43,114 bases of DNA from a virus. Location of the stretch: IMG/VR virus record IMGVR_UViG_3300045988_047887, one strand, 5' to 3'. The position numbers were made by a program, and so were the translations under genes. Position 1 is the first letter of the stretch, and each line of letters opens with the position of its first letter. This document shows, piece after piece, positions 1 through 43,114 of the stretch. A model generated the notes under the pieces. It worked only from the letters and a program-made list of their open reading frames with translations, had not been told where the DNA came from and searched no databases.

Positions 1-70
1 ATCACTATCACTATCACTATCACTATCACTATCACTATCACTATCACTATCACTATCACTATCACTATCA
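1..70. repeat. (ATCACT)11 + ATCA hexanucleotide tandem repeat, left copy of the terminal overlap
   Basis: Read directly. The unit is perfect and identical to 43045-43114. Confidence 0.98.
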
Positions 71-408
71 TATAAGCATCCTTTTGTATGCAATTGCATA
101 CTTTTGCATTCATTTGTATGCTTTTGTATAGTGTTGCATGCTTCTGTATCGTTTGCATCCTTTTGCATTCCCCATCGCTTTTGTGCGTTGGCTCGCAACC
201 GTTCGCATTTTTTCTGATACTTTGTTTGGTTTCGTTCTATCTTGTCTTTGATAAACACGAATGCCATGCGCACAACTGGGTCTAGCTTTATGATTTCGCC
301 ATCCCTTGCGAAGGTGAAGAGTGCCCGAGTTAGCTGTCCGAGTTGCTCATCTGTAAGCCCCTCGATTAGCTGATAGTCTGAAGTGTATAGTATAAATGAA
401 TCGTTCAT
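1..408 (-). CDS. replication organizer, N-terminal part (DUF6291-like); the ORF runs off the window start and continues at 43114
   Basis: Hand translation from the ATG at 408-406 gives MNDSFILYTSDYQLIEGLTDEQLGQLTRALFTFARDGEI...KYQKKCERLRANAQKRWGMQKD...GCLY(DS)n with no stop down to position 1. It is absent from the ORF track because it has no stop in the window. The pattern resembles the N-domain of Bacteroidales phage replication proteins. Confidence 0.7.
   Translation of the reverse strand, partial: MNDSFILYTSDYQLIEGLTDEQLGQLTRALFTFARDGEIIKLDPVVRMAFVFIKDKIERNQTKYQKKCERLRANAQKRWGMQKDANDTEACNTIQKHTNECKSMQLHTKGCLYDSDSDSDSDSDSDSDSDSDSDSD
73..168. repeat. ten phased copies of TTTGYAT-like heptamer (10-bp period), candidate iterons or origin
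   Basis: Copies lie at 73 (taagcat), 83, 93, 103, 113, 123, 133, 143, 152 and 162. A 10-nt period cannot reflect an amino-acid repeat. Confidence 0.75.
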
Positions 409-412
409 GATT

Positions 413-589
413 TTATTCCGATAATGATAATTTCTTTTCCAGCTTCCGTTTGAGCACGGTAGCCATGCGGATTCTGTTCCGCTGGCTTGTGTCGGTCGGT
501 GCTGTCACTTTCCTACCTAGGGAAATATATTTCTCCAGTTGGGAAATTATATTCTTTAGGTCTGTCTTTGATATTTGAATGCTAGCCAT
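413..589 (-). CDS. hypothetical small protein (58 aa)
   Basis: An internal ATG (MASIQISK...) starts 12 nt after the stop of the upstream gene. The longer ORF-track version would overlap the exonuclease gene. Confidence 0.5.
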   Translation of the reverse strand: MASIQISKTDLKNIISQLEKYISLGRKVTAPTDTSQRNRIRMATVLKRKLEKKLSLSE

Positions 590-600
590 AAGCCCTGCTT

Positions 601-1542
601 TTACTTGATGAGTAATCTTCTTGCTCCCTGCACCTGCTTGATGTAGGCTGCGCATTCCTTCGGATGGTCTGCTTGGAAAGCCTTCGCATCGAACTTCTCG
701 GATGGCTTCGGTGCTTTCCACGTTGCCAGCGTCTTGCCGTTTCCGTCCACGATGCTCTCTGCGTCCCCGAAGAACAGCTTCAAGTTGTCCTCGATCTCCT
801 TCTGTCGGTTCTCCAGTGTCTTGCTCTTCTCTTTGATGTCCTTCAACTCGATAAGCATGTCACCTACTTCTGCTGTGGCTTCAATCTCCTTTCCTGCCTT
901 GTGCAGTGGAGACTTCAGGAGAACGTCTTGCGCGCTGTAGGCTGGCGGTTCTTGGTTGCCCACGATGTAGTCCAGCCAAAACTTGGTGATTTCGTCACGC
1001 ATCCAGCCGTAAAATTCGGGGTCGAAGTCGATGTCACGGTAGCCGAACTCCCTGCCTGCTGTAAGCCAGGCCAGCGCACCGTCCTTGTATTCGCCTACAC
1101 CGAGGTTCATCTGCAACTGGCAGAACCAATGCTTCGGCAGGTCGTCTGCGTCTATCTGCATCTGCGTGGTCTTGCACTCCAGTATGCTCTTGCTGGCTTC
1201 GTTGTGTGTTGCCCCGACTCTCCAGAAGGTGCGGTCAGGAGATACTCGCAAATATGGCGCATCGGTGTTCGTGATGGTGTAGTCGTCAGTCGATGCCTTG
1301 ATGATGTGGCAGTGGCTTTCTCGCTTGTAGAACTGTGCAACAGCGTCCTCAAGAATGTGTCCTGCAACCATTGCGAAGTTCTCCACCTTTGGTGGGTCGA
1401 TTCCCTTCTTGCGTCTCCACAGCTGGTATGGGGTCTCCCATGGGTTCAGTCCCAACACCGTGCCTGCTTCACTTGCACCAATTCCGTTCGAGCGGTTCTG
1501 CAACCACTCTTCTCTGTTCTTGTATTTAATTACTTGTTTCAT
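601..1542 (-). CDS. YqaJ-family viral recombinase exonuclease (PD-(D/E)XK)
   Basis: The N-terminal motif is WLQNRSNGIGASEAGTVLGLNPWETPYQLWRRKKG, followed by a downstream ILECK (ExK) motif. It is paired with a candidate annealing protein. Confidence 0.85.
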   Translation of the reverse strand: MKQVIKYKNREEWLQNRSNGIGASEAGTVLGLNPWETPYQLWRRKKGIDPPKVENFAMVAGHILEDAVAQFYKRESHCHIIKASTDDYTITNTDAPYLRVSPDRTFWRVGATHNEASKSILECKTTQMQIDADDLPKHWFCQLQMNLGVGEYKDGALAWLTAGREFGYRDIDFDPEFYGWMRDEITKFWLDYIVGNQEPPAYSAQDVLLKSPLHKAGKEIEATAEVGDMLIELKDIKEKSKTLENRQKEIEDNLKLFFGDAESIVDGNGKTLATWKAPKPSEKFDAKAFQADHPKECAAYIKQVQGARRLLIK

Positions 1543-1548
1543 TGTCTT

Positions 1549-1863
1549 TTATTTTTCTTCGTTTGCGATAAGGTATCTTCTTGCTGCTTCAATGATAATC
1601 TGGCGAAGGAATTCGTCCTTCTGCATTGTCTGAGCGAGTCCGCTTGCGATGAAGTTAGGCTTGCAGGTATAAGCAATATGGAAATCGAAGCCTTGGTGTC
1701 CTTCTTCGTCTTCATCCCCAGTTGTCTCAGCTGCCATCTGAATGAAGTTTCTCTCCTCCTTGTTTTCTTCTGCCCATGTCTTGTATGCCTTCGCTGTCTG
1801 AGCAAAGTACTTGTCGATGGTGCTCTCTCGTCTCTGATTGTCTGTTTTGTTCTGTTTGTTCAT
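1549..1863 (-). CDS. hypothetical protein (104 aa)
   Basis: The ORF is tightly packed between the exonuclease and annealing-protein genes. Confidence 0.6.
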   Translation of the reverse strand: MNKQNKTDNQRRESTIDKYFAQTAKAYKTWAEENKEERNFIQMAAETTGDEDEEGHQGFDFHIAYTCKPNFIASGLAQTMQKDEFLRQIIIEAARRYLIANEEK

Positions 1864-1973
1864 TGTTTTACTGAATGTTTATTAAAAGTTGCCACGGCTT
1901 CCCTTATTCGTGATGGGTGCCCACCCCATAGGTTGCACCGTGGCGGTTCGGGCTTATCATTATAGTAAAATGG

Positions 1974-2834
1974 CTATTTCTTCGCTGCTGTTCCAGTCTT
2001 GCCTTGGCTGCGGTTCATTGCCTTCTCTGCCTTCTGCTGTGCGCTCTCGGCTGCTGCCTGCGCCTGCTGTGCGATGGCTTCCTGCTGCTTTGGCTTTTTA
2101 AAGGTCTCCTCTACGGTGGTCGTGCCTTCCTTGATTGCGTTGTACACTCCTCCCAGCTTCTGAATGTCTTCTGCTGCGACTTCCTCGGCAGATTTCTTGC
2201 CTATGTATTCCAACAGCATAAGGTCGGTAACTTGGTAGGCTTGGAAGCAGGCGACACAACTTTTCCATTGGCTCTGTACGCCAGTCTGCTTGATGTGCTC
2301 CAGTGCCTTTGCCTGCACCTCCTTGACTACGCCTGCAATCAGTACCTGCGGCACGACCTTGCAGATTGCGTTACGCTGGGCGATAGCCACGGCTGCATTG
2401 CCAACTACCACCTGCATATCCTGCGAGAAGGTGTATCCCTTCGAGGTCAGGATGCTGCGCTTCACTTCTACAGAGTAGGCCACGTTGCTCTCGAGGTCGT
2501 GGCAGACACCCTGCGCTGTGATGGTCTTTCCATCGTTTGCGATGATGCGTCCTGCGATGCGCAGGTTCTTCCAGCAAGCCGAGATAATCTCGGTGAATCT
2601 AACACTAGGACCCTCAATAACGGAAATCTGTCCGTCCTTGCCCTTGCGCTCCAAATGATAGAAGCAGTTGTATGCTACATCATCGTCCATAGTTGCCAAG
2701 GCTACCATGTTCTCCTTGCACTGCATGATGTCTCTCGGAAACTTGTGCGCTGTGGCAATCTGTCCGTCAATCTCCGAGCGGTTGATGGCTTCGAGCATTT
2801 CGCCACCGCTTACTTGAATAATCTCATTTTCCAT
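1974..2834 (-). CDS. putative single-strand annealing recombinase (family unassigned)
   Basis: It sits with the YqaJ exonuclease (one 104-aa gene between them). It has a GNAAVAIAQRNAICKVVP-type motif and a disordered Q/A/K-rich tail. I could not place it in the RecT, ERF or Rad52 family by eye. Confidence 0.5.
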   Translation of the reverse strand: MENEIIQVSGGEMLEAINRSEIDGQIATAHKFPRDIMQCKENMVALATMDDDVAYNCFYHLERKGKDGQISVIEGPSVRFTEIISACWKNLRIAGRIIANDGKTITAQGVCHDLESNVAYSVEVKRSILTSKGYTFSQDMQVVVGNAAVAIAQRNAICKVVPQVLIAGVVKEVQAKALEHIKQTGVQSQWKSCVACFQAYQVTDLMLLEYIGKKSAEEVAAEDIQKLGGVYNAIKEGTTTVEETFKKPKQQEAIAQQAQAAAESAQQKAEKAMNRSQGKTGTAAKK

Positions 2835-2877
2835 AATTCGTTCAATTTTTGTTCAACTTATTGTTAATTAACTCTAG

Positions 2878-2954
2878 TGGAAGGCTGGGGATTCGAACCC
2901 CAGTTGGTCGCAGGTTTACTCCCACCCTTGCCTGCTGCTGGTGGACGCCCTTCC
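2878..2954 (-). other. tRNA-like element: canonical T-arm and acceptor 3' strand, non-canonical 5' two-thirds (tRNA 3' fragment or degenerate tRNA)
   Basis: The minus strand reads ...CTGGGGTTCGAATCCCCAGCCTTCCA, a 5-bp T stem with a TTCGAAT loop and a 7-nt acceptor strand. GGAAGGG 77 nt upstream pairs with the acceptor at 6 of 7 positions. No D arm or 7-nt anticodon loop can be drawn. Confidence 0.45.
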
Positions 2955-3113
2955 GTTATAGGGCACACGCTGTTTCCGCATATCAAAACTTATCAATTTA
3001 TCAATAAAAAAACAATTAAATTTAATAACCTTACTAACTGGTATGAATTTTTGCGTGCGCCCTGCCCCTACCGCTGTAGGGAAATCATATAATTGTACAC
3101 TAAAATATGTAGT

Positions 3114-3455
3114 CTATATCAGTCGAGCCATGAGACTGTCGAGCCTGCTTTCCTCGAAGGCGTCCATCGGGTCTTGGTCTGCGTATTGGCTGTTCTCCTC
3201 CAGCCAATCGTCCATTACGTCTTGATAGTTAAGACAACCCTCGATGGCTTCCTCCAGCCGCTCGCTGTCGTTGTTGCTGGTCTTGTGCGTTACAACCGCG
3301 ATGTTGCCAACGCTGCCGCACCATACGCAGATGGCTCCTGCCTTGGTCTTGATGTCCACCCTTGCAACCGCTGGTCGCTGTGGGTCTCGGTCTATCTCCA
3401 GCCAGATGGCTTCGTACATTGCCTTCCTGCACTCCTCGATGATTCTTGGTCTCAT
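3114..3455 (-). CDS. hypothetical protein (113 aa)
   Basis: It has an ATGA start/stop overlap with the upstream gene. Confidence 0.6.
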   Translation of the reverse strand: MRPRIIEECRKAMYEAIWLEIDRDPQRPAVARVDIKTKAGAICVWCGSVGNIAVVTHKTSNNDSERLEEAIEGCLNYQDVMDDWLEENSQYADQDPMDAFEESRLDSLMARLI

Positions 3456-3694
3456 GCCTTATCTCTGTTTAAATAGTTGAAGAATGTCAGACGTGCATCT
3501 GCCAGCGTCTGCTTGTTGAACTCGCTCATCGGGAGTACCGGTATTCCGTCCAATGAAAGACAAAGCATGTTGTCGAACTCCCTTACCTGAATGCGTCTTT
3601 CCGCTTCCTTCATGGTTGCCAGTCGCTTGCTGTCCTTTCGCTCCTGCTCCCACTTGGCGGTCAGCTGCTTCGCTTTTACGTATGCCTTCATCAT
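3452..3694 (-). CDS. hypothetical protein (80 aa)
   Basis: The start was chosen at MMKAYV, which gives an ATGA overlap with the stop of the HTH gene. Confidence 0.55.
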   Translation of the reverse strand: MMKAYVKAKQLTAKWEQERKDSKRLATMKEAERRIQVREFDNMLCLSLDGIPVLPMSEFNKQTLADARLTFFNYLNRDKA

Positions 3695-3888
3695 AGGGCA
3701 ACCCTCCATGCTTTTTTAATCTCGCTGCCCTCGATTACCTTGCGGTTGTCGATTCTGCGGAACTTGACCTTCATCTTTCCAGCCTGCAACCATCTGCGCA
3801 GGGTGTTGCGATGAATGCCCAATACATTGCAGGTCTCTGTTATGGTGTATCTGCCTGCATCTGCTACCTTTGGTTCTTCGTTCGTCAT
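3691..3888 (-). CDS. helix-turn-helix DNA-binding protein, excisionase/MerR-like
   Basis: YTITETCNVLGIHRNTLRRWLQAGKM is a typical HTH_17/Xis-type motif. The start at MTNEE avoids overlap with the small upstream ORF. Confidence 0.65.
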   Translation of the reverse strand: MTNEEPKVADAGRYTITETCNVLGIHRNTLRRWLQAGKMKVKFRRIDNRKVIEGSEIKKAWRVAL

Positions 3889-3890
3889 AC

Positions 3891-3983
3891 CTATGCCCTC
3901 CAAAAGATTAAAGTTAATACAATGGCAACAAATGCCACGGATAACATTACGTCACTTGTCACAAACTCGATAAACTTCTTCAT
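3891..3983 (-). CDS. possible 30-aa membrane peptide
   Basis: Hand translation gives MKKFIEFVTSDVMLSVAFVAIVLTLIFWRA*. It fits exactly between neighbouring genes. Confidence 0.3.
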   Translation of the reverse strand: MKKFIEFVTSDVMLSVAFVAIVLTLIFWRA

Positions 3984-4013
3984 ACGCTCTGAATGTCTAA
4001 ATGGTTAAACTTG

Positions 4014-4256
4014 TTACTTGCGTACGGCTGCACGTCTCTTCTTAGGTGTAATAACTCCAGCCTTGATGAGACAGACACGTACGTTCTGCTGGGTGCAACC
4101 CACATGCTGTGATACTGCGAGCATGATTCTGCTGTCCGATGTCTCTGCAGGTGCTTTTGCTCGGAAATCTGCGAACATTGCAATGATGTTCTTCTTTCGT
4201 TCGTCCTGCTGCTTCTGCAACGGTGTTCGAAAATCGTAATTGAAATTTTCTCCCAT
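4014..4256 (-). CDS. small DNA-binding regulator, Cro-like by position
   Basis: It is the first minus-strand gene after the switch region. It is 80 aa, with an HTH-like segment VSQHVGCTQQNVRVCLIKAG and a basic tail. Confidence 0.5.
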   Translation of the reverse strand: MGENFNYDFRTPLQKQQDERKKNIIAMFADFRAKAPAETSDSRIMLAVSQHVGCTQQNVRVCLIKAGVITPKKRRAAVRK

Positions 4257-4414
4257 TTTTATTTGTATTTTAAATTATTTTCTTTATCTTTGCAAATGAG
4301 TTTTTAAACTCGTTATGTAATTCGGTTGCAAAAATACAAAAATAAAATTGAAAAACAATTGTTTTACGGTTGTTTTTAATAAGTTTTTAATTAATTTTAA
4401 ATTGATTTACAATT
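4257..4414. promoter_or_regulatory. lysis/lysogeny switch region with predicted face-to-face promoters and palindromic operators
   Basis: Plus strand: TTTG 4262-4265, 19 nt, then TATCTTTG 4285-4292. Minus strand: TATTTTTG boxes appear as CAAAAATA at 4329-4336 and 4337-4344. Palindromes are GAGTTTttAAACTC 4298-4311 and AAAACAATTGTTTT 4352-4365. Confidence 0.55.
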
Positions 4415-4771
4415 ATGAGTGGAGAAGAATTAAAGCAGTATATAAAGCGTTCGGGCTTGACAATGAGCGATGTAGCTAGAGAACTGGGTACTACACCTCA
4501 GAATGTGCAGGCTCGTCTTGGTCGTAAAACTATAAAAATTGATTTCATACAAAAGATAAAGGAAATCATCGACAAGTGCGCCCCTCCTCTCCCTGCTGAG
4601 ATGGAAGCGGCTGTTATCGGTTCAAACGCAAATGGTTCGAACAGTTCCAACGTTTCACAGTCAATAGGTAGCGATGCTGCCTTGGCTGCTGAAAACAAGC
4701 TGCTGCGAGAACAGAATGAGTTCCTGCAAAGTCAAGTAAAAACCCTGCTTGCCATTGTCGGGCAGAGATAA
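4415..4771 (+). CDS. XRE-type HTH regulator with C-terminal coiled coil (repressor candidate)
   Basis: LKQYIKRSGLTMSDVARELGTTPQNVQARL is an HTH motif. The C-terminal heptad-like segment is AAENKLLREQNEFLQSQVKTLLAIV. It is the first gene of the plus-strand lysogeny module. Confidence 0.65.
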   Translation: MSGEELKQYIKRSGLTMSDVARELGTTPQNVQARLGRKTIKIDFIQKIKEIIDKCAPPLPAEMEAAVIGSNANGSNSSNVSQSIGSDAALAAENKLLREQNEFLQSQVKTLLAIVGQR

Positions 4772-4801
4772 CAAAATTCATTAACTAAATTCTAAATAAA
4801 A

Positions 4802-5248
4802 ATGAAAGATGAGGATTTCATCGAGCGGAAGGAGAAAATACTTCTTGCCGCTCTCGGTAAAAGCTGGCTATGGAAGGCTAGCAGGTTGATAATAGGCATC
4901 ATCCCTCCAGTGGGTGCGTTTGTCATGCTGGTGCACTGCACCCTGCTCTCGTTCGGCATTCGGGTCAAACTCACGGAGTGGATATTCGACTGCTCGTTCT
5001 TTGGCTTCATCGCATGGATCATCATCAGTCTAGCCTATGGCTTCTGCTGGGTGCATCGGGCATTCATTACCTACGGAGTGCTGATTTCATTCTGTATCGA
5101 CTTCCAGCGTTCCTTCGGGTTCGGGGTTCTGAGTAGACCGCTGCACCTGCTGACGGTTGCCCTAGGGCTGCTGCTCTTCTTCATCTTCTTCAAGAAAAAG
5201 GCTTGGAATGAGTTTTACGATAGAAATATTAATCATTTAAATAATTAG
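4802..5248 (+). CDS. multi-pass membrane protein (moron candidate)
   Basis: It has about four hydrophobic segments and no recognisable family. Confidence 0.6.
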   Translation: MKDEDFIERKEKILLAALGKSWLWKASRLIIGIIPPVGAFVMLVHCTLLSFGIRVKLTEWIFDCSFFGFIAWIIISLAYGFCWVHRAFITYGVLISFCIDFQRSFGFGVLSRPLHLLTVALGLLLFFIFFKKKAWNEFYDRNINHLNN

Positions 5249-5251
5249 CGT

Positions 5252-5782
5252 ATGGGAAGTTTCATTAACGAACTGGCAAAGGGTTTCGTCCGCTCTGCTG
5301 TCAATCAGGTAGGAAGGGATGCTGGTCGTGTTGTCAGTAACAACATCTATGGCGATGCACATTCTATACCGCATCGCAATGTTTCCGCTGGTGGTGCTGG
5401 TCGTGTTTCCAGCGTTGGCAAGGTGGAGGATGAAGGAACTGTTATCATCGAGCCTTCGAAAGGAAAAGCTGTAGCTTGGTGCGTGGTTGCTCTCTTCTTC
5501 AATTTCCTTGGTGCAGTCGTCCTTCTTGTCGTTGGCTACAGAAAGCTGAAAAACAAATACGTTGCAAGCGCTTGGCATTATGAATCCCAGGCAGTCTATG
5601 TCGCTGATGGTCGCTACAAGACTGGGGAGCGTTATGATGGCCACCAGCTGAGCAGACGAAAGATAGAAGTTCCTGCTGATGAGTTCATGATTGAGAAAAA
5701 CGAGAAAATTGCGAAGATATATCTTTACGCTGGCTTTGCAATCTTCATTTGCTTCTTATTTGTTACAATTGCATCAATATGA
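5252..5782 (+). CDS. membrane protein with two predicted TM segments
   Basis: The hydrophobic segments are WCVVALFFNFLGAVVLLVVGY and IYLYAGFAIFICFLFVTIASI. Confidence 0.6.
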   Translation: MGSFINELAKGFVRSAVNQVGRDAGRVVSNNIYGDAHSIPHRNVSAGGAGRVSSVGKVEDEGTVIIEPSKGKAVAWCVVALFFNFLGAVVLLVVGYRKLKNKYVASAWHYESQAVYVADGRYKTGERYDGHQLSRRKIEVPADEFMIEKNEKIAKIYLYAGFAIFICFLFVTIASI

Positions 5783-6309
5783 AAAAGATAATAATATTAT
5801 TCGTGCTTGCGCTCATGTGCGTGGGTGTGCGTGCGCAAACCCTAATGTCTAGAACGACATGGATTGAAGGCAACAGCGATATAAGTTATACCGTTTATGA
5901 GCCTGCAAAGGATACTGTTTATTTCTGCTCCTTCCGTGAAGGCTCTCCAGTTTCTCACGAAGTTACATTGAAATTCAATGGAAGAAACGACCTAATCCAA
6001 ACCCTTCTATTCATGTTTAATATTAGAGATAATGAAGGGTATAGATACAGACTAGATAAGACTGTCGGAAAAAATACAATCTTGGTAGGCGATGAATCAA
6101 AATTACTTTTCTTCGGGTGGCAAAAGTATATTACCGTCCAAAGCTCTAAAAATGAGATGCGTGAAAACGTGTCGGTAACTATTGAGGAAATTGGAAACAG
6201 ATACCTCAAGCCACTTGGTGTTATTGTTGATACAAAGTTGGCGAAAAGAAAGACTAAACGAGACGAGAGACTTGCCGATAAAAAGCTAGACGATGCCTAC
6301 AAATATTGA
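5779..6309 (+). CDS. secreted protein with signal peptide
   Basis: The start at MKKIIILFVLALMCVGVRAQ gives an ATGA overlap with the previous gene. The coding sequence is AT-rich. Confidence 0.6.
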   Translation: MKKIIILFVLALMCVGVRAQTLMSRTTWIEGNSDISYTVYEPAKDTVYFCSFREGSPVSHEVTLKFNGRNDLIQTLLFMFNIRDNEGYRYRLDKTVGKNTILVGDESKLLFFGWQKYITVQSSKNEMRENVSVTIEEIGNRYLKPLGVIVDTKLAKRKTKRDERLADKKLDDAYKY

Positions 6310-6484
6310 TTACCTTCTCGCCTACGAGGAATTCCTGCCAGTGCTCACCCCTTCCGAGGTGGATGGGCTGCTGGCTTCTCGCCCATCGCTGGCTCAGTTG
6401 CAAGACTGGTCGCAAAGATTGAATAATCATCGTGCACGTATGGAGCAAGTCTTCAGTCGTGCTTACAAAAAGATAAATAAATGA
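6293..6484 (+). CDS. hypothetical protein (63 aa)
   Basis: The ORF overlaps both neighbours by a few nt. Confidence 0.45.
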   Translation: MPTNIDYLLAYEEFLPVLTPSEVDGLLASRPSLAQLQDWSQRLNNHRARMEQVFSRAYKKINK

Positions 6485-6810
6485 ATATGGAAGATAAAAA
6501 TCTGATGTCCGCTGATGTGGATATAGTCGGTCGCTTCTTTGATGCCCTTGACCGTCTGAAGGATGACGGCTGCATAGGCGGTCTTAAAACGATAACCGAC
6601 CGGTACGGTCTCAACCGCTGGAACACAATATCCCTGCGAGACGAGCCTGCCGAGTGCTACGGTCGTTTCCGTCCGTCCTGGGTGCAGTTCCTAGTCCGTG
6701 ACTATCACGTCAACCCATACTGGCTGCTGTTAGGTTCTGGTGACTTCTACGCTGCTGGCTTCACGTCAGAAATAGTGAAAAACCTGAATAAAAACTGCAC
6801 GAAAAAATAG
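6481..6810 (+). CDS. phage CI-repressor-like HTH protein
   Basis: Its C-terminal YWLLLGSGDFY resembles the WLLTGEG ending of Phage_CI_repr-type HTH domains. It lies directly upstream of int. Confidence 0.5.
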   Translation: MNMEDKNLMSADVDIVGRFFDALDRLKDDGCIGGLKTITDRYGLNRWNTISLRDEPAECYGRFRPSWVQFLVRDYHVNPYWLLLGSGDFYAAGFTSEIVKNLNKNCTKK

Positions 6811-7005
6811 CATTACAGTTAAGTTTTTGATTTCCAATCATTTAAAACATACGTTATGATTTTAAGTACAACTTGACTGCTTTTCCCAGCATTTAAAGGG
6901 ATTCTTTGATGCTCAGATAACTAGAAAACGCTGCAATCATGCACAACGTTGCACAATTGCGGCTTTTCTCGCTATAAATAAACTGAATAAAGACTGCACG
7001 GAATT

Positions 7006-8172
7006 ATGGCAACACTGAGACTATATTTAGATACAAGAGTAAAAAGGCAGGACGGCACGTTCTCCATCCGTCTTGCCGTCAACCATCACGGTGGGACAGC
7101 CTTCATATCCCTTAATCAATACTGCAAGAAAGATGAATGGGATAAAAGGGCTTGTAAAGTGCGCAAGCGTCCCGATCGTGATGCTGTCAACGACTTCCTT
7201 CTTGACCGTCTGAATTTCTATAATAGAATGATGATGAAGGCGCAATGCAGGGAAACATACCGTGGCGATATTACGGCTAGGGAGCTTCGTGACTTAATCA
7301 TCCTTGAAGCTGAGCCTGCAAGGGAAAAGGTCGCCCTGCTTCGTGATGGCTTCATCGCATACGAGGGGAGAAACCTAAAAAAGAACACGATCAATAGATA
7401 CAAGTACACTTGGGCAAAGATTGAAGCTTTCATCGGAAAGGAAAAAGCGGCTCTGCTTACATACGATGAGATTAACCGCTCTTGGCTTGAAGACTTCGAT
7501 GCGTTCATGACAAAGGAGGGCTTGTCTAGGAATACCAGAACCAGCAGGATGCTCTGTGTCGCTGCTGTCTTCAACTTTGCGATAGATAATGAGCAAACGA
7601 AAAACTACCCTTTCCGCAGGTACAGTCTCCGGCTTGAGACAACGAAAAAGCGAGACTTGTCTGTTGAGGAAATCCGCTCTATCTTCGAAGCTGGTGGTGA
7701 TGAGCTGGTCGACATGTTCCTACTGATGTTCCTGCTGATTGGTATCAATGTGCGTGACTTGTTTACCTTGACAAAGGAGAATATCGTCCGTGGCAGACTT
7801 GAATACGACCGGGCGAAGACTGGCAGGCATTACTCCATCCTTCTTCATCCCGAAGCTCTCCGAATCATCGAGAAGTACAAAGGGGAAAAGAAGCTGCTTC
7901 GCTTCTCGGAGCATTTCAAGAACGTTGATTCTGCAACGGTCATGATAAATAAGAAACTCGCAAAGGTTCGCCCTGGGCTTACTACGTACTACGCTCGCCA
8001 TACGTGGGCTTCCATCGCCTTCAACCTTGGAATACCAAAGGACGTAATATCGCTGGCACTGGGTCACTCGTTCGGTGTCCGTGTCACTGATACCTACATC
8101 AATGCAGACTTGTCTCGTGTGGATGAAGCCAACCGCATGGTTATTGATTACGTGCTATACAACAAGAAATAG
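7006..8172 (+). CDS. int: tyrosine site-specific integrase (Bacteroidota phage type, Arm-binding N-domain)
   Basis: The N-terminus is LYLDTRVKRQDGTFSIRLAVNHHG. The C-terminus is ARHTWASIAFNLGIPKDVISLALGHS...TDTYI, which contains the R, HxxR and Y catalytic signature. Confidence 0.9.
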   Translation: MATLRLYLDTRVKRQDGTFSIRLAVNHHGGTAFISLNQYCKKDEWDKRACKVRKRPDRDAVNDFLLDRLNFYNRMMMKAQCRETYRGDITARELRDLIILEAEPAREKVALLRDGFIAYEGRNLKKNTINRYKYTWAKIEAFIGKEKAALLTYDEINRSWLEDFDAFMTKEGLSRNTRTSRMLCVAAVFNFAIDNEQTKNYPFRRYSLRLETTKKRDLSVEEIRSIFEAGGDELVDMFLLMFLLIGINVRDLFTLTKENIVRGRLEYDRAKTGRHYSILLHPEALRIIEKYKGEKKLLRFSEHFKNVDSATVMINKKLAKVRPGLTTYYARHTWASIAFNLGIPKDVISLALGHSFGVRVTDTYINADLSRVDEANRMVIDYVLYNKK

Positions 8173-8202
8173 CCCTTATTTTTTGCGAATTTGGCACAGA
8201 AA

Positions 8203-8274
8203 CGGCTCAAATTGTTTTCGGGGATAGTTTTACGTGCTTACTACGTAAGCGGCTCATAACTCAAATTTCGGGGA
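8203..8274. repeat. imperfect direct repeats CGGCTCA..TTTCGGGGA flanking a TTACGT-N7-ACGTAA palindrome (possible arm-type or att sites)
   Basis: The repeats are at 8203-8224 and 8250-8274. The palindrome is at 8230-8248. Confidence 0.4.
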
Positions 8275-8280
8275 AAATCA

Positions 8281-8330
8281 AAAAAAGAGTACAAAAATAC
8301 CCCAGCGGTGAAAAAGTCGAGCCGCTGGGG
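8281..8330 (-). terminator. rho-independent terminator
   Basis: A 9-bp GC-rich stem with a 13-nt loop is followed by TATTTTTGTACTCTTTTTT on the minus strand. Confidence 0.65.
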
Positions 8331-8358
8331 TAATAAGTGGGAACCACTTTAAACATTC
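8285..8358 (-). ncRNA. candidate ~75-nt sRNA (two stem-loops)
   Basis: The predicted start is about 8358. SL1 is AAGTGG/CCACTT at 8335-8349. SL2 is CCCCAGCGG/CCGCTGGGG at 8300-8330, followed by a T-run on the minus strand. There is no ORF. Confidence 0.4.
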
Positions 8359-8365
8359 AGTGCTG

Positions 8366-8397
8366 CAAAGGTACGATTTTCCTTTGAAACCACCAAA
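8366..8397 (-). promoter_or_regulatory. consensus Bacteroidota promoter firing leftward
   Basis: On the minus strand, TTTG (8397-8394) is followed by 20 nt and then TACCTTTG (8373-8366). Confidence 0.55.
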
Positions 8398-8551
8398 TTA
8401 TTTACCGAAAAATTTCTTCCTCAACAAATCATTGATGAATCGTGACTTGTTGGGTAGTGCGTTGAGGAAAGGCAGCAGGTCGTTGTCTATCTGTATGCCT
8501 ACGAGGGTAACCGTCTTGCCTGCTCCCTTCTTCGTTCTCTTGATGTTTCCT

Positions 8552-9025
8552 CTACTCTTCTCCATATCTGTCTTTTTTAAATTGTCTGTCCAACTTCGTT
8601 TTCATTCGGTTCATCTTGTGCTCCAGCTTGCCAATCTGCTTATAAGATAACCACTCCGGCTTGATATTCAACTCCAACCAATACTGGCGCATTTCCTTGC
8701 AATGTCTGGCGATGCTCGGGAAATAGAGGTGTCGCTCGTATGGATTGCGAAGGAAGTACTTGCAATCGGATAGCATACGACCAAGCATCATGTATTTATG
8801 CTCCTGCCCTTCTCCGAGACTTACAAGTCTTCCGTTGTCCCCGATCCAAAGCATTGCGCCCTCTCCCTTCCATTCGAAATCGAACGCCTTGCTTACTGGA
8901 TAATAATAACCGTCGAGCACCGTACCCTCCTTGAGGTCTCGCCCAATCTCTAACAAGCAGGTTCTTCCCCAGCTGGTCGTTACCTCGACCACCGCTTGTG
9001 CTGGTATCTTGTCGTATTCCTTCAT
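8552..9025 (-). CDS. hypothetical protein (157 aa)
   Basis: It is the last gene of the accessory operon. The segment YMMLGRMLSDCKYFLRNP...KPEWLSYKQI is loosely reminiscent of polyvalent-protein-associated domains, but this is unverified. Confidence 0.6.
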   Translation of the reverse strand: MKEYDKIPAQAVVEVTTSWGRTCLLEIGRDLKEGTVLDGYYYPVSKAFDFEWKGEGAMLWIGDNGRLVSLGEGQEHKYMMLGRMLSDCKYFLRNPYERHLYFPSIARHCKEMRQYWLELNIKPEWLSYKQIGKLEHKMNRMKTKLDRQFKKDRYGEE

Positions 9026-9037
9026 ATCTTGATAAAT

Positions 9038-9259
9038 TTAAATTTCTCGTTCCGTGATATAATACTCGAATACCACTCTACCAGTCTTAACCTTGAAGTA
9101 TCGGTCGCCTTCTTCCAGCATTTCTGCATGTGGGTTGTTTCTGAAGGTTTCCTTAATTCGAGAAAACGCTTCCTCCATTCTCTCCTTGGTTCTGTAGTCT
9201 TCGATGTGGCTATCAACTGTCCCAAGGCTATTTTTGCCGTTCAAAATGTATTGTTTCAT
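9038..9259 (-). CDS. hypothetical protein (73 aa)
   Basis: The start was chosen at MKQYIL, directly after the stop of the small Cys-rich ORF. Confidence 0.5.
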   Translation of the reverse strand: MKQYILNGKNSLGTVDSHIEDYRTKERMEEAFSRIKETFRNNPHAEMLEEGDRYFKVKTGRVVFEYYITEREI

Positions 9260-9264
9260 ATCTT

Positions 9265-9369
9265 TTAATCTTCTTGTGTTCTTAAATACTCTGCAAAAAT
9301 CGGGCACTTTTGGCAGTTGCTGCACCCTCTTTGACTTTCGCAAATCTTATCCAATTCCTGTTCTGTCAT
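9265..9369 (-). CDS. possible 34-aa Cys-rich peptide
   Basis: Hand translation gives MTEQELDKICESQRGCSNCQKCPIFAEYLRTQED*. Confidence 0.3.
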   Translation of the reverse strand: MTEQELDKICESQRGCSNCQKCPIFAEYLRTQED

Positions 9370-9374
9370 AATAT

Positions 9375-9560
9375 TTATTTTAAGATGAATACTCTAGTCT
9401 GCTGACCTTTTCCGTTTCTGTTCCAGTACATTGTTCCGTCAACTGAATAATCGACAGCCCCACCGCTGCAAACGTACTCTGTACCTAACTTATCCCAATA
9501 GTGCTGACCTTTGTTTCTTACCTTTGCCAGTGTTACCTTTACCATTTTTGATGTATCCAT
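9375..9560 (-). CDS. hypothetical protein (61 aa)
   Basis: It is an ORF within the packed operon. Confidence 0.5.
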   Translation of the reverse strand: MDTSKMVKVTLAKVRNKGQHYWDKLGTEYVCSGGAVDYSVDGTMYWNRNGKGQQTRVFILK

Positions 9561-9597
9561 ATTCTTGTTGTTTTGTGCAGGGCTTGCGCCCTGCTGG

Positions 9598-9828
9598 TTA
9601 ATACTTTTCTATCCAGTACTCAGTTTTAAAATTCACGCATAAGCCTGCAAATTCCGACTTGAAATAACCTTGACGTACCCAGTATGGATAATGTCTATCG
9701 GCTTCCTTTAGTCCCTTGAACAGCTTGTTCAAGAATCGCTCTGCCTTGTCCTTGCGTGTAAAGTTTGCCAACTCCTCGCTGTCCTTGCCTTCCATCTGTC
9801 TCTTGATGTAATATTTTGCTCTTGCCAT
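9598..9828 (-). CDS. hypothetical protein (76 aa)
   Basis: It is an ORF within the packed operon. Confidence 0.55.
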   Translation of the reverse strand: MARAKYYIKRQMEGKDSEELANFTRKDKAERFLNKLFKGLKEADRHYPYWVRQGYFKSEFAGLCVNFKTEYWIEKY

Positions 9829-9845
9829 TTCTCTGTCCTCCTTGA

Positions 9846-10094
9846 TTACTTAGCATAAAGAGTAACTACAAGTCCACGTCTCAAAGCGCAGCGGCAAGCG
9901 TCCAGACCTGCCTTCAATGCTCTCTTTACGAACTTATTGAAGAGTTCTGCACAGATGAGCTTCAAGATACCGCTTACACCTACAAGAGTGTTTATCTTCT
10001 TGCCGTCCTCTGTGCGTCCGAATACCTTGATGCGGAAGTTTGAGTTGATAAACTTTGTTGTGAACTCTAAAACGTTTGAATTTGACTTTTTCAT
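9846..10094 (-). CDS. hypothetical protein (82 aa)
   Basis: It is the first gene downstream of the 10170-10200 promoter. Confidence 0.55.
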   Translation of the reverse strand: MKKSNSNVLEFTTKFINSNFRIKVFGRTEDGKKINTLVGVSGILKLICAELFNKFVKRALKAGLDACRCALRRGLVVTLYAK

Positions 10095-10169
10095 TCTCTT
10101 TGGCTTAACCGTGTTGCCTAGGGCTTAAGTTACTGAATGTTTTATTGTGCTTATCTCCTAAACACGATG

Positions 10170-10228
10170 CAAAGATATTAATATTTTTCCGTTCCACCAA
10201 AATTTTTGCGGAAAGATATTAATATTTT
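10170..10228 (-). promoter_or_regulatory. promoter with two identical 17-bp operator-like repeats
   Basis: On the minus strand, TTTG (10200-10197) is followed by 19 nt and then TATCTTTG (10177-10170). AAAGATATTAATATTTT occurs at 10171-10187 and 10212-10228, each containing the palindrome ATATTAATAT. Confidence 0.6.
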
Positions 10229-10440
10229 AACTTTTATTTGCTGTTTATGACGTAAACATGGTTAATTTTGGCTGATTTCGGTCTTTTTTAGTCGTTTTTC
10301 TTATCCATAAATCAATGGCTATCAATCGGTTGCCTTAGTTTTCCACACTCTATATAATAACCTGCACGCATTAGCTAGAATGAATATAATCTAACTCTCA
10401 TATCCCCTACCCCTTTTCTCTCAATGAAAAGTGTTCTTCC

Positions 10441-10481
10441 ACAAAAATGGGCAGGAAAACGCTTTCCTTGCGTCCCTGCCC
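10441..10481 (-). terminator. rho-independent terminator after the lysis cassette
   Basis: A GGGCAGG/CCTGCCC stem (10449-10455 and 10475-10481) encloses an inner AGGAAA/TTTCCT hairpin. It is followed by ATTTTTG on the minus strand. Confidence 0.65.
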
Positions 10482-10509
10482 TTTCTAACAAATGATATTA
10501 TGATTGAAC

Positions 10510-11031
10510 CTATTGAACTCTCTTCTTGATGCGCTCCTTTATCCAGCAAGCCGCAAGAAGGAACAGAAACAGAATCACGCAATCGCCAATGAATAGCCTT
10601 ACCTTATGCCAAGTGCTCGCTGGCTTCTCTACCTCCTTGGTCTTGTATCTGTTCACGTAATACTTGACTTTCACGGTGTCGGTCACGAAAACGTATGTGT
10701 CGCCCACGATGGTGTCTGTCTTGGTCGTTGTCTTCCACCTTGTGGTCGTGAGGTGGTGCCACCGTTCCTTGATTACGGTGTCACCCTTGATATAGACAAG
10801 GACACTGTCCTGCCTGAATACGCTGTCCTGCTGCTGGGTCTCCTGCCAGTGGCTCTGTCGCTGGTTCACGCTGTCACGTCTTGCGCTGGTATGTGCGCTA
10901 TCGCGATAAACCGTGTTATTTTGCGCTGTTTTTGCGCAGGAACAGCCCAAAATCAAAAGTGGGGCAATTATAAGCATGACGAGAAATAACGCCACATAAC
11001 GCAAATTTCGCCCTTTTCTTGAATTTTCCAT
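10510..11031 (-). CDS. u-spanin-like lysis protein (N-terminal lipobox plus C-terminal TM)
   Basis: The LLILGC lipobox follows a signal-like segment, the middle is Thr/Val-rich and beta-like, and the C-terminus is VILFLFLLAACWI plus a basic tail. It lies directly after the endolysin. Confidence 0.55.
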   Translation of the reverse strand: MENSRKGRNLRYVALFLVMLIIAPLLILGCSCAKTAQNNTVYRDSAHTSARRDSVNQRQSHWQETQQQDSVFRQDSVLVYIKGDTVIKERWHHLTTTRWKTTTKTDTIVGDTYVFVTDTVKVKYYVNRYKTKEVEKPASTWHKVRLFIGDCVILFLFLLAACWIKERIKKRVQ

Positions 11032-11060
11032 ACTTTATAAACGTTAGATTGATATGTTTA

Positions 11061-11597
11061 TTATGCAAGCACCTTGATTTTCAAGGCTTCCTTGGCTCGA
11101 TTCAAGTACTTCTCGCAGTCTGCAAGTCCGTTGTACCCTCCGTTTATCTTCCTTCGGATAGCCTTCAAGTCGTCTTTGTCTGCAAGCTCATTGCATCCGA
11201 AGGTGTCGAATACCCACATCGAGGATTTCGTTGCTCCGAAAGGTCGCTCCAAAAGTTCGGGACTGCCCACAACATCGAAGCCGCAATAATTCGCATACTT
11301 CTTATAGTTCGCCCTGCCAGTTATCTGTATCAGTCCACGCCCCTTATACTTCACGCCATCGCCCTGCTGGGTGTTGCCGAGGTCTTTCCTGCCCTCGTAG
11401 GCTCTGCCGCTGGCTAGTTCCTTGGTGTATCTCAACTCTCCGCTTTCGTGGGCTATCTGTGCGAGATAGTGCGCCATTCGCAAAGGGGTGTTGATGTGAA
11501 AATGCTCTGCCCAGCCGTTGATGATTGGGAGGTAGGTGTCTGCCCTGCTGCCTGCATTCGGCATTATCTTAACCAGTTGCGCTCTAGTTATCCTCAT
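11061..11597 (-). CDS. endolysin, glycoside hydrolase family 19 (chitinase-like)
   Basis: YLAQIAHESGELRYTKE...GNTQQGDGVKYKGRGLIQITGRANY matches the GH19 catalytic-core pattern. Confidence 0.85.
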   Translation of the reverse strand: MRITRAQLVKIMPNAGSRADTYLPIINGWAEHFHINTPLRMAHYLAQIAHESGELRYTKELASGRAYEGRKDLGNTQQGDGVKYKGRGLIQITGRANYKKYANYCGFDVVGSPELLERPFGATKSSMWVFDTFGCNELADKDDLKAIRRKINGGYNGLADCEKYLNRAKEALKIKVLA

Positions 11598-12039
11598 TAT
11601 CTCCTCCTTTCTTCCGCTCTTCTCTCATTATCTCGACAACAGCCTTTGCGATTTCGTCCTTGTTCTCGAGTATTACCTGCATCGTTCGGTCTTGCTTGCG
11701 TATCTCTGCCTTCTCGTATGCCTTCTCCCGAATACTCTTGAACTCGCATGAAAGCAGATACACCGTCCATGCGATGGAGAATATCGGGAAGGGAGAGATA
11801 ATACATGTGGCTACGTCCATAAGCGCAGCAATGCCGAATGTCGGGAAGTACTTCTTCGCCTTGTCGCACGTCTTCTTCAATCCAGTTGACGTTCTTGCAA
11901 CATGCAGTTCCTTCGCCTTCTGAATGCCTGCAATCAAGTCAAGTGTCATCGCTATCAGTATGGTAGCGAAACAGATAAAAATCACTAGGGCGCAGAGATA
12001 TAGATGCTGCACCTGGAATTCATGTATTACTTCATTCAT
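11584..12039 (-). CDS. holin (Phage_holin_4/TcdE-like)
   Basis: The start at MNEVIHEF avoids overlap with the upstream gene. It has three hydrophobic segments and a DLIAGIQKA...GLKK motif, and it overlaps the endolysin start. Confidence 0.7.
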   Translation of the reverse strand: MNEVIHEFQVQHLYLCALVIFICFATILIAMTLDLIAGIQKAKELHVARTSTGLKKTCDKAKKYFPTFGIAALMDVATCIISPFPIFSIAWTVYLLSCEFKSIREKAYEKAEIRKQDRTMQVILENKDEIAKAVVEIMREERKKGGDNEDN

Positions 12040-12058
12040 ATCAATATTTGTTTTTGGT

Positions 12059-12544
12059 TTATTCCAATTTCTCCCAGTCGATGGTAACGCCCTTTCCGAT
12101 GATGTCTGCCGTCCACCTGCAGAATGCCATACCCTCGTATCCGTCCGGATCACTGGCTACGGCAATAGCATACTGTACGCAGTCGCTCTCGGTCTTGATT
12201 ACCTTCGGGTAGAAGTCCGCATAAGCCATATTAGCCAAATAGAGAATATCCCCGATGGTTGTGCCCTTGGAGATTACCTCGTTGTTTGTCGCAAGCCGGA
12301 TTTCGTCAACAGTCCATCGGTGGCTCGTTCCGTCTACGTTCTTCATCTGCTCGCTTGCCTTGATTGCTAGCTGCTTCGTGAAGTGGTAGCCGTGCTTGGC
12401 AACGTAGGCCACGTATCCGCTGGCTCCCATTATTGCCTTGGCTGCCTTCTCGTATGGCAAGCCGTGTATGATGTCGCTCTCTTGGTGCTGGTGTCGCTCT
12501 TCCTCGCTATCGCAGGAATGGCGCATAACGATTATTTTCTTCAT
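12059..12544 (-). CDS. hypothetical protein (161 aa)
   Basis: It is an ORF in the late operon. Confidence 0.65.
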   Translation of the reverse strand: MKKIIVMRHSCDSEEERHQHQESDIIHGLPYEKAAKAIMGASGYVAYVAKHGYHFTKQLAIKASEQMKNVDGTSHRWTVDEIRLATNNEVISKGTTIGDILYLANMAYADFYPKVIKTESDCVQYAIAVASDPDGYEGMAFCRWTADIIGKGVTIDWEKLE

Positions 12545-12555
12545 TGTGCGCCCTC

Positions 12556-13026
12556 CTATCCTAGTTTGTCGAGTAATTGCTTAACCATGCCACGAATGCC
12601 GCTTATATCGCCCTCAAGTGCCTTGAAACGCTTTTCTGTTTCCTGCTTCTCCTTGATTGCCGGGTTCAAAGCTGCGAGAAGTTCTTCGCCCTTGGCTTTT
12701 CGCTCCTTGCTTGGCTCGTATGCCTTGATTATCTCATCGGCTTCATTTACCAATTTCCCGACTTCGGGCAAAAGGTCTGCCTTGTCGGTTGCCAGTACGG
12801 TTTCGCCTGCAAAGGTAACTCCGAGGTGTTCGGGTATGGTGTAGATGGTCTGCTTTCCCTCTACCTCGATTGTTACGTCTCGCATTGGCTGTCCGCTGCT
12901 GGAAATGGTTGCGATGCCAGTGTTGATGTGCGGCTGGTTGTCTACGACCTTGCCTTCCTTAACTTCCACCGTCTGCTTGTCGAGCAGGTAGACTGGGTGA
13001 TTTCTCTGTATATTCTTAAATTCCAT
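12556..13026 (-). CDS. hypothetical protein (156 aa)
   Basis: It is an ORF with a C-terminal coiled-coil-like segment. Confidence 0.65.
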   Translation of the reverse strand: MEFKNIQRNHPVYLLDKQTVEVKEGKVVDNQPHINTGIATISSSGQPMRDVTIEVEGKQTIYTIPEHLGVTFAGETVLATDKADLLPEVGKLVNEADEIIKAYEPSKERKAKGEELLAALNPAIKEKQETEKRFKALEGDISGIRGMVKQLLDKLG

Positions 13027-13057
13027 AATGCGCTCTTTTTAGATAATTCGATAAATA

Positions 13058-13100
13058 AGACAAAAAGGGGTCTCACTGATAACACAGCGAGTTGCCCCTT
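13058..13100 (-). terminator. rho-independent terminator
   Basis: An AAGGGG/CCCCTT stem (13065-13070 and 13095-13100) has an inner CTCACTG/CAGCGAG extension and is followed by TTTTTG on the minus strand. Confidence 0.6.
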
Positions 13101-13121
13101 GATAGATTTTGTTTAGACCGC

Positions 13122-13958
13122 CTACGCTCCAGTGGTTGTTGTGGTCTTCAGTGCTGCGATGATTGTAGCGTTCTGTCTCTGCTGGCTCAACTCCAGGCGT
13201 GCATCGTTGTACTTCTGCTGCAAATCCTGCTGCCAGTGGTTGTTGAGAACGTCAACGATGCGCTGGGTGTTGTCTTGGTTCGAGCGGATGATGTCGCACT
13301 TATCCTGCTGAAGCTGGAAACCGAGTGCAGAAAATCCTCGCTCTACGCTGCGGTTGTTGAAGTCGAATCCTCGCTGCATTGAGTTGATGATGTCTTTCTG
13401 CCCCAGCTGGTTCTCGTAGCCCATACGGTTGATGTTCTGCTGGGTCTGGCAGCAACAGTCCTTCAGCTGCTGGATGATGTTGAGGTTCCCGAGGTTCGCT
13501 GCGTTGATTACTCGCTCTGCCGAATAACCAACCTTGCCGCCTACGTCTTGAATAGCTGCCTGAATGCCGCAAACGGAAGACTGCAAGGCGTTGAAGTCGC
13601 AGTTCAAGTTAGCTGCCAGCGTCTTCAAGTCTTGGTTGTTGCCCTGGATTGCTCCCATCAACAAGTCGCTGTTGTGGTTGTCGCTCATCTGATTGCGAAG
13701 GCTGTCAATCTGAGACTGGATTTCGGCACGCTGTACGTTGCCGTTCTGTCCGTTCCAGCCATCACCGTACATAAACCTGAACATTCCAAGCATCATCATG
13801 TAGGCGAAAGGGTTGTTCCAACCTCCACCCATACCACCGTTCATTGCTGCCAGCATAGTTGCTGGGTCATTGTCTCTACCTCTAGCGAGCAAGGCTGCTG
13901 CTAGGTTGTCATTGCCACCGTCCCCAGTGCAATAAACTTTCTCGATTGTGTCTGCCAT
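13122..13958 (-). CDS. Gly/Asn/Gln-rich protein with a CCC motif, function unknown
   Basis: The 278-aa product has GGMGGGWNNPFAYMMMLGMFRFMYGDGWNG followed by Q/N-rich repeats and LKDCCCQTQQ. It has its own promoter and terminator. Confidence 0.7.
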   Translation of the reverse strand: MADTIEKVYCTGDGGNDNLAAALLARGRDNDPATMLAAMNGGMGGGWNNPFAYMMMLGMFRFMYGDGWNGQNGNVQRAEIQSQIDSLRNQMSDNHNSDLLMGAIQGNNQDLKTLAANLNCDFNALQSSVCGIQAAIQDVGGKVGYSAERVINAANLGNLNIIQQLKDCCCQTQQNINRMGYENQLGQKDIINSMQRGFDFNNRSVERGFSALGFQLQQDKCDIIRSNQDNTQRIVDVLNNHWQQDLQQKYNDARLELSQQRQNATIIAALKTTTTTGA

Positions 13959-14007
13959 AAAATTTTGAGTTAATTATGTCGTGGAAGCCAAATATTGGAA
14001 TCCGCTG

Positions 14008-14039
14008 CAAAGTTACTCTGATTTTTGGCTCGCTCCAAA
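14008..14039 (-). promoter_or_regulatory. Bacteroidota-type promoter
   Basis: On the minus strand, TTTG (14039-14036) is followed by 20 nt and then TAACTTTG (14015-14008). Confidence 0.55.
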
Positions 14040-14110
14040 AAGTTAGTACACTGGTATTTATCGAATTATTGTCAAAGAACGCTTTTGGTTATTTTCTTTT
14101 TATTTTTTGA

Positions 14111-14449
14111 TTAAACACAAATCGGCTCAACGTCCTTGTTAAGCAAGGTCGCTTGTGCCGTGGCAAGTCGATAAACTCGAGACGTGCTGAGATAAGTGTA
14201 AGCCATCTTACAAAGATGTCTCACTGCTGGAACGGTGCGGTTTAATACGGTCGCAGTGGTCGTTATGCTGAATCCTGCGTGTATCATCTGCTCAACGACC
14301 ATACATCGTGTCATTACGAGGTTTTCGGCTCTCGACTTGCCGAGAACGTCTTCTCTCGTAATGCTCAACTCTCCGTTCTGAAGTTCAATAGCACAACACT
14401 TGATTACGTTGTCTATAACTCGCCATAGTTCTTTCTCCTTGTCATTCAT
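14111..14449 (-). CDS. DnaA C-terminal-like HTH protein (possible regulator)
   Basis: VLGKSRAENLVMTRCMVVEQMIHAGFSITTTATVLNRTVPAVRH resembles the DnaA domain IV pattern. Confidence 0.4.
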   Translation of the reverse strand: MNDKEKELWRVIDNVIKCCAIELQNGELSITREDVLGKSRAENLVMTRCMVVEQMIHAGFSITTTATVLNRTVPAVRHLCKMAYTYLSTSRVYRLATAQATLLNKDVEPICV

Positions 14450-14506
14450 ATATAATTTATTAAAATTATTGTATATATTTATATATATTTTCAGACGAAA
14501 ATTGTA

Positions 14507-14809
14507 TTATTCTACCCCAAGCATAGAATCAATCATTCCGTCAATGGTTTCATCGGTCATGCTCTTCTTAATAGTAGGATCTGCGCCAATTGACTTCATC
14601 ATCATAGCTACATAGGGGTTGTTACTCTCCAGCGTGGAGTGTATCTGCTCCTTGTATGCTTCGTGAAGTTCGCCCGATTCCTTGAAATCCAAAAGAACCG
14701 TGCGCAAGGCTTTCACTGCGTAGTTATCCATCAGCAAGGGATTGTCCCTTGCCGATGAAAGTTTGGTAAGAAGCACTGCCAGTGCTTCATATAATTGTTT
14801 CTTCTTCAT
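14507..14809 (-). CDS. hypothetical protein (100 aa)
   Basis: Only the ORF itself supports this call. Confidence 0.55.
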   Translation of the reverse strand: MKKKQLYEALAVLLTKLSSARDNPLLMDNYAVKALRTVLLDFKESGELHEAYKEQIHSTLESNNPYVAMMMKSIGADPTIKKSMTDETIDGMIDSMLGVE

Positions 14810-14944
14810 ATTGTCTTATTTCTTAATTTACAAAGTCTCGTCTTGGAGTTTTACTCTCCATACTTTGGCTCCTCATACACCAAGTTATGCTCATCTACGT
14901 AAGCCTTGGCTTCTGAGTATGTGTCAAACTCTACTCGGTGGCTG

Positions 14945-15772
14945 TTAACTTTTTGCCCATGTAGAACCATTGAATGTTTTAGTAATATTACTAGTAGCAA
15001 CAATGGAATTGTCTGAGAATGTTGCCGTTATTGCATAACCATAATCGCCATGCGTTTGCCAGTCAAAAGCAAGATTGTGACCTGTAACTATGATGACTTT
15101 GCCAGACCTTCTTCTGTTTCTCCACATGTTTTCAAGCAGACTCTCCACTGAACCTGATATATCAGTGTAAGTCAAGTTCATTTTAGTTAAACCAATTTTG
15201 TCCCCAAGCAAAGATATATCACCTTTCACGGAAGTGGCTTTGATTAATACAAGTTCAGTTGCCTCAGGACTCAGGACTTTTGAAATATCCTCTGTTGTTG
15301 CATATATATTGGAATTGGTTATACCAAGATACAACAAACTATTATTATTTGCCAATTCAACAGAACCCGAAATATCACCAGAAATTAATAGGTACTTCAA
15401 GCCTTTACAATATTTCAAGTCGCTAAAGTCAATAATCTTGTTGCTATCATCACCTACACCATCATCAAAAGAAATCTTGGAAATATCCTGCTTCTTGCTC
15501 AACTTGATGATTGCACCATTTGACACATAGAGACGAGCATTAGTCACATCTGTACTAGTACCATTAGCGGTGGAAAAATCAGATGATGTAAAGTTTCCTT
15601 TCAAACACTCTACTTTAACTGGAGTGTTTTGGCTAACGGACTGAATAACGATACTGCTGTTTTTAGCTGTTTGCACATCAACAGGTTTAAACTGTATCAC
15701 CACAGAATCAAGATAATTTAAATTATCATTTTCTGTAGAACCACTGAGTTTTGTTACTAAACATTTTCCCAT
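14945..15772 (-). CDS. leucine-rich-repeat-like protein (receptor-binding accessory candidate)
   Basis: It has repeated L..L.L..T.ISGS-type units (LKYLLISGDISGSVEL, LTKMNLTYTDISGSVESL). The gene is AT-rich and lies next to the tail fibre. Confidence 0.55.
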   Translation of the reverse strand: MGKCLVTKLSGSTENDNLNYLDSVVIQFKPVDVQTAKNSSIVIQSVSQNTPVKVECLKGNFTSSDFSTANGTSTDVTNARLYVSNGAIIKLSKKQDISKISFDDGVGDDSNKIIDFSDLKYCKGLKYLLISGDISGSVELANNNSLLYLGITNSNIYATTEDISKVLSPEATELVLIKATSVKGDISLLGDKIGLTKMNLTYTDISGSVESLLENMWRNRRRSGKVIIVTGHNLAFDWQTHGDYGYAITATFSDNSIVATSNITKTFNGSTWAKS

Positions 15773-15789
15773 AATTTTTATTATTAATA

Positions 15790-18732
15790 TTAAACATTAT
15801 ATTCATACTTTGTGTCTAAGGAACTTATCTTATTGGTAAGCCAGTTTTCAACTCGTTTTTTGGAATTGTAAAAACCTAGGACTTTTGGCGCATTCGGGTA
15901 AATTCCTGTAAGAGGAGGTACACTTGTCATAACTTTTGTTGCCTTGAACGCATATTCTTGGTAGATACATATATCACCAATGGCATATTCCTTGTTTTCA
16001 GTGTATTCATCCGCTGTGATTCCTTGTGTAGAAGCATATCCCAAAGATTGCCATCCATCAGCTACTTTACTGCTACGATAGGAAGGAGTGTCATTGTATT
16101 TTTCAAACTCTTTCTTGTAGTTATCATACCCAATAGAATTAATCCACTTGTCTAGAAGACTACAGATATTGCTAACAGAAAATACATTCTTGTCTCTTAG
16201 CTCCCTATATCTTAATTTTATTTCATCAGCATACAGGCTATCCAAGTATAGTACATTCCAGTTTCCGAAGTTCTTGTCAGAACCAGGAACCACATAAGTT
16301 CCATTCCAATGAGCCCCAAAGATACTATCCACATCATACATTGTAGGAGTCCAGAGATTACCATCCCATGTACACCATATCCAATTCTTCCCGAAACCAT
16401 CAAGATTATATAGCACTTGACTTGTTAGCCAGTAGTCTATAAAAGGTCTAGGAATGAAGTACTTTTCAAAAGTTTCCTTTGTTTTACTTTTATTAAGTTC
16501 TGTGTATGCTTGCGAAAGTCTTGTTATATATCCTTTTACCTCCTTACTTAATATGTCGGTATTAGACAACTCTTTTGGATTATCACCATCATATTTGTTC
16601 TCATCAATATCTTTCAATGACTTTGGATTTCTCACCTCAAATGACGTCCATTGTGGAGTACCCTTGAATAAAGTTCCCCACATATCTCCATCAAGTATGA
16701 TATTCTTGGCTTTTTTCTTATCAGCAAAATACACCTCCTTGGATTTTTTTAAATTCCAAGTATAAACTCCCATCCAAGTCTCTTCGTTTGTCTTGGAGTT
16801 AACCCATGTGATAACAATCGGAAAGCCATCAGGATGGCACTTTGCCCCAGTGAAAAAATCTTTTTTTACATCACCCAAACTGTCTGTTGTGCTTTCATTG
16901 GAGTAACTATACTCGTAAGGGTATTGCTGACCAATAGGATGAGACTTGTAGACTTGCTCTATCAGCCAATAGCCTACAATACACTGACCACGGAAAGCAT
17001 CAATGTAGTACTTCTTTAAGTGGAAACTATCCTGCGTTGGAAAATCACCGAACTTAATCTCACCACCATCATTGATATCAATAGCCATGTTCTTGACATA
17101 GTAACCCATAGAAGATGAACCTTGTGCATTCAAGATTACTGGCTTGCGAAAATAGTTACCATCCTTGTCATTATACTCAATTTCTGCTTCAATATCATCC
17201 TGCTTTGTTGTAGGCAGCTTAGGAGCATAGAGTCTTACTTGTGCTGCAATACGAGGGATAGGCAATTCTATATGGCTATCCTTGCTGAAATCTGATGGAT
17301 TCTCCATCTTGATACCAGCAGACTTGAAGGCTTCATTAATCTCTTTGGCTGCTTCATCAGATAATTCAAGGTGTTTAGCGGAAATCTTGTGCTCATGACG
17401 AGTACCTTTAGAATCTCTGTAGCCAAGAATCTTATTTTCTGCATCTGTAGTAATCTCAGTTCTTCCTTCAGGGTCTTCAATATGAGAAAACTCTTCAGGG
17501 ATAGTCTCAGACTTTACCTTATAGAGATAATGGCTACCATCAGGAGCAATATATCCAATTACCTTACCCTCGGCATCTGTCTCAACAGAAAGATATTCAT
17601 CACTCTCTATTGTAGAAAGATGAGCTGTACGTTTTTTAATGTCTGCTATATCAATAATAGCATTGGCAATAAAGGTACTAATATCAATACCACCGACAAT
17701 CATGTGACCATCATTTGCACGGAAACCACAAAGAACCTTGTCTTCAGCATCAATGATAGCATAGAGCCATTCCTCATTGGTTACAACAGAGTACATTTCA
17801 TGGTTAGGGAAGTATGGATCCCCATCATACTTGATTCCTGCAAGGATTCTGTTTTCTGCATCTACTACTGCGATGATATACTCATCATTAGAGATATAGA
17901 AGAAGCTTCCAGCTACATCAAGGTTTACCAATCCCTTATCATCTTCTTTTGTCTGAAAAGTTTTAAGAACTTCCTTAATAGCCTTAATATCATCAAGCCA
18001 CTTAGCCTTTGCAGCCCAACAAGTACCATCTTGCTGAATACCAAGAAGAGGATGATTAGCTGCATCAAGAATTACCCAAAGGAACTCTTCGCTCTGTGAT
18101 ATGTGATACATATCATTTTGTGGATAGTAAGGCTTGCCAGTTGCTCTGTAAATACCAAAGAGAAGTCTATCCTCAGAATCTACAACAGCCATGATAAACT
18201 CCTCATTTTCGATTACTCTGAATGGAGTATCTTGAACATTTCCTTCCTCATCCTTGATAGTTGTCTTATCAAGGTTCTTTGCAACATTATCAAGATTAGC
18301 CAAGATGGAAGTAAGAGTCTCCGTATTCTCTATCTCAGCAAAGAACTTCTTCAACTCATTCATAGTGTCAATGACGTTTGTTGTGTCCTCGTCTCCCATG
18401 ATGGTTGCTACTCTCTCTGCAAGAAGAGTTACCTGTGACTGCAATCTATCCTCTACTGCACTTGTTTTGCCAAACTTAGGAGTACAATCCCACTGAATAC
18501 CGAAGAGAAGTCTATCTTCTGCGTCCACCTTGGCAAAGATGAACTCTTCATTCTGAATGTAGCGAAAAGGAGTATCTACTACCGTTCCTTCCTCGTCCTT
18601 GACGGAAACCTTGTCTGCAATCTCCACAAGTCCAGCGAGAGCACCGCCTACCCTCTCGGCTGTGTTCTCACCCACCTGCGTAGCGTTCTTAACCGCAGCC
18701 GCCTGTTGTTTAATTTCGTCTATTGTTGCCAT
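15790..18732 (-). CDS. tail fibre or receptor-binding protein with internal repeats and a CotH-like C-terminal domain
   Basis: It carries seven copies of a ..NEEF..A.VDAEDR.L.GI..DG.. unit. The C-terminal FIDYWLTSQVLYNLDGFGKNWIWCTWDGNLWTPTMYDVDSIFG matches the CotH pattern. Confidence 0.6.
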   Translation of the reverse strand: MATIDEIKQQAAAVKNATQVGENTAERVGGALAGLVEIADKVSVKDEEGTVVDTPFRYIQNEEFIFAKVDAEDRLLFGIQWDCTPKFGKTSAVEDRLQSQVTLLAERVATIMGDEDTTNVIDTMNELKKFFAEIENTETLTSILANLDNVAKNLDKTTIKDEEGNVQDTPFRVIENEEFIMAVVDSEDRLLFGIYRATGKPYYPQNDMYHISQSEEFLWVILDAANHPLLGIQQDGTCWAAKAKWLDDIKAIKEVLKTFQTKEDDKGLVNLDVAGSFFYISNDEYIIAVVDAENRILAGIKYDGDPYFPNHEMYSVVTNEEWLYAIIDAEDKVLCGFRANDGHMIVGGIDISTFIANAIIDIADIKKRTAHLSTIESDEYLSVETDAEGKVIGYIAPDGSHYLYKVKSETIPEEFSHIEDPEGRTEITTDAENKILGYRDSKGTRHEHKISAKHLELSDEAAKEINEAFKSAGIKMENPSDFSKDSHIELPIPRIAAQVRLYAPKLPTTKQDDIEAEIEYNDKDGNYFRKPVILNAQGSSSMGYYVKNMAIDINDGGEIKFGDFPTQDSFHLKKYYIDAFRGQCIVGYWLIEQVYKSHPIGQQYPYEYSYSNESTTDSLGDVKKDFFTGAKCHPDGFPIVITWVNSKTNEETWMGVYTWNLKKSKEVYFADKKKAKNIILDGDMWGTLFKGTPQWTSFEVRNPKSLKDIDENKYDGDNPKELSNTDILSKEVKGYITRLSQAYTELNKSKTKETFEKYFIPRPFIDYWLTSQVLYNLDGFGKNWIWCTWDGNLWTPTMYDVDSIFGAHWNGTYVVPGSDKNFGNWNVLYLDSLYADEIKLRYRELRDKNVFSVSNICSLLDKWINSIGYDNYKKEFEKYNDTPSYRSSKVADGWQSLGYASTQGITADEYTENKEYAIGDICIYQEYAFKATKVMTSVPPLTGIYPNAPKVLGFYNSKKRVENWLTNKISSLDTKYEYNV

Positions 18733-18735
18733 ATA

Positions 18736-19314
18736 TTAATCTCCTATTGCGTGAATGTGTGCCCTCGTCCCTCTCTGCTGTTTCACTTCCCCTTTAGGGG
18801 TGAATGCCTTGAGATATTCGAGTGCATCTGATAAATATCTTTCTGCCATATCCATGATGTCGTTGTATTGCTTGTTGCTCGATACGTCTTGAACGTGGTC
18901 TGAATAATCGTCTCTGTGGCGCATTCCACCTACTCGGCTTACAATTGTTCCATCGGCACGGAAAAGTCTCGCATACGTGAAATAAGCGAGTGCCTTGCGT
19001 ATTCCGCTGGTGTACTTCTGCACCTTGGTTTCGTCTTGGCTGCAATCTCCATCCTTTTTGGTGGTGTATTCGCCACCGTCCAGGAAGACCGCAGGCTGGA
19101 AATCGGGCAAGACTGAATCGTCCCACTCTCCCTGCTCGGTCGCTGCCTTGAACCGCTTCCACCCGATGGCTGGTATGATGTTCGCATCTTCGCATTCCCG
19201 AATGTATGCGTTCACTTCATCCTCATCTAGGTGCGTGCTGGTCGGTCTTGCCAGTTCTCGGAACTGATCAACCGTAATAAGTTGTTTTCTTTGTTCTCCC
19301 ATAGGCTCAATCAA
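18736..19314 (-). CDS. virion protein, head-tail adaptor candidate
   Basis: The call rests on position immediately after the portal gene. No firm motif was seen. Confidence 0.35.
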   Translation of the reverse strand: MIEPMGEQRKQLITVDQFRELARPTSTHLDEDEVNAYIRECEDANIIPAIGWKRFKAATEQGEWDDSVLPDFQPAVFLDGGEYTTKKDGDCSQDETKVQKYTSGIRKALAYFTYARLFRADGTIVSRVGGMRHRDDYSDHVQDVSSNKQYNDIMDMAERYLSDALEYLKAFTPKGEVKQQRGTRAHIHAIGD

Positions 19315-20493
19315 TTAATCTATCGTGTTGTTCCCTGCCGCTTCGCTGCTGATATACTTCAACGGCTGCAGCTTCGGGTCTAGGTTCTGAATGGCTGGGT
19401 CGTGCCAATTCTCGAAAATCTTCTTGAAGGCTCGCTCGATGAATCGCTGTTCTGTCGTTACCTCTCCAGCATAGTACTCGTAGGCATCCTGCATAACTTG
19501 ACCGCTGAATCCCAGCTTGCCGATACGGATGGAATAGAAGAGTTCTTGGTGGAACTGTGCGTAGATGCGCTCGATAACGCTGCTGTCGGTAACTGAAAAC
19601 TCCTTGTCAAAGTTCTTTGTCGGGAAAGCCACAACCTTCGGTTCGTCTTCCTCGTTCTCCACCTCGACCGCAAGAATCTTCGCTGTGTTCTCGTCCCCTT
19701 GGAACTGCAAAAGGTCTTCATCGGAAATCATCTGTCCGCTCTCTACCTCTTCGCCATTCTCGTTGAACTTCGGCACGCCCTTCTTAATTACGAGCATACA
19801 CGATACGAGGAAGTTGTTGCGGACGTTTCTCATCTTGACGTTTCCCAGTCCCTCATCGGTCGAAATCTCCGTGATGGCTGAATCGTAGCTGGCTGTAGGA
19901 TAAATAAACTGTCCGTCTAGGCTCTGCCACAGAATCTGCCCCTTGTAGCTGTCAATACCGCCAGCGTTCTCAATCTGTTCAAGAACGATGTCGGGGTCGG
20001 GATTGAAGACGTTGATGCGCTCGATGGTCTTCTCGTTCACCATCAATCGCTTTCCGTTCCTCGTTTTCTTCTGCTCCCAGTCTGGATGCAGCAAGACGTG
20101 CGCCACGTTCCCCTTGTCGTCCGTCTCTTCAAGGCGGCAATTCTCAAAGGGTACGTGGCTCACGCTCGACACCTGCCCTAGAACGTTGTAGTTAACATGA
20201 AGGGCAAAGCCACCAAAGCGTGCGAGGTCTTGCGCCACGTTCCTCAACAAATCGTCTGCCGTGTCCCCTTGCTGGTTCATCGCCAACGCTGCTAGAATGT
20301 CGCTATCGAAGCCGTAGCCCTCAATAAATCGGGCGTAGCGGTTAAGGCACAGCATTGCCGTTCCGCTTGCTTCCGTGATGCGTGCGAGGTTCTGCGGATA
20401 TAAGTTATCATATCCGTATGCCTGCATCTTGAATCGGCTGACGTAGCCAATATCAACCCTTCGCTTTGGCTTTTTTACTGTTTTAACGTTCAT
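19315..20493 (-). CDS. portal protein (putative)
   Basis: It is 392 aa. The N-terminal YGYDNLYPQNLARITEASGTAMLCLNRYARFIEGYGF resembles portals of Bacteroidota siphophages. It lies in the head module. Confidence 0.55.
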   Translation of the reverse strand: MNVKTVKKPKRRVDIGYVSRFKMQAYGYDNLYPQNLARITEASGTAMLCLNRYARFIEGYGFDSDILAALAMNQQGDTADDLLRNVAQDLARFGGFALHVNYNVLGQVSSVSHVPFENCRLEETDDKGNVAHVLLHPDWEQKKTRNGKRLMVNEKTIERINVFNPDPDIVLEQIENAGGIDSYKGQILWQSLDGQFIYPTASYDSAITEISTDEGLGNVKMRNVRNNFLVSCMLVIKKGVPKFNENGEEVESGQMISDEDLLQFQGDENTAKILAVEVENEEDEPKVVAFPTKNFDKEFSVTDSSVIERIYAQFHQELFYSIRIGKLGFSGQVMQDAYEYYAGEVTTEQRFIERAFKKIFENWHDPAIQNLDPKLQPLKYISSEAAGNNTID

Positions 20494-20520
20494 ATTGCTT
20501 GTGTCGTTTTACTTGTTGTT

Positions 20521-21012
20521 CTACTCTTCCTTGCCTGCTTTCTCGGCTTGGTCGATGTCTTTCTTCTTGTCGCCTGCTGGCTCTTTCCCAGCGGTATCAT
20601 CTGCACCGCTGTTGCCGCCTGCTGGCTGCTTGTTCTCGATGAGTTCCTCGCTGGGTATCTTCTGAAAGTACTTCTCCATGTGTGGGTACTTCGTCAGATA
20701 TTCATGAGCAACCTTGTCGGTCAGGTTTTCATTCGTGAAAATCTTACCATTATAGAAATCGGGGCAGGAAATGATGAAGCCTGCCTTCATTGCGTAATTA
20801 CATTGCTTTGGCATAGCCTTTTCTTTTTTGAGTTTCAAATATATTTCTATCAGAGCATCGTGGTAACACTGCTGGCAGGTTGTCGGTACAAACCGCTTCC
20901 GTGTTACCTCGAAATATAGAGATTCTATAACTGCCTTATCGGATGCGTCAAAGGGTCTGTCAAACCGTGCCTTCAACTCCCCGACCTTGGCTGTCGCTTC
21001 CTCGTAGGTCAT
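20521..21012 (-). CDS. hypothetical protein with an acidic, low-complexity tail
   Basis: It is an ORF in the head/tail module. Confidence 0.6.
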   Translation of the reverse strand: MTYEEATAKVGELKARFDRPFDASDKAVIESLYFEVTRKRFVPTTCQQCYHDALIEIYLKLKKEKAMPKQCNYAMKAGFIISCPDFYNGKIFTNENLTDKVAHEYLTKYPHMEKYFQKIPSEELIENKQPAGGNSGADDTAGKEPAGDKKKDIDQAEKAGKEE

Positions 21013-21015
21013 GGC

Positions 21016-21606
21016 TTAACCTCCTACGGCTGATGTCAGACTGGCGTACTTGGCTGCTGTGGTCTCGCTGTCGGTATCGAAGAAGAAGTAAGCTGCCTTA
21101 GGTACGCTCTCCTCTTCCAGCGTGATAAGCCAGCCGCCCTCGGTATCGTCCGAGTACTTGTCGTTTTCGCCTGCGCTTGCCTTCAAAGCCTGCGCATATC
21201 CGAATACTTGGTACTCTGCCTTTCCGTCCGCTCCCTTCGAAAGGTTGCGCAGGATGATAACGAACTTACCGTTTGCCAGTCCGTCAATGATATTCGCACA
21301 TACATCGGGTGTGTTAGCCAACACCACGATTGCCACGGTGTTCTTCCAGCTGTTGCGATACGTGCCAACTGCCAGCTCGGTCTTGGTTCCAGTGAATGGC
21401 TTGCTGCCTTCCTGCCGGATAGCGTATGCTTTCTTGCCAGTCTTCAGCACAATTGTGCTAATTGTATTACCAACGACAGCAGACTTGGTGAAGTCGATGT
21501 CGTCTCGGTTGATGATAAGTCCATCGCCCTCCAGTCCCTTTGTTACTTGGTCTTCGCAAGGGATGATGATGTCCTGGGCGATAAGGCTCTCGCAAGTTGT
21601 TGCCAT
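21016..21606 (-). CDS. virion structural protein, possibly the major tail tube
   Basis: It is 196 aa, appears beta-rich and follows the capsid gene. The assignment is tentative. Confidence 0.35.
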   Translation of the reverse strand: MATTCESLIAQDIIIPCEDQVTKGLEGDGLIINRDDIDFTKSAVVGNTISTIVLKTGKKAYAIRQEGSKPFTGTKTELAVGTYRNSWKNTVAIVVLANTPDVCANIIDGLANGKFVIILRNLSKGADGKAEYQVFGYAQALKASAGENDKYSDDTEGGWLITLEEESVPKAAYFFFDTDSETTAAKYASLTSAVGG

Positions 21607-21631
21607 ATTAATTCGTTTTTAATTGTTATAT

Positions 21632-21660
21632 CCCCAACACCGTTTTTGTTGGTGTTGAGG
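21632..21660 (-). terminator. stem-loop after the capsid gene (attenuator or mRNA stabiliser)
   Basis: CCCCAACACC (21632-21641) pairs with GGTGTTGAGG (21651-21660) at 9 of 10 positions. There is no strong T-run. Confidence 0.4.
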
Positions 21661-21700
21661 ATTCATAAGAACTTAATACTAATAAAAAGATTTGGAGCGA

Positions 21701-22768
21701 TTAGTAAGCTGCATGGATCATGTTCTCTTCGAGCAGAGCCGTGCCAATCTTACCAGTTGCGTAGATGTAATTTCTTCGTTCCTTCTGGTCGAAGAAGATG
21801 TCGAGGTCGCTGATGAGTGCGTCTGCGTCAGTACCAACCATAAGGTGCTTAGGATTGCAGAATACCGCACGGTGTGGAAGGTTGACTGTTGTCTCGCCCT
21901 TCTCGTATGCGTTAATCATTCTATCCCAAATGCCGACACGTGCAATCTTCACTCCGTTGTATGTCGCTACATCGAAGCCATCGAACACCTTCTCCCATGG
22001 CATGATGTCGTGGTAGGTCTGCTTGATGTCGTAGGTCAATGCGTCAGCGAGCGAGCGTGTCATGAGCAACACTGCATCGCTGTCGTCAATGATACGTGTG
22101 TCTACGTCCATCAAGATGGTGTCTACGGCTGTTGTAGCTGCACCCTTCTTGCGCAATGCTGAAACCTGCGCTGCTGCTGTGGCTTCGCTGTTGGCTGCGA
22201 TGGTGGTATGGTTCTTAGTCGCTGTGGCTGTAAAGATGCGCTTGAAGAGACCGTCACAGACGTTGAACATGTTAACGTCCGACCCTGCTGTCAGCTTGCC
22301 GCCACCTGAACCTGCCAATGCTGCCGCCTTGTCACCAAACCAGCCGAAACGCCAAATCATCTGCTGCATGGCTCGCTGGAGTGCATCGGTGTAGATGGTC
22401 ATAAAGTCGGTGCTGGTAAGGTCGCCAATGGCTGTACCGGTCTTCAAGGAGTACTCTCCGATTGACCCCTTCAATGCTTCGTAGCAAATCTTGATAGGGA
22501 TTTCCCACTGTCCGAGTTCCCAACGCTTCTGAGAGTTGGCGATACCCTTCTCTTCGTAGGTAGGGTCGCAACCGCCACCCTTCTTACCGACCATTTCCAT
22601 CTCACCGATAAGTGCGATAGGATCATCGTTCTTTACCTTCATAATGTTAACGAATGAAGAGAAGTCCTCATCCTTGAAGAAGGTCTCCTGAATGGCACTC
22701 TTGATGCTATCGAGGTTTTCTGGCTGGAGTGTCAAGTTCTCCAGCTGCTTTTTTGTAAATCCTGCCAT
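21701..22768 (-). CDS. major capsid protein (HK97-fold, putative)
   Basis: It is 355 aa, lies immediately after the protease/scaffold gene, and is followed by a stem-loop. Confidence 0.75.
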   Translation of the reverse strand: MAGFTKKQLENLTLQPENLDSIKSAIQETFFKDEDFSSFVNIMKVKNDDPIALIGEMEMVGKKGGGCDPTYEEKGIANSQKRWELGQWEIPIKICYEALKGSIGEYSLKTGTAIGDLTSTDFMTIYTDALQRAMQQMIWRFGWFGDKAAALAGSGGGKLTAGSDVNMFNVCDGLFKRIFTATATKNHTTIAANSEATAAAQVSALRKKGAATTAVDTILMDVDTRIIDDSDAVLLMTRSLADALTYDIKQTYHDIMPWEKVFDGFDVATYNGVKIARVGIWDRMINAYEKGETTVNLPHRAVFCNPKHLMVGTDADALISDLDIFFDQKERRNYIYATGKIGTALLEENMIHAAY

Positions 22769-22803
22769 TATTTTTCTTCTGTTTAATGGGTTAATACTTT
22801 TGG

Positions 22804-24075
22804 TTACTTCTTGCCCTTTTTGTGGAGCTTGGCAAGTCTCTCCTTGATGGCTTCCTTTCCTTCCTCGACAGCGTTCACGTTGTCGCCTGCGCCCTTGCCG
22901 CTTGGCTGTCGCTGTGCTGGCTGGTAGTGGCTGCTGTAGCCTGCCAGCACCTTCTCAGCACCGCCTGCCATCTTCACGGCATTCAGGATGCGCATGTCTT
23001 CCTTGCTCTTCGCAAGTTTCTGCGCGCCTGCCAGCTGTGCCTTGGTGTCGTTCAACTGCTGTTTGAGTGCTGCTACCTGCTTCTGCAACTTGGCTACGGT
23101 GTCGTTGTCGCTGCTTGATGCGCTGCCGCCCTCACCGCCTTCACCGCCCTCATTGTCGTTGTCGGTGTTGTCTGCGGTCTGAATGTCGGTAATTACACCG
23201 TCCTCGACAACAATTGTCTTACCGTCCGGCATTTCAAAAGTTCCGTCCGGACTTGCCTTGTCGCCAACTTGTGGATCTCCCTCTTCACGCTCAACGGTCA
23301 GAACTTGACCGTCCGATGTGTTGAGTTCCATCGCCTTTGGCTCTGCCTTGGCTTGTGGCTCTTCCACCACCTGCTCTGCTTCCTCCAGTGTCTTCACGCC
23401 CAACTTGGCGAGAATCTTGTCGAGGAGAGAAGCCTTTACTTCTGTTTTCTTCTCCATTGCTTTTGGATTTTGTTGTTTTGAATTAATAAAATTTTCGATA
23501 TTGCGTTTCGATGCGCTTGCGCTGATTGGTGCAACGGTGCTGCTGATAAGACCTAGGCGCAATGCTTCGCTGGTGCTGATAAAGATGTCCTTATCCATCA
23601 AGGCTTGTATCTCCTCACGGTCGCACTCGCAACGCTCTACGTATGCGTCCACCATCTTGTCCTGCCACATCTGCATTTCCTCGCTCTGGTTCTTCAAGTC
23701 CTTTGCATTCAGCTGGTCGCCAAGACACCAGCCAGGAACCCACGGATTGTGCAGCAGGAAGGCAGCGTTCTCGTATGCCTTGCGGCTCTCCTTTGGTGCT
23801 GCAAGCATGATGATTGTTGCCATGGATGCTGCCTTGCCCTCAACGGTGCAGGAAATCTTCTTGCCGCTCTGTCGCAGTCGGTCGTAAATTGCCCAACCCT
23901 CGACAACAGAACCGCCATTGCAGAAGATGCGCATATCGATGGTGTCGTCATCCTTTGGTATGCTTGCTGCAAAAGCATCTATGTCTTGAAAACATACGCA
24001 GTCACCTCCAAACCATTGATACCAAAATTTATTATCTTGGCTGTCGATATCGTTGTATATTCTGAGTTTTGCCAT
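22804..24075 (-). CDS. ClpP-family head maturation protease fused to a scaffold-like coiled coil
   Basis: NGGSVVEGWAIYDRLRQSGKKISCTVEGKAASMATIIMLAA...LLHNPW is an S14 protease pattern. The C-terminal coiled coil is VAKLQKQVAALKQQLNDTKAQL. Confidence 0.85.
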   Translation of the reverse strand: MAKLRIYNDIDSQDNKFWYQWFGGDCVCFQDIDAFAASIPKDDDTIDMRIFCNGGSVVEGWAIYDRLRQSGKKISCTVEGKAASMATIIMLAAPKESRKAYENAAFLLHNPWVPGWCLGDQLNAKDLKNQSEEMQMWQDKMVDAYVERCECDREEIQALMDKDIFISTSEALRLGLISSTVAPISASASKRNIENFINSKQQNPKAMEKKTEVKASLLDKILAKLGVKTLEEAEQVVEEPQAKAEPKAMELNTSDGQVLTVEREEGDPQVGDKASPDGTFEMPDGKTIVVEDGVITDIQTADNTDNDNEGGEGGEGGSASSSDNDTVAKLQKQVAALKQQLNDTKAQLAGAQKLAKSKEDMRILNAVKMAGGAEKVLAGYSSHYQPAQRQPSGKGAGDNVNAVEEGKEAIKERLAKLHKKGKK

Positions 24076-24106
24076 TGAATCGTTATTTTTAAGTTTTAAA
24101 ACGCTG

Positions 24107-24114
24107 CAAAGATA
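24107..24114 (-). promoter_or_regulatory. -7 box TATCTTTG of the head-operon promoter
   Basis: The plus strand reads GCTGCAAAGATACGATTTTTT, 32 nt upstream of the protease ATG. The -33 element is weak. Confidence 0.5.
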
Positions 24115-24171
24115 CGATTTTTTATGATATGTTTATCTCTTAAACAGTTAATTTTCCTAAACAAGCCAAAA

Positions 24172-24250
24172 TTTTGCGTTCTAAGCGAGTTTTACAGCCT
24201 TTGGTGTGTAACTTTACCACCTTCGACCAAAAACCGCTCAGAACGCAAAT
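24172..24250 (-). terminator. long stem-loop downstream of the tape measure gene
   Basis: TTTGCGTTCTAAGCG (24173-24187) pairs with CGCTCAGAACGCAAA (24235-24249) at 14 of 15 positions. The loop is 47 nt and the stem is followed by ATTTTGG on the minus strand. Confidence 0.45.
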
Positions 24251-24270
24251 CTTGATGAAATAACTCCCCT

Positions 24271-27200
24271 TTAGAGCCTGCCGATATTCTCTATCGTCTG
24301 CACTCTCCGCTGGGTTCGGTTTATCTCTTCCACGCTCACTACTGGCTGTGGTGCCATCTGATACCCTCTAGCGACTGCTGCCGCCAGCATATCCATGCCG
24401 ATGTTGCTTCCACCGTTGTTCACTACGATAGGTACGCCACCTCCAAGCTGGTTGAATGCGGACAATATCGGACTGAACATCGATGTCGCCTTGGCGGTCA
24501 TTACGCTCTCTCCATTGGATAGTCTCGCTGGTATGCTGTCGCTCGTTCCAGTGCCTGCGCCATGGACGTATCCACCAACGGAAAAACCCTTAACGAGTGC
24601 TTTCGCTCCTGCAAACGCTGCTTTGACCAGTGCCATCAATGCTGCTGCACTCGCAACACCTCCCCACGACTTGCTTGCAATCTCCTTTGCGAGGATTTGG
24701 GCAAAATAGGCGTTGACAGCTATCTCGATTGCGTCCAGTATTGATGTCAGCATCGATTTGAGGAATGCGTGAAGGGATTTATCCTCGCTCTCGAAGAACT
24801 CGGACAGACCGTCTCCCATGGTCTGTATCATATCTGCCATCATTTTCAACTGTTCTTCCTGCAAAGCTGCCTTCTTCTTGTTGGCTTCCTCCTGCTCCTT
24901 GACTTCTGCATCGCTCAAGTCCTTTTGTAGCTGTTCCTGCACGGCTGCATAGTCCTTGTATGCGTCCAGCTTGCTCTGTAGGAAAGCCTTGTATCTCTCC
25001 AGCTTGGCTGCATCGTCTTCCTCGCCAATTCCACCGTTCATGATGTCCGTATCCCTGCGCTTCTTTTCTGCTTCCTCGAACTCCTTGTTGATTTCGTCCA
25101 CTATCTCCTTGGCTTGGTTCTTGATGTCCGCTTTTGCCTTTATCATGATGTCGAGCAGTTTTGCCTGCATTTCCTGCGCTTTTTCCGCTCCGATTTGCCC
25201 TGCCGCCACGTATGCGTCAATGCTTCGTGCCACCATATCCTTCTCCAGCTGTTCGAGGTCGTTGCTGTAGTCTCGCTCGTTGTCGTACATGCCTGCGAGG
25301 TATCGCTTCTTTGCGTCCATGACCTTCTCGTTGTACTGGAACTGGATAAGCGCAATCTGTGCCTGCAATTCTTTCTCCTGCTTCTTCCTGCGCTCTGCCT
25401 CTGCCTTTGCTTCCGATTTCTCCTTGGCTATCTGTGCCTTGGTCTTGGTAGTGCTTCCCTTGGCTGCTGGTGTCGTTCCCTTGTTTCCATTCGTTGGCTC
25501 GCTGCTGGTCGCTCCACCGTCTAGGTTCGCAAGTTTCAGATGGTTCAGTCTTCCGTGCACGGTGTTCTCGAATCCGTCAGCGAATGTGTTTCCTATCTCT
25601 ATACCAGCATTCTTGATGTCATGCCATGCTTCCTTGATAGTGCCGGATATGTCGAACATCTCCTTGAATCCCTTCTGTGCCTTGGATAGGTCGAATGTAA
25701 CTATACCCTCGAGAATATCAAGCATGCCCTTGGCTGCAAAGCCAATCCTCTTGAATGCGTCTATTGCTAGATTGCATACGAGCTTGATTGTGTTCCACAT
25801 CAAGCGGAAATTTATGCCGATTGCATTGATTATCCCTCGAAGAAGAAGACTCTCATTGTACCAGTCGATGAAGTAGTTGATAGTATTGAACAATCCCTTC
25901 ATTATCTGAATAAGAATCTTCGTTCCGAACATCTTGCCCTGCTCTATCATCTCCTCGAATCCGTGCTGGCTCATATCGAACATTGACGAAAGGTAGCTGT
26001 TCAGTTCCTTGTGCAGCTTGATGTTCTCCAGCTGCGTCTCTCCCCATTCTCCGGTCTGCTTCTTCACTTCTTCGATGTCTGTTGTCATCGTGTCTAGCTG
26101 CTCGATGAGCTGTATACCAGCAGCCGCTCCCTGCTTACCGAAGACGTTTTTCAGAATGTCGCCCACCTGCTGGCTGTCCGCTCCGAAGTCCTTCATCTTA
26201 GAAGCCACCTGCTGGATGATGTCGAAGGTGTTCTTCGTGCCGTTGGCTAGGTCTTGCTGCACCTGCTTGCTGGATATACCGATAGCGTCAAGGCTTGCAG
26301 ATGTTGCTGTGCTCATTTCACGGATTTTCTTGCTAGCCATCGTGATAATGTCTAGACCCTTGTCGCTAAAGATGCCGCTTCGTGTCTGCTGCAATATCGC
26401 CACAAGCTGGTCTGCACCGATACCTGCATCGTGGAAGGTAGGCGCATATTGCTGTATCTTCTGCAACATATCGCCCGACAGGTCTGCACCGCTCGCAAAG
26501 CCATCGTTGATAACCTTCATAGCTTCCTCTCCAGATAGGTGGTAGTTCGCCATTAGGTTGTCCGCTGTGGCGAGAACGTCATTGAAATCCTTTCCCATGG
26601 TGTCCGCTGTGGCTGCGATGCTGTTCCTCATCGTCTCCAATGCTTCGCCAGTGTAGCCAGTGAACTCCCTTGTCAGTCGTGTGGCTTCCATCAATCCCTT
26701 GTTGTAGTCATAGAACCACTTGAATGTCATACCAACACCGACAACGCCAGCGAGTGCAGCAAAATATGGATTCATAACCAAGCCGATTGCGGTCTTACCG
26801 AACGCCTTCAGCTTGTCTGTCAGTCCATCCATATTCTGCGCCAGTTTGATGATGTTGCTAACCTCGGTATCATTGACAATATCCATACCAAAGAACTCCG
26901 TCCCCTGCAGGTCATCTGCTGCTTGCATCATCGAGTTGTAGTAATTGCCAACGTTGCGATAATATCGTTGCGTCTCCTCCTCTGCCAGCTTCAGCTTTTC
27001 CGTTATCTCGTTTATGTGCTTGGCTAGTGCCTGCCCCTTTGCTCCTTCACGCTCTGCCTTCGACATTTCATCGTATTTCTTGGTGGCATTGGAAAGCTGG
27101 GCACGCAACTGCTTCAAGCTGCCCTCCTGCTCGTTCTCTGTGCGCACGTTGTTCTGTATCTCCTTCTGCAGGGCACGCACGTTGTACTGATACTCCTTGA

Positions 27201-27393
27201 TGGTTGCGTTGATGGCTTCCGTCTGCACCTTCATCTCGTTTGTCGTGATGGTCTTGTCTTTCTCCTGCTGCTGCAAGTCCTTGATGCTTGCCTTTAACTG
27301 ATCAATCTTCTCTTTGTACCGAATGATGCCGTAGATTGCATCCTCATACTTGACCTTGATGTCAAGAATCTGCTGTTTGTCTTCACTTACCAT
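24271..27393 (-). CDS. tail tape measure protein
   Basis: It is 1040 aa, with an N-terminal coiled coil, hydrophobic segments and a TP901-type TMP core (TREFTGYTGEALETMRNSIAATADTMGKDFNDVL...). Confidence 0.85.
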   Translation of the reverse strand: MVSEDKQQILDIKVKYEDAIYGIIRYKEKIDQLKASIKDLQQQEKDKTITTNEMKVQTEAINATIKEYQYNVRALQKEIQNNVRTENEQEGSLKQLRAQLSNATKKYDEMSKAEREGAKGQALAKHINEITEKLKLAEEETQRYYRNVGNYYNSMMQAADDLQGTEFFGMDIVNDTEVSNIIKLAQNMDGLTDKLKAFGKTAIGLVMNPYFAALAGVVGVGMTFKWFYDYNKGLMEATRLTREFTGYTGEALETMRNSIAATADTMGKDFNDVLATADNLMANYHLSGEEAMKVINDGFASGADLSGDMLQKIQQYAPTFHDAGIGADQLVAILQQTRSGIFSDKGLDIITMASKKIREMSTATSASLDAIGISSKQVQQDLANGTKNTFDIIQQVASKMKDFGADSQQVGDILKNVFGKQGAAAGIQLIEQLDTMTTDIEEVKKQTGEWGETQLENIKLHKELNSYLSSMFDMSQHGFEEMIEQGKMFGTKILIQIMKGLFNTINYFIDWYNESLLLRGIINAIGINFRLMWNTIKLVCNLAIDAFKRIGFAAKGMLDILEGIVTFDLSKAQKGFKEMFDISGTIKEAWHDIKNAGIEIGNTFADGFENTVHGRLNHLKLANLDGGATSSEPTNGNKGTTPAAKGSTTKTKAQIAKEKSEAKAEAERRKKQEKELQAQIALIQFQYNEKVMDAKKRYLAGMYDNERDYSNDLEQLEKDMVARSIDAYVAAGQIGAEKAQEMQAKLLDIMIKAKADIKNQAKEIVDEINKEFEEAEKKRRDTDIMNGGIGEEDDAAKLERYKAFLQSKLDAYKDYAAVQEQLQKDLSDAEVKEQEEANKKKAALQEEQLKMMADMIQTMGDGLSEFFESEDKSLHAFLKSMLTSILDAIEIAVNAYFAQILAKEIASKSWGGVASAAALMALVKAAFAGAKALVKGFSVGGYVHGAGTGTSDSIPARLSNGESVMTAKATSMFSPILSAFNQLGGGVPIVVNNGGSNIGMDMLAAAVARGYQMAPQPVVSVEEINRTQRRVQTIENIGRL

Positions 27394-27405
27394 AGTTCGT
27401 TCTTT

Positions 27406-30279
27406 TTAATTGTTCAACTGTATCATTGTAACCTCGCTGTATCCGCTGCTTGTGGTCTTGATTTCGAGCACCGCAAAATACGCTCCATACTGTGCAAGGT
27501 ACACTGGCTTCGTTTCGTCAAAGTTCAGTATCTCCAAATCGGAAAGGTTGAAACGTTCCGTTATCTGGTGTGGGTTCGCCACCGTCTTTCTCAGCTTCTC
27601 CAGCTTCTTGTCGAAGATACTCTGTAGGTTGATGTTGAAAGCCAAAGCCGCATAACCGGTATCGCTCTTCGTAAGGTTCACGATGCGGTCTTTGCAAGCT
27701 TTGTACTTGGTGGCTCTCTGTACCGTAATCGTGTTACCACTCCTTCCAATGGATTCTGTTACGCTCTCCCACTCGTATATCGGTATGCGGTTTCCGTCCG
27801 TGGCTGCAAATGGCAGCGTACAAACGTCTTGCGTATACTCCAGCGTCTTGTTGTCTACTGTCATATCTGCATCGTGCTGCTGATAGACTGTATCGTCTTC
27901 CTTCCACTTGTAGATATTATGCTGGCAATATTCCTCTACGCTGAAATCGGTCTGCCTTGGATGGTTGCTGGCTTCGCTTGGGATGAGCTTCTTCGTCCAG
28001 TCCACCGCTTGCGCCTTGGCTTCCCATAGGCTCACGATGTCCGCAAGCGCAAGTGTTCCGCTGGTAAACCGCTGGCTTGGGAACGTTGATGTCAGAATGC
28101 AGATACACTTCAAGAAGTCCGTTACCTTGATGTCGGGCAGGTTCTTGCCGATTGGGAAGTTACCACCGTAGGGTACTTCATCGCTCTGCTTGATGCTGGC
28201 AGACAACCGTCCGTTGTAACCACGCAACCCTCTCAAAATCCCCTTTCCGTAGTGTTTGAACTCGAAGGTTACGATGTCACCCTCTTCAAGTTCTATCTCC
28301 CCTCGTCCTGCTGCAAGGTGCATGAATCGTCCGTTTACCTTGTCCGAGTCGTAGTCAAAAATATACGTTTTAGAATAAGCATCATTTTCGGCTGCTTTTT
28401 TGCCTGCGATGTACGTCTTGGTGTACTCGCTTTCCTCTTGGTCGCTGGTGTGGACGGAAACGACCTTGATTTCAATGTAGCAAGGCTCGTACTGATATAC
28501 TCCGTTCAATTCGGTAGAGCCTTCGTAAGAGCTTCCGAAATGCCCATTCGGGCGTGCCTTCGATGCGTCCCACGACCAGTTCATCTGCACGTCAAAAATC
28601 ATCGTGCAGGCAATCTTAACATTCAGCTGGCTATATCTTGTCGCAAGTGCAAGGCCATCGAAAACGTCTGATAGGCTCGTTGGCTGGAAGTCAAGAATGC
28701 CGAGGTCTGTTGTCGTGAAGAAAGTTCCCTCAAAATCTCCTACTACCGTCTGTGCATCTGCCTTCCTTGTTATCAGTGGAACAGCAAGCCCCTTGATGGT
28801 CTCTTTCGCTTGTTTGCTCCACCCGAATGCAACCCCAGTCTGTGACGTGATGAGGTCAAGAATATATTGCACCGTGACACTTGGCTGGATTGCCCCTTTC
28901 ATCATATACGAAAAAGAGCCACCTCCCCCAAACGCTCCACCGCTCGCATAAGTCTGTGCTTCGCTGCTGGCTCTCGCTCGGTTCTCTGTCTCGCTCTTGA
29001 CTAGAACGGTTGTACCAGTGCTGTATTCCTTGATTGCGTTAATGACAAGCCACGCTGCCGTGGATGGTGCTTGCAGGTCTACATCTATTGGCTCGCTCTC
29101 GCTGGTGTACATAACGCTGTATGGTGCAGAACTCGATGTCTTGTGCTGAGTGCCGCCAGATACGTAATAGTTGCTTTCCGCTCCTGCACCTGCTATCCAG
29201 TAGAGCATTCCGTCCTTTGATGGCTTCACGTACACGAGCCTTCCTGCCTGCTTATAATTGTGTATGTTAACCGTGATTTCAGTTCCACCCTTGTCTGCTG
29301 GAACCTCTTCTACTCCCCATGATTCTGCAAAGCCAGTGGATGGGTCGTAGCTTCCGTATTCCACCTGCCCTGCTGGTGCTCCATCCTTCAATGCAAAACG
29401 GATGCTGATTGTCGTCCTAGCCGCTTCCGTGTCTCCGCTGGCGCAAAGTGTTCCTGCACCGATAGCCGTTGAAAGGATAGGGTCTGGTGCGGTTATGGTC
29501 GGATTGGTTTCCGTCTCGTATGTTCCTGCTTCCGCTGCAAGGCGCACAACGTTCTTGTTGCTGTCGAGTATTGCCCATGTTCGGTAGTCGCCCTTTCCCA
29601 ATATCGTATCTATTGTGGCTCTCATTCCTGCCGTGAATGGTATGATTGCACACCGGTAGGAATCATCGTTCAAAACCTCGCCAGACACGTAATTTCCGAC
29701 CGCTGTTCCAGTTCTTATCTTACCGTCAACGAGCGAGTATGTCGTGTCGCTGTTACCTCCCACGTTACGGTCATACCCCTGCCACTCCTCGCTTGACGTC
29801 TTGACCGCTGCCGTATCGTAGCTTCCATAGAAAACTCCATCCGATATTGCCTTCTCGTAGGTGTCGTAGCTGTTGGATCTGTTGAACCGCATATACTTCG
29901 TGCAATTCAGCTCGTTCAGCTTCAAGTCAGACGATTGAAGTGTCTCCAGTGCTCGGAACAATCCCCAATAAATCGAAATCTCGATGGTTTCCTTGACACT
30001 CAGGACGCTTGCCCTGCCGTTGCGGATAATCTCCAGTCCATTGCGATAAAAACGTGCTGTGTGGAAAATATAGGGGTATTTGCTGCTTGTGCTCGGTTTC
30101 CCTGCAAACTGCAAGACCGCCATGTTGTGTGCGGTCTTGGGCAGGTTGATGGTGTATGTCGTGTTGGCGGTCATTTTCGTGATGTCACGGAAAAGATTGC
30201 TCTTGATGTCGAGCGTGATTGCCGATTCCTCGCTCATATCCATAAGAACACCGTCTATGTAAAGTTGCTGGTCTGTCAT
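27406..30279 (-). CDS. large tail/baseplate structural protein
   Basis: It is 957 aa and lies in the tail module. No enzymatic motif was recognised. Confidence 0.5.
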   Translation of the reverse strand: MTDQQLYIDGVLMDMSEESAITLDIKSNLFRDITKMTANTTYTINLPKTAHNMAVLQFAGKPSTSSKYPYIFHTARFYRNGLEIIRNGRASVLSVKETIEISIYWGLFRALETLQSSDLKLNELNCTKYMRFNRSNSYDTYEKAISDGVFYGSYDTAAVKTSSEEWQGYDRNVGGNSDTTYSLVDGKIRTGTAVGNYVSGEVLNDDSYRCAIIPFTAGMRATIDTILGKGDYRTWAILDSNKNVVRLAAEAGTYETETNPTITAPDPILSTAIGAGTLCASGDTEAARTTISIRFALKDGAPAGQVEYGSYDPSTGFAESWGVEEVPADKGGTEITVNIHNYKQAGRLVYVKPSKDGMLYWIAGAGAESNYYVSGGTQHKTSSSAPYSVMYTSESEPIDVDLQAPSTAAWLVINAIKEYSTGTTVLVKSETENRARASSEAQTYASGGAFGGGGSFSYMMKGAIQPSVTVQYILDLITSQTGVAFGWSKQAKETIKGLAVPLITRKADAQTVVGDFEGTFFTTTDLGILDFQPTSLSDVFDGLALATRYSQLNVKIACTMIFDVQMNWSWDASKARPNGHFGSSYEGSTELNGVYQYEPCYIEIKVVSVHTSDQEESEYTKTYIAGKKAAENDAYSKTYIFDYDSDKVNGRFMHLAAGRGEIELEEGDIVTFEFKHYGKGILRGLRGYNGRLSASIKQSDEVPYGGNFPIGKNLPDIKVTDFLKCICILTSTFPSQRFTSGTLALADIVSLWEAKAQAVDWTKKLIPSEASNHPRQTDFSVEEYCQHNIYKWKEDDTVYQQHDADMTVDNKTLEYTQDVCTLPFAATDGNRIPIYEWESVTESIGRSGNTITVQRATKYKACKDRIVNLTKSDTGYAALAFNINLQSIFDKKLEKLRKTVANPHQITERFNLSDLEILNFDETKPVYLAQYGAYFAVLEIKTTSSGYSEVTMIQLNN

Positions 30280-31364
30280 AGCTGCTGAATCTGTGTATTG
30301 TTAATAACCAGGTTGCAGACGAAATCCTGCAACTCTGCTGTTGTCTTGGTGTACGTTCCTGCCTTGATTGTCACGCTCTGCCACTTGTTGCTGCCGAGGT
30401 ACATGTCAACGACTGGGCTGGTGGCTAGGTCTTGCAGGAAGTCGAACGTCTCGCTGTCTACCAGTGGTGCGCAAAGGGGTATGGTGTCTTCCCTGCTGTA
30501 GCCTTGCCTTCTTCCGTTCGCTCCGAGGTACCCGAATATCGTATCGTCATACTCTCCGAGGTTGTTGCGCAGGAAGCTGGTGTCGCTGCTTATCGCTCTA
30601 CTCTCATCGCCTTGCGTGAATAGCCAGTAACGATAGAATCCGTGTCTATCAACCCATCGCAGATAAATGCCCTTTTCCGTGTTGTCGGTTTTGATGGCTG
30701 CCAGTTCCGTGTACTTGCTGCTGGTCTTCAGATAGAACGTGAAGTCGAAGGTCGTGTCGAATGTCGCCTGCTGTATCTTCCCTCCATAGTCCTTGATGGA
30801 GTAGTCCTTCGCTCCTGCCTTCAAGACCTTGCTGGTAATTTCATAAATGCCCTGCCCAGCGAGCTCTATCAGCTTGCTAGTTATCCTACCGTCCGCATAT
30901 ACCAGAAGGTCGTCAGCTTCACTCATATAAATGCCAAAGGAGAATGGGAAATGCGTGAACCATGTCAGCTTCTTGCGTCCGTTCCACGTCTCTCCTGCCC
31001 TCATCGCTCCCCACACGTAAAAGGTCGTGTAGCTGAATGTCGCGATGTCGCTCCCCTTGCTGTTCTTGACCTTCACGGAAATATTGAAGTTTGCTCCGAG
31101 GTTGCTCTTCTGGCTCTCCCTGCTGTAGTCAAGGTTCCCGAAGCTGATGCCATCGAAGAGTGCCTGCACATATTCCCGATAGTCCATGATGCAGTTATCT
31201 GCAAATGCTTCCACGCTGTACGTGTGCGCCTTGGTCTCCCTGCTGATTGTTGTCTCGATGCTCGCAACTCCCGAGCCGCTTGCCTTGATGATGCAGGGAA
31301 GGAATGCGAAGCCTACTGCGTCCGCATATTTAATCGTTATGCCGTTTACCGTTGTCTGTCTCAT
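30276..31364 (-). CDS. tail structural protein
   Basis: It is 362 aa and overlaps its neighbours by 4 nt. Confidence 0.5.
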   Translation of the reverse strand: MRQTTVNGITIKYADAVGFAFLPCIIKASGSGVASIETTISRETKAHTYSVEAFADNCIMDYREYVQALFDGISFGNLDYSRESQKSNLGANFNISVKVKNSKGSDIATFSYTTFYVWGAMRAGETWNGRKKLTWFTHFPFSFGIYMSEADDLLVYADGRITSKLIELAGQGIYEITSKVLKAGAKDYSIKDYGGKIQQATFDTTFDFTFYLKTSSKYTELAAIKTDNTEKGIYLRWVDRHGFYRYWLFTQGDESRAISSDTSFLRNNLGEYDDTIFGYLGANGRRQGYSREDTIPLCAPLVDSETFDFLQDLATSPVVDMYLGSNKWQSVTIKAGTYTKTTAELQDFVCNLVINNTQIQQL

Positions 31365-31894
31365 ACCGTTTCATTGTTTAGTTTGATACTTCCCACCGAC
31401 TGGTGGATTAAGAAAATAAGCCGCTGCCCCAACCGCTTCATCGTATCGGGCACTACGTTGCTGTATACGTCTGCCCTGCCGCCAGTGCGGTGCAGTCTAG
31501 AACCCTTGGTGGCGATGGTGTGGGCGATTGCCCCTGCCATGCTCATGTCTCCACGCTCCTGCGGTGTATACTTGTGCGGTCGCTGGGTCTTGTAGGGGAT
31601 AGGTCTGCCGTGAAGTCCCTTGTCCTTCATCCACTGCCGGATGATGCCACGGAAACCGTACGGTATCTTTCCTGCCCTTCGTCCAGTCTCAAGCACTCCA
31701 AATGGCTTGTGTCCCCATAGGATGGTCTCATCCTCGCTAGGCTGCTCCACCTGAAGGCTTGCTATCGTCTTCCCCGATGCGTTCTGTCCGTTTATTCTGA
31801 TGTGGTTGATGATGAGCTGCCGTGCTCTCTCCACTTCCTCACGCATTATCAGCGATGCCGCCTTGGGGTCAAATTGTATTCCTCCCTTGCTCAT
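31361..31894 (-). CDS. virion morphogenesis protein (putative)
   Basis: It is an ORF with 4-nt overlaps at both ends. Confidence 0.45.
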   Translation of the reverse strand: MSKGGIQFDPKAASLIMREEVERARQLIINHIRINGQNASGKTIASLQVEQPSEDETILWGHKPFGVLETGRRAGKIPYGFRGIIRQWMKDKGLHGRPIPYKTQRPHKYTPQERGDMSMAGAIAHTIATKGSRLHRTGGRADVYSNVVPDTMKRLGQRLIFLIHQSVGSIKLNNETV

Positions 31895-32322
31895 ACCTCA
31901 CACCCTCCTATGCTCTGTGTCAGCTGAAGGGAGTACATTACGCCCGACACGATCGTGCTCAGTCGCTCGATGATGGTCTCGTAGTACTGCTGCCCTTCCA
32001 GTGGTTCAAACAGGTGCGACTGGTTGATGGCTCGTATCATCCTTGCCCCTGCCACCTTCATTCGGTCAATGCACTCTCCATTGTCTTCTCCTTCTGCTCC
32101 CCTCGGTACGGTGTCGAGATAAGCCAGGGCAACGTTAACGGTGTCGTATACCCTGCCGTTTCGTATCTCTGTCGTTCCACTCGCTGGGATGATGCAAACG
32201 ATGGCTGGGTAGCTCAGCTTCTCCAGCTTCGTGTCCGCTGTGTCCCAATCCTCGAATAGGTAGGTGTAGTCTGGTAGCGTGTCTGCTGCCAGCTGCTTTA
32301 ATGTTTCTCTGATTGTTGCCAT
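31891..32322 (-). CDS. virion morphogenesis protein (putative)
   Basis: It is a 143-aa ORF. Confidence 0.45.
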   Translation of the reverse strand: MATIRETLKQLAADTLPDYTYLFEDWDTADTKLEKLSYPAIVCIIPASGTTEIRNGRVYDTVNVALAYLDTVPRGAEGEDNGECIDRMKVAGARMIRAINQSHLFEPLEGQQYYETIIERLSTIVSGVMYSLQLTQSIGGCEV

Positions 32323-32324
32323 AA

Positions 32325-32873
32325 TTATCTAGATTTACGTTTCATTTCTTCCGCTTGTAGCTTATGCAGGTTCCTCTCGTACACGCTTCTCTTGTTGTCC
32401 ATCTCCATGCACTTGTAGATGCGCAGCCATGGTGTCTTCAATACTTGGTCGTGGCCGCTGATGCCCATCCTTACCGCATACCAGTCGAGCATACCGAACA
32501 AGCCAAAGCGCAGGGTGTCGATGCCTGCTTCCTTCTCCAGTCTAGTTGGCTTCGCTGTGTCGGTGCTCTCGAAGAGCTTGTTGATGCGCTCCACCTCTGA
32601 TGTTACCCAACCGATGAGCATAACGACATCAACCGCCCTAGCCTGCTCCACTTCCTTGTGGCTCAGACCGAGGACGGTTGTCACTATCTGATACAGGCTT
32701 TCCTCGCTGTCTGATAGCTGGGAAAGGTCTATTAGCTGCCCGATGGATAGCTGGTTGAGATTGTCGGGCACTTGTTTTCCTCCGACAAACGCTGGTCGTG
32801 GCTGCTTGCCGATTTTGTAGCTGGTGTGCCTAGCAACTGCCAGCCAATACTTGAATGTCGTGTTCTTATCCAT
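32325..32873 (-). CDS. hypothetical protein following terL
   Basis: It is a 182-aa ORF. Confidence 0.55.
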   Translation of the reverse strand: MDKNTTFKYWLAVARHTSYKIGKQPRPAFVGGKQVPDNLNQLSIGQLIDLSQLSDSEESLYQIVTTVLGLSHKEVEQARAVDVVMLIGWVTSEVERINKLFESTDTAKPTRLEKEAGIDTLRFGLFGMLDWYAVRMGISGHDQVLKTPWLRIYKCMEMDNKRSVYERNLHKLQAEEMKRKSR

Positions 32874-32895
32874 ACGCTTTGTATTTTTGTCGTTG

Positions 32896-34086
32896 TTATT
32901 GTCTCAATACGTGCGCCCTAGCCGTTCCGTGGCTCGCTACGGATAACTTCTTCAAGGCTACATATCGTATTGCGTCTATGCCGTGGTTGAATGCGTCTAT
33001 AGGCTGGTTCGTGGTCTCTCCATCCCTTGACTTCTTCCACTTGTATTGCTGCATGTTCTCGATGATGCCGTGGCTTCGTCTGGTTATGTTGATGCGGAAA
33101 CGCTTCAAGATGTCGATGCCGTTGTTGATACTGTCCTTGCCCTTGGTGCTTGGTATTATCCACAGCCCTTGGTTGTGTATCTCCTGAATGCTCTTAGGCT
33201 CTGCCGAATCCGCAATGATAAGGTCTCGTTTCGTCAGTTCTTGCTCCCTGCATCTGTCTGCGATGTCTTCGTTCGTCAGTCCAGGCTGGTAGATTTCCTC
33301 GTCCACCCAAAGCTCCCCATGCGCCAGTATAACGTGCTCCAGCGCAGTTGGGTCGTTGGTGAATCCGAAGTCCATACCCCTGCAATCCATCTTCCACTCT
33401 TCCCTTGGTGGCAGCTTGTCAACGATGCCCCAGTTGGTGAAGATAAGACCAGTTATCTTACCAGTCAGTCCTCTAGCGTAAACTCTCCACAATTCGGGGT
33501 CGTCAATCTCTTCAATTTTCTTGTGTTCCTGCTCAGTAAGGAATCGGTTGTTTCGGTGGTCGCTCAATATCAATCTGCAATCATCCCTGCCGATGATGTT
33601 GTTGTGCACCCAAAACCTTGCGCTTGGATTGTAATCTATGAATACCTGCTTTCGGGTTCGGATTGCAAGCTGCCAAAACACTTCGTAGGGCACACCGTTC
33701 GCTTCGTTGACGAACAGGTAGTCACGCTTTCCGTTCTTCGCATCCTGCGCATCTTGGTAACTCTTGAACTCGATGATTGAACCGTTCTTACCTCTGTAGC
33801 TGCTGTCGCTCTTGTTGTTCTTGAACCAGTCCAGCAGTTCTGCCCTTGTGTGCAGGATGGTGTCTAGGTCTCGCATGGCTCCCACCTTTAGGTTCGGAAG
33901 GTCTTGACCGCAGACCGTGATAATTGACATGGGGTGTTCAAAAGAAAGCACTATAAGACGCTGCATGATGGTGTATGTCTTCCCCGAGGACGTACCGCCT
34001 TGGTTAACTAGAAACCTTGGCTTTACGTCCGCATTCGGGTCATACAGTTCTCCAATAACGTCAAATAGTGCCATTCTTTCAAACAA
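32896..34086 (-). CDS. terL: terminase large subunit (PBSX/Terminase_3-like)
   Basis: It has Walker A (GGTSSGKT), Walker B-like (DYLFVNEA) and nuclease motifs (GMDFGFTNDP, DAFNHGIDAIRY). Confidence 0.9.
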   Translation of the reverse strand: MFERMALFDVIGELYDPNADVKPRFLVNQGGTSSGKTYTIMQRLIVLSFEHPMSIITVCGQDLPNLKVGAMRDLDTILHTRAELLDWFKNNKSDSSYRGKNGSIIEFKSYQDAQDAKNGKRDYLFVNEANGVPYEVFWQLAIRTRKQVFIDYNPSARFWVHNNIIGRDDCRLILSDHRNNRFLTEQEHKKIEEIDDPELWRVYARGLTGKITGLIFTNWGIVDKLPPREEWKMDCRGMDFGFTNDPTALEHVILAHGELWVDEEIYQPGLTNEDIADRCREQELTKRDLIIADSAEPKSIQEIHNQGLWIIPSTKGKDSINNGIDILKRFRINITRRSHGIIENMQQYKWKKSRDGETTNQPIDAFNHGIDAIRYVALKKLSVASHGTARAHVLRQ

Positions 34087-34114
34087 TAAAACTTAAAACA
34101 AATTATGGTCAAAA

Positions 34115-34720
34115 TTAATCTATATCCAATCCCTCACGCTCGATTACTTCCTGCTCGCTTGATGCGCACTGGTGTCCCGAGTTGATGTAGCGTACCTCGA
34201 TGCCGCCTTGGAAGCCTGCGTTCAAATCAAGTGCAACCTTATCCAGTCCGAGCAGCTTGCAAATCTGCGTCTCAGCCTTTAGGATGATGTCAAGATACCT
34301 TGGGTCTCCTAGTCCTCGCTTCTCAGCATCGTACATTATCGCCTTGACGGTATCCATCGTTACCAACCCAGTGTCTGGATCCTTGTTAGGCAGTCCGACT
34401 TGTGTCTGTGTCTTGCTGTTATAGTCCGCTTTGGATTTCTCCCATGCGTCCCAGGCTTCACGTATCACCAGCTTCAACCTTGAAACCTCGCTTGTTATCT
34501 TTTCGTCCGTGTCGGTCAGTCTCTCTTCCCTCCACTCCTTCAATAACCGCTGAATGTCGCAATGCGCTTGGTTGTATTTCGGTCTGTCGAGCCGCTTGCG
34601 AACTTCTGCCGTGATTTCTCGCTCCGTCCATCCCTTGCGGTATAAGGGTGCGATAATCTGCAAGCGGTTCTCGATGTCGATTTTCTGCGCTCGATGTTTG
34701 TTGTTATTACCTTGTGGCAT
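34115..34720 (-). CDS. terS: terminase small subunit (putative)
   Basis: It lies immediately upstream of terL. It has an HTH-like N-terminus and GDPRYLDIILKAETQICKLLGLD. Confidence 0.55.
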   Translation of the reverse strand: MPQGNNNKHRAQKIDIENRLQIIAPLYRKGWTEREITAEVRKRLDRPKYNQAHCDIQRLLKEWREERLTDTDEKITSEVSRLKLVIREAWDAWEKSKADYNSKTQTQVGLPNKDPDTGLVTMDTVKAIMYDAEKRGLGDPRYLDIILKAETQICKLLGLDKVALDLNAGFQGGIEVRYINSGHQCASSEQEVIEREGLDID

Positions 34721-34734
34721 ACGATTTTCTGATT

Positions 34735-35979
34735 TTAAAATTTCGCTCCATTGTACTTGTACACGATGTTCCCCTCGCTGTCTCGTTCGTCAGCTGGTAC
34801 CATTGCCCCTTCGAACATCTTGTATGGCGAGTGCGCTGCCTGCGGATTGTTCCAGCACCACTTCATATAGTCGGCTGCGCTCATCGTGTAATACTTCGAG
34901 TATTTCTCTCTTGTTCCCAGGTTCATCGCCTTCTCCAGTCTTGCCCTCAAAAGGTTCTCTGCATCCAGCTTGATGTCGCTCCACCTCACGTATCCCTTGC
35001 GCTTGCAAATGTTCAGTGCTTCGCACATCTGCCCCCTGCTGTAGTTCCATGTTGGTGGCAATCCGCAGCAACTTCCGTTGTGGCAAAGTTCCTTGAAGTG
35101 TGCGTCCGATACATAAAAGCGCATTCCCAGCTGGTCGCACAGTTCCTTCATATTCCTGAAGAACGGTTCTTTAACCTTGCGGTTCAGTCTCAGATAGCCG
35201 GACTGTACGCTGTACTTCTTGTAGAATGCGAGAATGTCGAAACCTGCCATCTTGCTGATGGTAGGCAACAATTCCCTCAATGTCGGGCTTCTCGTTTCCA
35301 GGCAGAAGAATTCGGTGCTCAAAGCTGTAGCCCCTCTGTTGAATGCCTCCTTGATAAGGTCGAGGTACGTTGGCGTGCTCACTCCGATGATGAAGGGTCT
35401 CAGTCTCAGCGTTGCCCCTCCAGCCCCTGAATTGGCGATGCGCTCGATGGCTTCCAGTCGTGCTTGTGGGCTTTCCACCCCTCGCTCTATTACTCTAGCC
35501 TTCTCTGCATCGCTGGTGATGATTGAGAACTTGAAGTTCCAGTTCTTCTGCCCTCTGATCAAGTCCATATATCGCTCATCCTTGGTGAACCACGCTCCCT
35601 TGGTCGAGAAGCAAAGCGGATAGTCTATATCCTTGAAGAAACGCAAAAGTTCCAGTGTCGTTCCGTACTTCCGTTCGAAGTTGTCGAACTGGTCGCTCAT
35701 ACTTCCCCACTGCATAACCTTGCGAGCCTTGATGTATGGCGCAAATTCTCCAGCGTGCTTGTCTGGGTCAATGAACATTCGCTTGATGCGCTCAACGCTC
35801 ACGTCCTTAACCTCCTTGTGCAGGTATTCCTTCTTCTTGCTGCCAATACCTCGCTGGTTCTGAGCAAAACAATACATACAGCCAAAGCTGCAATTATTGT
35901 AAGTATCAAAAGCCATCGGCATTGAGCAATCGGGGAACTCGTATGTTATTCTTGGCGTATTGCCATAATGTTCTGCCAT
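34735..35979 (-). CDS. radical SAM enzyme, SPL/COG1533-like
   Basis: It has a CX3CX2C cluster, CSFGCMYC, at aa 30-37. It is 414 aa. Confidence 0.7.
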   Translation of the reverse strand: MAEHYGNTPRITYEFPDCSMPMAFDTYNNCSFGCMYCFAQNQRGIGSKKKEYLHKEVKDVSVERIKRMFIDPDKHAGEFAPYIKARKVMQWGSMSDQFDNFERKYGTTLELLRFFKDIDYPLCFSTKGAWFTKDERYMDLIRGQKNWNFKFSIITSDAEKARVIERGVESPQARLEAIERIANSGAGGATLRLRPFIIGVSTPTYLDLIKEAFNRGATALSTEFFCLETRSPTLRELLPTISKMAGFDILAFYKKYSVQSGYLRLNRKVKEPFFRNMKELCDQLGMRFYVSDAHFKELCHNGSCCGLPPTWNYSRGQMCEALNICKRKGYVRWSDIKLDAENLLRARLEKAMNLGTREKYSKYYTMSAADYMKWCWNNPQAAHSPYKMFEGAMVPADERDSEGNIVYKYNGAKF

Positions 35980-35981
35980 GT

Positions 35982-36842
35982 TTACAAAAATTTTAATTTA
36001 CGATTCGATAGCGTCTTCCAGTTTTCCCTTCTCTCGACAAGCTTAACCTCGAAATGTCGCTTTCTTGCCGTGTTCCTCACGACACAATAAGGGAACATTG
36101 CCATAAGTCGCTTTCCGGATTCGATTACACGTTGTTCTGTCCTCTCTTCTTGCATTCCACCCTTCTCGCCATAGTAGTTACTGGTTACAGACACGAAATC
36201 AAGACGGACAACCGTCCCTCGCTTTAGGTACGCACGGACGCTTCTCTCGAAGTCCTCTTTATCGTCCATTGTTACATACGTTCTCCTATCGTGGCTTACT
36301 ACCATTCCCCACATTGAGCCGATGAGATAGCGCAACCCGAGACTGATTTGTCTTTTCATGTAGAACGTATTTCCTGCCGCATAAATCCCCCAGTAGTCAC
36401 TACCAACTTGCTTGCAAACAGAAAAGGCATAGTCGAAAAGTGAAGGGATGCTTTCTATCTCTTGCTTCTTCAAATCCCTTCCAATCTTCCATATCTCCTT
36501 CAAGTCATCGTCAAGACAAACAACCATCTGTCCATCTTGATAATAATCTTGAATAAAATTGCGAATATTCATCATTCCGACAACCCCGACAATGATTTTA
36601 TCAAACCAGCCGCCTGGGATTGTATCTTCATATTCCTTTCTCTGTTCTTCATTCGCAACGAATACGTCTATCCTGCTTGGGCTGATGCCTGCTTTATGTA
36701 GAAAACCGAGTGTCTTGTCTCGAAGGGTCGCTGCTCTCTTGTACGATGGTATCGCAACTCTCCAACACATATCGTTGTGGCTGCTTCGAGCGAAGTCCTC
36801 GAAGCTAACAACGGAATCTCCAATAACCAAACAATTCTCCAT
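35982..36842 (-). CDS. GT-A-like nucleotide-sugar transferase (tentative)
   Basis: VAIPSYKR near the N-terminus and a later VVCLDDDL (DXD-like) motif resemble the GT-A fold signature. This was not verified. Confidence 0.4.
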   Translation of the reverse strand: MENCLVIGDSVVSFEDFARSSHNDMCWRVAIPSYKRAATLRDKTLGFLHKAGISPSRIDVFVANEEQRKEYEDTIPGGWFDKIIVGVVGMMNIRNFIQDYYQDGQMVVCLDDDLKEIWKIGRDLKKQEIESIPSLFDYAFSVCKQVGSDYWGIYAAGNTFYMKRQISLGLRYLIGSMWGMVVSHDRRTYVTMDDKEDFERSVRAYLKRGTVVRLDFVSVTSNYYGEKGGMQEERTEQRVIESGKRLMAMFPYCVVRNTARKRHFEVKLVERRENWKTLSNRKLKFL

Positions 36843-36890
36843 AATAGTTATTTTTGTTAAATTTCACACGTGTAGGACTAAATGATGAAA

Positions 36891-36930
36891 GTGGCACAGT
36901 TGTTCGTTTCTGAATCGAACGAGCCACCAC
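36891..36930 (-). other. intergenic stem-loop between the ParB and GT genes
   Basis: A GTGGC/GCCAC outer stem encloses a GTTCG/CGAAC inner stem. Confidence 0.4.
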
Positions 36931-36934
36931 GGAC

Positions 36935-37570
36935 TTATTTTAGGCTTTTCCCTTCAACATCGTAGTTGCGCTTCTCGATTGCGTCAAGCCCCAGCATATC
37001 TGCCACGGCTTGTGCGTCCTCGCTGCGATATACGATGATGATGCGCTGCTCTTCGTCCTCTGCTGGCTCGTAGGTCGTGGCTTCCTGCTGGATTTCCCAG
37101 GGGTTCAATCCCCATCGCTGCATGTCGTCCACGTCAAACGCTCCCTTCAACTTCTCTTCGTCCCAGTTCCCGAAGTAGACGTTATCCTTGATAATGAACT
37201 CGTCCGTCTCTTCATCGGATAGGCTGTCAGCCATAACGACCTCGACATTTGGTTCTGCCTTCCACTTCTCCCAGTGGCTGCAAAGCTGCTGCTTCTCTCC
37301 ATCGGTCAGTTTCACGGCTACGGCTTCTATCGCTCCCTTGATTGCTTCGTCTTCCATCTGTTCGATGTTGAGCAGGGCACGGAAGCGCATATTACCTCCG
37401 AGAATAACTCGGTTCTCATTGCAGACGATTGGTCTCATCTGCAACATCTTCGGAAACGTCAGAATACTCTCAACGAGTTTCTGCATCTGCTGTGGCTCAA
37501 TGCTGCGTGGGTTGTCTTGGTTCTCCACCAGGTCGTGCAGGTTGATGTTCTCGATTCTATTCTTCTCCAT
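36935..37570 (-). CDS. ParB N-terminal domain protein (paralog 2)
   Basis: It contains NQDNPRSI...MRPIVCNENRVILGGNMRFRAL and shares IIKDNVYFGNWD with its neighbour. Confidence 0.7.
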   Translation of the reverse strand: MEKNRIENINLHDLVENQDNPRSIEPQQMQKLVESILTFPKMLQMRPIVCNENRVILGGNMRFRALLNIEQMEDEAIKGAIEAVAVKLTDGEKQQLCSHWEKWKAEPNVEVVMADSLSDEETDEFIIKDNVYFGNWDEEKLKGAFDVDDMQRWGLNPWEIQQEATTYEPAEDEEQRIIIVYRSEDAQAVADMLGLDAIEKRNYDVEGKSLK

Positions 37571-38336
37571 GGTCTTCCTCCTTTCCTTCTTTCTGTCTTG
37601 GTTTCAGTTCGTCAAAGTTCCATACGATGCGGTCTATATGATCAACTCCCAGCAACTTGGCAAGGAACGGCTCATCGGCTGGCTTGTAGTGAATGATTAC
37701 GTTCTCTCTTGGCAACACGCCATCGCCCATTATCGTTGGTAAATCGTCAGGAGTCAAGTCTTGACCGTCAATCTCGGGAGGTAGCTCCCCTGCGAATGGG
37801 TCGCCCTCTTGGCCGTCCTTGTCTTTCTTCTTGCACTTGCTGGTGCTGCTGCTGGTTTCCGCTGGTGCTGGGTTCCAGACTGGCATACCCCAGTTCTGAA
37901 GCTGTGCGCTGTCCCATCGGTTCGCAAGGTCGCTGAAGTCCCAGTTGCCGAATGATAGGTTATCTTTAATCATGAATTCCTGCTTTTGGGATTCCGTCAA
38001 GTCGGATGCGCTCACCACGGTAACTGTAGGCTGCTGCTGCCATCCCTGCCAGTACTCCATCAATGCGGCTTGTTCCTCATCGGATAGACGCTGTTCTGCA
38101 TCCAGCTTCATTTGAATGCTGTCTTCGTCCATCGTGACAATGTGCTGCAATGCTTTCAGTCTCATGTTGCCACCGAGTGCGTGGAAGGTCTCATCAACAA
38201 CAATCGGGCGCAGGGTCAACATTCGTGGGAACACGATGATGCTCTGCACCAGCTTCTGAAAGTTCGCTTGGCTTATCTCTCTTGGGTTCGCTTCGTTCTC
38301 GCTTACCCTCGAAAGTGCGATTTCTTCTGTTTTCAT
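37557..38336 (-). CDS. ParB N-terminal domain protein (paralog 1)
   Basis: It contains NEANPREI...LRPIVVDETFHALGGNMRLKAL and MIKDNLSFGNWD. Confidence 0.7.
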   Translation of the reverse strand: MKTEEIALSRVSENEANPREISQANFQKLVQSIIVFPRMLTLRPIVVDETFHALGGNMRLKALQHIVTMDEDSIQMKLDAEQRLSDEEQAALMEYWQGWQQQPTVTVVSASDLTESQKQEFMIKDNLSFGNWDFSDLANRWDSAQLQNWGMPVWNPAPAETSSSTSKCKKKDKDGQEGDPFAGELPPEIDGQDLTPDDLPTIMGDGVLPRENVIIHYKPADEPFLAKLLGVDHIDRIVWNFDELKPRQKEGKEEDHGEE

Positions 38337-38387
38337 ATTTTTCTTGTTTTAAGTTCGAAATATCTGCTTATTTGGTAAACATTTGCG

Positions 38388-38395
38388 CAAAGATA
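38388..38395 (-). promoter_or_regulatory. -7 box TATCTTTG upstream of the ParB-to-terminase operon
   Basis: The plus strand reads TGCGCAAAGATACGACTTTTTT, 52 nt upstream of the ATG. Confidence 0.5.
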
Positions 38396-38463
38396 CGACT
38401 TTTTTGCTTTAGTTGTTCGCTCTTCATACACTTTTAACTTTTCTCAACACTTCGTTTTCCATC

Positions 38464-38997
38464 TTATCCGTCAAAGGCTCTGATGGTCTTCTGCAGGGTT
38501 GTCTGCGGTTTTACCTTGACGGGGAATCCTGCACATACCCACGCGAGTAGAAGTGCGTCTCGCTGGTCTTGGTTCATTCTCGGCATCTTTCCGTCTTGGC
38601 TCATGAAGTAGCCAATTTCGTCTTGTGTTATCTTTCCGTCCTTGCCTTTCCAGCACTTCTTCAAAGGCTTTATTATCTCGTATGGGATATTGTAATGCTG
38701 GCAGCACTCAACGATTAAGATTCCGGTCTGATGGTTCATTCCGGTAGAGCGTCCGATTGCTGCTGCCTTGACTGCTGTCATGAATTTACTTAGCACGTGC
38801 CAGTTGCTTTTGTTGAGCCAGCCGCCTTCAATAACGACCTTGACCTTCTTGCAGCTTTCATTCATTGCCCTTATGTAGTCAATCAAAGCAGGGAAGTTCA
38901 TCTTGTAGGCGAGAAACTTCTTGTCGTCATATACTGCACCAACTCCGCTTTCTTGGTTGTCGGGGTCGATTCCGATTATAACTGTTCCTTTTTCCAT
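38464..38997 (-). CDS. RuvC-like Holliday junction resolvase
   Basis: It has IIGIDPD, VVIEGGW and DQRDALLLAW acidic motifs in RNase H-fold order. Confidence 0.6.
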   Translation of the reverse strand: MEKGTVIIGIDPDNQESGVGAVYDDKKFLAYKMNFPALIDYIRAMNESCKKVKVVIEGGWLNKSNWHVLSKFMTAVKAAAIGRSTGMNHQTGILIVECCQHYNIPYEIIKPLKKCWKGKDGKITQDEIGYFMSQDGKMPRMNQDQRDALLLAWVCAGFPVKVKPQTTLQKTIRAFDG

Positions 38998-39459
38998 TTC
39001 GTTTTCTTTTGTTTTACTTTCGTTTTATTTTCGATTTTCTTTTTTTTTGTTATTTTCTTGAAATTTTCGTTTTAAGCCGTTATCTAGGTGTCTGTGGGTA
39101 GTTGTTCGGGTTGCGGAATCCTACGTGCGTGTGTGCGCTTGTGTGCGCTTGTGCGCTAGCTCCCTACTATTCCTATCCTCTACCCTATAGTCCCTTCTCC
39201 TTTCATCGTCTTGCAGGCTTGAAACGGAAAAATCGAGGGAGTGCTTGGCGATTTGCAAATAGGTGAATATCTTATATCGAACGAGTTTATTCTGCAAACA
39301 CTCCCTCTTTGGATTTTGGATTTAATATAATAGCAAGAAAATTCTCAAATGGGATTCTTGCCCTAGACTGTCTTTCTGTTTATTTCTTCATGTTCCACCT
39401 CGCTTTCTTTGTTTAGAGTGGGCAGCGTTGATGGTCTGCCCAGCTGGTTAAAAACTTAT
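38998..39459. repeat. 460-bp non-coding region with several repeat classes (ori or ncRNA candidate)
   Basis: TTTCGTTTT-type units lie at 38998, 39018, 39028 and 39065. GTGTGCGCTT occurs twice in tandem at 39131-39150, with partial copies on each side. There are a CCTA-rich tract, a GAGGGAGTG/CACTCCCTC inverted repeat (39235-39243 and 39299-39307), and hairpins at 39333-39361 and 39420-39441. Confidence 0.6.
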
Positions 39460-39942
39460 TTAACTGTGATTCAGGGATTGCTCCTTCTTTTTCTTTACAC
39501 GTTCTGCAAGCCACATGAAATGTTCGGCTGCCTTCGGGTCTCTGAATATGGAAGCCTGCGTTTCCGGATTTATCCTATTCAGCTTCTTTCTTTCGGCTTT
39601 AAGCCTTCGCTGCTTCTTCTGCTTGTCGTTGTATTCCTTGATTTTGTCAGGGTTCTCCTTTCTCCATTTGCTGGCGTACTCCAGCATTCTCTGTCGGTGC
39701 TTGCAGTAGTACTCATGGTTGTAAAGAGCGGTCTTTGCCCTGCGCTTTTCTTGCTGCCTTTTTCCGTACATCTTGACCTTTTCAGGATTCGCCCTTCTGT
39801 ACTCTCGGTTCTTCCTCATCAACTCCTCACGGTGCAGCATGTAGTATCTATGTCTCCGCTCACGCTTTCGCTCTTCTACTTCCTTGTCAGTGAATAGCTT
39901 CTTTCTTCCCATTGCATTCCTTGATGTCTTGGTGTTCAACAT
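39460..39942 (-). CDS. highly basic protein with repeated Y..(A/E)NPEK(V/I)K motifs
   Basis: The motifs are REYRRANPEKVKMYGK and ASKWRKENPDKIKEYNDK. The start may be at 39912 (MGRKK). Confidence 0.55.
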   Translation of the reverse strand: MLNTKTSRNAMGRKKLFTDKEVEERKRERRHRYYMLHREELMRKNREYRRANPEKVKMYGKRQQEKRRAKTALYNHEYYCKHRQRMLEYASKWRKENPDKIKEYNDKQKKQRRLKAERKKLNRINPETQASIFRDPKAAEHFMWLAERVKKKKEQSLNHS

Positions 39943-40021
39943 ATTGCCTGCGAGGTGGGCAGTACCTGCCGTTGATGCAGTTTCGCCCTTCCTCGCAAGC
40001 CTTGCACAGTTCGCTCGCCAT
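39887..40021 (-). CDS. possible 44-aa Cys-rich peptide
   Basis: Hand translation gives MASELCKACEEGRNCINGRYCPP.... It starts 6 nt after the upstream stop and overlaps the next ORF. Confidence 0.3.
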   Translation of the reverse strand: MASELCKACEEGRNCINGRYCPPRRQYVEHQDIKECNGKKEAIH

Positions 40022-40026
40022 ACGTC

Positions 40027-41037
40027 CTAGAATGGAAGGTCTTCGAAGTCTTTGTCGGTGAAGGCTAGGCTCTCATTGCCCTCGTATGGGATGCAGCTGG
40101 TGAAGCTCGCTGGTTCTCCACTATGGATAGGCAAGGCGTTAACTCTCGCTTTAAAGTCCTCTCCTCTGAGACGGATGAAAAACGCAGGAAACCACTTGCA
40201 GCTATCTCCGCTCCTCACCAGCACCTTGTCGAAAGGCTTGAAGTCTGGCTGCGCCATCGCTTCCTTCTCTTTCTTCTCCCAAATGGAGTAATGCTTGTTG
40301 AACAGTTCGGCTTCGTTCTCTGTCGCTTCTCGCAGTTCATTGTGTGCGCTGATTCGCAGGTAGAAGGTTTCGTTGGCAATGAAATACTCGGTCTCAATTT
40401 CGTACTGCTTGCCGAATACCAGCTTGTCGTTGCTCTCGTCTTTGTCGATGAGCTTGCCGATGACTGTCACATCTCCATCCTCGTCTTCTTCGTTGAAAAC
40501 GTAAAGTTTGCCAATTTCAAACGCTGGCTTCTTCGGCTTCTCAATCTCCAGGGTTTCACGGTTCAGATTGCCATTGAGCCGCTCTTCAACGAATCGGATA
40601 TACTCTGCTGGATCATCGCTCTTGACCCAATCGGCTGTTCGGAAACTTGAAGCACGCTTGTAATACAAGCATTCTTTCTCCTTGACGTATCTTCCGAGAA
40701 AGCGTGTCTTCGTCTCATCCTCGAATTTCTCGAATGTGCAGGTTCCTTGTACTCCCTTGTCGCCTGCAAACTCCAGCACGTCTCCCTTCTTGAAGAACTT
40801 GCTCCAGTCTCTCATTTCCTTTGATGGGAAAAGCAGGACTTCTCCTCCCTTCATCCATCTGCCGTTCTTGTCGAAGGCGTACTCTCCGTTCTTGTCCTCA
40901 GTCCAAATTGCTTCCGCTTGCTCCTTGTCTGCTACAACAGAGGTGAACTCAACATTTCCACAAAGTGGGGTGTAAAGTGGAGTACCATCGGGCATGCCCT
41001 TTAAAAACTCATAAATATCAAAATCTTTCTGTTCCAT
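40027..41037 (-). CDS. hypothetical protein ending in an SSB-like acidic tip (..DFEDLPF)
   Basis: It is a 336-aa ORF, and the C-terminus was read directly. Confidence 0.65.
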   Translation of the reverse strand: MEQKDFDIYEFLKGMPDGTPLYTPLCGNVEFTSVVADKEQAEAIWTEDKNGEYAFDKNGRWMKGGEVLLFPSKEMRDWSKFFKKGDVLEFAGDKGVQGTCTFEKFEDETKTRFLGRYVKEKECLYYKRASSFRTADWVKSDDPAEYIRFVEERLNGNLNRETLEIEKPKKPAFEIGKLYVFNEEDEDGDVTVIGKLIDKDESNDKLVFGKQYEIETEYFIANETFYLRISAHNELREATENEAELFNKHYSIWEKKEKEAMAQPDFKPFDKVLVRSGDSCKWFPAFFIRLRGEDFKARVNALPIHSGEPASFTSCIPYEGNESLAFTDKDFEDLPF

Positions 41038-41051
41038 AATCTGAATGTTTT

Positions 41052-41360
41052 TTATTGTTTATTTTTCTTGTTATTGTGATTCTCAACCGTCTTTATCATT
41101 CCATCGGCAACGGTCTCGATAAAGTCGAAGCAGGCCAGCTGGGCTGTCATGTATGCATCTGCAACCTCCTTGGTCGGGAGTATCTTCAATGCCACAGCCA
41201 TAGCCTTCTGTTGAATCATCTGAGTTTCGATGAAGGAGTTGAGGAGAGAAATGCTCTCTCCCTTCTTCTCCTTCTTTGTCAGCTTCGCCAACTTGATTGT
41301 CTTCTGCTCAAGCTCTGCTGCTCTGAGTGCCATCTTGCAGCTGTATTCGTTCATTTCCAT
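41052..41360 (-). CDS. hypothetical protein (102 aa)
   Basis: Only the ORF itself supports this call. Confidence 0.55.
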   Translation of the reverse strand: MEMNEYSCKMALRAAELEQKTIKLAKLTKKEKKGESISLLNSFIETQMIQQKAMAVALKILPTKEVADAYMTAQLACFDFIETVADGMIKTVENHNNKKNKQ

Positions 41361-41372
41361 ATTCTTGCGCTT

Positions 41373-41498
41373 TTATGGTTCTACGTGTCCGAGTTTCTTA
41401 TACAGTTCCACCAGTTCCAGGGTGTCGAGCAAGAAGTCGGTGTTGCCAACGTATACGTGGTGGCGGTGGTCGTCCGATATGATTTCTATCTTTTTCAT
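41373..41498 (-). CDS. hypothetical small protein (41 aa)
   Basis: The start at MKKIEII gives an ATGA overlap with the upstream stop. Confidence 0.4.
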   Translation of the reverse strand: MKKIEIISDDHRHHVYVGNTDFLLDTLELVELYKKLGHVEP

Positions 41499-41995
41499 TT
41501 CTCCACCTCCTTCCCGAAGAGTTCCATCTGTGGATGGATGATGTTCATGCGCTCCTTCTTGGCAATCCATGCGAGAACCTTGGTGTCCTTGGTCTGCGGC
41601 TTCCTGCACTCCATCTGCCGTATGATGAAGCTGAGAGCATCGTGCAATGCCTGCTTTTCCGTCTCGTAGAAGATTGCCGATTTGTCGTATCGGCTTGGAT
41701 AGCCTGCCGGAGCACCGCTTCCGCTGCTGGAAAGGCTGATGTCATAGCCCCAAATCCATCCGTGCTGTGTGTTGGCGGTCTTCACTGCCCAGTAGGAACC
41801 AGTGTCTGCCTTGCGCTCCATGATGTTCGGATTGATGCATACATCGTTGATGTTGTACTTGAATCCGTCATGCTCTGCCACTGGCTTGTTGATGTCGTAC
41901 TTATTCTCCTTCAACCAGTCCGTCCATTCGCTCACGGTCTCGAAGACAAGCCCTGCGGCTCTGCATTCGTTGAATATTAATTTCTCTTTTTCCAT
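41495..41995 (-). CDS. hypothetical protein (166 aa)
   Basis: The start was chosen at MEKEKL, 2 nt after the upstream stop. Confidence 0.6.
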   Translation of the reverse strand: MEKEKLIFNECRAAGLVFETVSEWTDWLKENKYDINKPVAEHDGFKYNINDVCINPNIMERKADTGSYWAVKTANTQHGWIWGYDISLSSSGSGAPAGYPSRYDKSAIFYETEKQALHDALSFIIRQMECRKPQTKDTKVLAWIAKKERMNIIHPQMELFGKEVEK

Positions 41996-41997
41996 AG

Positions 41998-42300
41998 CTA
42001 GCAATCATGAATAAAATCGATAAGTTCCTCACGCTGTTCTGGTGTCATTGCGTATGCGATGCGCTCAGCTGCTTCTTTCTGTCCGTTGACGTCCAAGCTC
42101 TCGAATGCCTGCACAATGATGTCGACAGTATTGTCGATGTCAAGATACCAGATATTGTCCTTTACCACATCCTTTCTGGTTTCTTCGTCTGATAAGTTCT
42201 GAAACATGTCAATCAAGAATTCCTCTTGGTCTTCACTCGATAAACCGTTGAACATTTCTTCGAGGTCGATGTCAATGCTCTGTGTATTGTATTCTGCCAT
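41998..42300 (-). CDS. very acidic small protein (100 aa)
   Basis: About 30% of residues are Asp or Glu by eye. It is the first gene after the replication organizer. Confidence 0.6.
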   Translation of the reverse strand: MAEYNTQSIDIDLEEMFNGLSSEDQEEFLIDMFQNLSDEETRKDVVKDNIWYLDIDNTVDIIVQAFESLDVNGQKEAAERIAYAMTPEQREELIDFIHDC

Positions 42301-42396
42301 AATTCTTTCGTTTTAAGCGTTTAAAATCTGTTTGCCTTATAATTTACCGCACGAAGCGTGAAAACGTCTCAGAGCGGCTTATTTTGCCCTCATTCG

Positions 42397-43114
42397 TTAT
42401 TTTTCGGGCTTCCAGTTGATGCCCAGCCGCTGCAGAACTCCCTGCTCGTAGAATCTTGCGAGTGAATCCTTGGCTGGCTTGTTCCGTGGGTTCTTCTTCA
42501 AGTCGTCCAGGTTCTGCTGTATTACCCATCTGAACTTGTCGTCTCGGCTCTGCTGGCTCGATGGCTGCTGGTGCTTGGCTTGCTCGTAACGTTCCCCGAT
42601 GCTCGGTCTTTCCGTTGCCGCTGGATCCTGCGCCTTGGCTGCTGCTGGCTGCTGGCTTCCTGCTGGCTGCTCGTTGTCGTAGTTGCCTTCAAGCACCTTC
42701 GGGAAATTGGAAGGGCACATCATCCAGTCGAAGCTGGCAACCCAACCCTTGCCGTTCTTGCCGTTCATGAAGTCACTTGACATGGCTTTGTCGATTGCCT
42801 TGTAGACCTTCTGAACGTCCCCTCCGTATTCCCTTATCCTTGCACGCACATTGCTCTTGCGCTGGTCGCTCATCAAGGTCAACCTTCGCATTGCGCTGCC
42901 CGATTGGTCATGCTTGGCGTTCCAGTATTCCTTGATAGCCGCAAAATCAATCTTGGCGCATCGTCTGGCTGGGTCAACTTTCGGATTTTCCGAAATTGAC
43001 AAACCTTCTTTAGAAGGTATATTATTATCTGTTTCTTTAGAAACATCACTATCACTATCACTATCACTATCACTATCACTATCACTATCACTATCACTAT
43101 CACTATCACTATCA
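42397..43114 (-). CDS. replication organizer, C-terminal part (phage conserved C-terminus, DnaD-like)
   Basis: The AGT/GAT codon phase of the repeat continues as GTT TCT AAA... into ORF 42397..43002 with no stop. The motif SFDWMMCPSNFPKVLEGNY is typical of phage replisome-organizer C-terminal domains. The joined product is about 351 aa. Confidence 0.7.
   Translation of the reverse strand, partial: DSDSDSDSDSDSDSDSDSDSDSDVSKETDNNIPSKEGLSISENPKVDPARRCAKIDFAAIKEYWNAKHDQSGSAMRRLTLMSDQRKSNVRARIREYGGDVQKVYKAIDKAMSSDFMNGKNGKGWVASFDWMMCPSNFPKVLEGNYDNEQPAGSQQPAAAKAQDPAATERPSIGERYEQAKHQQPSSQQSRDDKFRWVIQQNLDDLKKNPRNKPAKDSLARFYEQGVLQRLGINWKPEK
43045..43114. repeat. (ATCACT)11 + ATCA hexanucleotide tandem repeat, right copy of the terminal overlap
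   Basis: Read directly. It is identical to 1-70. Confidence 0.98.

What the first reader, a model, noticed from the sequence alone, without database searches (positions are those of the whole stretch)
73..168. Ten TTTGYAT units at an exact 10-bp period inside the replication gene: candidate origin iterons
T(T/C)TG(C/T)AT-like heptamers start at 73, 83, 93, 103, 113, 123, 133, 143, 152 and 162. All lie on the same helical face, and they sit directly next to the ATCACT microsatellite. Because 10 nt is not a multiple of 3, the periodicity is imposed at the DNA level on top of coding sequence (aa ~81-113 of the replication organizer). The arrangement parallels lambda ori, whose iterons lie inside gene O at the inter-domain linker, and the SPP1 oriL inside gene 38.
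Basis: partly seen in the sequence, partly recalled or inferred. Interest (0 to 1): 0.65.

Follow-up and report, generated by a model that had tools for sequence, protein, structure and literature searches.

The report
Phage replication origin inside initiator gene
A 100-base stretch of ten short DNA repeats, one per turn of the helix, sits inside the replication-initiator gene of a temperate gut phage and is very probably its origin of replication; the same layout recurs in more than 130 relatives and probably in a large uncharacterised protein family (DUF6291).

Summary
Ten units with core ATRCAAA on the coding (minus) strand lie at 70-168, eight steps of 10 nt and one of 9. It is the strongest 10-nt periodicity in the window (z = 9.2), and synonymous-codon resampling never reproduces it (0/20000).

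The array lies in a predicted disordered linker of a gene that wraps around the window ends. The gene has an N-terminal DUF6291 domain and a C-terminal part that matches phage replication-initiator and helicase-loader families.

All 133 distinct related genes, bar one 32%-identical relative handled separately, carry an array of roughly 10-nt period at the same place, with at least nine different core motifs. Each core co-varies with residues 70-79 of a long basic helix just upstream. Core positions vary less than spacers whatever the codon position (p = 2e-5).

After the array come an AT-rich coding microsatellite and an invariant 75-nt block with three palindromes. One palindrome shows compensatory changes.

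The layout (iterons, AT-rich tract, palindromes) matches origins embedded in initiator genes, as in lambda O, SPP1 gene 38 and TP901-1 ORF13. The protein fold and the 10-bp head-to-tail iterons are different.

No binding or replication data exist, so function is inferred. I rate it a new variant of a known kind.

The parts
172..408 (-). Codons 1-79 of the initiator gene: the DUF6291 N-terminal domain. The start ATG is at 408-406. The gene runs leftwards through position 1 and continues at the window end.
   Evidence: Pfam PF19808, 88.9 bits against a cut-off of 27.2, aa 4-79. Translation. The AF2 model has pLDDT 92 with helices 9-15, 20-36 and 44-85. BFVD matches to DUF6291, DnaD and replisome-organiser phage proteins at TM about 0.8.
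172..234 (-). Basic distal half of the long helix (aa 59-79, RNQTKYQKKCERLRANAQKRW). This is the inferred iteron-recognition element, with N74-A75 as a candidate specificity position.
   Evidence: Residues 70-79 co-vary with the iteron core in all 133 distinct genes. Genes with NAxKRW carry ATGC-rich arrays and genes with NIxKRW carry ATAC arrays. Across family representatives, Ala against Val/Ile gives Fisher p = 7e-8. The role in binding is an inference.
70..168 (-). Iteron array: ten head-to-tail units with consensus ATRCAAAAGN, at steps of 10 nt (one of 9). It encodes aa 81-113 of a disordered linker.
   Evidence: AF2 pLDDT is below 50 for aa 81-156. Polymorphism in core against spacer positions.
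88..99 (.). Perfect 12-bp palindrome ATGCAATTGCAT, formed by one inverted core inside the array near its microsatellite-proximal end.
   Evidence: a minus-strand TTGCAT at 88-93 next to a plus-strand one at 94-99. Present in all type A, A1 and A2 arrays printed.
66..76 (-). Junction CTTATATGATA between the last, degenerate unit and the microsatellite. The same boundary (YTATATGATA) occurs in arrays of unrelated core types.
1..70 (-). (AGTGAT)n microsatellite on the coding strand, first copy at the window start. It encodes the (SD)n acidic linker and is the proposed DNA-unwinding element.
   Evidence: TRF: 11.7 perfect copies. The window ends overlap in register by up to 70 nt, and both halves read (SD)n in frame. 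67% AT. Length and type vary among relatives: SD, ND, or a 30-nt NDNVYDNEYV unit.
43045..43114 (-). The same microsatellite at the window end. It is either the same 70 nt assembled twice or a continuation; the true copy number is not resolved.
42973..43047 (.). A 75-nt block just after the microsatellite, containing three palindromes: 43031-43044 GTTTCTAAAGAAAC, 43004-43017 CCTTCTAAAGAAGG, and 42973-43000 GTCAATTTCGGAAAATCCGAAAGTTGAC (coding strand). It also contains an 81% AT spacer at 43018-43044.
   Evidence: Among loci with this allele there are no synonymous differences over aa 134-157 (about 0.03 in the next window), against 0.05-0.49 elsewhere in the gene. DNA fold -16.2 kcal/mol, z = -5.7. 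Palindrome 1 has 7 sequence versions, 100% paired, with 4 of 6 pairs changed on both sides and 0/500 shuffles reaching that. TTCTAAAGAA occurs within 100 nt after the microsatellite in 103/106 loci. Coordinates.
42397..43044 (-). C-terminal part of the initiator gene (stop at 42397-42399). This helical domain is the proposed contact with the host or phage helicase machinery.
   Evidence: PHROG phrog_10469 'DnaD-like helicase loader' 2.8e-29, phrog_19658 and phrog_345 'replication initiation (O-like)'. At least three alleles assort independently of iteron type. Distant relatives occur in Prevotellaceae genomes.

Best explanation
The array is the initiator-binding part of the phage's origin of replication, embedded in the initiator's own gene.

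Proposed mechanism. Steps 1-4 are inferred; the anatomy is shown.
1. The protein's DUF6291 N-domain binds one ATRCAAA core per helical turn through the basic end of its 42-residue helix (aa 59-79). About nine or ten copies form a nucleoprotein filament or wrap.
2. The resulting stress opens the adjacent AT-rich tract. This is the (AGTGAT)n microsatellite plus the 81% AT spacer beyond it.
3. The conserved palindromes next to that tract extrude as hairpins. They stabilise the opening or mark the site for helicase or primase loading.
4. The C-terminal domain recruits the helicase machinery. No phage helicase or loader gene was recognised, so this is probably the host's.

The iterons lie within about 30 nt of the codons for residues 70-79, so binding site and specificity determinant are inherited as one cassette. 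The population carries at least nine such cassettes on otherwise 85-95% identical genomes, like the different ori/O specificities of lambdoid phages.

The array must stay in frame, so the protein tolerates it as a disordered linker. Copy-number changes seen are 30 nt (three units); in type C1 they are 39 nt.
For: DNA-level constraint:
- The period is 10 nt, not a multiple of 3, and units start in all three codon positions.
- Synonymous resampling never reproduces it, 0/20000.
- Across four array types, 12/191 core sites are polymorphic against 31/137 spacer sites. Fisher p = 2e-5, and it holds at codon positions 1 and 3.

Conserved as a feature, not as a sequence:
- All 133 distinct related genes bar the 32%-identical L146 were classified into nine array types at the same place. 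The cores are ATRCAAA, TGCAAA, ATACSAA, ATACGAM, ATACARA, NCACGAA, CACGAACGTK and AACC/GGTT.
- Representatives of most types peak at 10/20/30 nt. Type D peaks at 19-21 and 30 nt and C1 peaks only weakly at 10 nt.
- L146 itself has ATAACAA six times at 9-10-nt steps (with one 20-nt gap), followed by (GTTGAT)n.

Cassette behaviour:
- Within +/-3 kb, only gene nt about 140-375 differs by array type.
- One N-domain lineage carries three core types.
- C-domain alleles assort freely.

Co-variation of helix and core:
- LRANA[QR]KRW goes with TGCAAA in three N-domain lineages. RNRENIRKRW goes with ATAC[CG]A, and KNRQIALERE with CACGAA.
- NAxKRW genes have 5.8 ATGC and 2.05 ATAC per array. NIxKRW genes have 0.28 and 7.66.
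- In family representatives, Ala goes with ATGC-type peptide footprints in 16 against 8. Val/Ile goes with ATAC-type footprints in 35 against 1, p = 7e-8.
- In the window the RANAQ codons differ at three synonymous sites from relatives yet keep the peptide.

Origin-like surroundings:
- The linker peaks at 78% AT against 53% for the locus. It is the AT-richest 50-nt window of the locus in 46/106 loci.
- The block with three palindromes is invariant, and palindrome 1 shows compensatory change.

Protein context:
- DUF6291 N-domain. PHROG initiator and helicase-loader matches.
- Structural relatives named DnaD domain protein or replisome organizer.
- The linker is predicted disordered.
- The gene lies in a recombination and replication module with a RecE-like exonuclease and a Holliday-junction resolvase.

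Precedent:
- Lambda ori, with iterons and an AT-rich tract, lies in the middle of gene O (PMC7466680, PMC5043065).
- SPP1 gp38 binds direct repeats inside gene 38 next to an AT-rich unwinding element (PMC6316719).
- TP901-1 ORF13 and Tuc2009 Rep2009 bind direct repeats inside their own genes, which serve as ori (PMC8965321).
- Plasmid iterons are phased with the helical repeat (PMC5043065).
Against: - No experiment shows binding, unwinding or initiation.
- GC skew is uninformative, and read data could not be used.
- A 7-bp core at every helical turn is much shorter and denser than characterised iterons of 17-22 bp. It is not obvious that an 80-residue domain fits once per turn.
- The N-domain is not a winged helix and has no solved relative. 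DNA binding is inferred only from basic composition and co-variation.
- Helix and core are only about 30 nt apart, so physical linkage could explain part of the co-variation. In types A1 and A2 the codons for N-A (AAT GCA) themselves contain the ATGCA core.
- The sequences compared are related and not independent, so the Fisher tests overstate significance.
- A second repeat-rich, non-coding region at 38998-39459 has not been excluded as an origin.
- No DnaA box lies nearby.
Confidence: 0.7

Rival explanations
1. The array is a phased protein-binding platform with a different job. It could serve autoregulation or a transcriptional roadblock of the replication operon. It could be an incompatibility or exclusion decoy that titrates initiators of competing phages. 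It could be a centromere-like site such as parC of plasmid R1. Replication would then start elsewhere.
For: Phased repeats of 10-11 bp are also typical of type II partition centromeres (my own knowledge). Cloned phage origins act as decoys, the PER phenotype (PMC8965321). The diversity of cassettes would fit competition between co-resident phages. Nothing tested here distinguishes binding for initiation from binding for control.
Against: The phage encodes a tyrosine integrase and no recognisable partition genes. The array is followed by an AT-rich tract and conserved palindromes, which a pure operator or centromere does not need. It sits inside the initiator gene exactly as in proven origins (PMC7466680, PMC6316719, PMC8965321). 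Known origins also act as decoys, so that role does not exclude an origin.
Confidence: 0.1
2. The true origin is the 460-bp non-coding region at 38998-39459. The in-gene array is then a secondary origin (like SPP1 oriR and oriL) or an accessory site.
For: The region holds the only other tandem array in the window that scores well: an 11-nt T-rich repeat at 38997-39042. It also has three GTGCGCT repeats and inverted repeats. It is the second-best region for 10/20/30-nt autocorrelation. SPP1 has two origins (PMC6316719).
Against: It contains no copy of the ATRCAAA core, so the initiator specificity inferred here has no target there. The A/T-rich tract lies directly upstream of the resolvase start codon and may simply be a leader or promoter region (my inference). 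Its conservation and variation in relatives were not examined.
Confidence: 0.1
3. The signal is only protein-level. A repeat-rich disordered linker expands and contracts by slippage, and the 10-nt period is a by-product with no DNA function.
For: The region is predicted disordered. It lies next to a slippage-prone microsatellite and changes copy number. TRF scores period 30 (10 aa) highest.
Against: Autocorrelation at 10 and 20 nt equals that at 30 nt. The same motif is read in three frames. Codon choice is far from random, 0/20000. Core positions are constrained at codon positions 1 and 3 alike. Peptides differ completely between types while a period near 10 nt persists.
Confidence: 0.04
4. 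The + strand TTTG(C/T)AT units act as a cluster of antisense Bacteroidota-type promoter elements (-33 TTTG, -7 TAnnTTTG), or as intrinsically curved DNA formed by phased A-tracts.
For: The + strand of the type A array contains TTTG at every turn, and at least one match to TAnnTTTG (TACTTTTG at 99-106, read). CAAAAG tracts are phased at 10 bp. The promoter consensus is from my own knowledge.
Against: Arrays of types C, C1 and D have neither TTTG nor A-tracts, yet keep the position and a period near 10 nt. No conserved antisense gene follows. The scan tool available covers sigma-70 promoters only, so this was not tested directly.
Confidence: 0.04

Closest known systems
Bacteriophage lambda ori within gene O (lambdoid ori/O specificity modules)
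   Same: The origin lies in the middle of the initiator gene. It has an array of initiator-binding repeats followed by an AT-rich tract (PMC7466680, PMC5043065). Closely related phages differ in iteron sequence together with the adjoining N-terminal part of the initiator, while the C-terminal part is exchangeable (here).
   Different: Lambda iterons are four to six imperfect inverted repeats of 19 bp (PMC7466680). Here there are about ten direct repeats of 10 bp with a 7-bp core. Pfam reports only DUF6291, not the lambda O family, and the fold has no solved relative. No P-like loader gene was recognised.
SPP1 oriL inside gene 38 (replisome organizer G38P)
   Same: Direct repeats inside the organizer's own gene, next to an AT-rich DNA-unwinding element (PMC6316719). 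The surrounding module also holds a 5'-3' exonuclease and a Holliday-junction resolvase.
   Different: No sequence similarity was detected. SPP1 encodes its own loader and DnaB-type helicase, and it has a second origin with the same repeats. Here no such genes and no second copy of the motif were found.
Lactococcal P335 phages: TP901-1 ORF13 and Tuc2009 Rep2009
   Same: Replisome organizers of temperate phages that bind direct repeats inside their cognate genes. Those repeats serve as ori and give phage-encoded resistance when cloned (PMC8965321).
   Different: The host phylum differs (Firmicutes against probable Prevotellaceae) and so does the N-terminal domain family. I could not read the primary papers, so repeat length and phasing were not compared.
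Iteron origins of theta plasmids (P1, F, RK2, R6K, pSC101)
   Same: [quoted passage not shown]
   Different: Plasmid iterons are longer (17-22 bp, my own knowledge) and intergenic. They are bound by winged-helix Rep monomers, usually with DnaA boxes nearby. None of these holds here.
Pfam DUF6291 (PF19808), family of unknown function
   Same: The N-domain is a clear member (88.9 bits). BFVD models of other DUF6291 proteins superpose at TM about 0.8.
   Different: The family has no assigned function, and no paper in the library mentions it. This work proposes that it is the origin-binding module of a large class of phage initiators.

Membership tests
Origin embedded in the initiator gene (lambda O / SPP1 G38P / TP901-1 ORF13 kind) | Array of repeated sites inside the coding sequence of the replication initiator, in an inter-domain region | tested here: met
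   Ten units at 70-168 encode aa 81-113. They lie between the DUF6291 domain and the C-terminal domain, in a segment with pLDDT below 50.
Origin embedded in the initiator gene (lambda O / SPP1 G38P / TP901-1 ORF13 kind) | AT-rich unwinding tract next to the repeats | tested here: met
   The microsatellite is 67% AT and the spacer beyond it 81% AT. The linker maximum is 78% against 53% for the locus, and it is the AT-richest window in 46/106 loci. Actual unwinding was not tested.
Origin embedded in the initiator gene (lambda O / SPP1 G38P / TP901-1 ORF13 kind) | The gene product binds the repeats and replication starts there | not testable with these tools
   This needs EMSA or footprinting and an ori-plasmid assay or marker-frequency mapping.
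Origin embedded in the initiator gene (lambda O / SPP1 G38P / TP901-1 ORF13 kind) | Repeat sequence and the adjoining part of the initiator change together among related phages | tested here: met
   Residues 70-79 co-vary with the core type in 133 distinct genes. No other region within +/-3 kb differs by type.
Lambda O protein family and lambda-type iterons | Iterons are 19-bp imperfect inverted repeats | tested here: not met
   The units are 10-bp direct repeats with a 7-bp core, and only one inverted pair occurs (88-99). The lambda feature is from PMC7466680.
Lambda O protein family and lambda-type iterons | Sequence or fold homology of the DNA-binding domain to lambda O | tested here: not met
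   Pfam gives only DUF6291. There are no PDB relatives by sequence or fold. The PHROG 'replication initiation O-like' matches cover only aa 83-264, not the N-domain.
Plasmid iteron origins (Rep/iteron theta replicons) | Direct repeats phased with the helical repeat | tested here: met
   Autocorrelation peaks at 10, 20 and 30 nt. The family feature is from PMC5043065.
Plasmid iteron origins (Rep/iteron theta replicons) | Winged-helix Rep initiator and DnaA boxes at the origin | tested here: not met
   The N-domain is a three-helix unit with a 42-residue helix, at pLDDT 92. No DnaA box with at most one mismatch lies nearer than position 6516.
Pfam DUF6291 (PF19808) | HMM match above the curated gathering score | tested here: met
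   88.9 bits against 27.2, aa 4-79, covering profile positions 1-76 of 79.
Type II partition centromere (parC-like phased repeats) | Phased 10-11-bp repeats placed upstream of a parMR-type operon | tested here: not met
   Phasing is present, but the array is inside the initiator gene. No partition gene was recognised among the neighbours, and the phage has an integrase.

The most novel reading that the evidence does not exclude
DUF6291 proteins are a large, unrecognised class of phage replication initiators with about 3,900 clusters at 50% identity. Their origin always lies inside the gene as a portable cassette made of three parts.
- A basic recognition helix ending in NxxKRW.
- A head-to-tail array of 10-bp iterons read in all three frames.
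- A coding microsatellite that acts as a length-variable unwinding element.

A single helix residue would set one base of the iteron: Ala75 tolerates G or A at core position 3, and Val/Ile demands A. Origin specificity could then be read from, and re-programmed in, the sequence. Slippage of the microsatellite would tune origin firing.
Probability: 0.25. Interest if true: 0.75.

Novelty: new variant of a known kind. Interest (0 to 1): 0.6.

Why it matters
Origins of replication are almost never annotated in metagenomic phage genomes, and none is characterised for phages of Prevotellaceae or other gut Bacteroidota.

If the reading is right, a simple sequence signature locates the origin and the initiator in thousands of phage genomes and gives DUF6291 a function. 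The signature is a DUF6291 domain, then 10-nt phased repeats, then an acidic coding microsatellite.

The natural set of at least nine helix/iteron pairs on near-identical backgrounds offers a ready-made system. It could be used to study how initiator and origin specificity co-evolve, and how related temperate phages avoid replicon interference.

The proposed one-residue, one-base rule is directly testable.

Such a cassette might also provide orthogonal replicons for genetic tools in gut anaerobes.

Tried and rejected
- GC and cumulative skew: the skew follows the transcription strand, because nearly all genes are on the minus strand. It gives no origin signal.
- Known phages: blastn of 1-3000 against 50,697 GenBank phage records found nothing.
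- Full-length AF2 model: poor (pLDDT 56), and Foldseek against the PDB was meaningless.
- N-domain model: good (pLDDT 92), but it has no PDB relative (best E = 1.1). PDB sequence searches were also empty.
- Rfam on the palindrome block and on the whole window: nothing above threshold. No tRNAs.
- NCBIfam: only spurious matches of the (SD)n run to staphylococcal Sdr/Clf adhesins.
- DnaA boxes: none near the array.
- A neighbouring gene that co-varies with the array type: none within +/-3 kb.
- DNA for distant DUF6291 subfamilies: P0166 gave nothing. P0203 gave only an HNH-fusion protein without an array.
- Literature: DUF6291 appears in no paper. The primary paper on the phage r1t organizer (PMC136552) is not held.
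- My first pairing register for palindrome 1 was off by one column. It was corrected.
- 10-aa periodicity of linker peptides in family representatives was too weak a proxy, because the arrays are short. I replaced it with three-frame footprint counts.
Full report
**1. What the window is**

The 43,114-nt window begins and ends inside the same perfect (ATCACT)n microsatellite (1-70 and 43045-43114). The two ends match in register for every overlap of 4+6k nt up to 70. I take it to be a circular phage contig cut inside the repeat.

A minus-strand gene starts at ATG 408-406 and runs through position 1. It continues at 43114 and stops at 42397-42399. Both halves read (SD)n in the same frame.

The reconstructed product is about 351 aa; the SD copy number is unresolved. 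It has an N-terminal DUF6291 domain (PF19808, 88.9 bits, aa 4-79). Its C-terminal part matches PHROG families named DnaD-like helicase loader (2.8e-29) and replication initiation or O-like proteins.

The neighbouring genes are:
- a RecE-like exonuclease and a Holliday-junction resolvase;
- a tyrosine integrase and a regulator.

So this is a temperate phage. Distant relatives of the C-domain occur in Prevotellaceae genomes, which suggests the host group. No phage helicase, loader or primase was recognised.

**2. The observation**

It is confirmed.
- On the coding strand ten units with consensus ATRCAAAAGN occupy 70-168. Eight steps are 10 nt and one is 9 nt; the last unit is degenerate.
- A three-unit phased pattern occurs 5 times against 0 in shuffles.
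- The array has the strongest 10/20/30-nt autocorrelation in the window (z = 9.2). Lags 10, 20 and 30 are equal, so the fundamental period is 10 nt, not 30.
- Units start in codon positions 1,2,2,3,1,2,3,1,2,3. The same DNA motif is therefore read as MQK/IQK, as x-A/T-N/K, and as x-C-K/N.
- Resampling synonymous codons for the same peptide never reproduces the periodicity or the eight ATRCAA cores, 0 of 20000.

The DNA pattern is thus not a passive result of the peptide.

**3. Relatives**

A protein search found 2,015 homologues, the top ones 81-93% identical. Their alignment shows two well-conserved domains flanking a hypervariable segment at aa 80-113.

Three scans of viral contigs gave 140 loci holding 133 distinct gene sequences. 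All but L146, a 32%-identical relative described at the end of this section, were classified. Each has a repeat array at the same place, between the end of the DUF6291 domain and an acidic coding micro- or minisatellite. Representatives of most types peak at 10, 20 and 30 nt; type D peaks at 19-21 and 30 nt, and C1 peaks only weakly at 10 nt.

The core differs by type:

| Type | Core |
|---|---|
| A (this window) | ATRCAAA |
| A1, A2 | TGCAAA, with palindromes |
| B | ATACSAA |
| B2 | ATACGAM |
| E | ATACARA |
| C | NCACGAA |
| C1 | CACGAACGTK |
| D | AACC/GGTT |

The encoded peptides are unrelated between types.

Copy-number variants seen differ by 30 nt (three units); in type C1 they differ by 39 nt.

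Within four types, polymorphic sites are depleted at core phases: 12/191 against 31/137 at spacer phases (Fisher p = 2e-5). The depletion holds at codon positions 1 and 3. The sequences are related, so the p-value is only indicative.

L146 itself shows ATAACAA six times at 9-10-nt steps (with one 20-nt gap), followed by a (GTTGAT)n repeat.

**4. Cassette structure and co-variation**

A scan of +/-3 kb for association with array type finds only gene nt about 140-375. No neighbouring gene co-varies.

A cross-tabulation shows the following.
- One N-domain lineage (aa 11-15 DYQLI) carries types A, B and C. Other lineages carry A1/B2/E or B2/C1/D.
- At least three C-domain alleles assort freely with array type.
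- Residues 70-79 co-vary with the core:
  - LRANA[QR]KRW with TGCAAA-type cores, in three N-domain lineages;
  - RNRENIRKRW with ATAC[CG]A;
  - KNRQIALERE with CACGAA;
  - RWRANG[RK]KGG with AACC/GGTT.

At the DNA level, 61 NAxKRW genes average 5.8 ATGC and 2.05 ATAC per array. The 47 NIxKRW genes average 0.28 and 7.66.

In the window the RANAQ codons differ at three synonymous sites from those of types A1 and A2. They no longer contain the motif, yet the peptide is kept. That argues for selection on the peptide.

The AF2 model of aa 1-86 is confident (pLDDT 92). It places residues 59-79 in the distal half of a 42-residue helix that projects from a small helical unit. I infer that this basic helix reads the iteron core. 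Physical linkage (about 30 nt) remains an alternative explanation for part of the co-variation.

**5. What follows the array**

The junction YTATATGATA is shared by unrelated array types. After it come these elements.
- An AT-rich coding repeat: (AGTGAT)n, (AATGAT)n or a 30-nt unit. The linker reaches 78% AT on average against 53% for the loci. It is the AT-richest 50-nt window of the locus in 46/106 loci.
- A 75-nt block at 42973-43047, directly after the repeat. Among 20 distinct loci with this allele it has no synonymous difference over aa 134-157. The rest of the gene shows 0.05-0.49.
- Three hairpins formed by that block (-16.2 kcal/mol, z = -5.7).

The first palindrome exists in seven sequence versions:

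| Version |
|---|
| GTTTCT..AGAAAC |
| GTTTCTAACGAAAC, with a changed loop base |
| a seventh that differs only in flanking bases |
| GCAAGT..ACTTGC |
| GCTAC..GTAGC |
| GTTAC..GTAAC |
| GTTAGC..GCTAAC |

All are fully paired. Four of six pairs are changed on both sides, no shuffle reaches this, and all slid controls are at or below 50% paired.

TTCTAAAGAA occurs within 100 nt after the repeat in 103/106 loci.

The order (repeats, AT-rich tract, palindromes) is that of a replication origin. Whether the hairpins act in single-stranded DNA or in the mRNA cannot be decided here.

**6. The wider family**

Searching aa 1-80 against 1.84 billion cluster representatives gives 3,921 clusters at E <= 1e-3.
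- Of 117 representatives of at least 170 aa, 81 have an acidic dipeptide run after the domain. Only 14 shuffled controls do.
- Thirteen representatives with unrelated C-terminal parts share the linker peptide DTxVY[DE][GR]I[RQ]xxT[KN]HTD. This is what ATAC cores at 10-nt spacing encode in three frames.
- The residue after the conserved Asn of NxxKRW predicts the footprint type. Ala goes with ATGC in 16 against 8. Val/Ile goes with ATAC in 35 against 1 (p = 7e-8). DT-type microsatellites inflate the ATAC counts in some Ala cases.
- BFVD structural matches to the N-domain model (TM about 0.8) include proteins named DnaD domain protein, replisome organizer, and replication initiation and membrane attachment.
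- One DUF6291-like domain fused to an HNH nuclease has no array. The domain is therefore not always tied to an array.

**7. Interpretation**

The best explanation is an origin of replication embedded in the initiator gene, with confidence 0.7.
- The initiator binds the phased cores.
- The AT-rich repeat melts.
- The palindromes assist opening or loading.
- The C-domain brings in the helicase machinery.

The literature shows the same arrangement in several systems:
- lambda ori in gene O (PMC7466680, PMC5043065);
- TP901-1 ORF13 and Tuc2009 Rep2009 (PMC8965321).

Plasmid iterons are phased with the helix (PMC5043065).

The differences are these:
- The iterons are 10-bp head-to-tail units with a 7-bp core.
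- The DNA-binding domain is a new fold with no solved relative.
- The presumed unwinding element is a coding microsatellite.

The rivals are less likely. They are a binding array with another role, a true origin at 38998-39459, a purely protein-level repeat, and an antisense promoter cluster or curved DNA. They are set out with their evidence in the rival explanations.

**8. Verdict**

It is a new variant of a known kind. Interest is 0.6. The value lies less in this one locus than in the family-wide signature and the testable helix-iteron code.

Noticed in passing
window 42973-43047: A 75-nt block right after the microsatellite has no variation at all among 20 distinct related loci. It holds three palindromes, and the first keeps its pairing through four compensatory double changes in seven sequence versions.
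   Followed up: yes
window 38993-39459: A 460-bp non-coding region between the Holliday-junction resolvase gene and the upstream gene. It holds a T-rich 11-nt tandem array (38997-39042), three GTGCGCT-type repeats (39125-39157) and a 13-nt inverted repeat (39235-39247 / 39295-39307). It may be a promoter or leader, or a second origin.
   Followed up: partly
window 42397-42972 and loci L001-L145: The C-terminal domain of the initiator exists in at least three strongly different alleles (signatures RCAKIDF, EIDYxAIKDYW, KIDYVGIKEYW). They combine freely with iteron types. The microsatellite type (SD, ND or NDNVY) follows the N-domain lineage instead.
   Followed up: partly
protein P0071 (alignment A1): One homologue carries two arrays in tandem: an A2-type N-domain and array, then ...HANAQKRW followed by a complete type A array. 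It looks like a recombinant joined within the shared ANAQ coding sequence.
   Followed up: no
L025 and L027 (IMGVR_UViG_3300029928_000008, 84,378 nt): One 84-kb viral contig holds two different copies of the initiator gene about 41 kb apart (types A3 and A2). It may be a head-to-tail join of two related phage genomes, or an assembly chimera.
   Followed up: no
L147 (IMGVR_UViG_3300020045_004075): A DUF6291-like N-terminal domain is fused to an HNH endonuclease domain, with no repeat array and no acidic repeat.
   Followed up: partly
L031 (Prevotellaceae MAG, CAMJFC010000084.1): A distant relative of the C-terminal domain has a different N-terminal part and a linker of tandem DAGGTAPV repeats. 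This is another repetitive inter-domain linker in a putative initiator.
   Followed up: no
window 88-285 (+): A 65-aa antisense ORF overlaps the array, with a hydrophobic, Cys-rich translation. It is most likely a by-product of the repeats and not a gene.
   Followed up: no
reconstructed initiator protein, aa 115-141: The (SD)n run gives weak matches to staphylococcal Sdr/Clf adhesin models in NCBIfam. This is a low-complexity artefact that could mislead automatic annotation.
   Followed up: yes

Follow-up and report, generated by a model that had tools for sequence, protein, structure and literature searches.

In phages, one clade of thymidine dioxygenases requires a co-encoded ParB protein without a DNA-binding domain, and the enzymes concerned co-localise with glycosyltransferases (GTs), P-loop kinases, amino acid:DNA transferases (AADTs), GATases and terminases (PMC13229309). 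Of the 5mYOX pathways in published surveys, 94% have no C5-methyltransferase and are inferred to target T. A related logic, T → 5hmU → glycosyl-5hmU, operates in the eukaryotic synthesis of kinetoplastid base J, where the thymidine hydroxylase JBP1/2, dependent on O2 and 2-oxoglutarate and working with no ParB, is combined with the glucosyltransferase JGT. In both structure and motifs, T. cruzi JGT is similar to a GT-A family found in phages (bioRxiv 10.1101/2023.12.21.572611).

Radical SAM enzymes (rSAMs) are also encountered in such chemistry. The rSAM gp53 of Pseudomonas phage M6 is an N-alpha-glycinylthymine isomerase that works on the thymine C5 substituent in polymeric DNA (PMC8989533); its gene clusters with those of a 5-hmdU DNA kinase and an AADT, and the phage obtains 5hmdU pre-replicatively, via a dUMP hydroxymethylase and its own polymerase, unlike what we propose below. 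Under anoxia, E. coli uses the rSAM YhcC instead of the FAD oxidase MnmC (PMC13228596).

The window, i.e. the whole 43,114-nt stretch of DNA analysed here (IMG/VR record IMGVR_UViG_3300045988_047887), is a temperate Segatella copri phage, and a 99% identical prophage is present within a complete S. copri genome. It carries the cassette ParB1-ParB2-GT-rSAM on the minus strand, directly ahead of terS/terL (Table 1).

Gene content of the locus

The original prediction of four co-oriented genes before the terminase genes agrees with the ORF call, which puts them on the minus strand, as do the ParB1/ParB2 overlap of 14 nt, the GT-rSAM gap of 2 nt and the rSAM-terS gap of 14 nt; a ParB2-GT spacer of 92 nt is added here. 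The motifs IPSYKR, LDDDL and CSFGCMYC were all found in the translated ORFs. In the stretch from ParB1 to terL no convincing terminator was seen. The promoter-like TAnnTTTG box is present at the predicted site, 52 nt 5' of the ParB1 ATG and inside a 127-nt intergenic region, but the motif is found at chance level in the window (27 found, 25 expected), so that the position of the box is suggestive, no more. The sole family match of terS is phrog_645, annotated 'Rnase E' (3.8e-14).

Table 1 Features of the cassette and its surroundings in the window.
Feature	Position	Strand	Evidence or remark
Large terminase subunit, terL (context)	32896..34086	-	Terminase_3C 4e-21, Terminase_3 5e-12
Small terminase subunit, terS (context)	34115..34720	-	label by position only
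Radical SAM enzyme (rSAM), 414 aa	34735..35979	-	PF04055 5e-7; CX3CX2C at C30/C34/C37
Swappable tailoring-enzyme slot	35980..36951	.	GT gene, 92-nt spacer and final 17 nt of ParB2
TAGT/JGT-like GT-A glycosyltransferase, putative DNA-acting, 286 aa	35982..36842	-	PF20691 TAGT 3.9e-9
ParB2, 211 aa	36935..37570	-	ParB1 paralogue; phrog_620 4.5e-19
ParB1, 259 aa	37557..38336	-	ParB/Srx-type nucleotide-binding domain; PHROG ParB-like families 1e-14 to 3e-18
Candidate Bacteroidota -7 promoter box TATCTTTG	38388..38395	-	sequence read, upstream of ParB1
RuvC-like Holliday junction resolvase (context)	38464..38997	-	phrog_1770 2e-16

The two ParBs are paralogues, as predicted (42% identity over 154 aa, E 2e-42), and their side-by-side arrangement is conserved across the S. 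copri phage lineage. In the family alignment, the nucleotide-binding domain of ParB1 carries NPR and GGNMR motifs, and is followed by an acidic linker with a conserved LPPEIxGQDLTPDDLP motif, lacking in ParB2, and by a small C-terminal domain. The earlier description as stand-alone ParB N-domains is accordingly correct for the nucleotide-binding part, but overlooks the acidic disordered linker and the small conserved C-terminal domain. Profile matches of the family comprise MxParB (7BNK, best PDB match), Spo0J (6SDK), Noc and sulfiredoxin. The ParBs of clade E 5-methylpyrimidine dioxygenase pathways (PNAS 2026, PMC13229309; bioRxiv 10.1101/2025.08.14.668559) have the same best PDB match and, as in the window, consist of a nucleotide-binding and a C-terminal domain with no DNA-binding domain, whereas sequence likeness between the window ParBs and TET-associated ParBs is marginal (hhalign 58% for Altadena and 31% for PRodriguez) and the window lineage has two ParB paralogues. 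The window ParBs are probably nucleotide (CTP)-dependent clamps without a DNA-binding domain of their own.

The assignment of the 286-aa protein as a GT-A glycosyltransferase is borne out. Its TAGT match (TET-associated, JGT-like) exceeds the gathering threshold, PHROG matches are to phrog_25200 (1.6e-37) and also phrog_842, and the AF2 model (pLDDT 95) yields 122 GT-A matches in Foldseek. R36, D111-D113 and K195-E196-D197 are invariant, in agreement with the R..DDD..EDF motifs that typify JGT-like phage DNA glycosyltransferases (bioRxiv 10.1101/2023.12.21.572611). The closest homologues in cultured phages belong to the Arthrobacter phages Altadena (35% identity, adjoining a Tet-like JBP) and Lilmac1015 and the Mycobacterium phages Acadian and PRodriguez (31-35% identity, E to 4e-34). 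Their cassettes, ParB-Tet_JBP-GT-deacetylase(-Ploopntkinase3)-terminase, reproduce the window layout with Tet_JBP for rSAM, including the ParB gene 5' of the GT; in the mycobacteriophages a Ploopntkinase3 kinase and the large terminase come directly after. They differ from the window in the Tet_JBP-like oxidase, the extra 'glucosaminyl deacetylase' and the aerobic hosts. Homologues of the GT at 42-62% identity in other phages likewise adjoin rSAM homologues.

In the rSAM, a conserved C-terminal domain holds C299, C304, C305 and C319, cysteines that are invariant in the family. The original prediction had termed the enzyme 'SPL/COG1533-type', which is right as to a radical SAM protein with CSFGCMYC, but a specific kinship with spore photoproduct lyase (SPL) is unconfirmed: the NCBIfam matches to PA0069 (6e-15) and Rv2578c (1.7e-10) are sub-threshold, scoring 55 bits vs a family cut-off of 360, and the top 50 Foldseek matches of the model, which is moderately good (pLDDT 74) and has a disordered cluster loop, contain generic rSAM folds only and no SPL. 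SPL/COG1533 proteins (PA0069 and Rv2578c families) have the CX3CX2C core in common with the window rSAM, and differ in gene context and in the conserved cysteine-rich C-terminal domain. The chemistry of SPL proceeds via a thymine methyl (allylic) radical in DNA. Likeness to the DNA-acting M6 gp53 is also weak, with only 19% identity over the rSAM core and an hhalign probability of 15%.

The non-structural ORFs of the window encode no Tet_JBP, thymidylate-synthase-like protein, C5-methylase or DNA polymerase, in keeping with the predicted absence of a methyltransferase and an hmdU synthase, and the window is without AADT, kinase or PLP enzyme.

Related loci

The rSAM family comprises 161 representatives at E<=1e-30, and the census 189 rSAM loci in 41 rSAM clusters at 90% identity. 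Conservation of the four-gene set as a unit, for which the original prediction had suggested a survey, was not found. Instead, ParB and rSAM are constant over the 189 loci, ParB being located directly 5' of rSAM in ~172, and the GT is exchanged for other genes. ParB and rSAM represent the core, and the GT one among several swappable tailoring modules. The interval between them contains a TAGT GT, HAD-APH with a cytidylyltransferase and a GT, a 5-hmdU DNA kinase, or a kinase with AADT and GNAT (± GATase), and ParB-AADT-kinase-GNAT-rSAM is the most diverse architecture. HAD-APH and cytidylyltransferase form the heptose-activating pair required for DNA heptosylation (bioRxiv 10.1101/2023.12.21.572611), the slot kinase is a 5-hmdU DNA kinase (hhalign 97% to validated M6 gp54), and 12 of 16 AADT members match PF18724 (best 6.5e-13). 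The exchanged genes are members of the known 5hmU-tailoring toolkit. Kinase-only and GNAT-only cassettes, for which the end product is not obvious, occur too.

In near-identical phages of one lineage, the slot is occupied by a kinase, a GT, or HAD-APH, cytidylyltransferase and GT, and the blastn alignments to variants A and B break off exactly, at window positions 36951/2 and 35979-35993. Despite these swaps the rSAM is 97-99% identical, and its substrate should therefore be shared by the variants, upstream of tailoring. Fusions associate the same partners: TAGT-rSAM or rSAM-TAGT proteins make up 8 of the 20 long rSAM representatives scanned, an rSAM-HMUDK fusion (5-hmdU DNA kinase domain PF18748, 6e-13) is present at locus L110, and the family includes one kinase-rSAM-TAGT triple fusion as well as homologues fused to FkbM methyltransferase and to GNAT.

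As in clade E pathways, the neighbours are found among GTs, P-loop kinases, AADTs and GATases, a terminase is often adjacent, and a C5-methyltransferase is lacking. The position of terS directly 3' of rSAM is kept in related loci, and the upstream RuvC-like resolvase in 125 loci. A phage-encoded SAM synthetase is a recurrent neighbour of rSAM (23 loci plus L195), which fits stoichiometric SAM use. Nearly all assigned hosts are strict anaerobes of gut or rumen, the MAG of locus L095, labelled Staphylococcus (not a strict anaerobe), being perhaps mis-binned; the viruses in which Tet_JBP partners occur are phages infecting aerobes, and giant viruses. In tblastn, neither of two TET-like proteins nor the M6 dUMP hydroxymethylase had a match in 2.76 Mb of rSAM loci; the flank covered is ~8 kb for most related loci, so a distant 5hmU source is possible there.

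Proposed mechanism and alternatives

The view that this gene combination matches no known pathway has to be revised, since ParB-dependent TET/JBP-like thymidine dioxygenase pathways (PMC13229309) share its architecture, except that a 414-aa rSAM occupies the place of the Tet_JBP/2OG-Fe(II) dioxygenase and that, unlike in clade E, the hosts are strict anaerobes. A role as DNA base-modification cassette is strongly supported by the TAGT/JGT-like GT, the ParB/Srx domain and the rSAM neighbourhoods and fusions. We consider it probable that the cassette performs thymidine hypermodification, post-replicatively as in clade E pathways, with rSAM and ParB making 5hmU without O2 and the GT glycosylating it.

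Along this route, the two ParBs would recruit or activate the rSAM on phage DNA. Reductive cleavage of SAM would then generate a 5'-deoxyadenosyl radical that takes a hydrogen from the thymine C5-methyl, and the thyminyl radical would be oxidised, possibly via an auxiliary cluster on the conserved C-terminal cysteines, and hydrated to 5-hydroxymethyluracil. Finally, the GT would add a sugar, presumably yielding a base-J-like glycosyl-5hmU. We infer that this product shields phage DNA from host nucleases during preparation for packaging. If so, the rSAM would be an O2-independent functional stand-in for the TET/JBP-type 5-methylpyrimidine dioxygenase of aerobes' phages, and may represent an oxygen-free route to thymine hydroxylation in DNA. 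YhcC provides a precedent for an rSAM taking over from an O2-linked oxidase on a uridine C5 side chain; its substrate is tRNA and its reaction another, and the likeness drawn here is one of function. Literature searches for an rSAM hydroxylating a methyl group on DNA, and for an earlier account of an rSAM-based cassette, found none.

Alternatively, the rSAM may be a downstream tailoring enzyme, with 5hmU coming from a different source that has escaped recognition. Possible roles are the isomerisation of N-alpha-glycinylthymine to C-alpha, as by M6 gp53, or, by analogy with YhcC and MnmC, the reaction of the PaMx11 gp47 FAD lyase (N-alpha-GlyT to 5-aminomethyl-dU) carried out anaerobically. ParB-AADT-kinase-GNAT-rSAM is indeed the PaMx11 gene set with rSAM for the FAD enzyme, gp53 works on a thymine C5 substituent in DNA and shares the annotation 'DNA repair photolyase' given to window rSAM homologues by JGI and nr, and YhcC is a precedent here too (PMC13228596). 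We nevertheless regard such a role as unlikely: the window and many loci have only GT and rSAM or kinase and rSAM, with no AADT supplying the substrate, two-domain TAGT-rSAM fusions occur, the near-invariant rSAM accompanies chemically different tailoring enzymes, locus L185 has an M6 gp53-like small rSAM separate from the window-type rSAM, and the searches of window ORFs and rSAM loci found no other 5hmU source.

It is similarly improbable that the rSAM installs some other acceptor or modification on DNA, subsequently decorated by GT, kinase or GNAT, such as a hydroxyl at another position or base, a SAM-derived adduct, or 5hmC, in which case the target could be host-made 5mC instead of T. We infer the rSAM chemistry and its target base, TAGT-type GTs act on 5hmC too (bioRxiv 10.1101/2023.12.21.572611), cytosine methylation by S. 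copri may occur, and the GNAT-only and kinase-only cassettes hint at chemistry outside known schemes. However, the partner kinase and AADT families are defined on 5-hmdU in DNA, and the phage, like the 94% of 5mYOX pathways taken to be T-acting, is without a C5-methyltransferase.

That the cassette leaves DNA bases alone, rSAM and GT acting on a nucleotide, small molecule, RNA or protein (e.g. in making an anti-defence product akin to that of viperin or in glycosylating the virion), or the rSAM being an SPL-like repair lyase, is very improbable, for the 'photolyase' labels, the generic fold matches and a weak viperin-family match (E 0.034) stand against an obligatory linkage of the rSAM to ParB, TAGT, 5-hmdU DNA kinase and AADT and its fusion to TAGT and kinase, while UV spore photoproducts are irrelevant in the dark, anoxic gut of the hosts and swappable tailoring partners needless for a repair enzyme.

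Gene block and genomic context

Based on the family of the glycosyltransferase (GT), the domains of the two ParB proteins, and the partners and fusions of the radical SAM enzyme (rSAM), we propose that the gene block ahead of the terminase is very probably a DNA hypermodification cassette, which supports and sharpens the DNA-modification reading of the original prediction. The window ORFs bear out four co-oriented genes directly upstream of terS/terL with the claimed spacings, i.e. a 14-nt ParB1/ParB2 overlap and gaps of 2 nt (GT-rSAM) and 14 nt (rSAM-terS), and the IPSYKR, LDDDL and CSFGCMYC motifs are all found in the encoded proteins. The predicted TAnnTTTG promoter box is present as TATCTTTG (38388-38395), 52 nt ahead of the ParB1 start, but carries no statistical weight, because the window contains 27 copies of the motif versus 25 expected. 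Generic promoter and terminator scans gave chance-level results, with no clear terminator within the ParB1-rSAM block.

Coordinates of the cassette and the adjoining terminase genes in the window
Gene	Position	Strand	Length	Remark
ParB1	37557-38336	-	259 aa	
ParB2	36935-37570	-	211 aa	
GT	35982-36842	-	286 aa	
rSAM	34735-35979	-	414 aa	
terS	34115-34720	-		label from position beside terL
terL	32896-34086	-		

The putative small terminase has a sole match, phrog_645, annotated 'Rnase E' (3.8e-14). In a human-gut phage contig (L001, MT836763.1; 6800-8821, compared with window 34721-38336), terL and terS share 90% DNA identity with the window and similarity stops exactly at the terS start, upstream of which an uncharacterised ORF of 168 aa and a DNA methyltransferase of the N6/N4 type (PF01555; C-terminal part of phrog_498) replace ParB-ParB-GT-rSAM. 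The site ahead of terS therefore serves generally as a slot for DNA-modification genes.

Other products encoded in the window are an integrase, a YqaJ/RecE-like exonuclease, replication initiators and an endolysin. A DNA polymerase, a thymidylate-synthase homologue, a DNA methyltransferase and a Tet_JBP protein are all missing from its non-structural ORFs; the anticipated lack of a methyltransferase and of an hmdU synthase thus stands. The complete chromosome of Segatella copri HDE04 (NZ_CP152346.1) and other S. copri genomes carry an rSAM of 99% identity in the same flanking context; the HDE04 prophage, at about 1.93-1.95 Mb, has the kinase variant of the cassette. Homologues of 60-71% identity occur in MAGs of Duncaniella, Prevotella, Phocaeicola, Paludibacteraceae, Azobacteroides, Tidjanibacter and Victivallales and in a Clostridia bin, the hosts being gut and rumen anaerobes with the exception of one bin labelled Staphylococcus.

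The glycosyltransferase belongs to the TAGT family

Pfam, AlphaFold and Foldseek confirm the predicted GT-A-like protein as a TET-associated, JGT-like glycosyltransferase (TAGT) with a GT-A fold, of a family reportedly defined in a 2013 paper. It matches PF20691 (TAGT) with an E-value of 3.9e-9 (37.2 bits; gathering threshold 27.5) as well as phrog_25200 and phrog_842, and all 122 significant PDB matches (E<=1e-3) of its AF2 model (pLDDT 95, pTM 0.92) are GT-A glycosyltransferases. Invariant in 40 homologues are R36, D111-D113 and K195-E196-D197; the window protein carries R36, D111-D113 and E196-D197-F198, the R...DDD...EDY/F active-site motifs that characterise JGT-like phage DNA glycosyltransferases (bioRxiv 10.1101/2023.12.21.572611). 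The TET/JBP dioxygenase expected beside a TAGT was sought in the window and 2.76 Mb of related loci, which contain no Tet_JBP. An rSAM is adjacent or fused instead, and GT homologues of 42-62% identity in other phages adjoin rSAM homologues at four loci (L195, L197, L201 and L202); Tet_JBP and GT were paired on one giant-virus contig.

ParB proteins with a C-terminal domain

ParB1 and ParB2 are paralogues (42% identity, E 2e-42) and match PHROG ParB-like families (1e-14 to 4.5e-19); single ParB sequences gave no match to Pfam ParB_N. With a 20-member family profile, the top nine PDB matches are ParB, Noc and Srx structures (4e-4 to 3e-2), the leading sequences being MxParB 7BNK, Spo0J 6SDK, HpParB, Noc and sulfiredoxin, and 7BNK, 6SDK and Noc are matched across the N-terminal domain only. 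In the motif alignment, NPR corresponds to QPR of ParB and GGNMR to GERR. The original description as stand-alone N-domain paralogues is thus accurate as to paralogy and the N-domain but incomplete, since the proteins comprise an N-terminal nucleotide-binding domain, an acidic disordered linker and a conserved C-terminal domain of ~40 aa. A helix-turn-helix DNA-binding domain is absent from the family alignment. The TET-associated ParB of phage Altadena gave no BLASTP match to the window ParBs, and a marginal one with hhalign. A role in plasmid partition was rejected, as there is no ParA and no DNA-binding domain and the ParBs are always coupled to the rSAM.

The ParB1 linker (window 37740-37800, aa ~183-200) holds a strongly conserved short motif, LPPE(L/I)QGxDLxPxDLPKIxG, that spans Bacteroidales to Victivallales phages and is missing from the ParB2-type paralogue; the motif possibly serves as a docking peptide for the rSAM or another partner. 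A near-identical phage (L073, 6879-7001; window counterpart 35979-38296) has lost its ParB pair and the slot gene, i.e. the exchangeable tailoring gene between the ParB genes and the rSAM, and has its rSAM directly downstream of RuvC; it may represent a decaying or ParB-independent variant. In a 65-kb phage (L082:2577-3362), a 180-aa ORF separates a DUF4417 protein from the single ParB that follows. The C-terminal part of phrog_940 'nuclease', a family in which ParB and DUF4417 are fused, is the counterpart of this DUF4417 protein.

The radical SAM enzyme and its fusions

The CX3CX2C motif of the rSAM (C30-x3-C34-x2-C37) is invariant, and further invariant or near-invariant cysteines lie at 18, 123, 226, 299, 304, 305 and 319, those of the C-terminal part being candidates for binding an auxiliary cluster. 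Together with a match to PF04055 that just passes (30.5 bits, threshold 29.5), the motif places the enzyme in the radical SAM superfamily, as predicted. The narrower assignment to the spore photoproduct lyase (SPL)/COG1533 type was not confirmed: NF033668 (PA0069; 55 bits, cut-off 360) and NF038135 (Rv2578c; 40 bits, cut-off 430) score far below their cut-offs, and Foldseek of the model (pLDDT 74, N-terminal 58 residues unreliable) retrieved generic rSAM folds, with SPL outside the top 50 PDB matches. 'SPL-type' is therefore a weak label, and Foldseek did not bring out a kinship specific to SPL. PDB sequence searches with the rSAM, alone or as a profile, and with the rSAM isomerase gp53 of Pseudomonas phage M6 returned nothing useful.

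The 90% database holds 2218 relatives and the 50% library 161 representatives at E<=1e-30, while this rSAM was absent from all 50,697 deposited phage genomes, which were searched by nucleotide and by protein sequence. Three homologues (P0245, P0252 and P0258) are interrupted by inteins or LAGLIDADG homing endonucleases, as is the large terminase that neighbours an rSAM homologue in L201.

Fusions connect the rSAM to tailoring enzymes. In a Victivallis prophage (L110), a 60% identical rSAM is fused to a PF18748 5-hmdU DNA kinase domain (6e-13), and eight of the 20 long representatives scanned are TAGT-rSAM or rSAM-TAGT fusions, one of them a Ploopntkinase3-rSAM-TAGT triple fusion; an FkbM-type methyltransferase is present in one representative. 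A 519-aa homologue of 69% identity with GNAT acetyltransferase domains (P0112) is consistent with an rSAM-GNAT fusion.

Exchange of tailoring genes in a constant frame

About 80 near-identical phages (rSAM 97-99% identical) share the constant frame RuvC-ParB-ParB-slot-rSAM-terS-terL. In most, the slot holds a 176-aa P-loop kinase; a variant holds a HAD-APH fusion, a cytidylyltransferase and a 266-aa TAGT GT (28% identical to the window GT), and the 286-aa GT occupies the slot in the window and in L071. The blastn breakpoints (window 36951/2 and 35979-35993) show that exactly the GT gene and its spacer are exchanged, and such precise swapping within one phage lineage shows a modification arms race in progress.

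A census of 189 loci (41 rSAM clusters at 90% identity) found ParB directly upstream in ~172 of them, with varied gene content.

Cassette types in the census of related loci
Tailoring genes	Loci	rSAM clusters
AADT-kinase-GNAT	34	17
AADT-kinase	16	5
Kinase only	64	
HAD-APH-CTase-GT	about 28	
GNAT only	9	3
GATase-AADT-kinase-GNAT	5	
GT only	5	

The slot kinase of the sister phages, which is not in the window, matches as a family profile the validated 5-hmdU DNA kinase M6 gp54 (hhalign 97%, E 8e-11). In a 224-aa family, 12 of 16 members match Pfam ADDT (amino acid:DNA transferase, AADT; best E 6.5e-13); hhalign of this family against M6 gp51 gave a probability of 1.5%. The HAD-APH and cytidylyltransferase pair is experimentally required for phage DNA heptosylation (bioRxiv 10.1101/2023.12.21.572611). 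Loci with ParB-GNAT-rSAM and no kinase, AADT or GT, among them L136, L138, L153 and L166, may acetylate the rSAM product directly or have partners encoded elsewhere. A SAM synthetase (PF00438/PF02773) adjoins the ParB-rSAM cassette in L183 (4195-5232) and 22 other loci, and also in L195 (3919-4941), which fits heavy SAM consumption.

Relation to known pathways

The original prediction held that the gene combination matches no known pathway. This is contradicted by its architecture, which is that of ParB-dependent T-dioxygenase cassettes with the rSAM replacing the dioxygenase. In one clade of phage T-dioxygenases, activity requires a co-encoded ParB devoid of a DNA-binding domain, and the genes of this clade lie near those for GTs, P-loop kinases, AADTs, GATases and terminases, in most cases with no C5-methyltransferase (PMC13229309). 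As in this 5-methylpyrimidine dioxygenase (5mYOX) pathway, the window ParBs have a nucleotide-binding and a C-terminal domain and no DNA-binding domain, and 5hmU-tailoring neighbours (GT, P-loop kinase, AADT, GATase) occur across the census loci; unlike it, the window has no Tet_JBP-type Fe(II)/2OG dioxygenase. Among cultured phages, the GT has its closest relatives in Arthrobacter phages, with the order hyp-ParB-'Tet-like J-binding protein'-GT-deacetylase, and in Acadian-type mycobacteriophages, where ParB is followed by a weak Tet_JBP mis-annotated as DpdA-like, GT, deacetylase, Ploopntkinase3 and TerL. Two TET-like proteins, the M6 dUMP hydroxymethylase and the M6 PLP enzyme, used as tblastn queries, had no match in the window and 197 loci (2.76 Mb in total). 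The cassette is a variant on a known type of system, and new enzymology may be involved.

Some public annotations in these comparison genomes are likely incorrect. In Mycobacterium phage PRodriguez (L114, within 813-1691 and 3022-3588), the 'DpdA-like tRNA-guanine transglycosylase' has only a weak Tet_JBP match (1.4e-4) and the 'adenylate kinase' is Ploopntkinase3 (3e-61). The public record calls M6 gp54 (L111, 21686-22249) a 'terminase small subunit', the probable origin of the same label in phrog_800.

Proposed mechanism

We propose that the rSAM, assisted by ParB, would convert thymine in DNA to 5hmU, presumably through hydrogen abstraction from the C5-methyl, one-electron oxidation and hydration, and that the GT would then glycosylate the 5hmU. 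This is the most economical reading because the rSAM and ParB are constant and the rSAM is near-identical across cassettes whose tailoring enzymes, in the slot or fused (kinase, GT, probably an O-methyltransferase, GNAT), all need a hydroxyl acceptor, and because other known sources of 5hmU are absent and the hosts anoxic. That the rSAM is an O2-independent equivalent of TET/JBP is accordingly somewhat favoured. We lean slightly towards the fuller formulation, in which it founds a family that hydroxylates the C5-methyl of thymine (or 5-methylcytosine) in dsDNA with oxygen from water, without O2 and assisted by ParB, as an anaerobic, non-homologous TET/JBP counterpart supplying 5hmU for base-J-like and amino-acid hypermodifications in gut-microbiota phages.

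The main alternative is that the rSAM itself is a tailoring enzyme, either an isomerase of the M6 gp53 type or an enzyme that takes the place of the PaMx11 FAD lyase under anoxia (cf. YhcC). The AADT-kinase-GNAT cassettes agree with such a role, whereas GT-only and kinase-only cassettes and the two-domain TAGT-rSAM fusions are at odds with it, as is L185, which has a separate gp53-like small rSAM besides the window type. The hhalign probability between the window rSAM and gp53 is 15%, and of the gp53 context (AADT, PLP enzyme, ThyA-like gene) nothing is present in the window. Possibly, the rSAM targets another base or position. A pre-replicative pathway was rejected for a phage that has no polymerase, dNMP kinase or ThyA-like gene. 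The small rSAM of L185 (4903-5760; 285 aa, CQHNCAYC) lies upstream of ParB-kinase-rSAM and is closer to gp53 than the window-type enzyme is (tblastn 7.6e-7); hence, two distinct DNA-associated rSAM types are found in a single cassette.

To our knowledge, 5-hydroxymethylpyrimidines in DNA arise in only two ways: by the action of O2-dependent TET/JBP dioxygenases, or through a pre-replicative thymidylate-synthase-like hydroxymethylase paired with a dedicated polymerase. Both are missing from these temperate phages of strict gut anaerobes, which nevertheless possess the whole downstream toolkit. In the literature searched, we found no account of an rSAM paired with a TAGT or ParB or of O2-independent thymine hydroxylation. 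If the rSAM supplies the hydroxymethyl group, as we propose, this would represent new enzymology, the O2-independent oxidation of a DNA methyl group, and explain the synthesis of hypermodified DNA in anoxic ecosystems. Abundant human-gut prophages (Segatella/Prevotella, Bacteroidales) would then package glycosylated, phosphorylated or amino-acid-bearing thymines, affecting restriction, phage therapy and nanopore- or restriction-based gut-virome analysis, and a new enzyme class would become available for epigenetic-sequencing chemistry.

Further observations in the window

Two minus-strand ORFs upstream of RuvC, of 336 aa (40027-41037) and 160 aa (39460-39942, Lys/Arg-rich), have no Pfam or PHROG match and are conserved in the S. 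copri phage lineage (clusters 3 and 4 of the locus clustering). In the structural module, the region 14000-18800, which includes a 980-aa ORF (15790-18732, minus strand), has a low GC content of 0.35-0.40 versus ~0.49 elsewhere and could be an exchanged tail-fibre or receptor-binding region.
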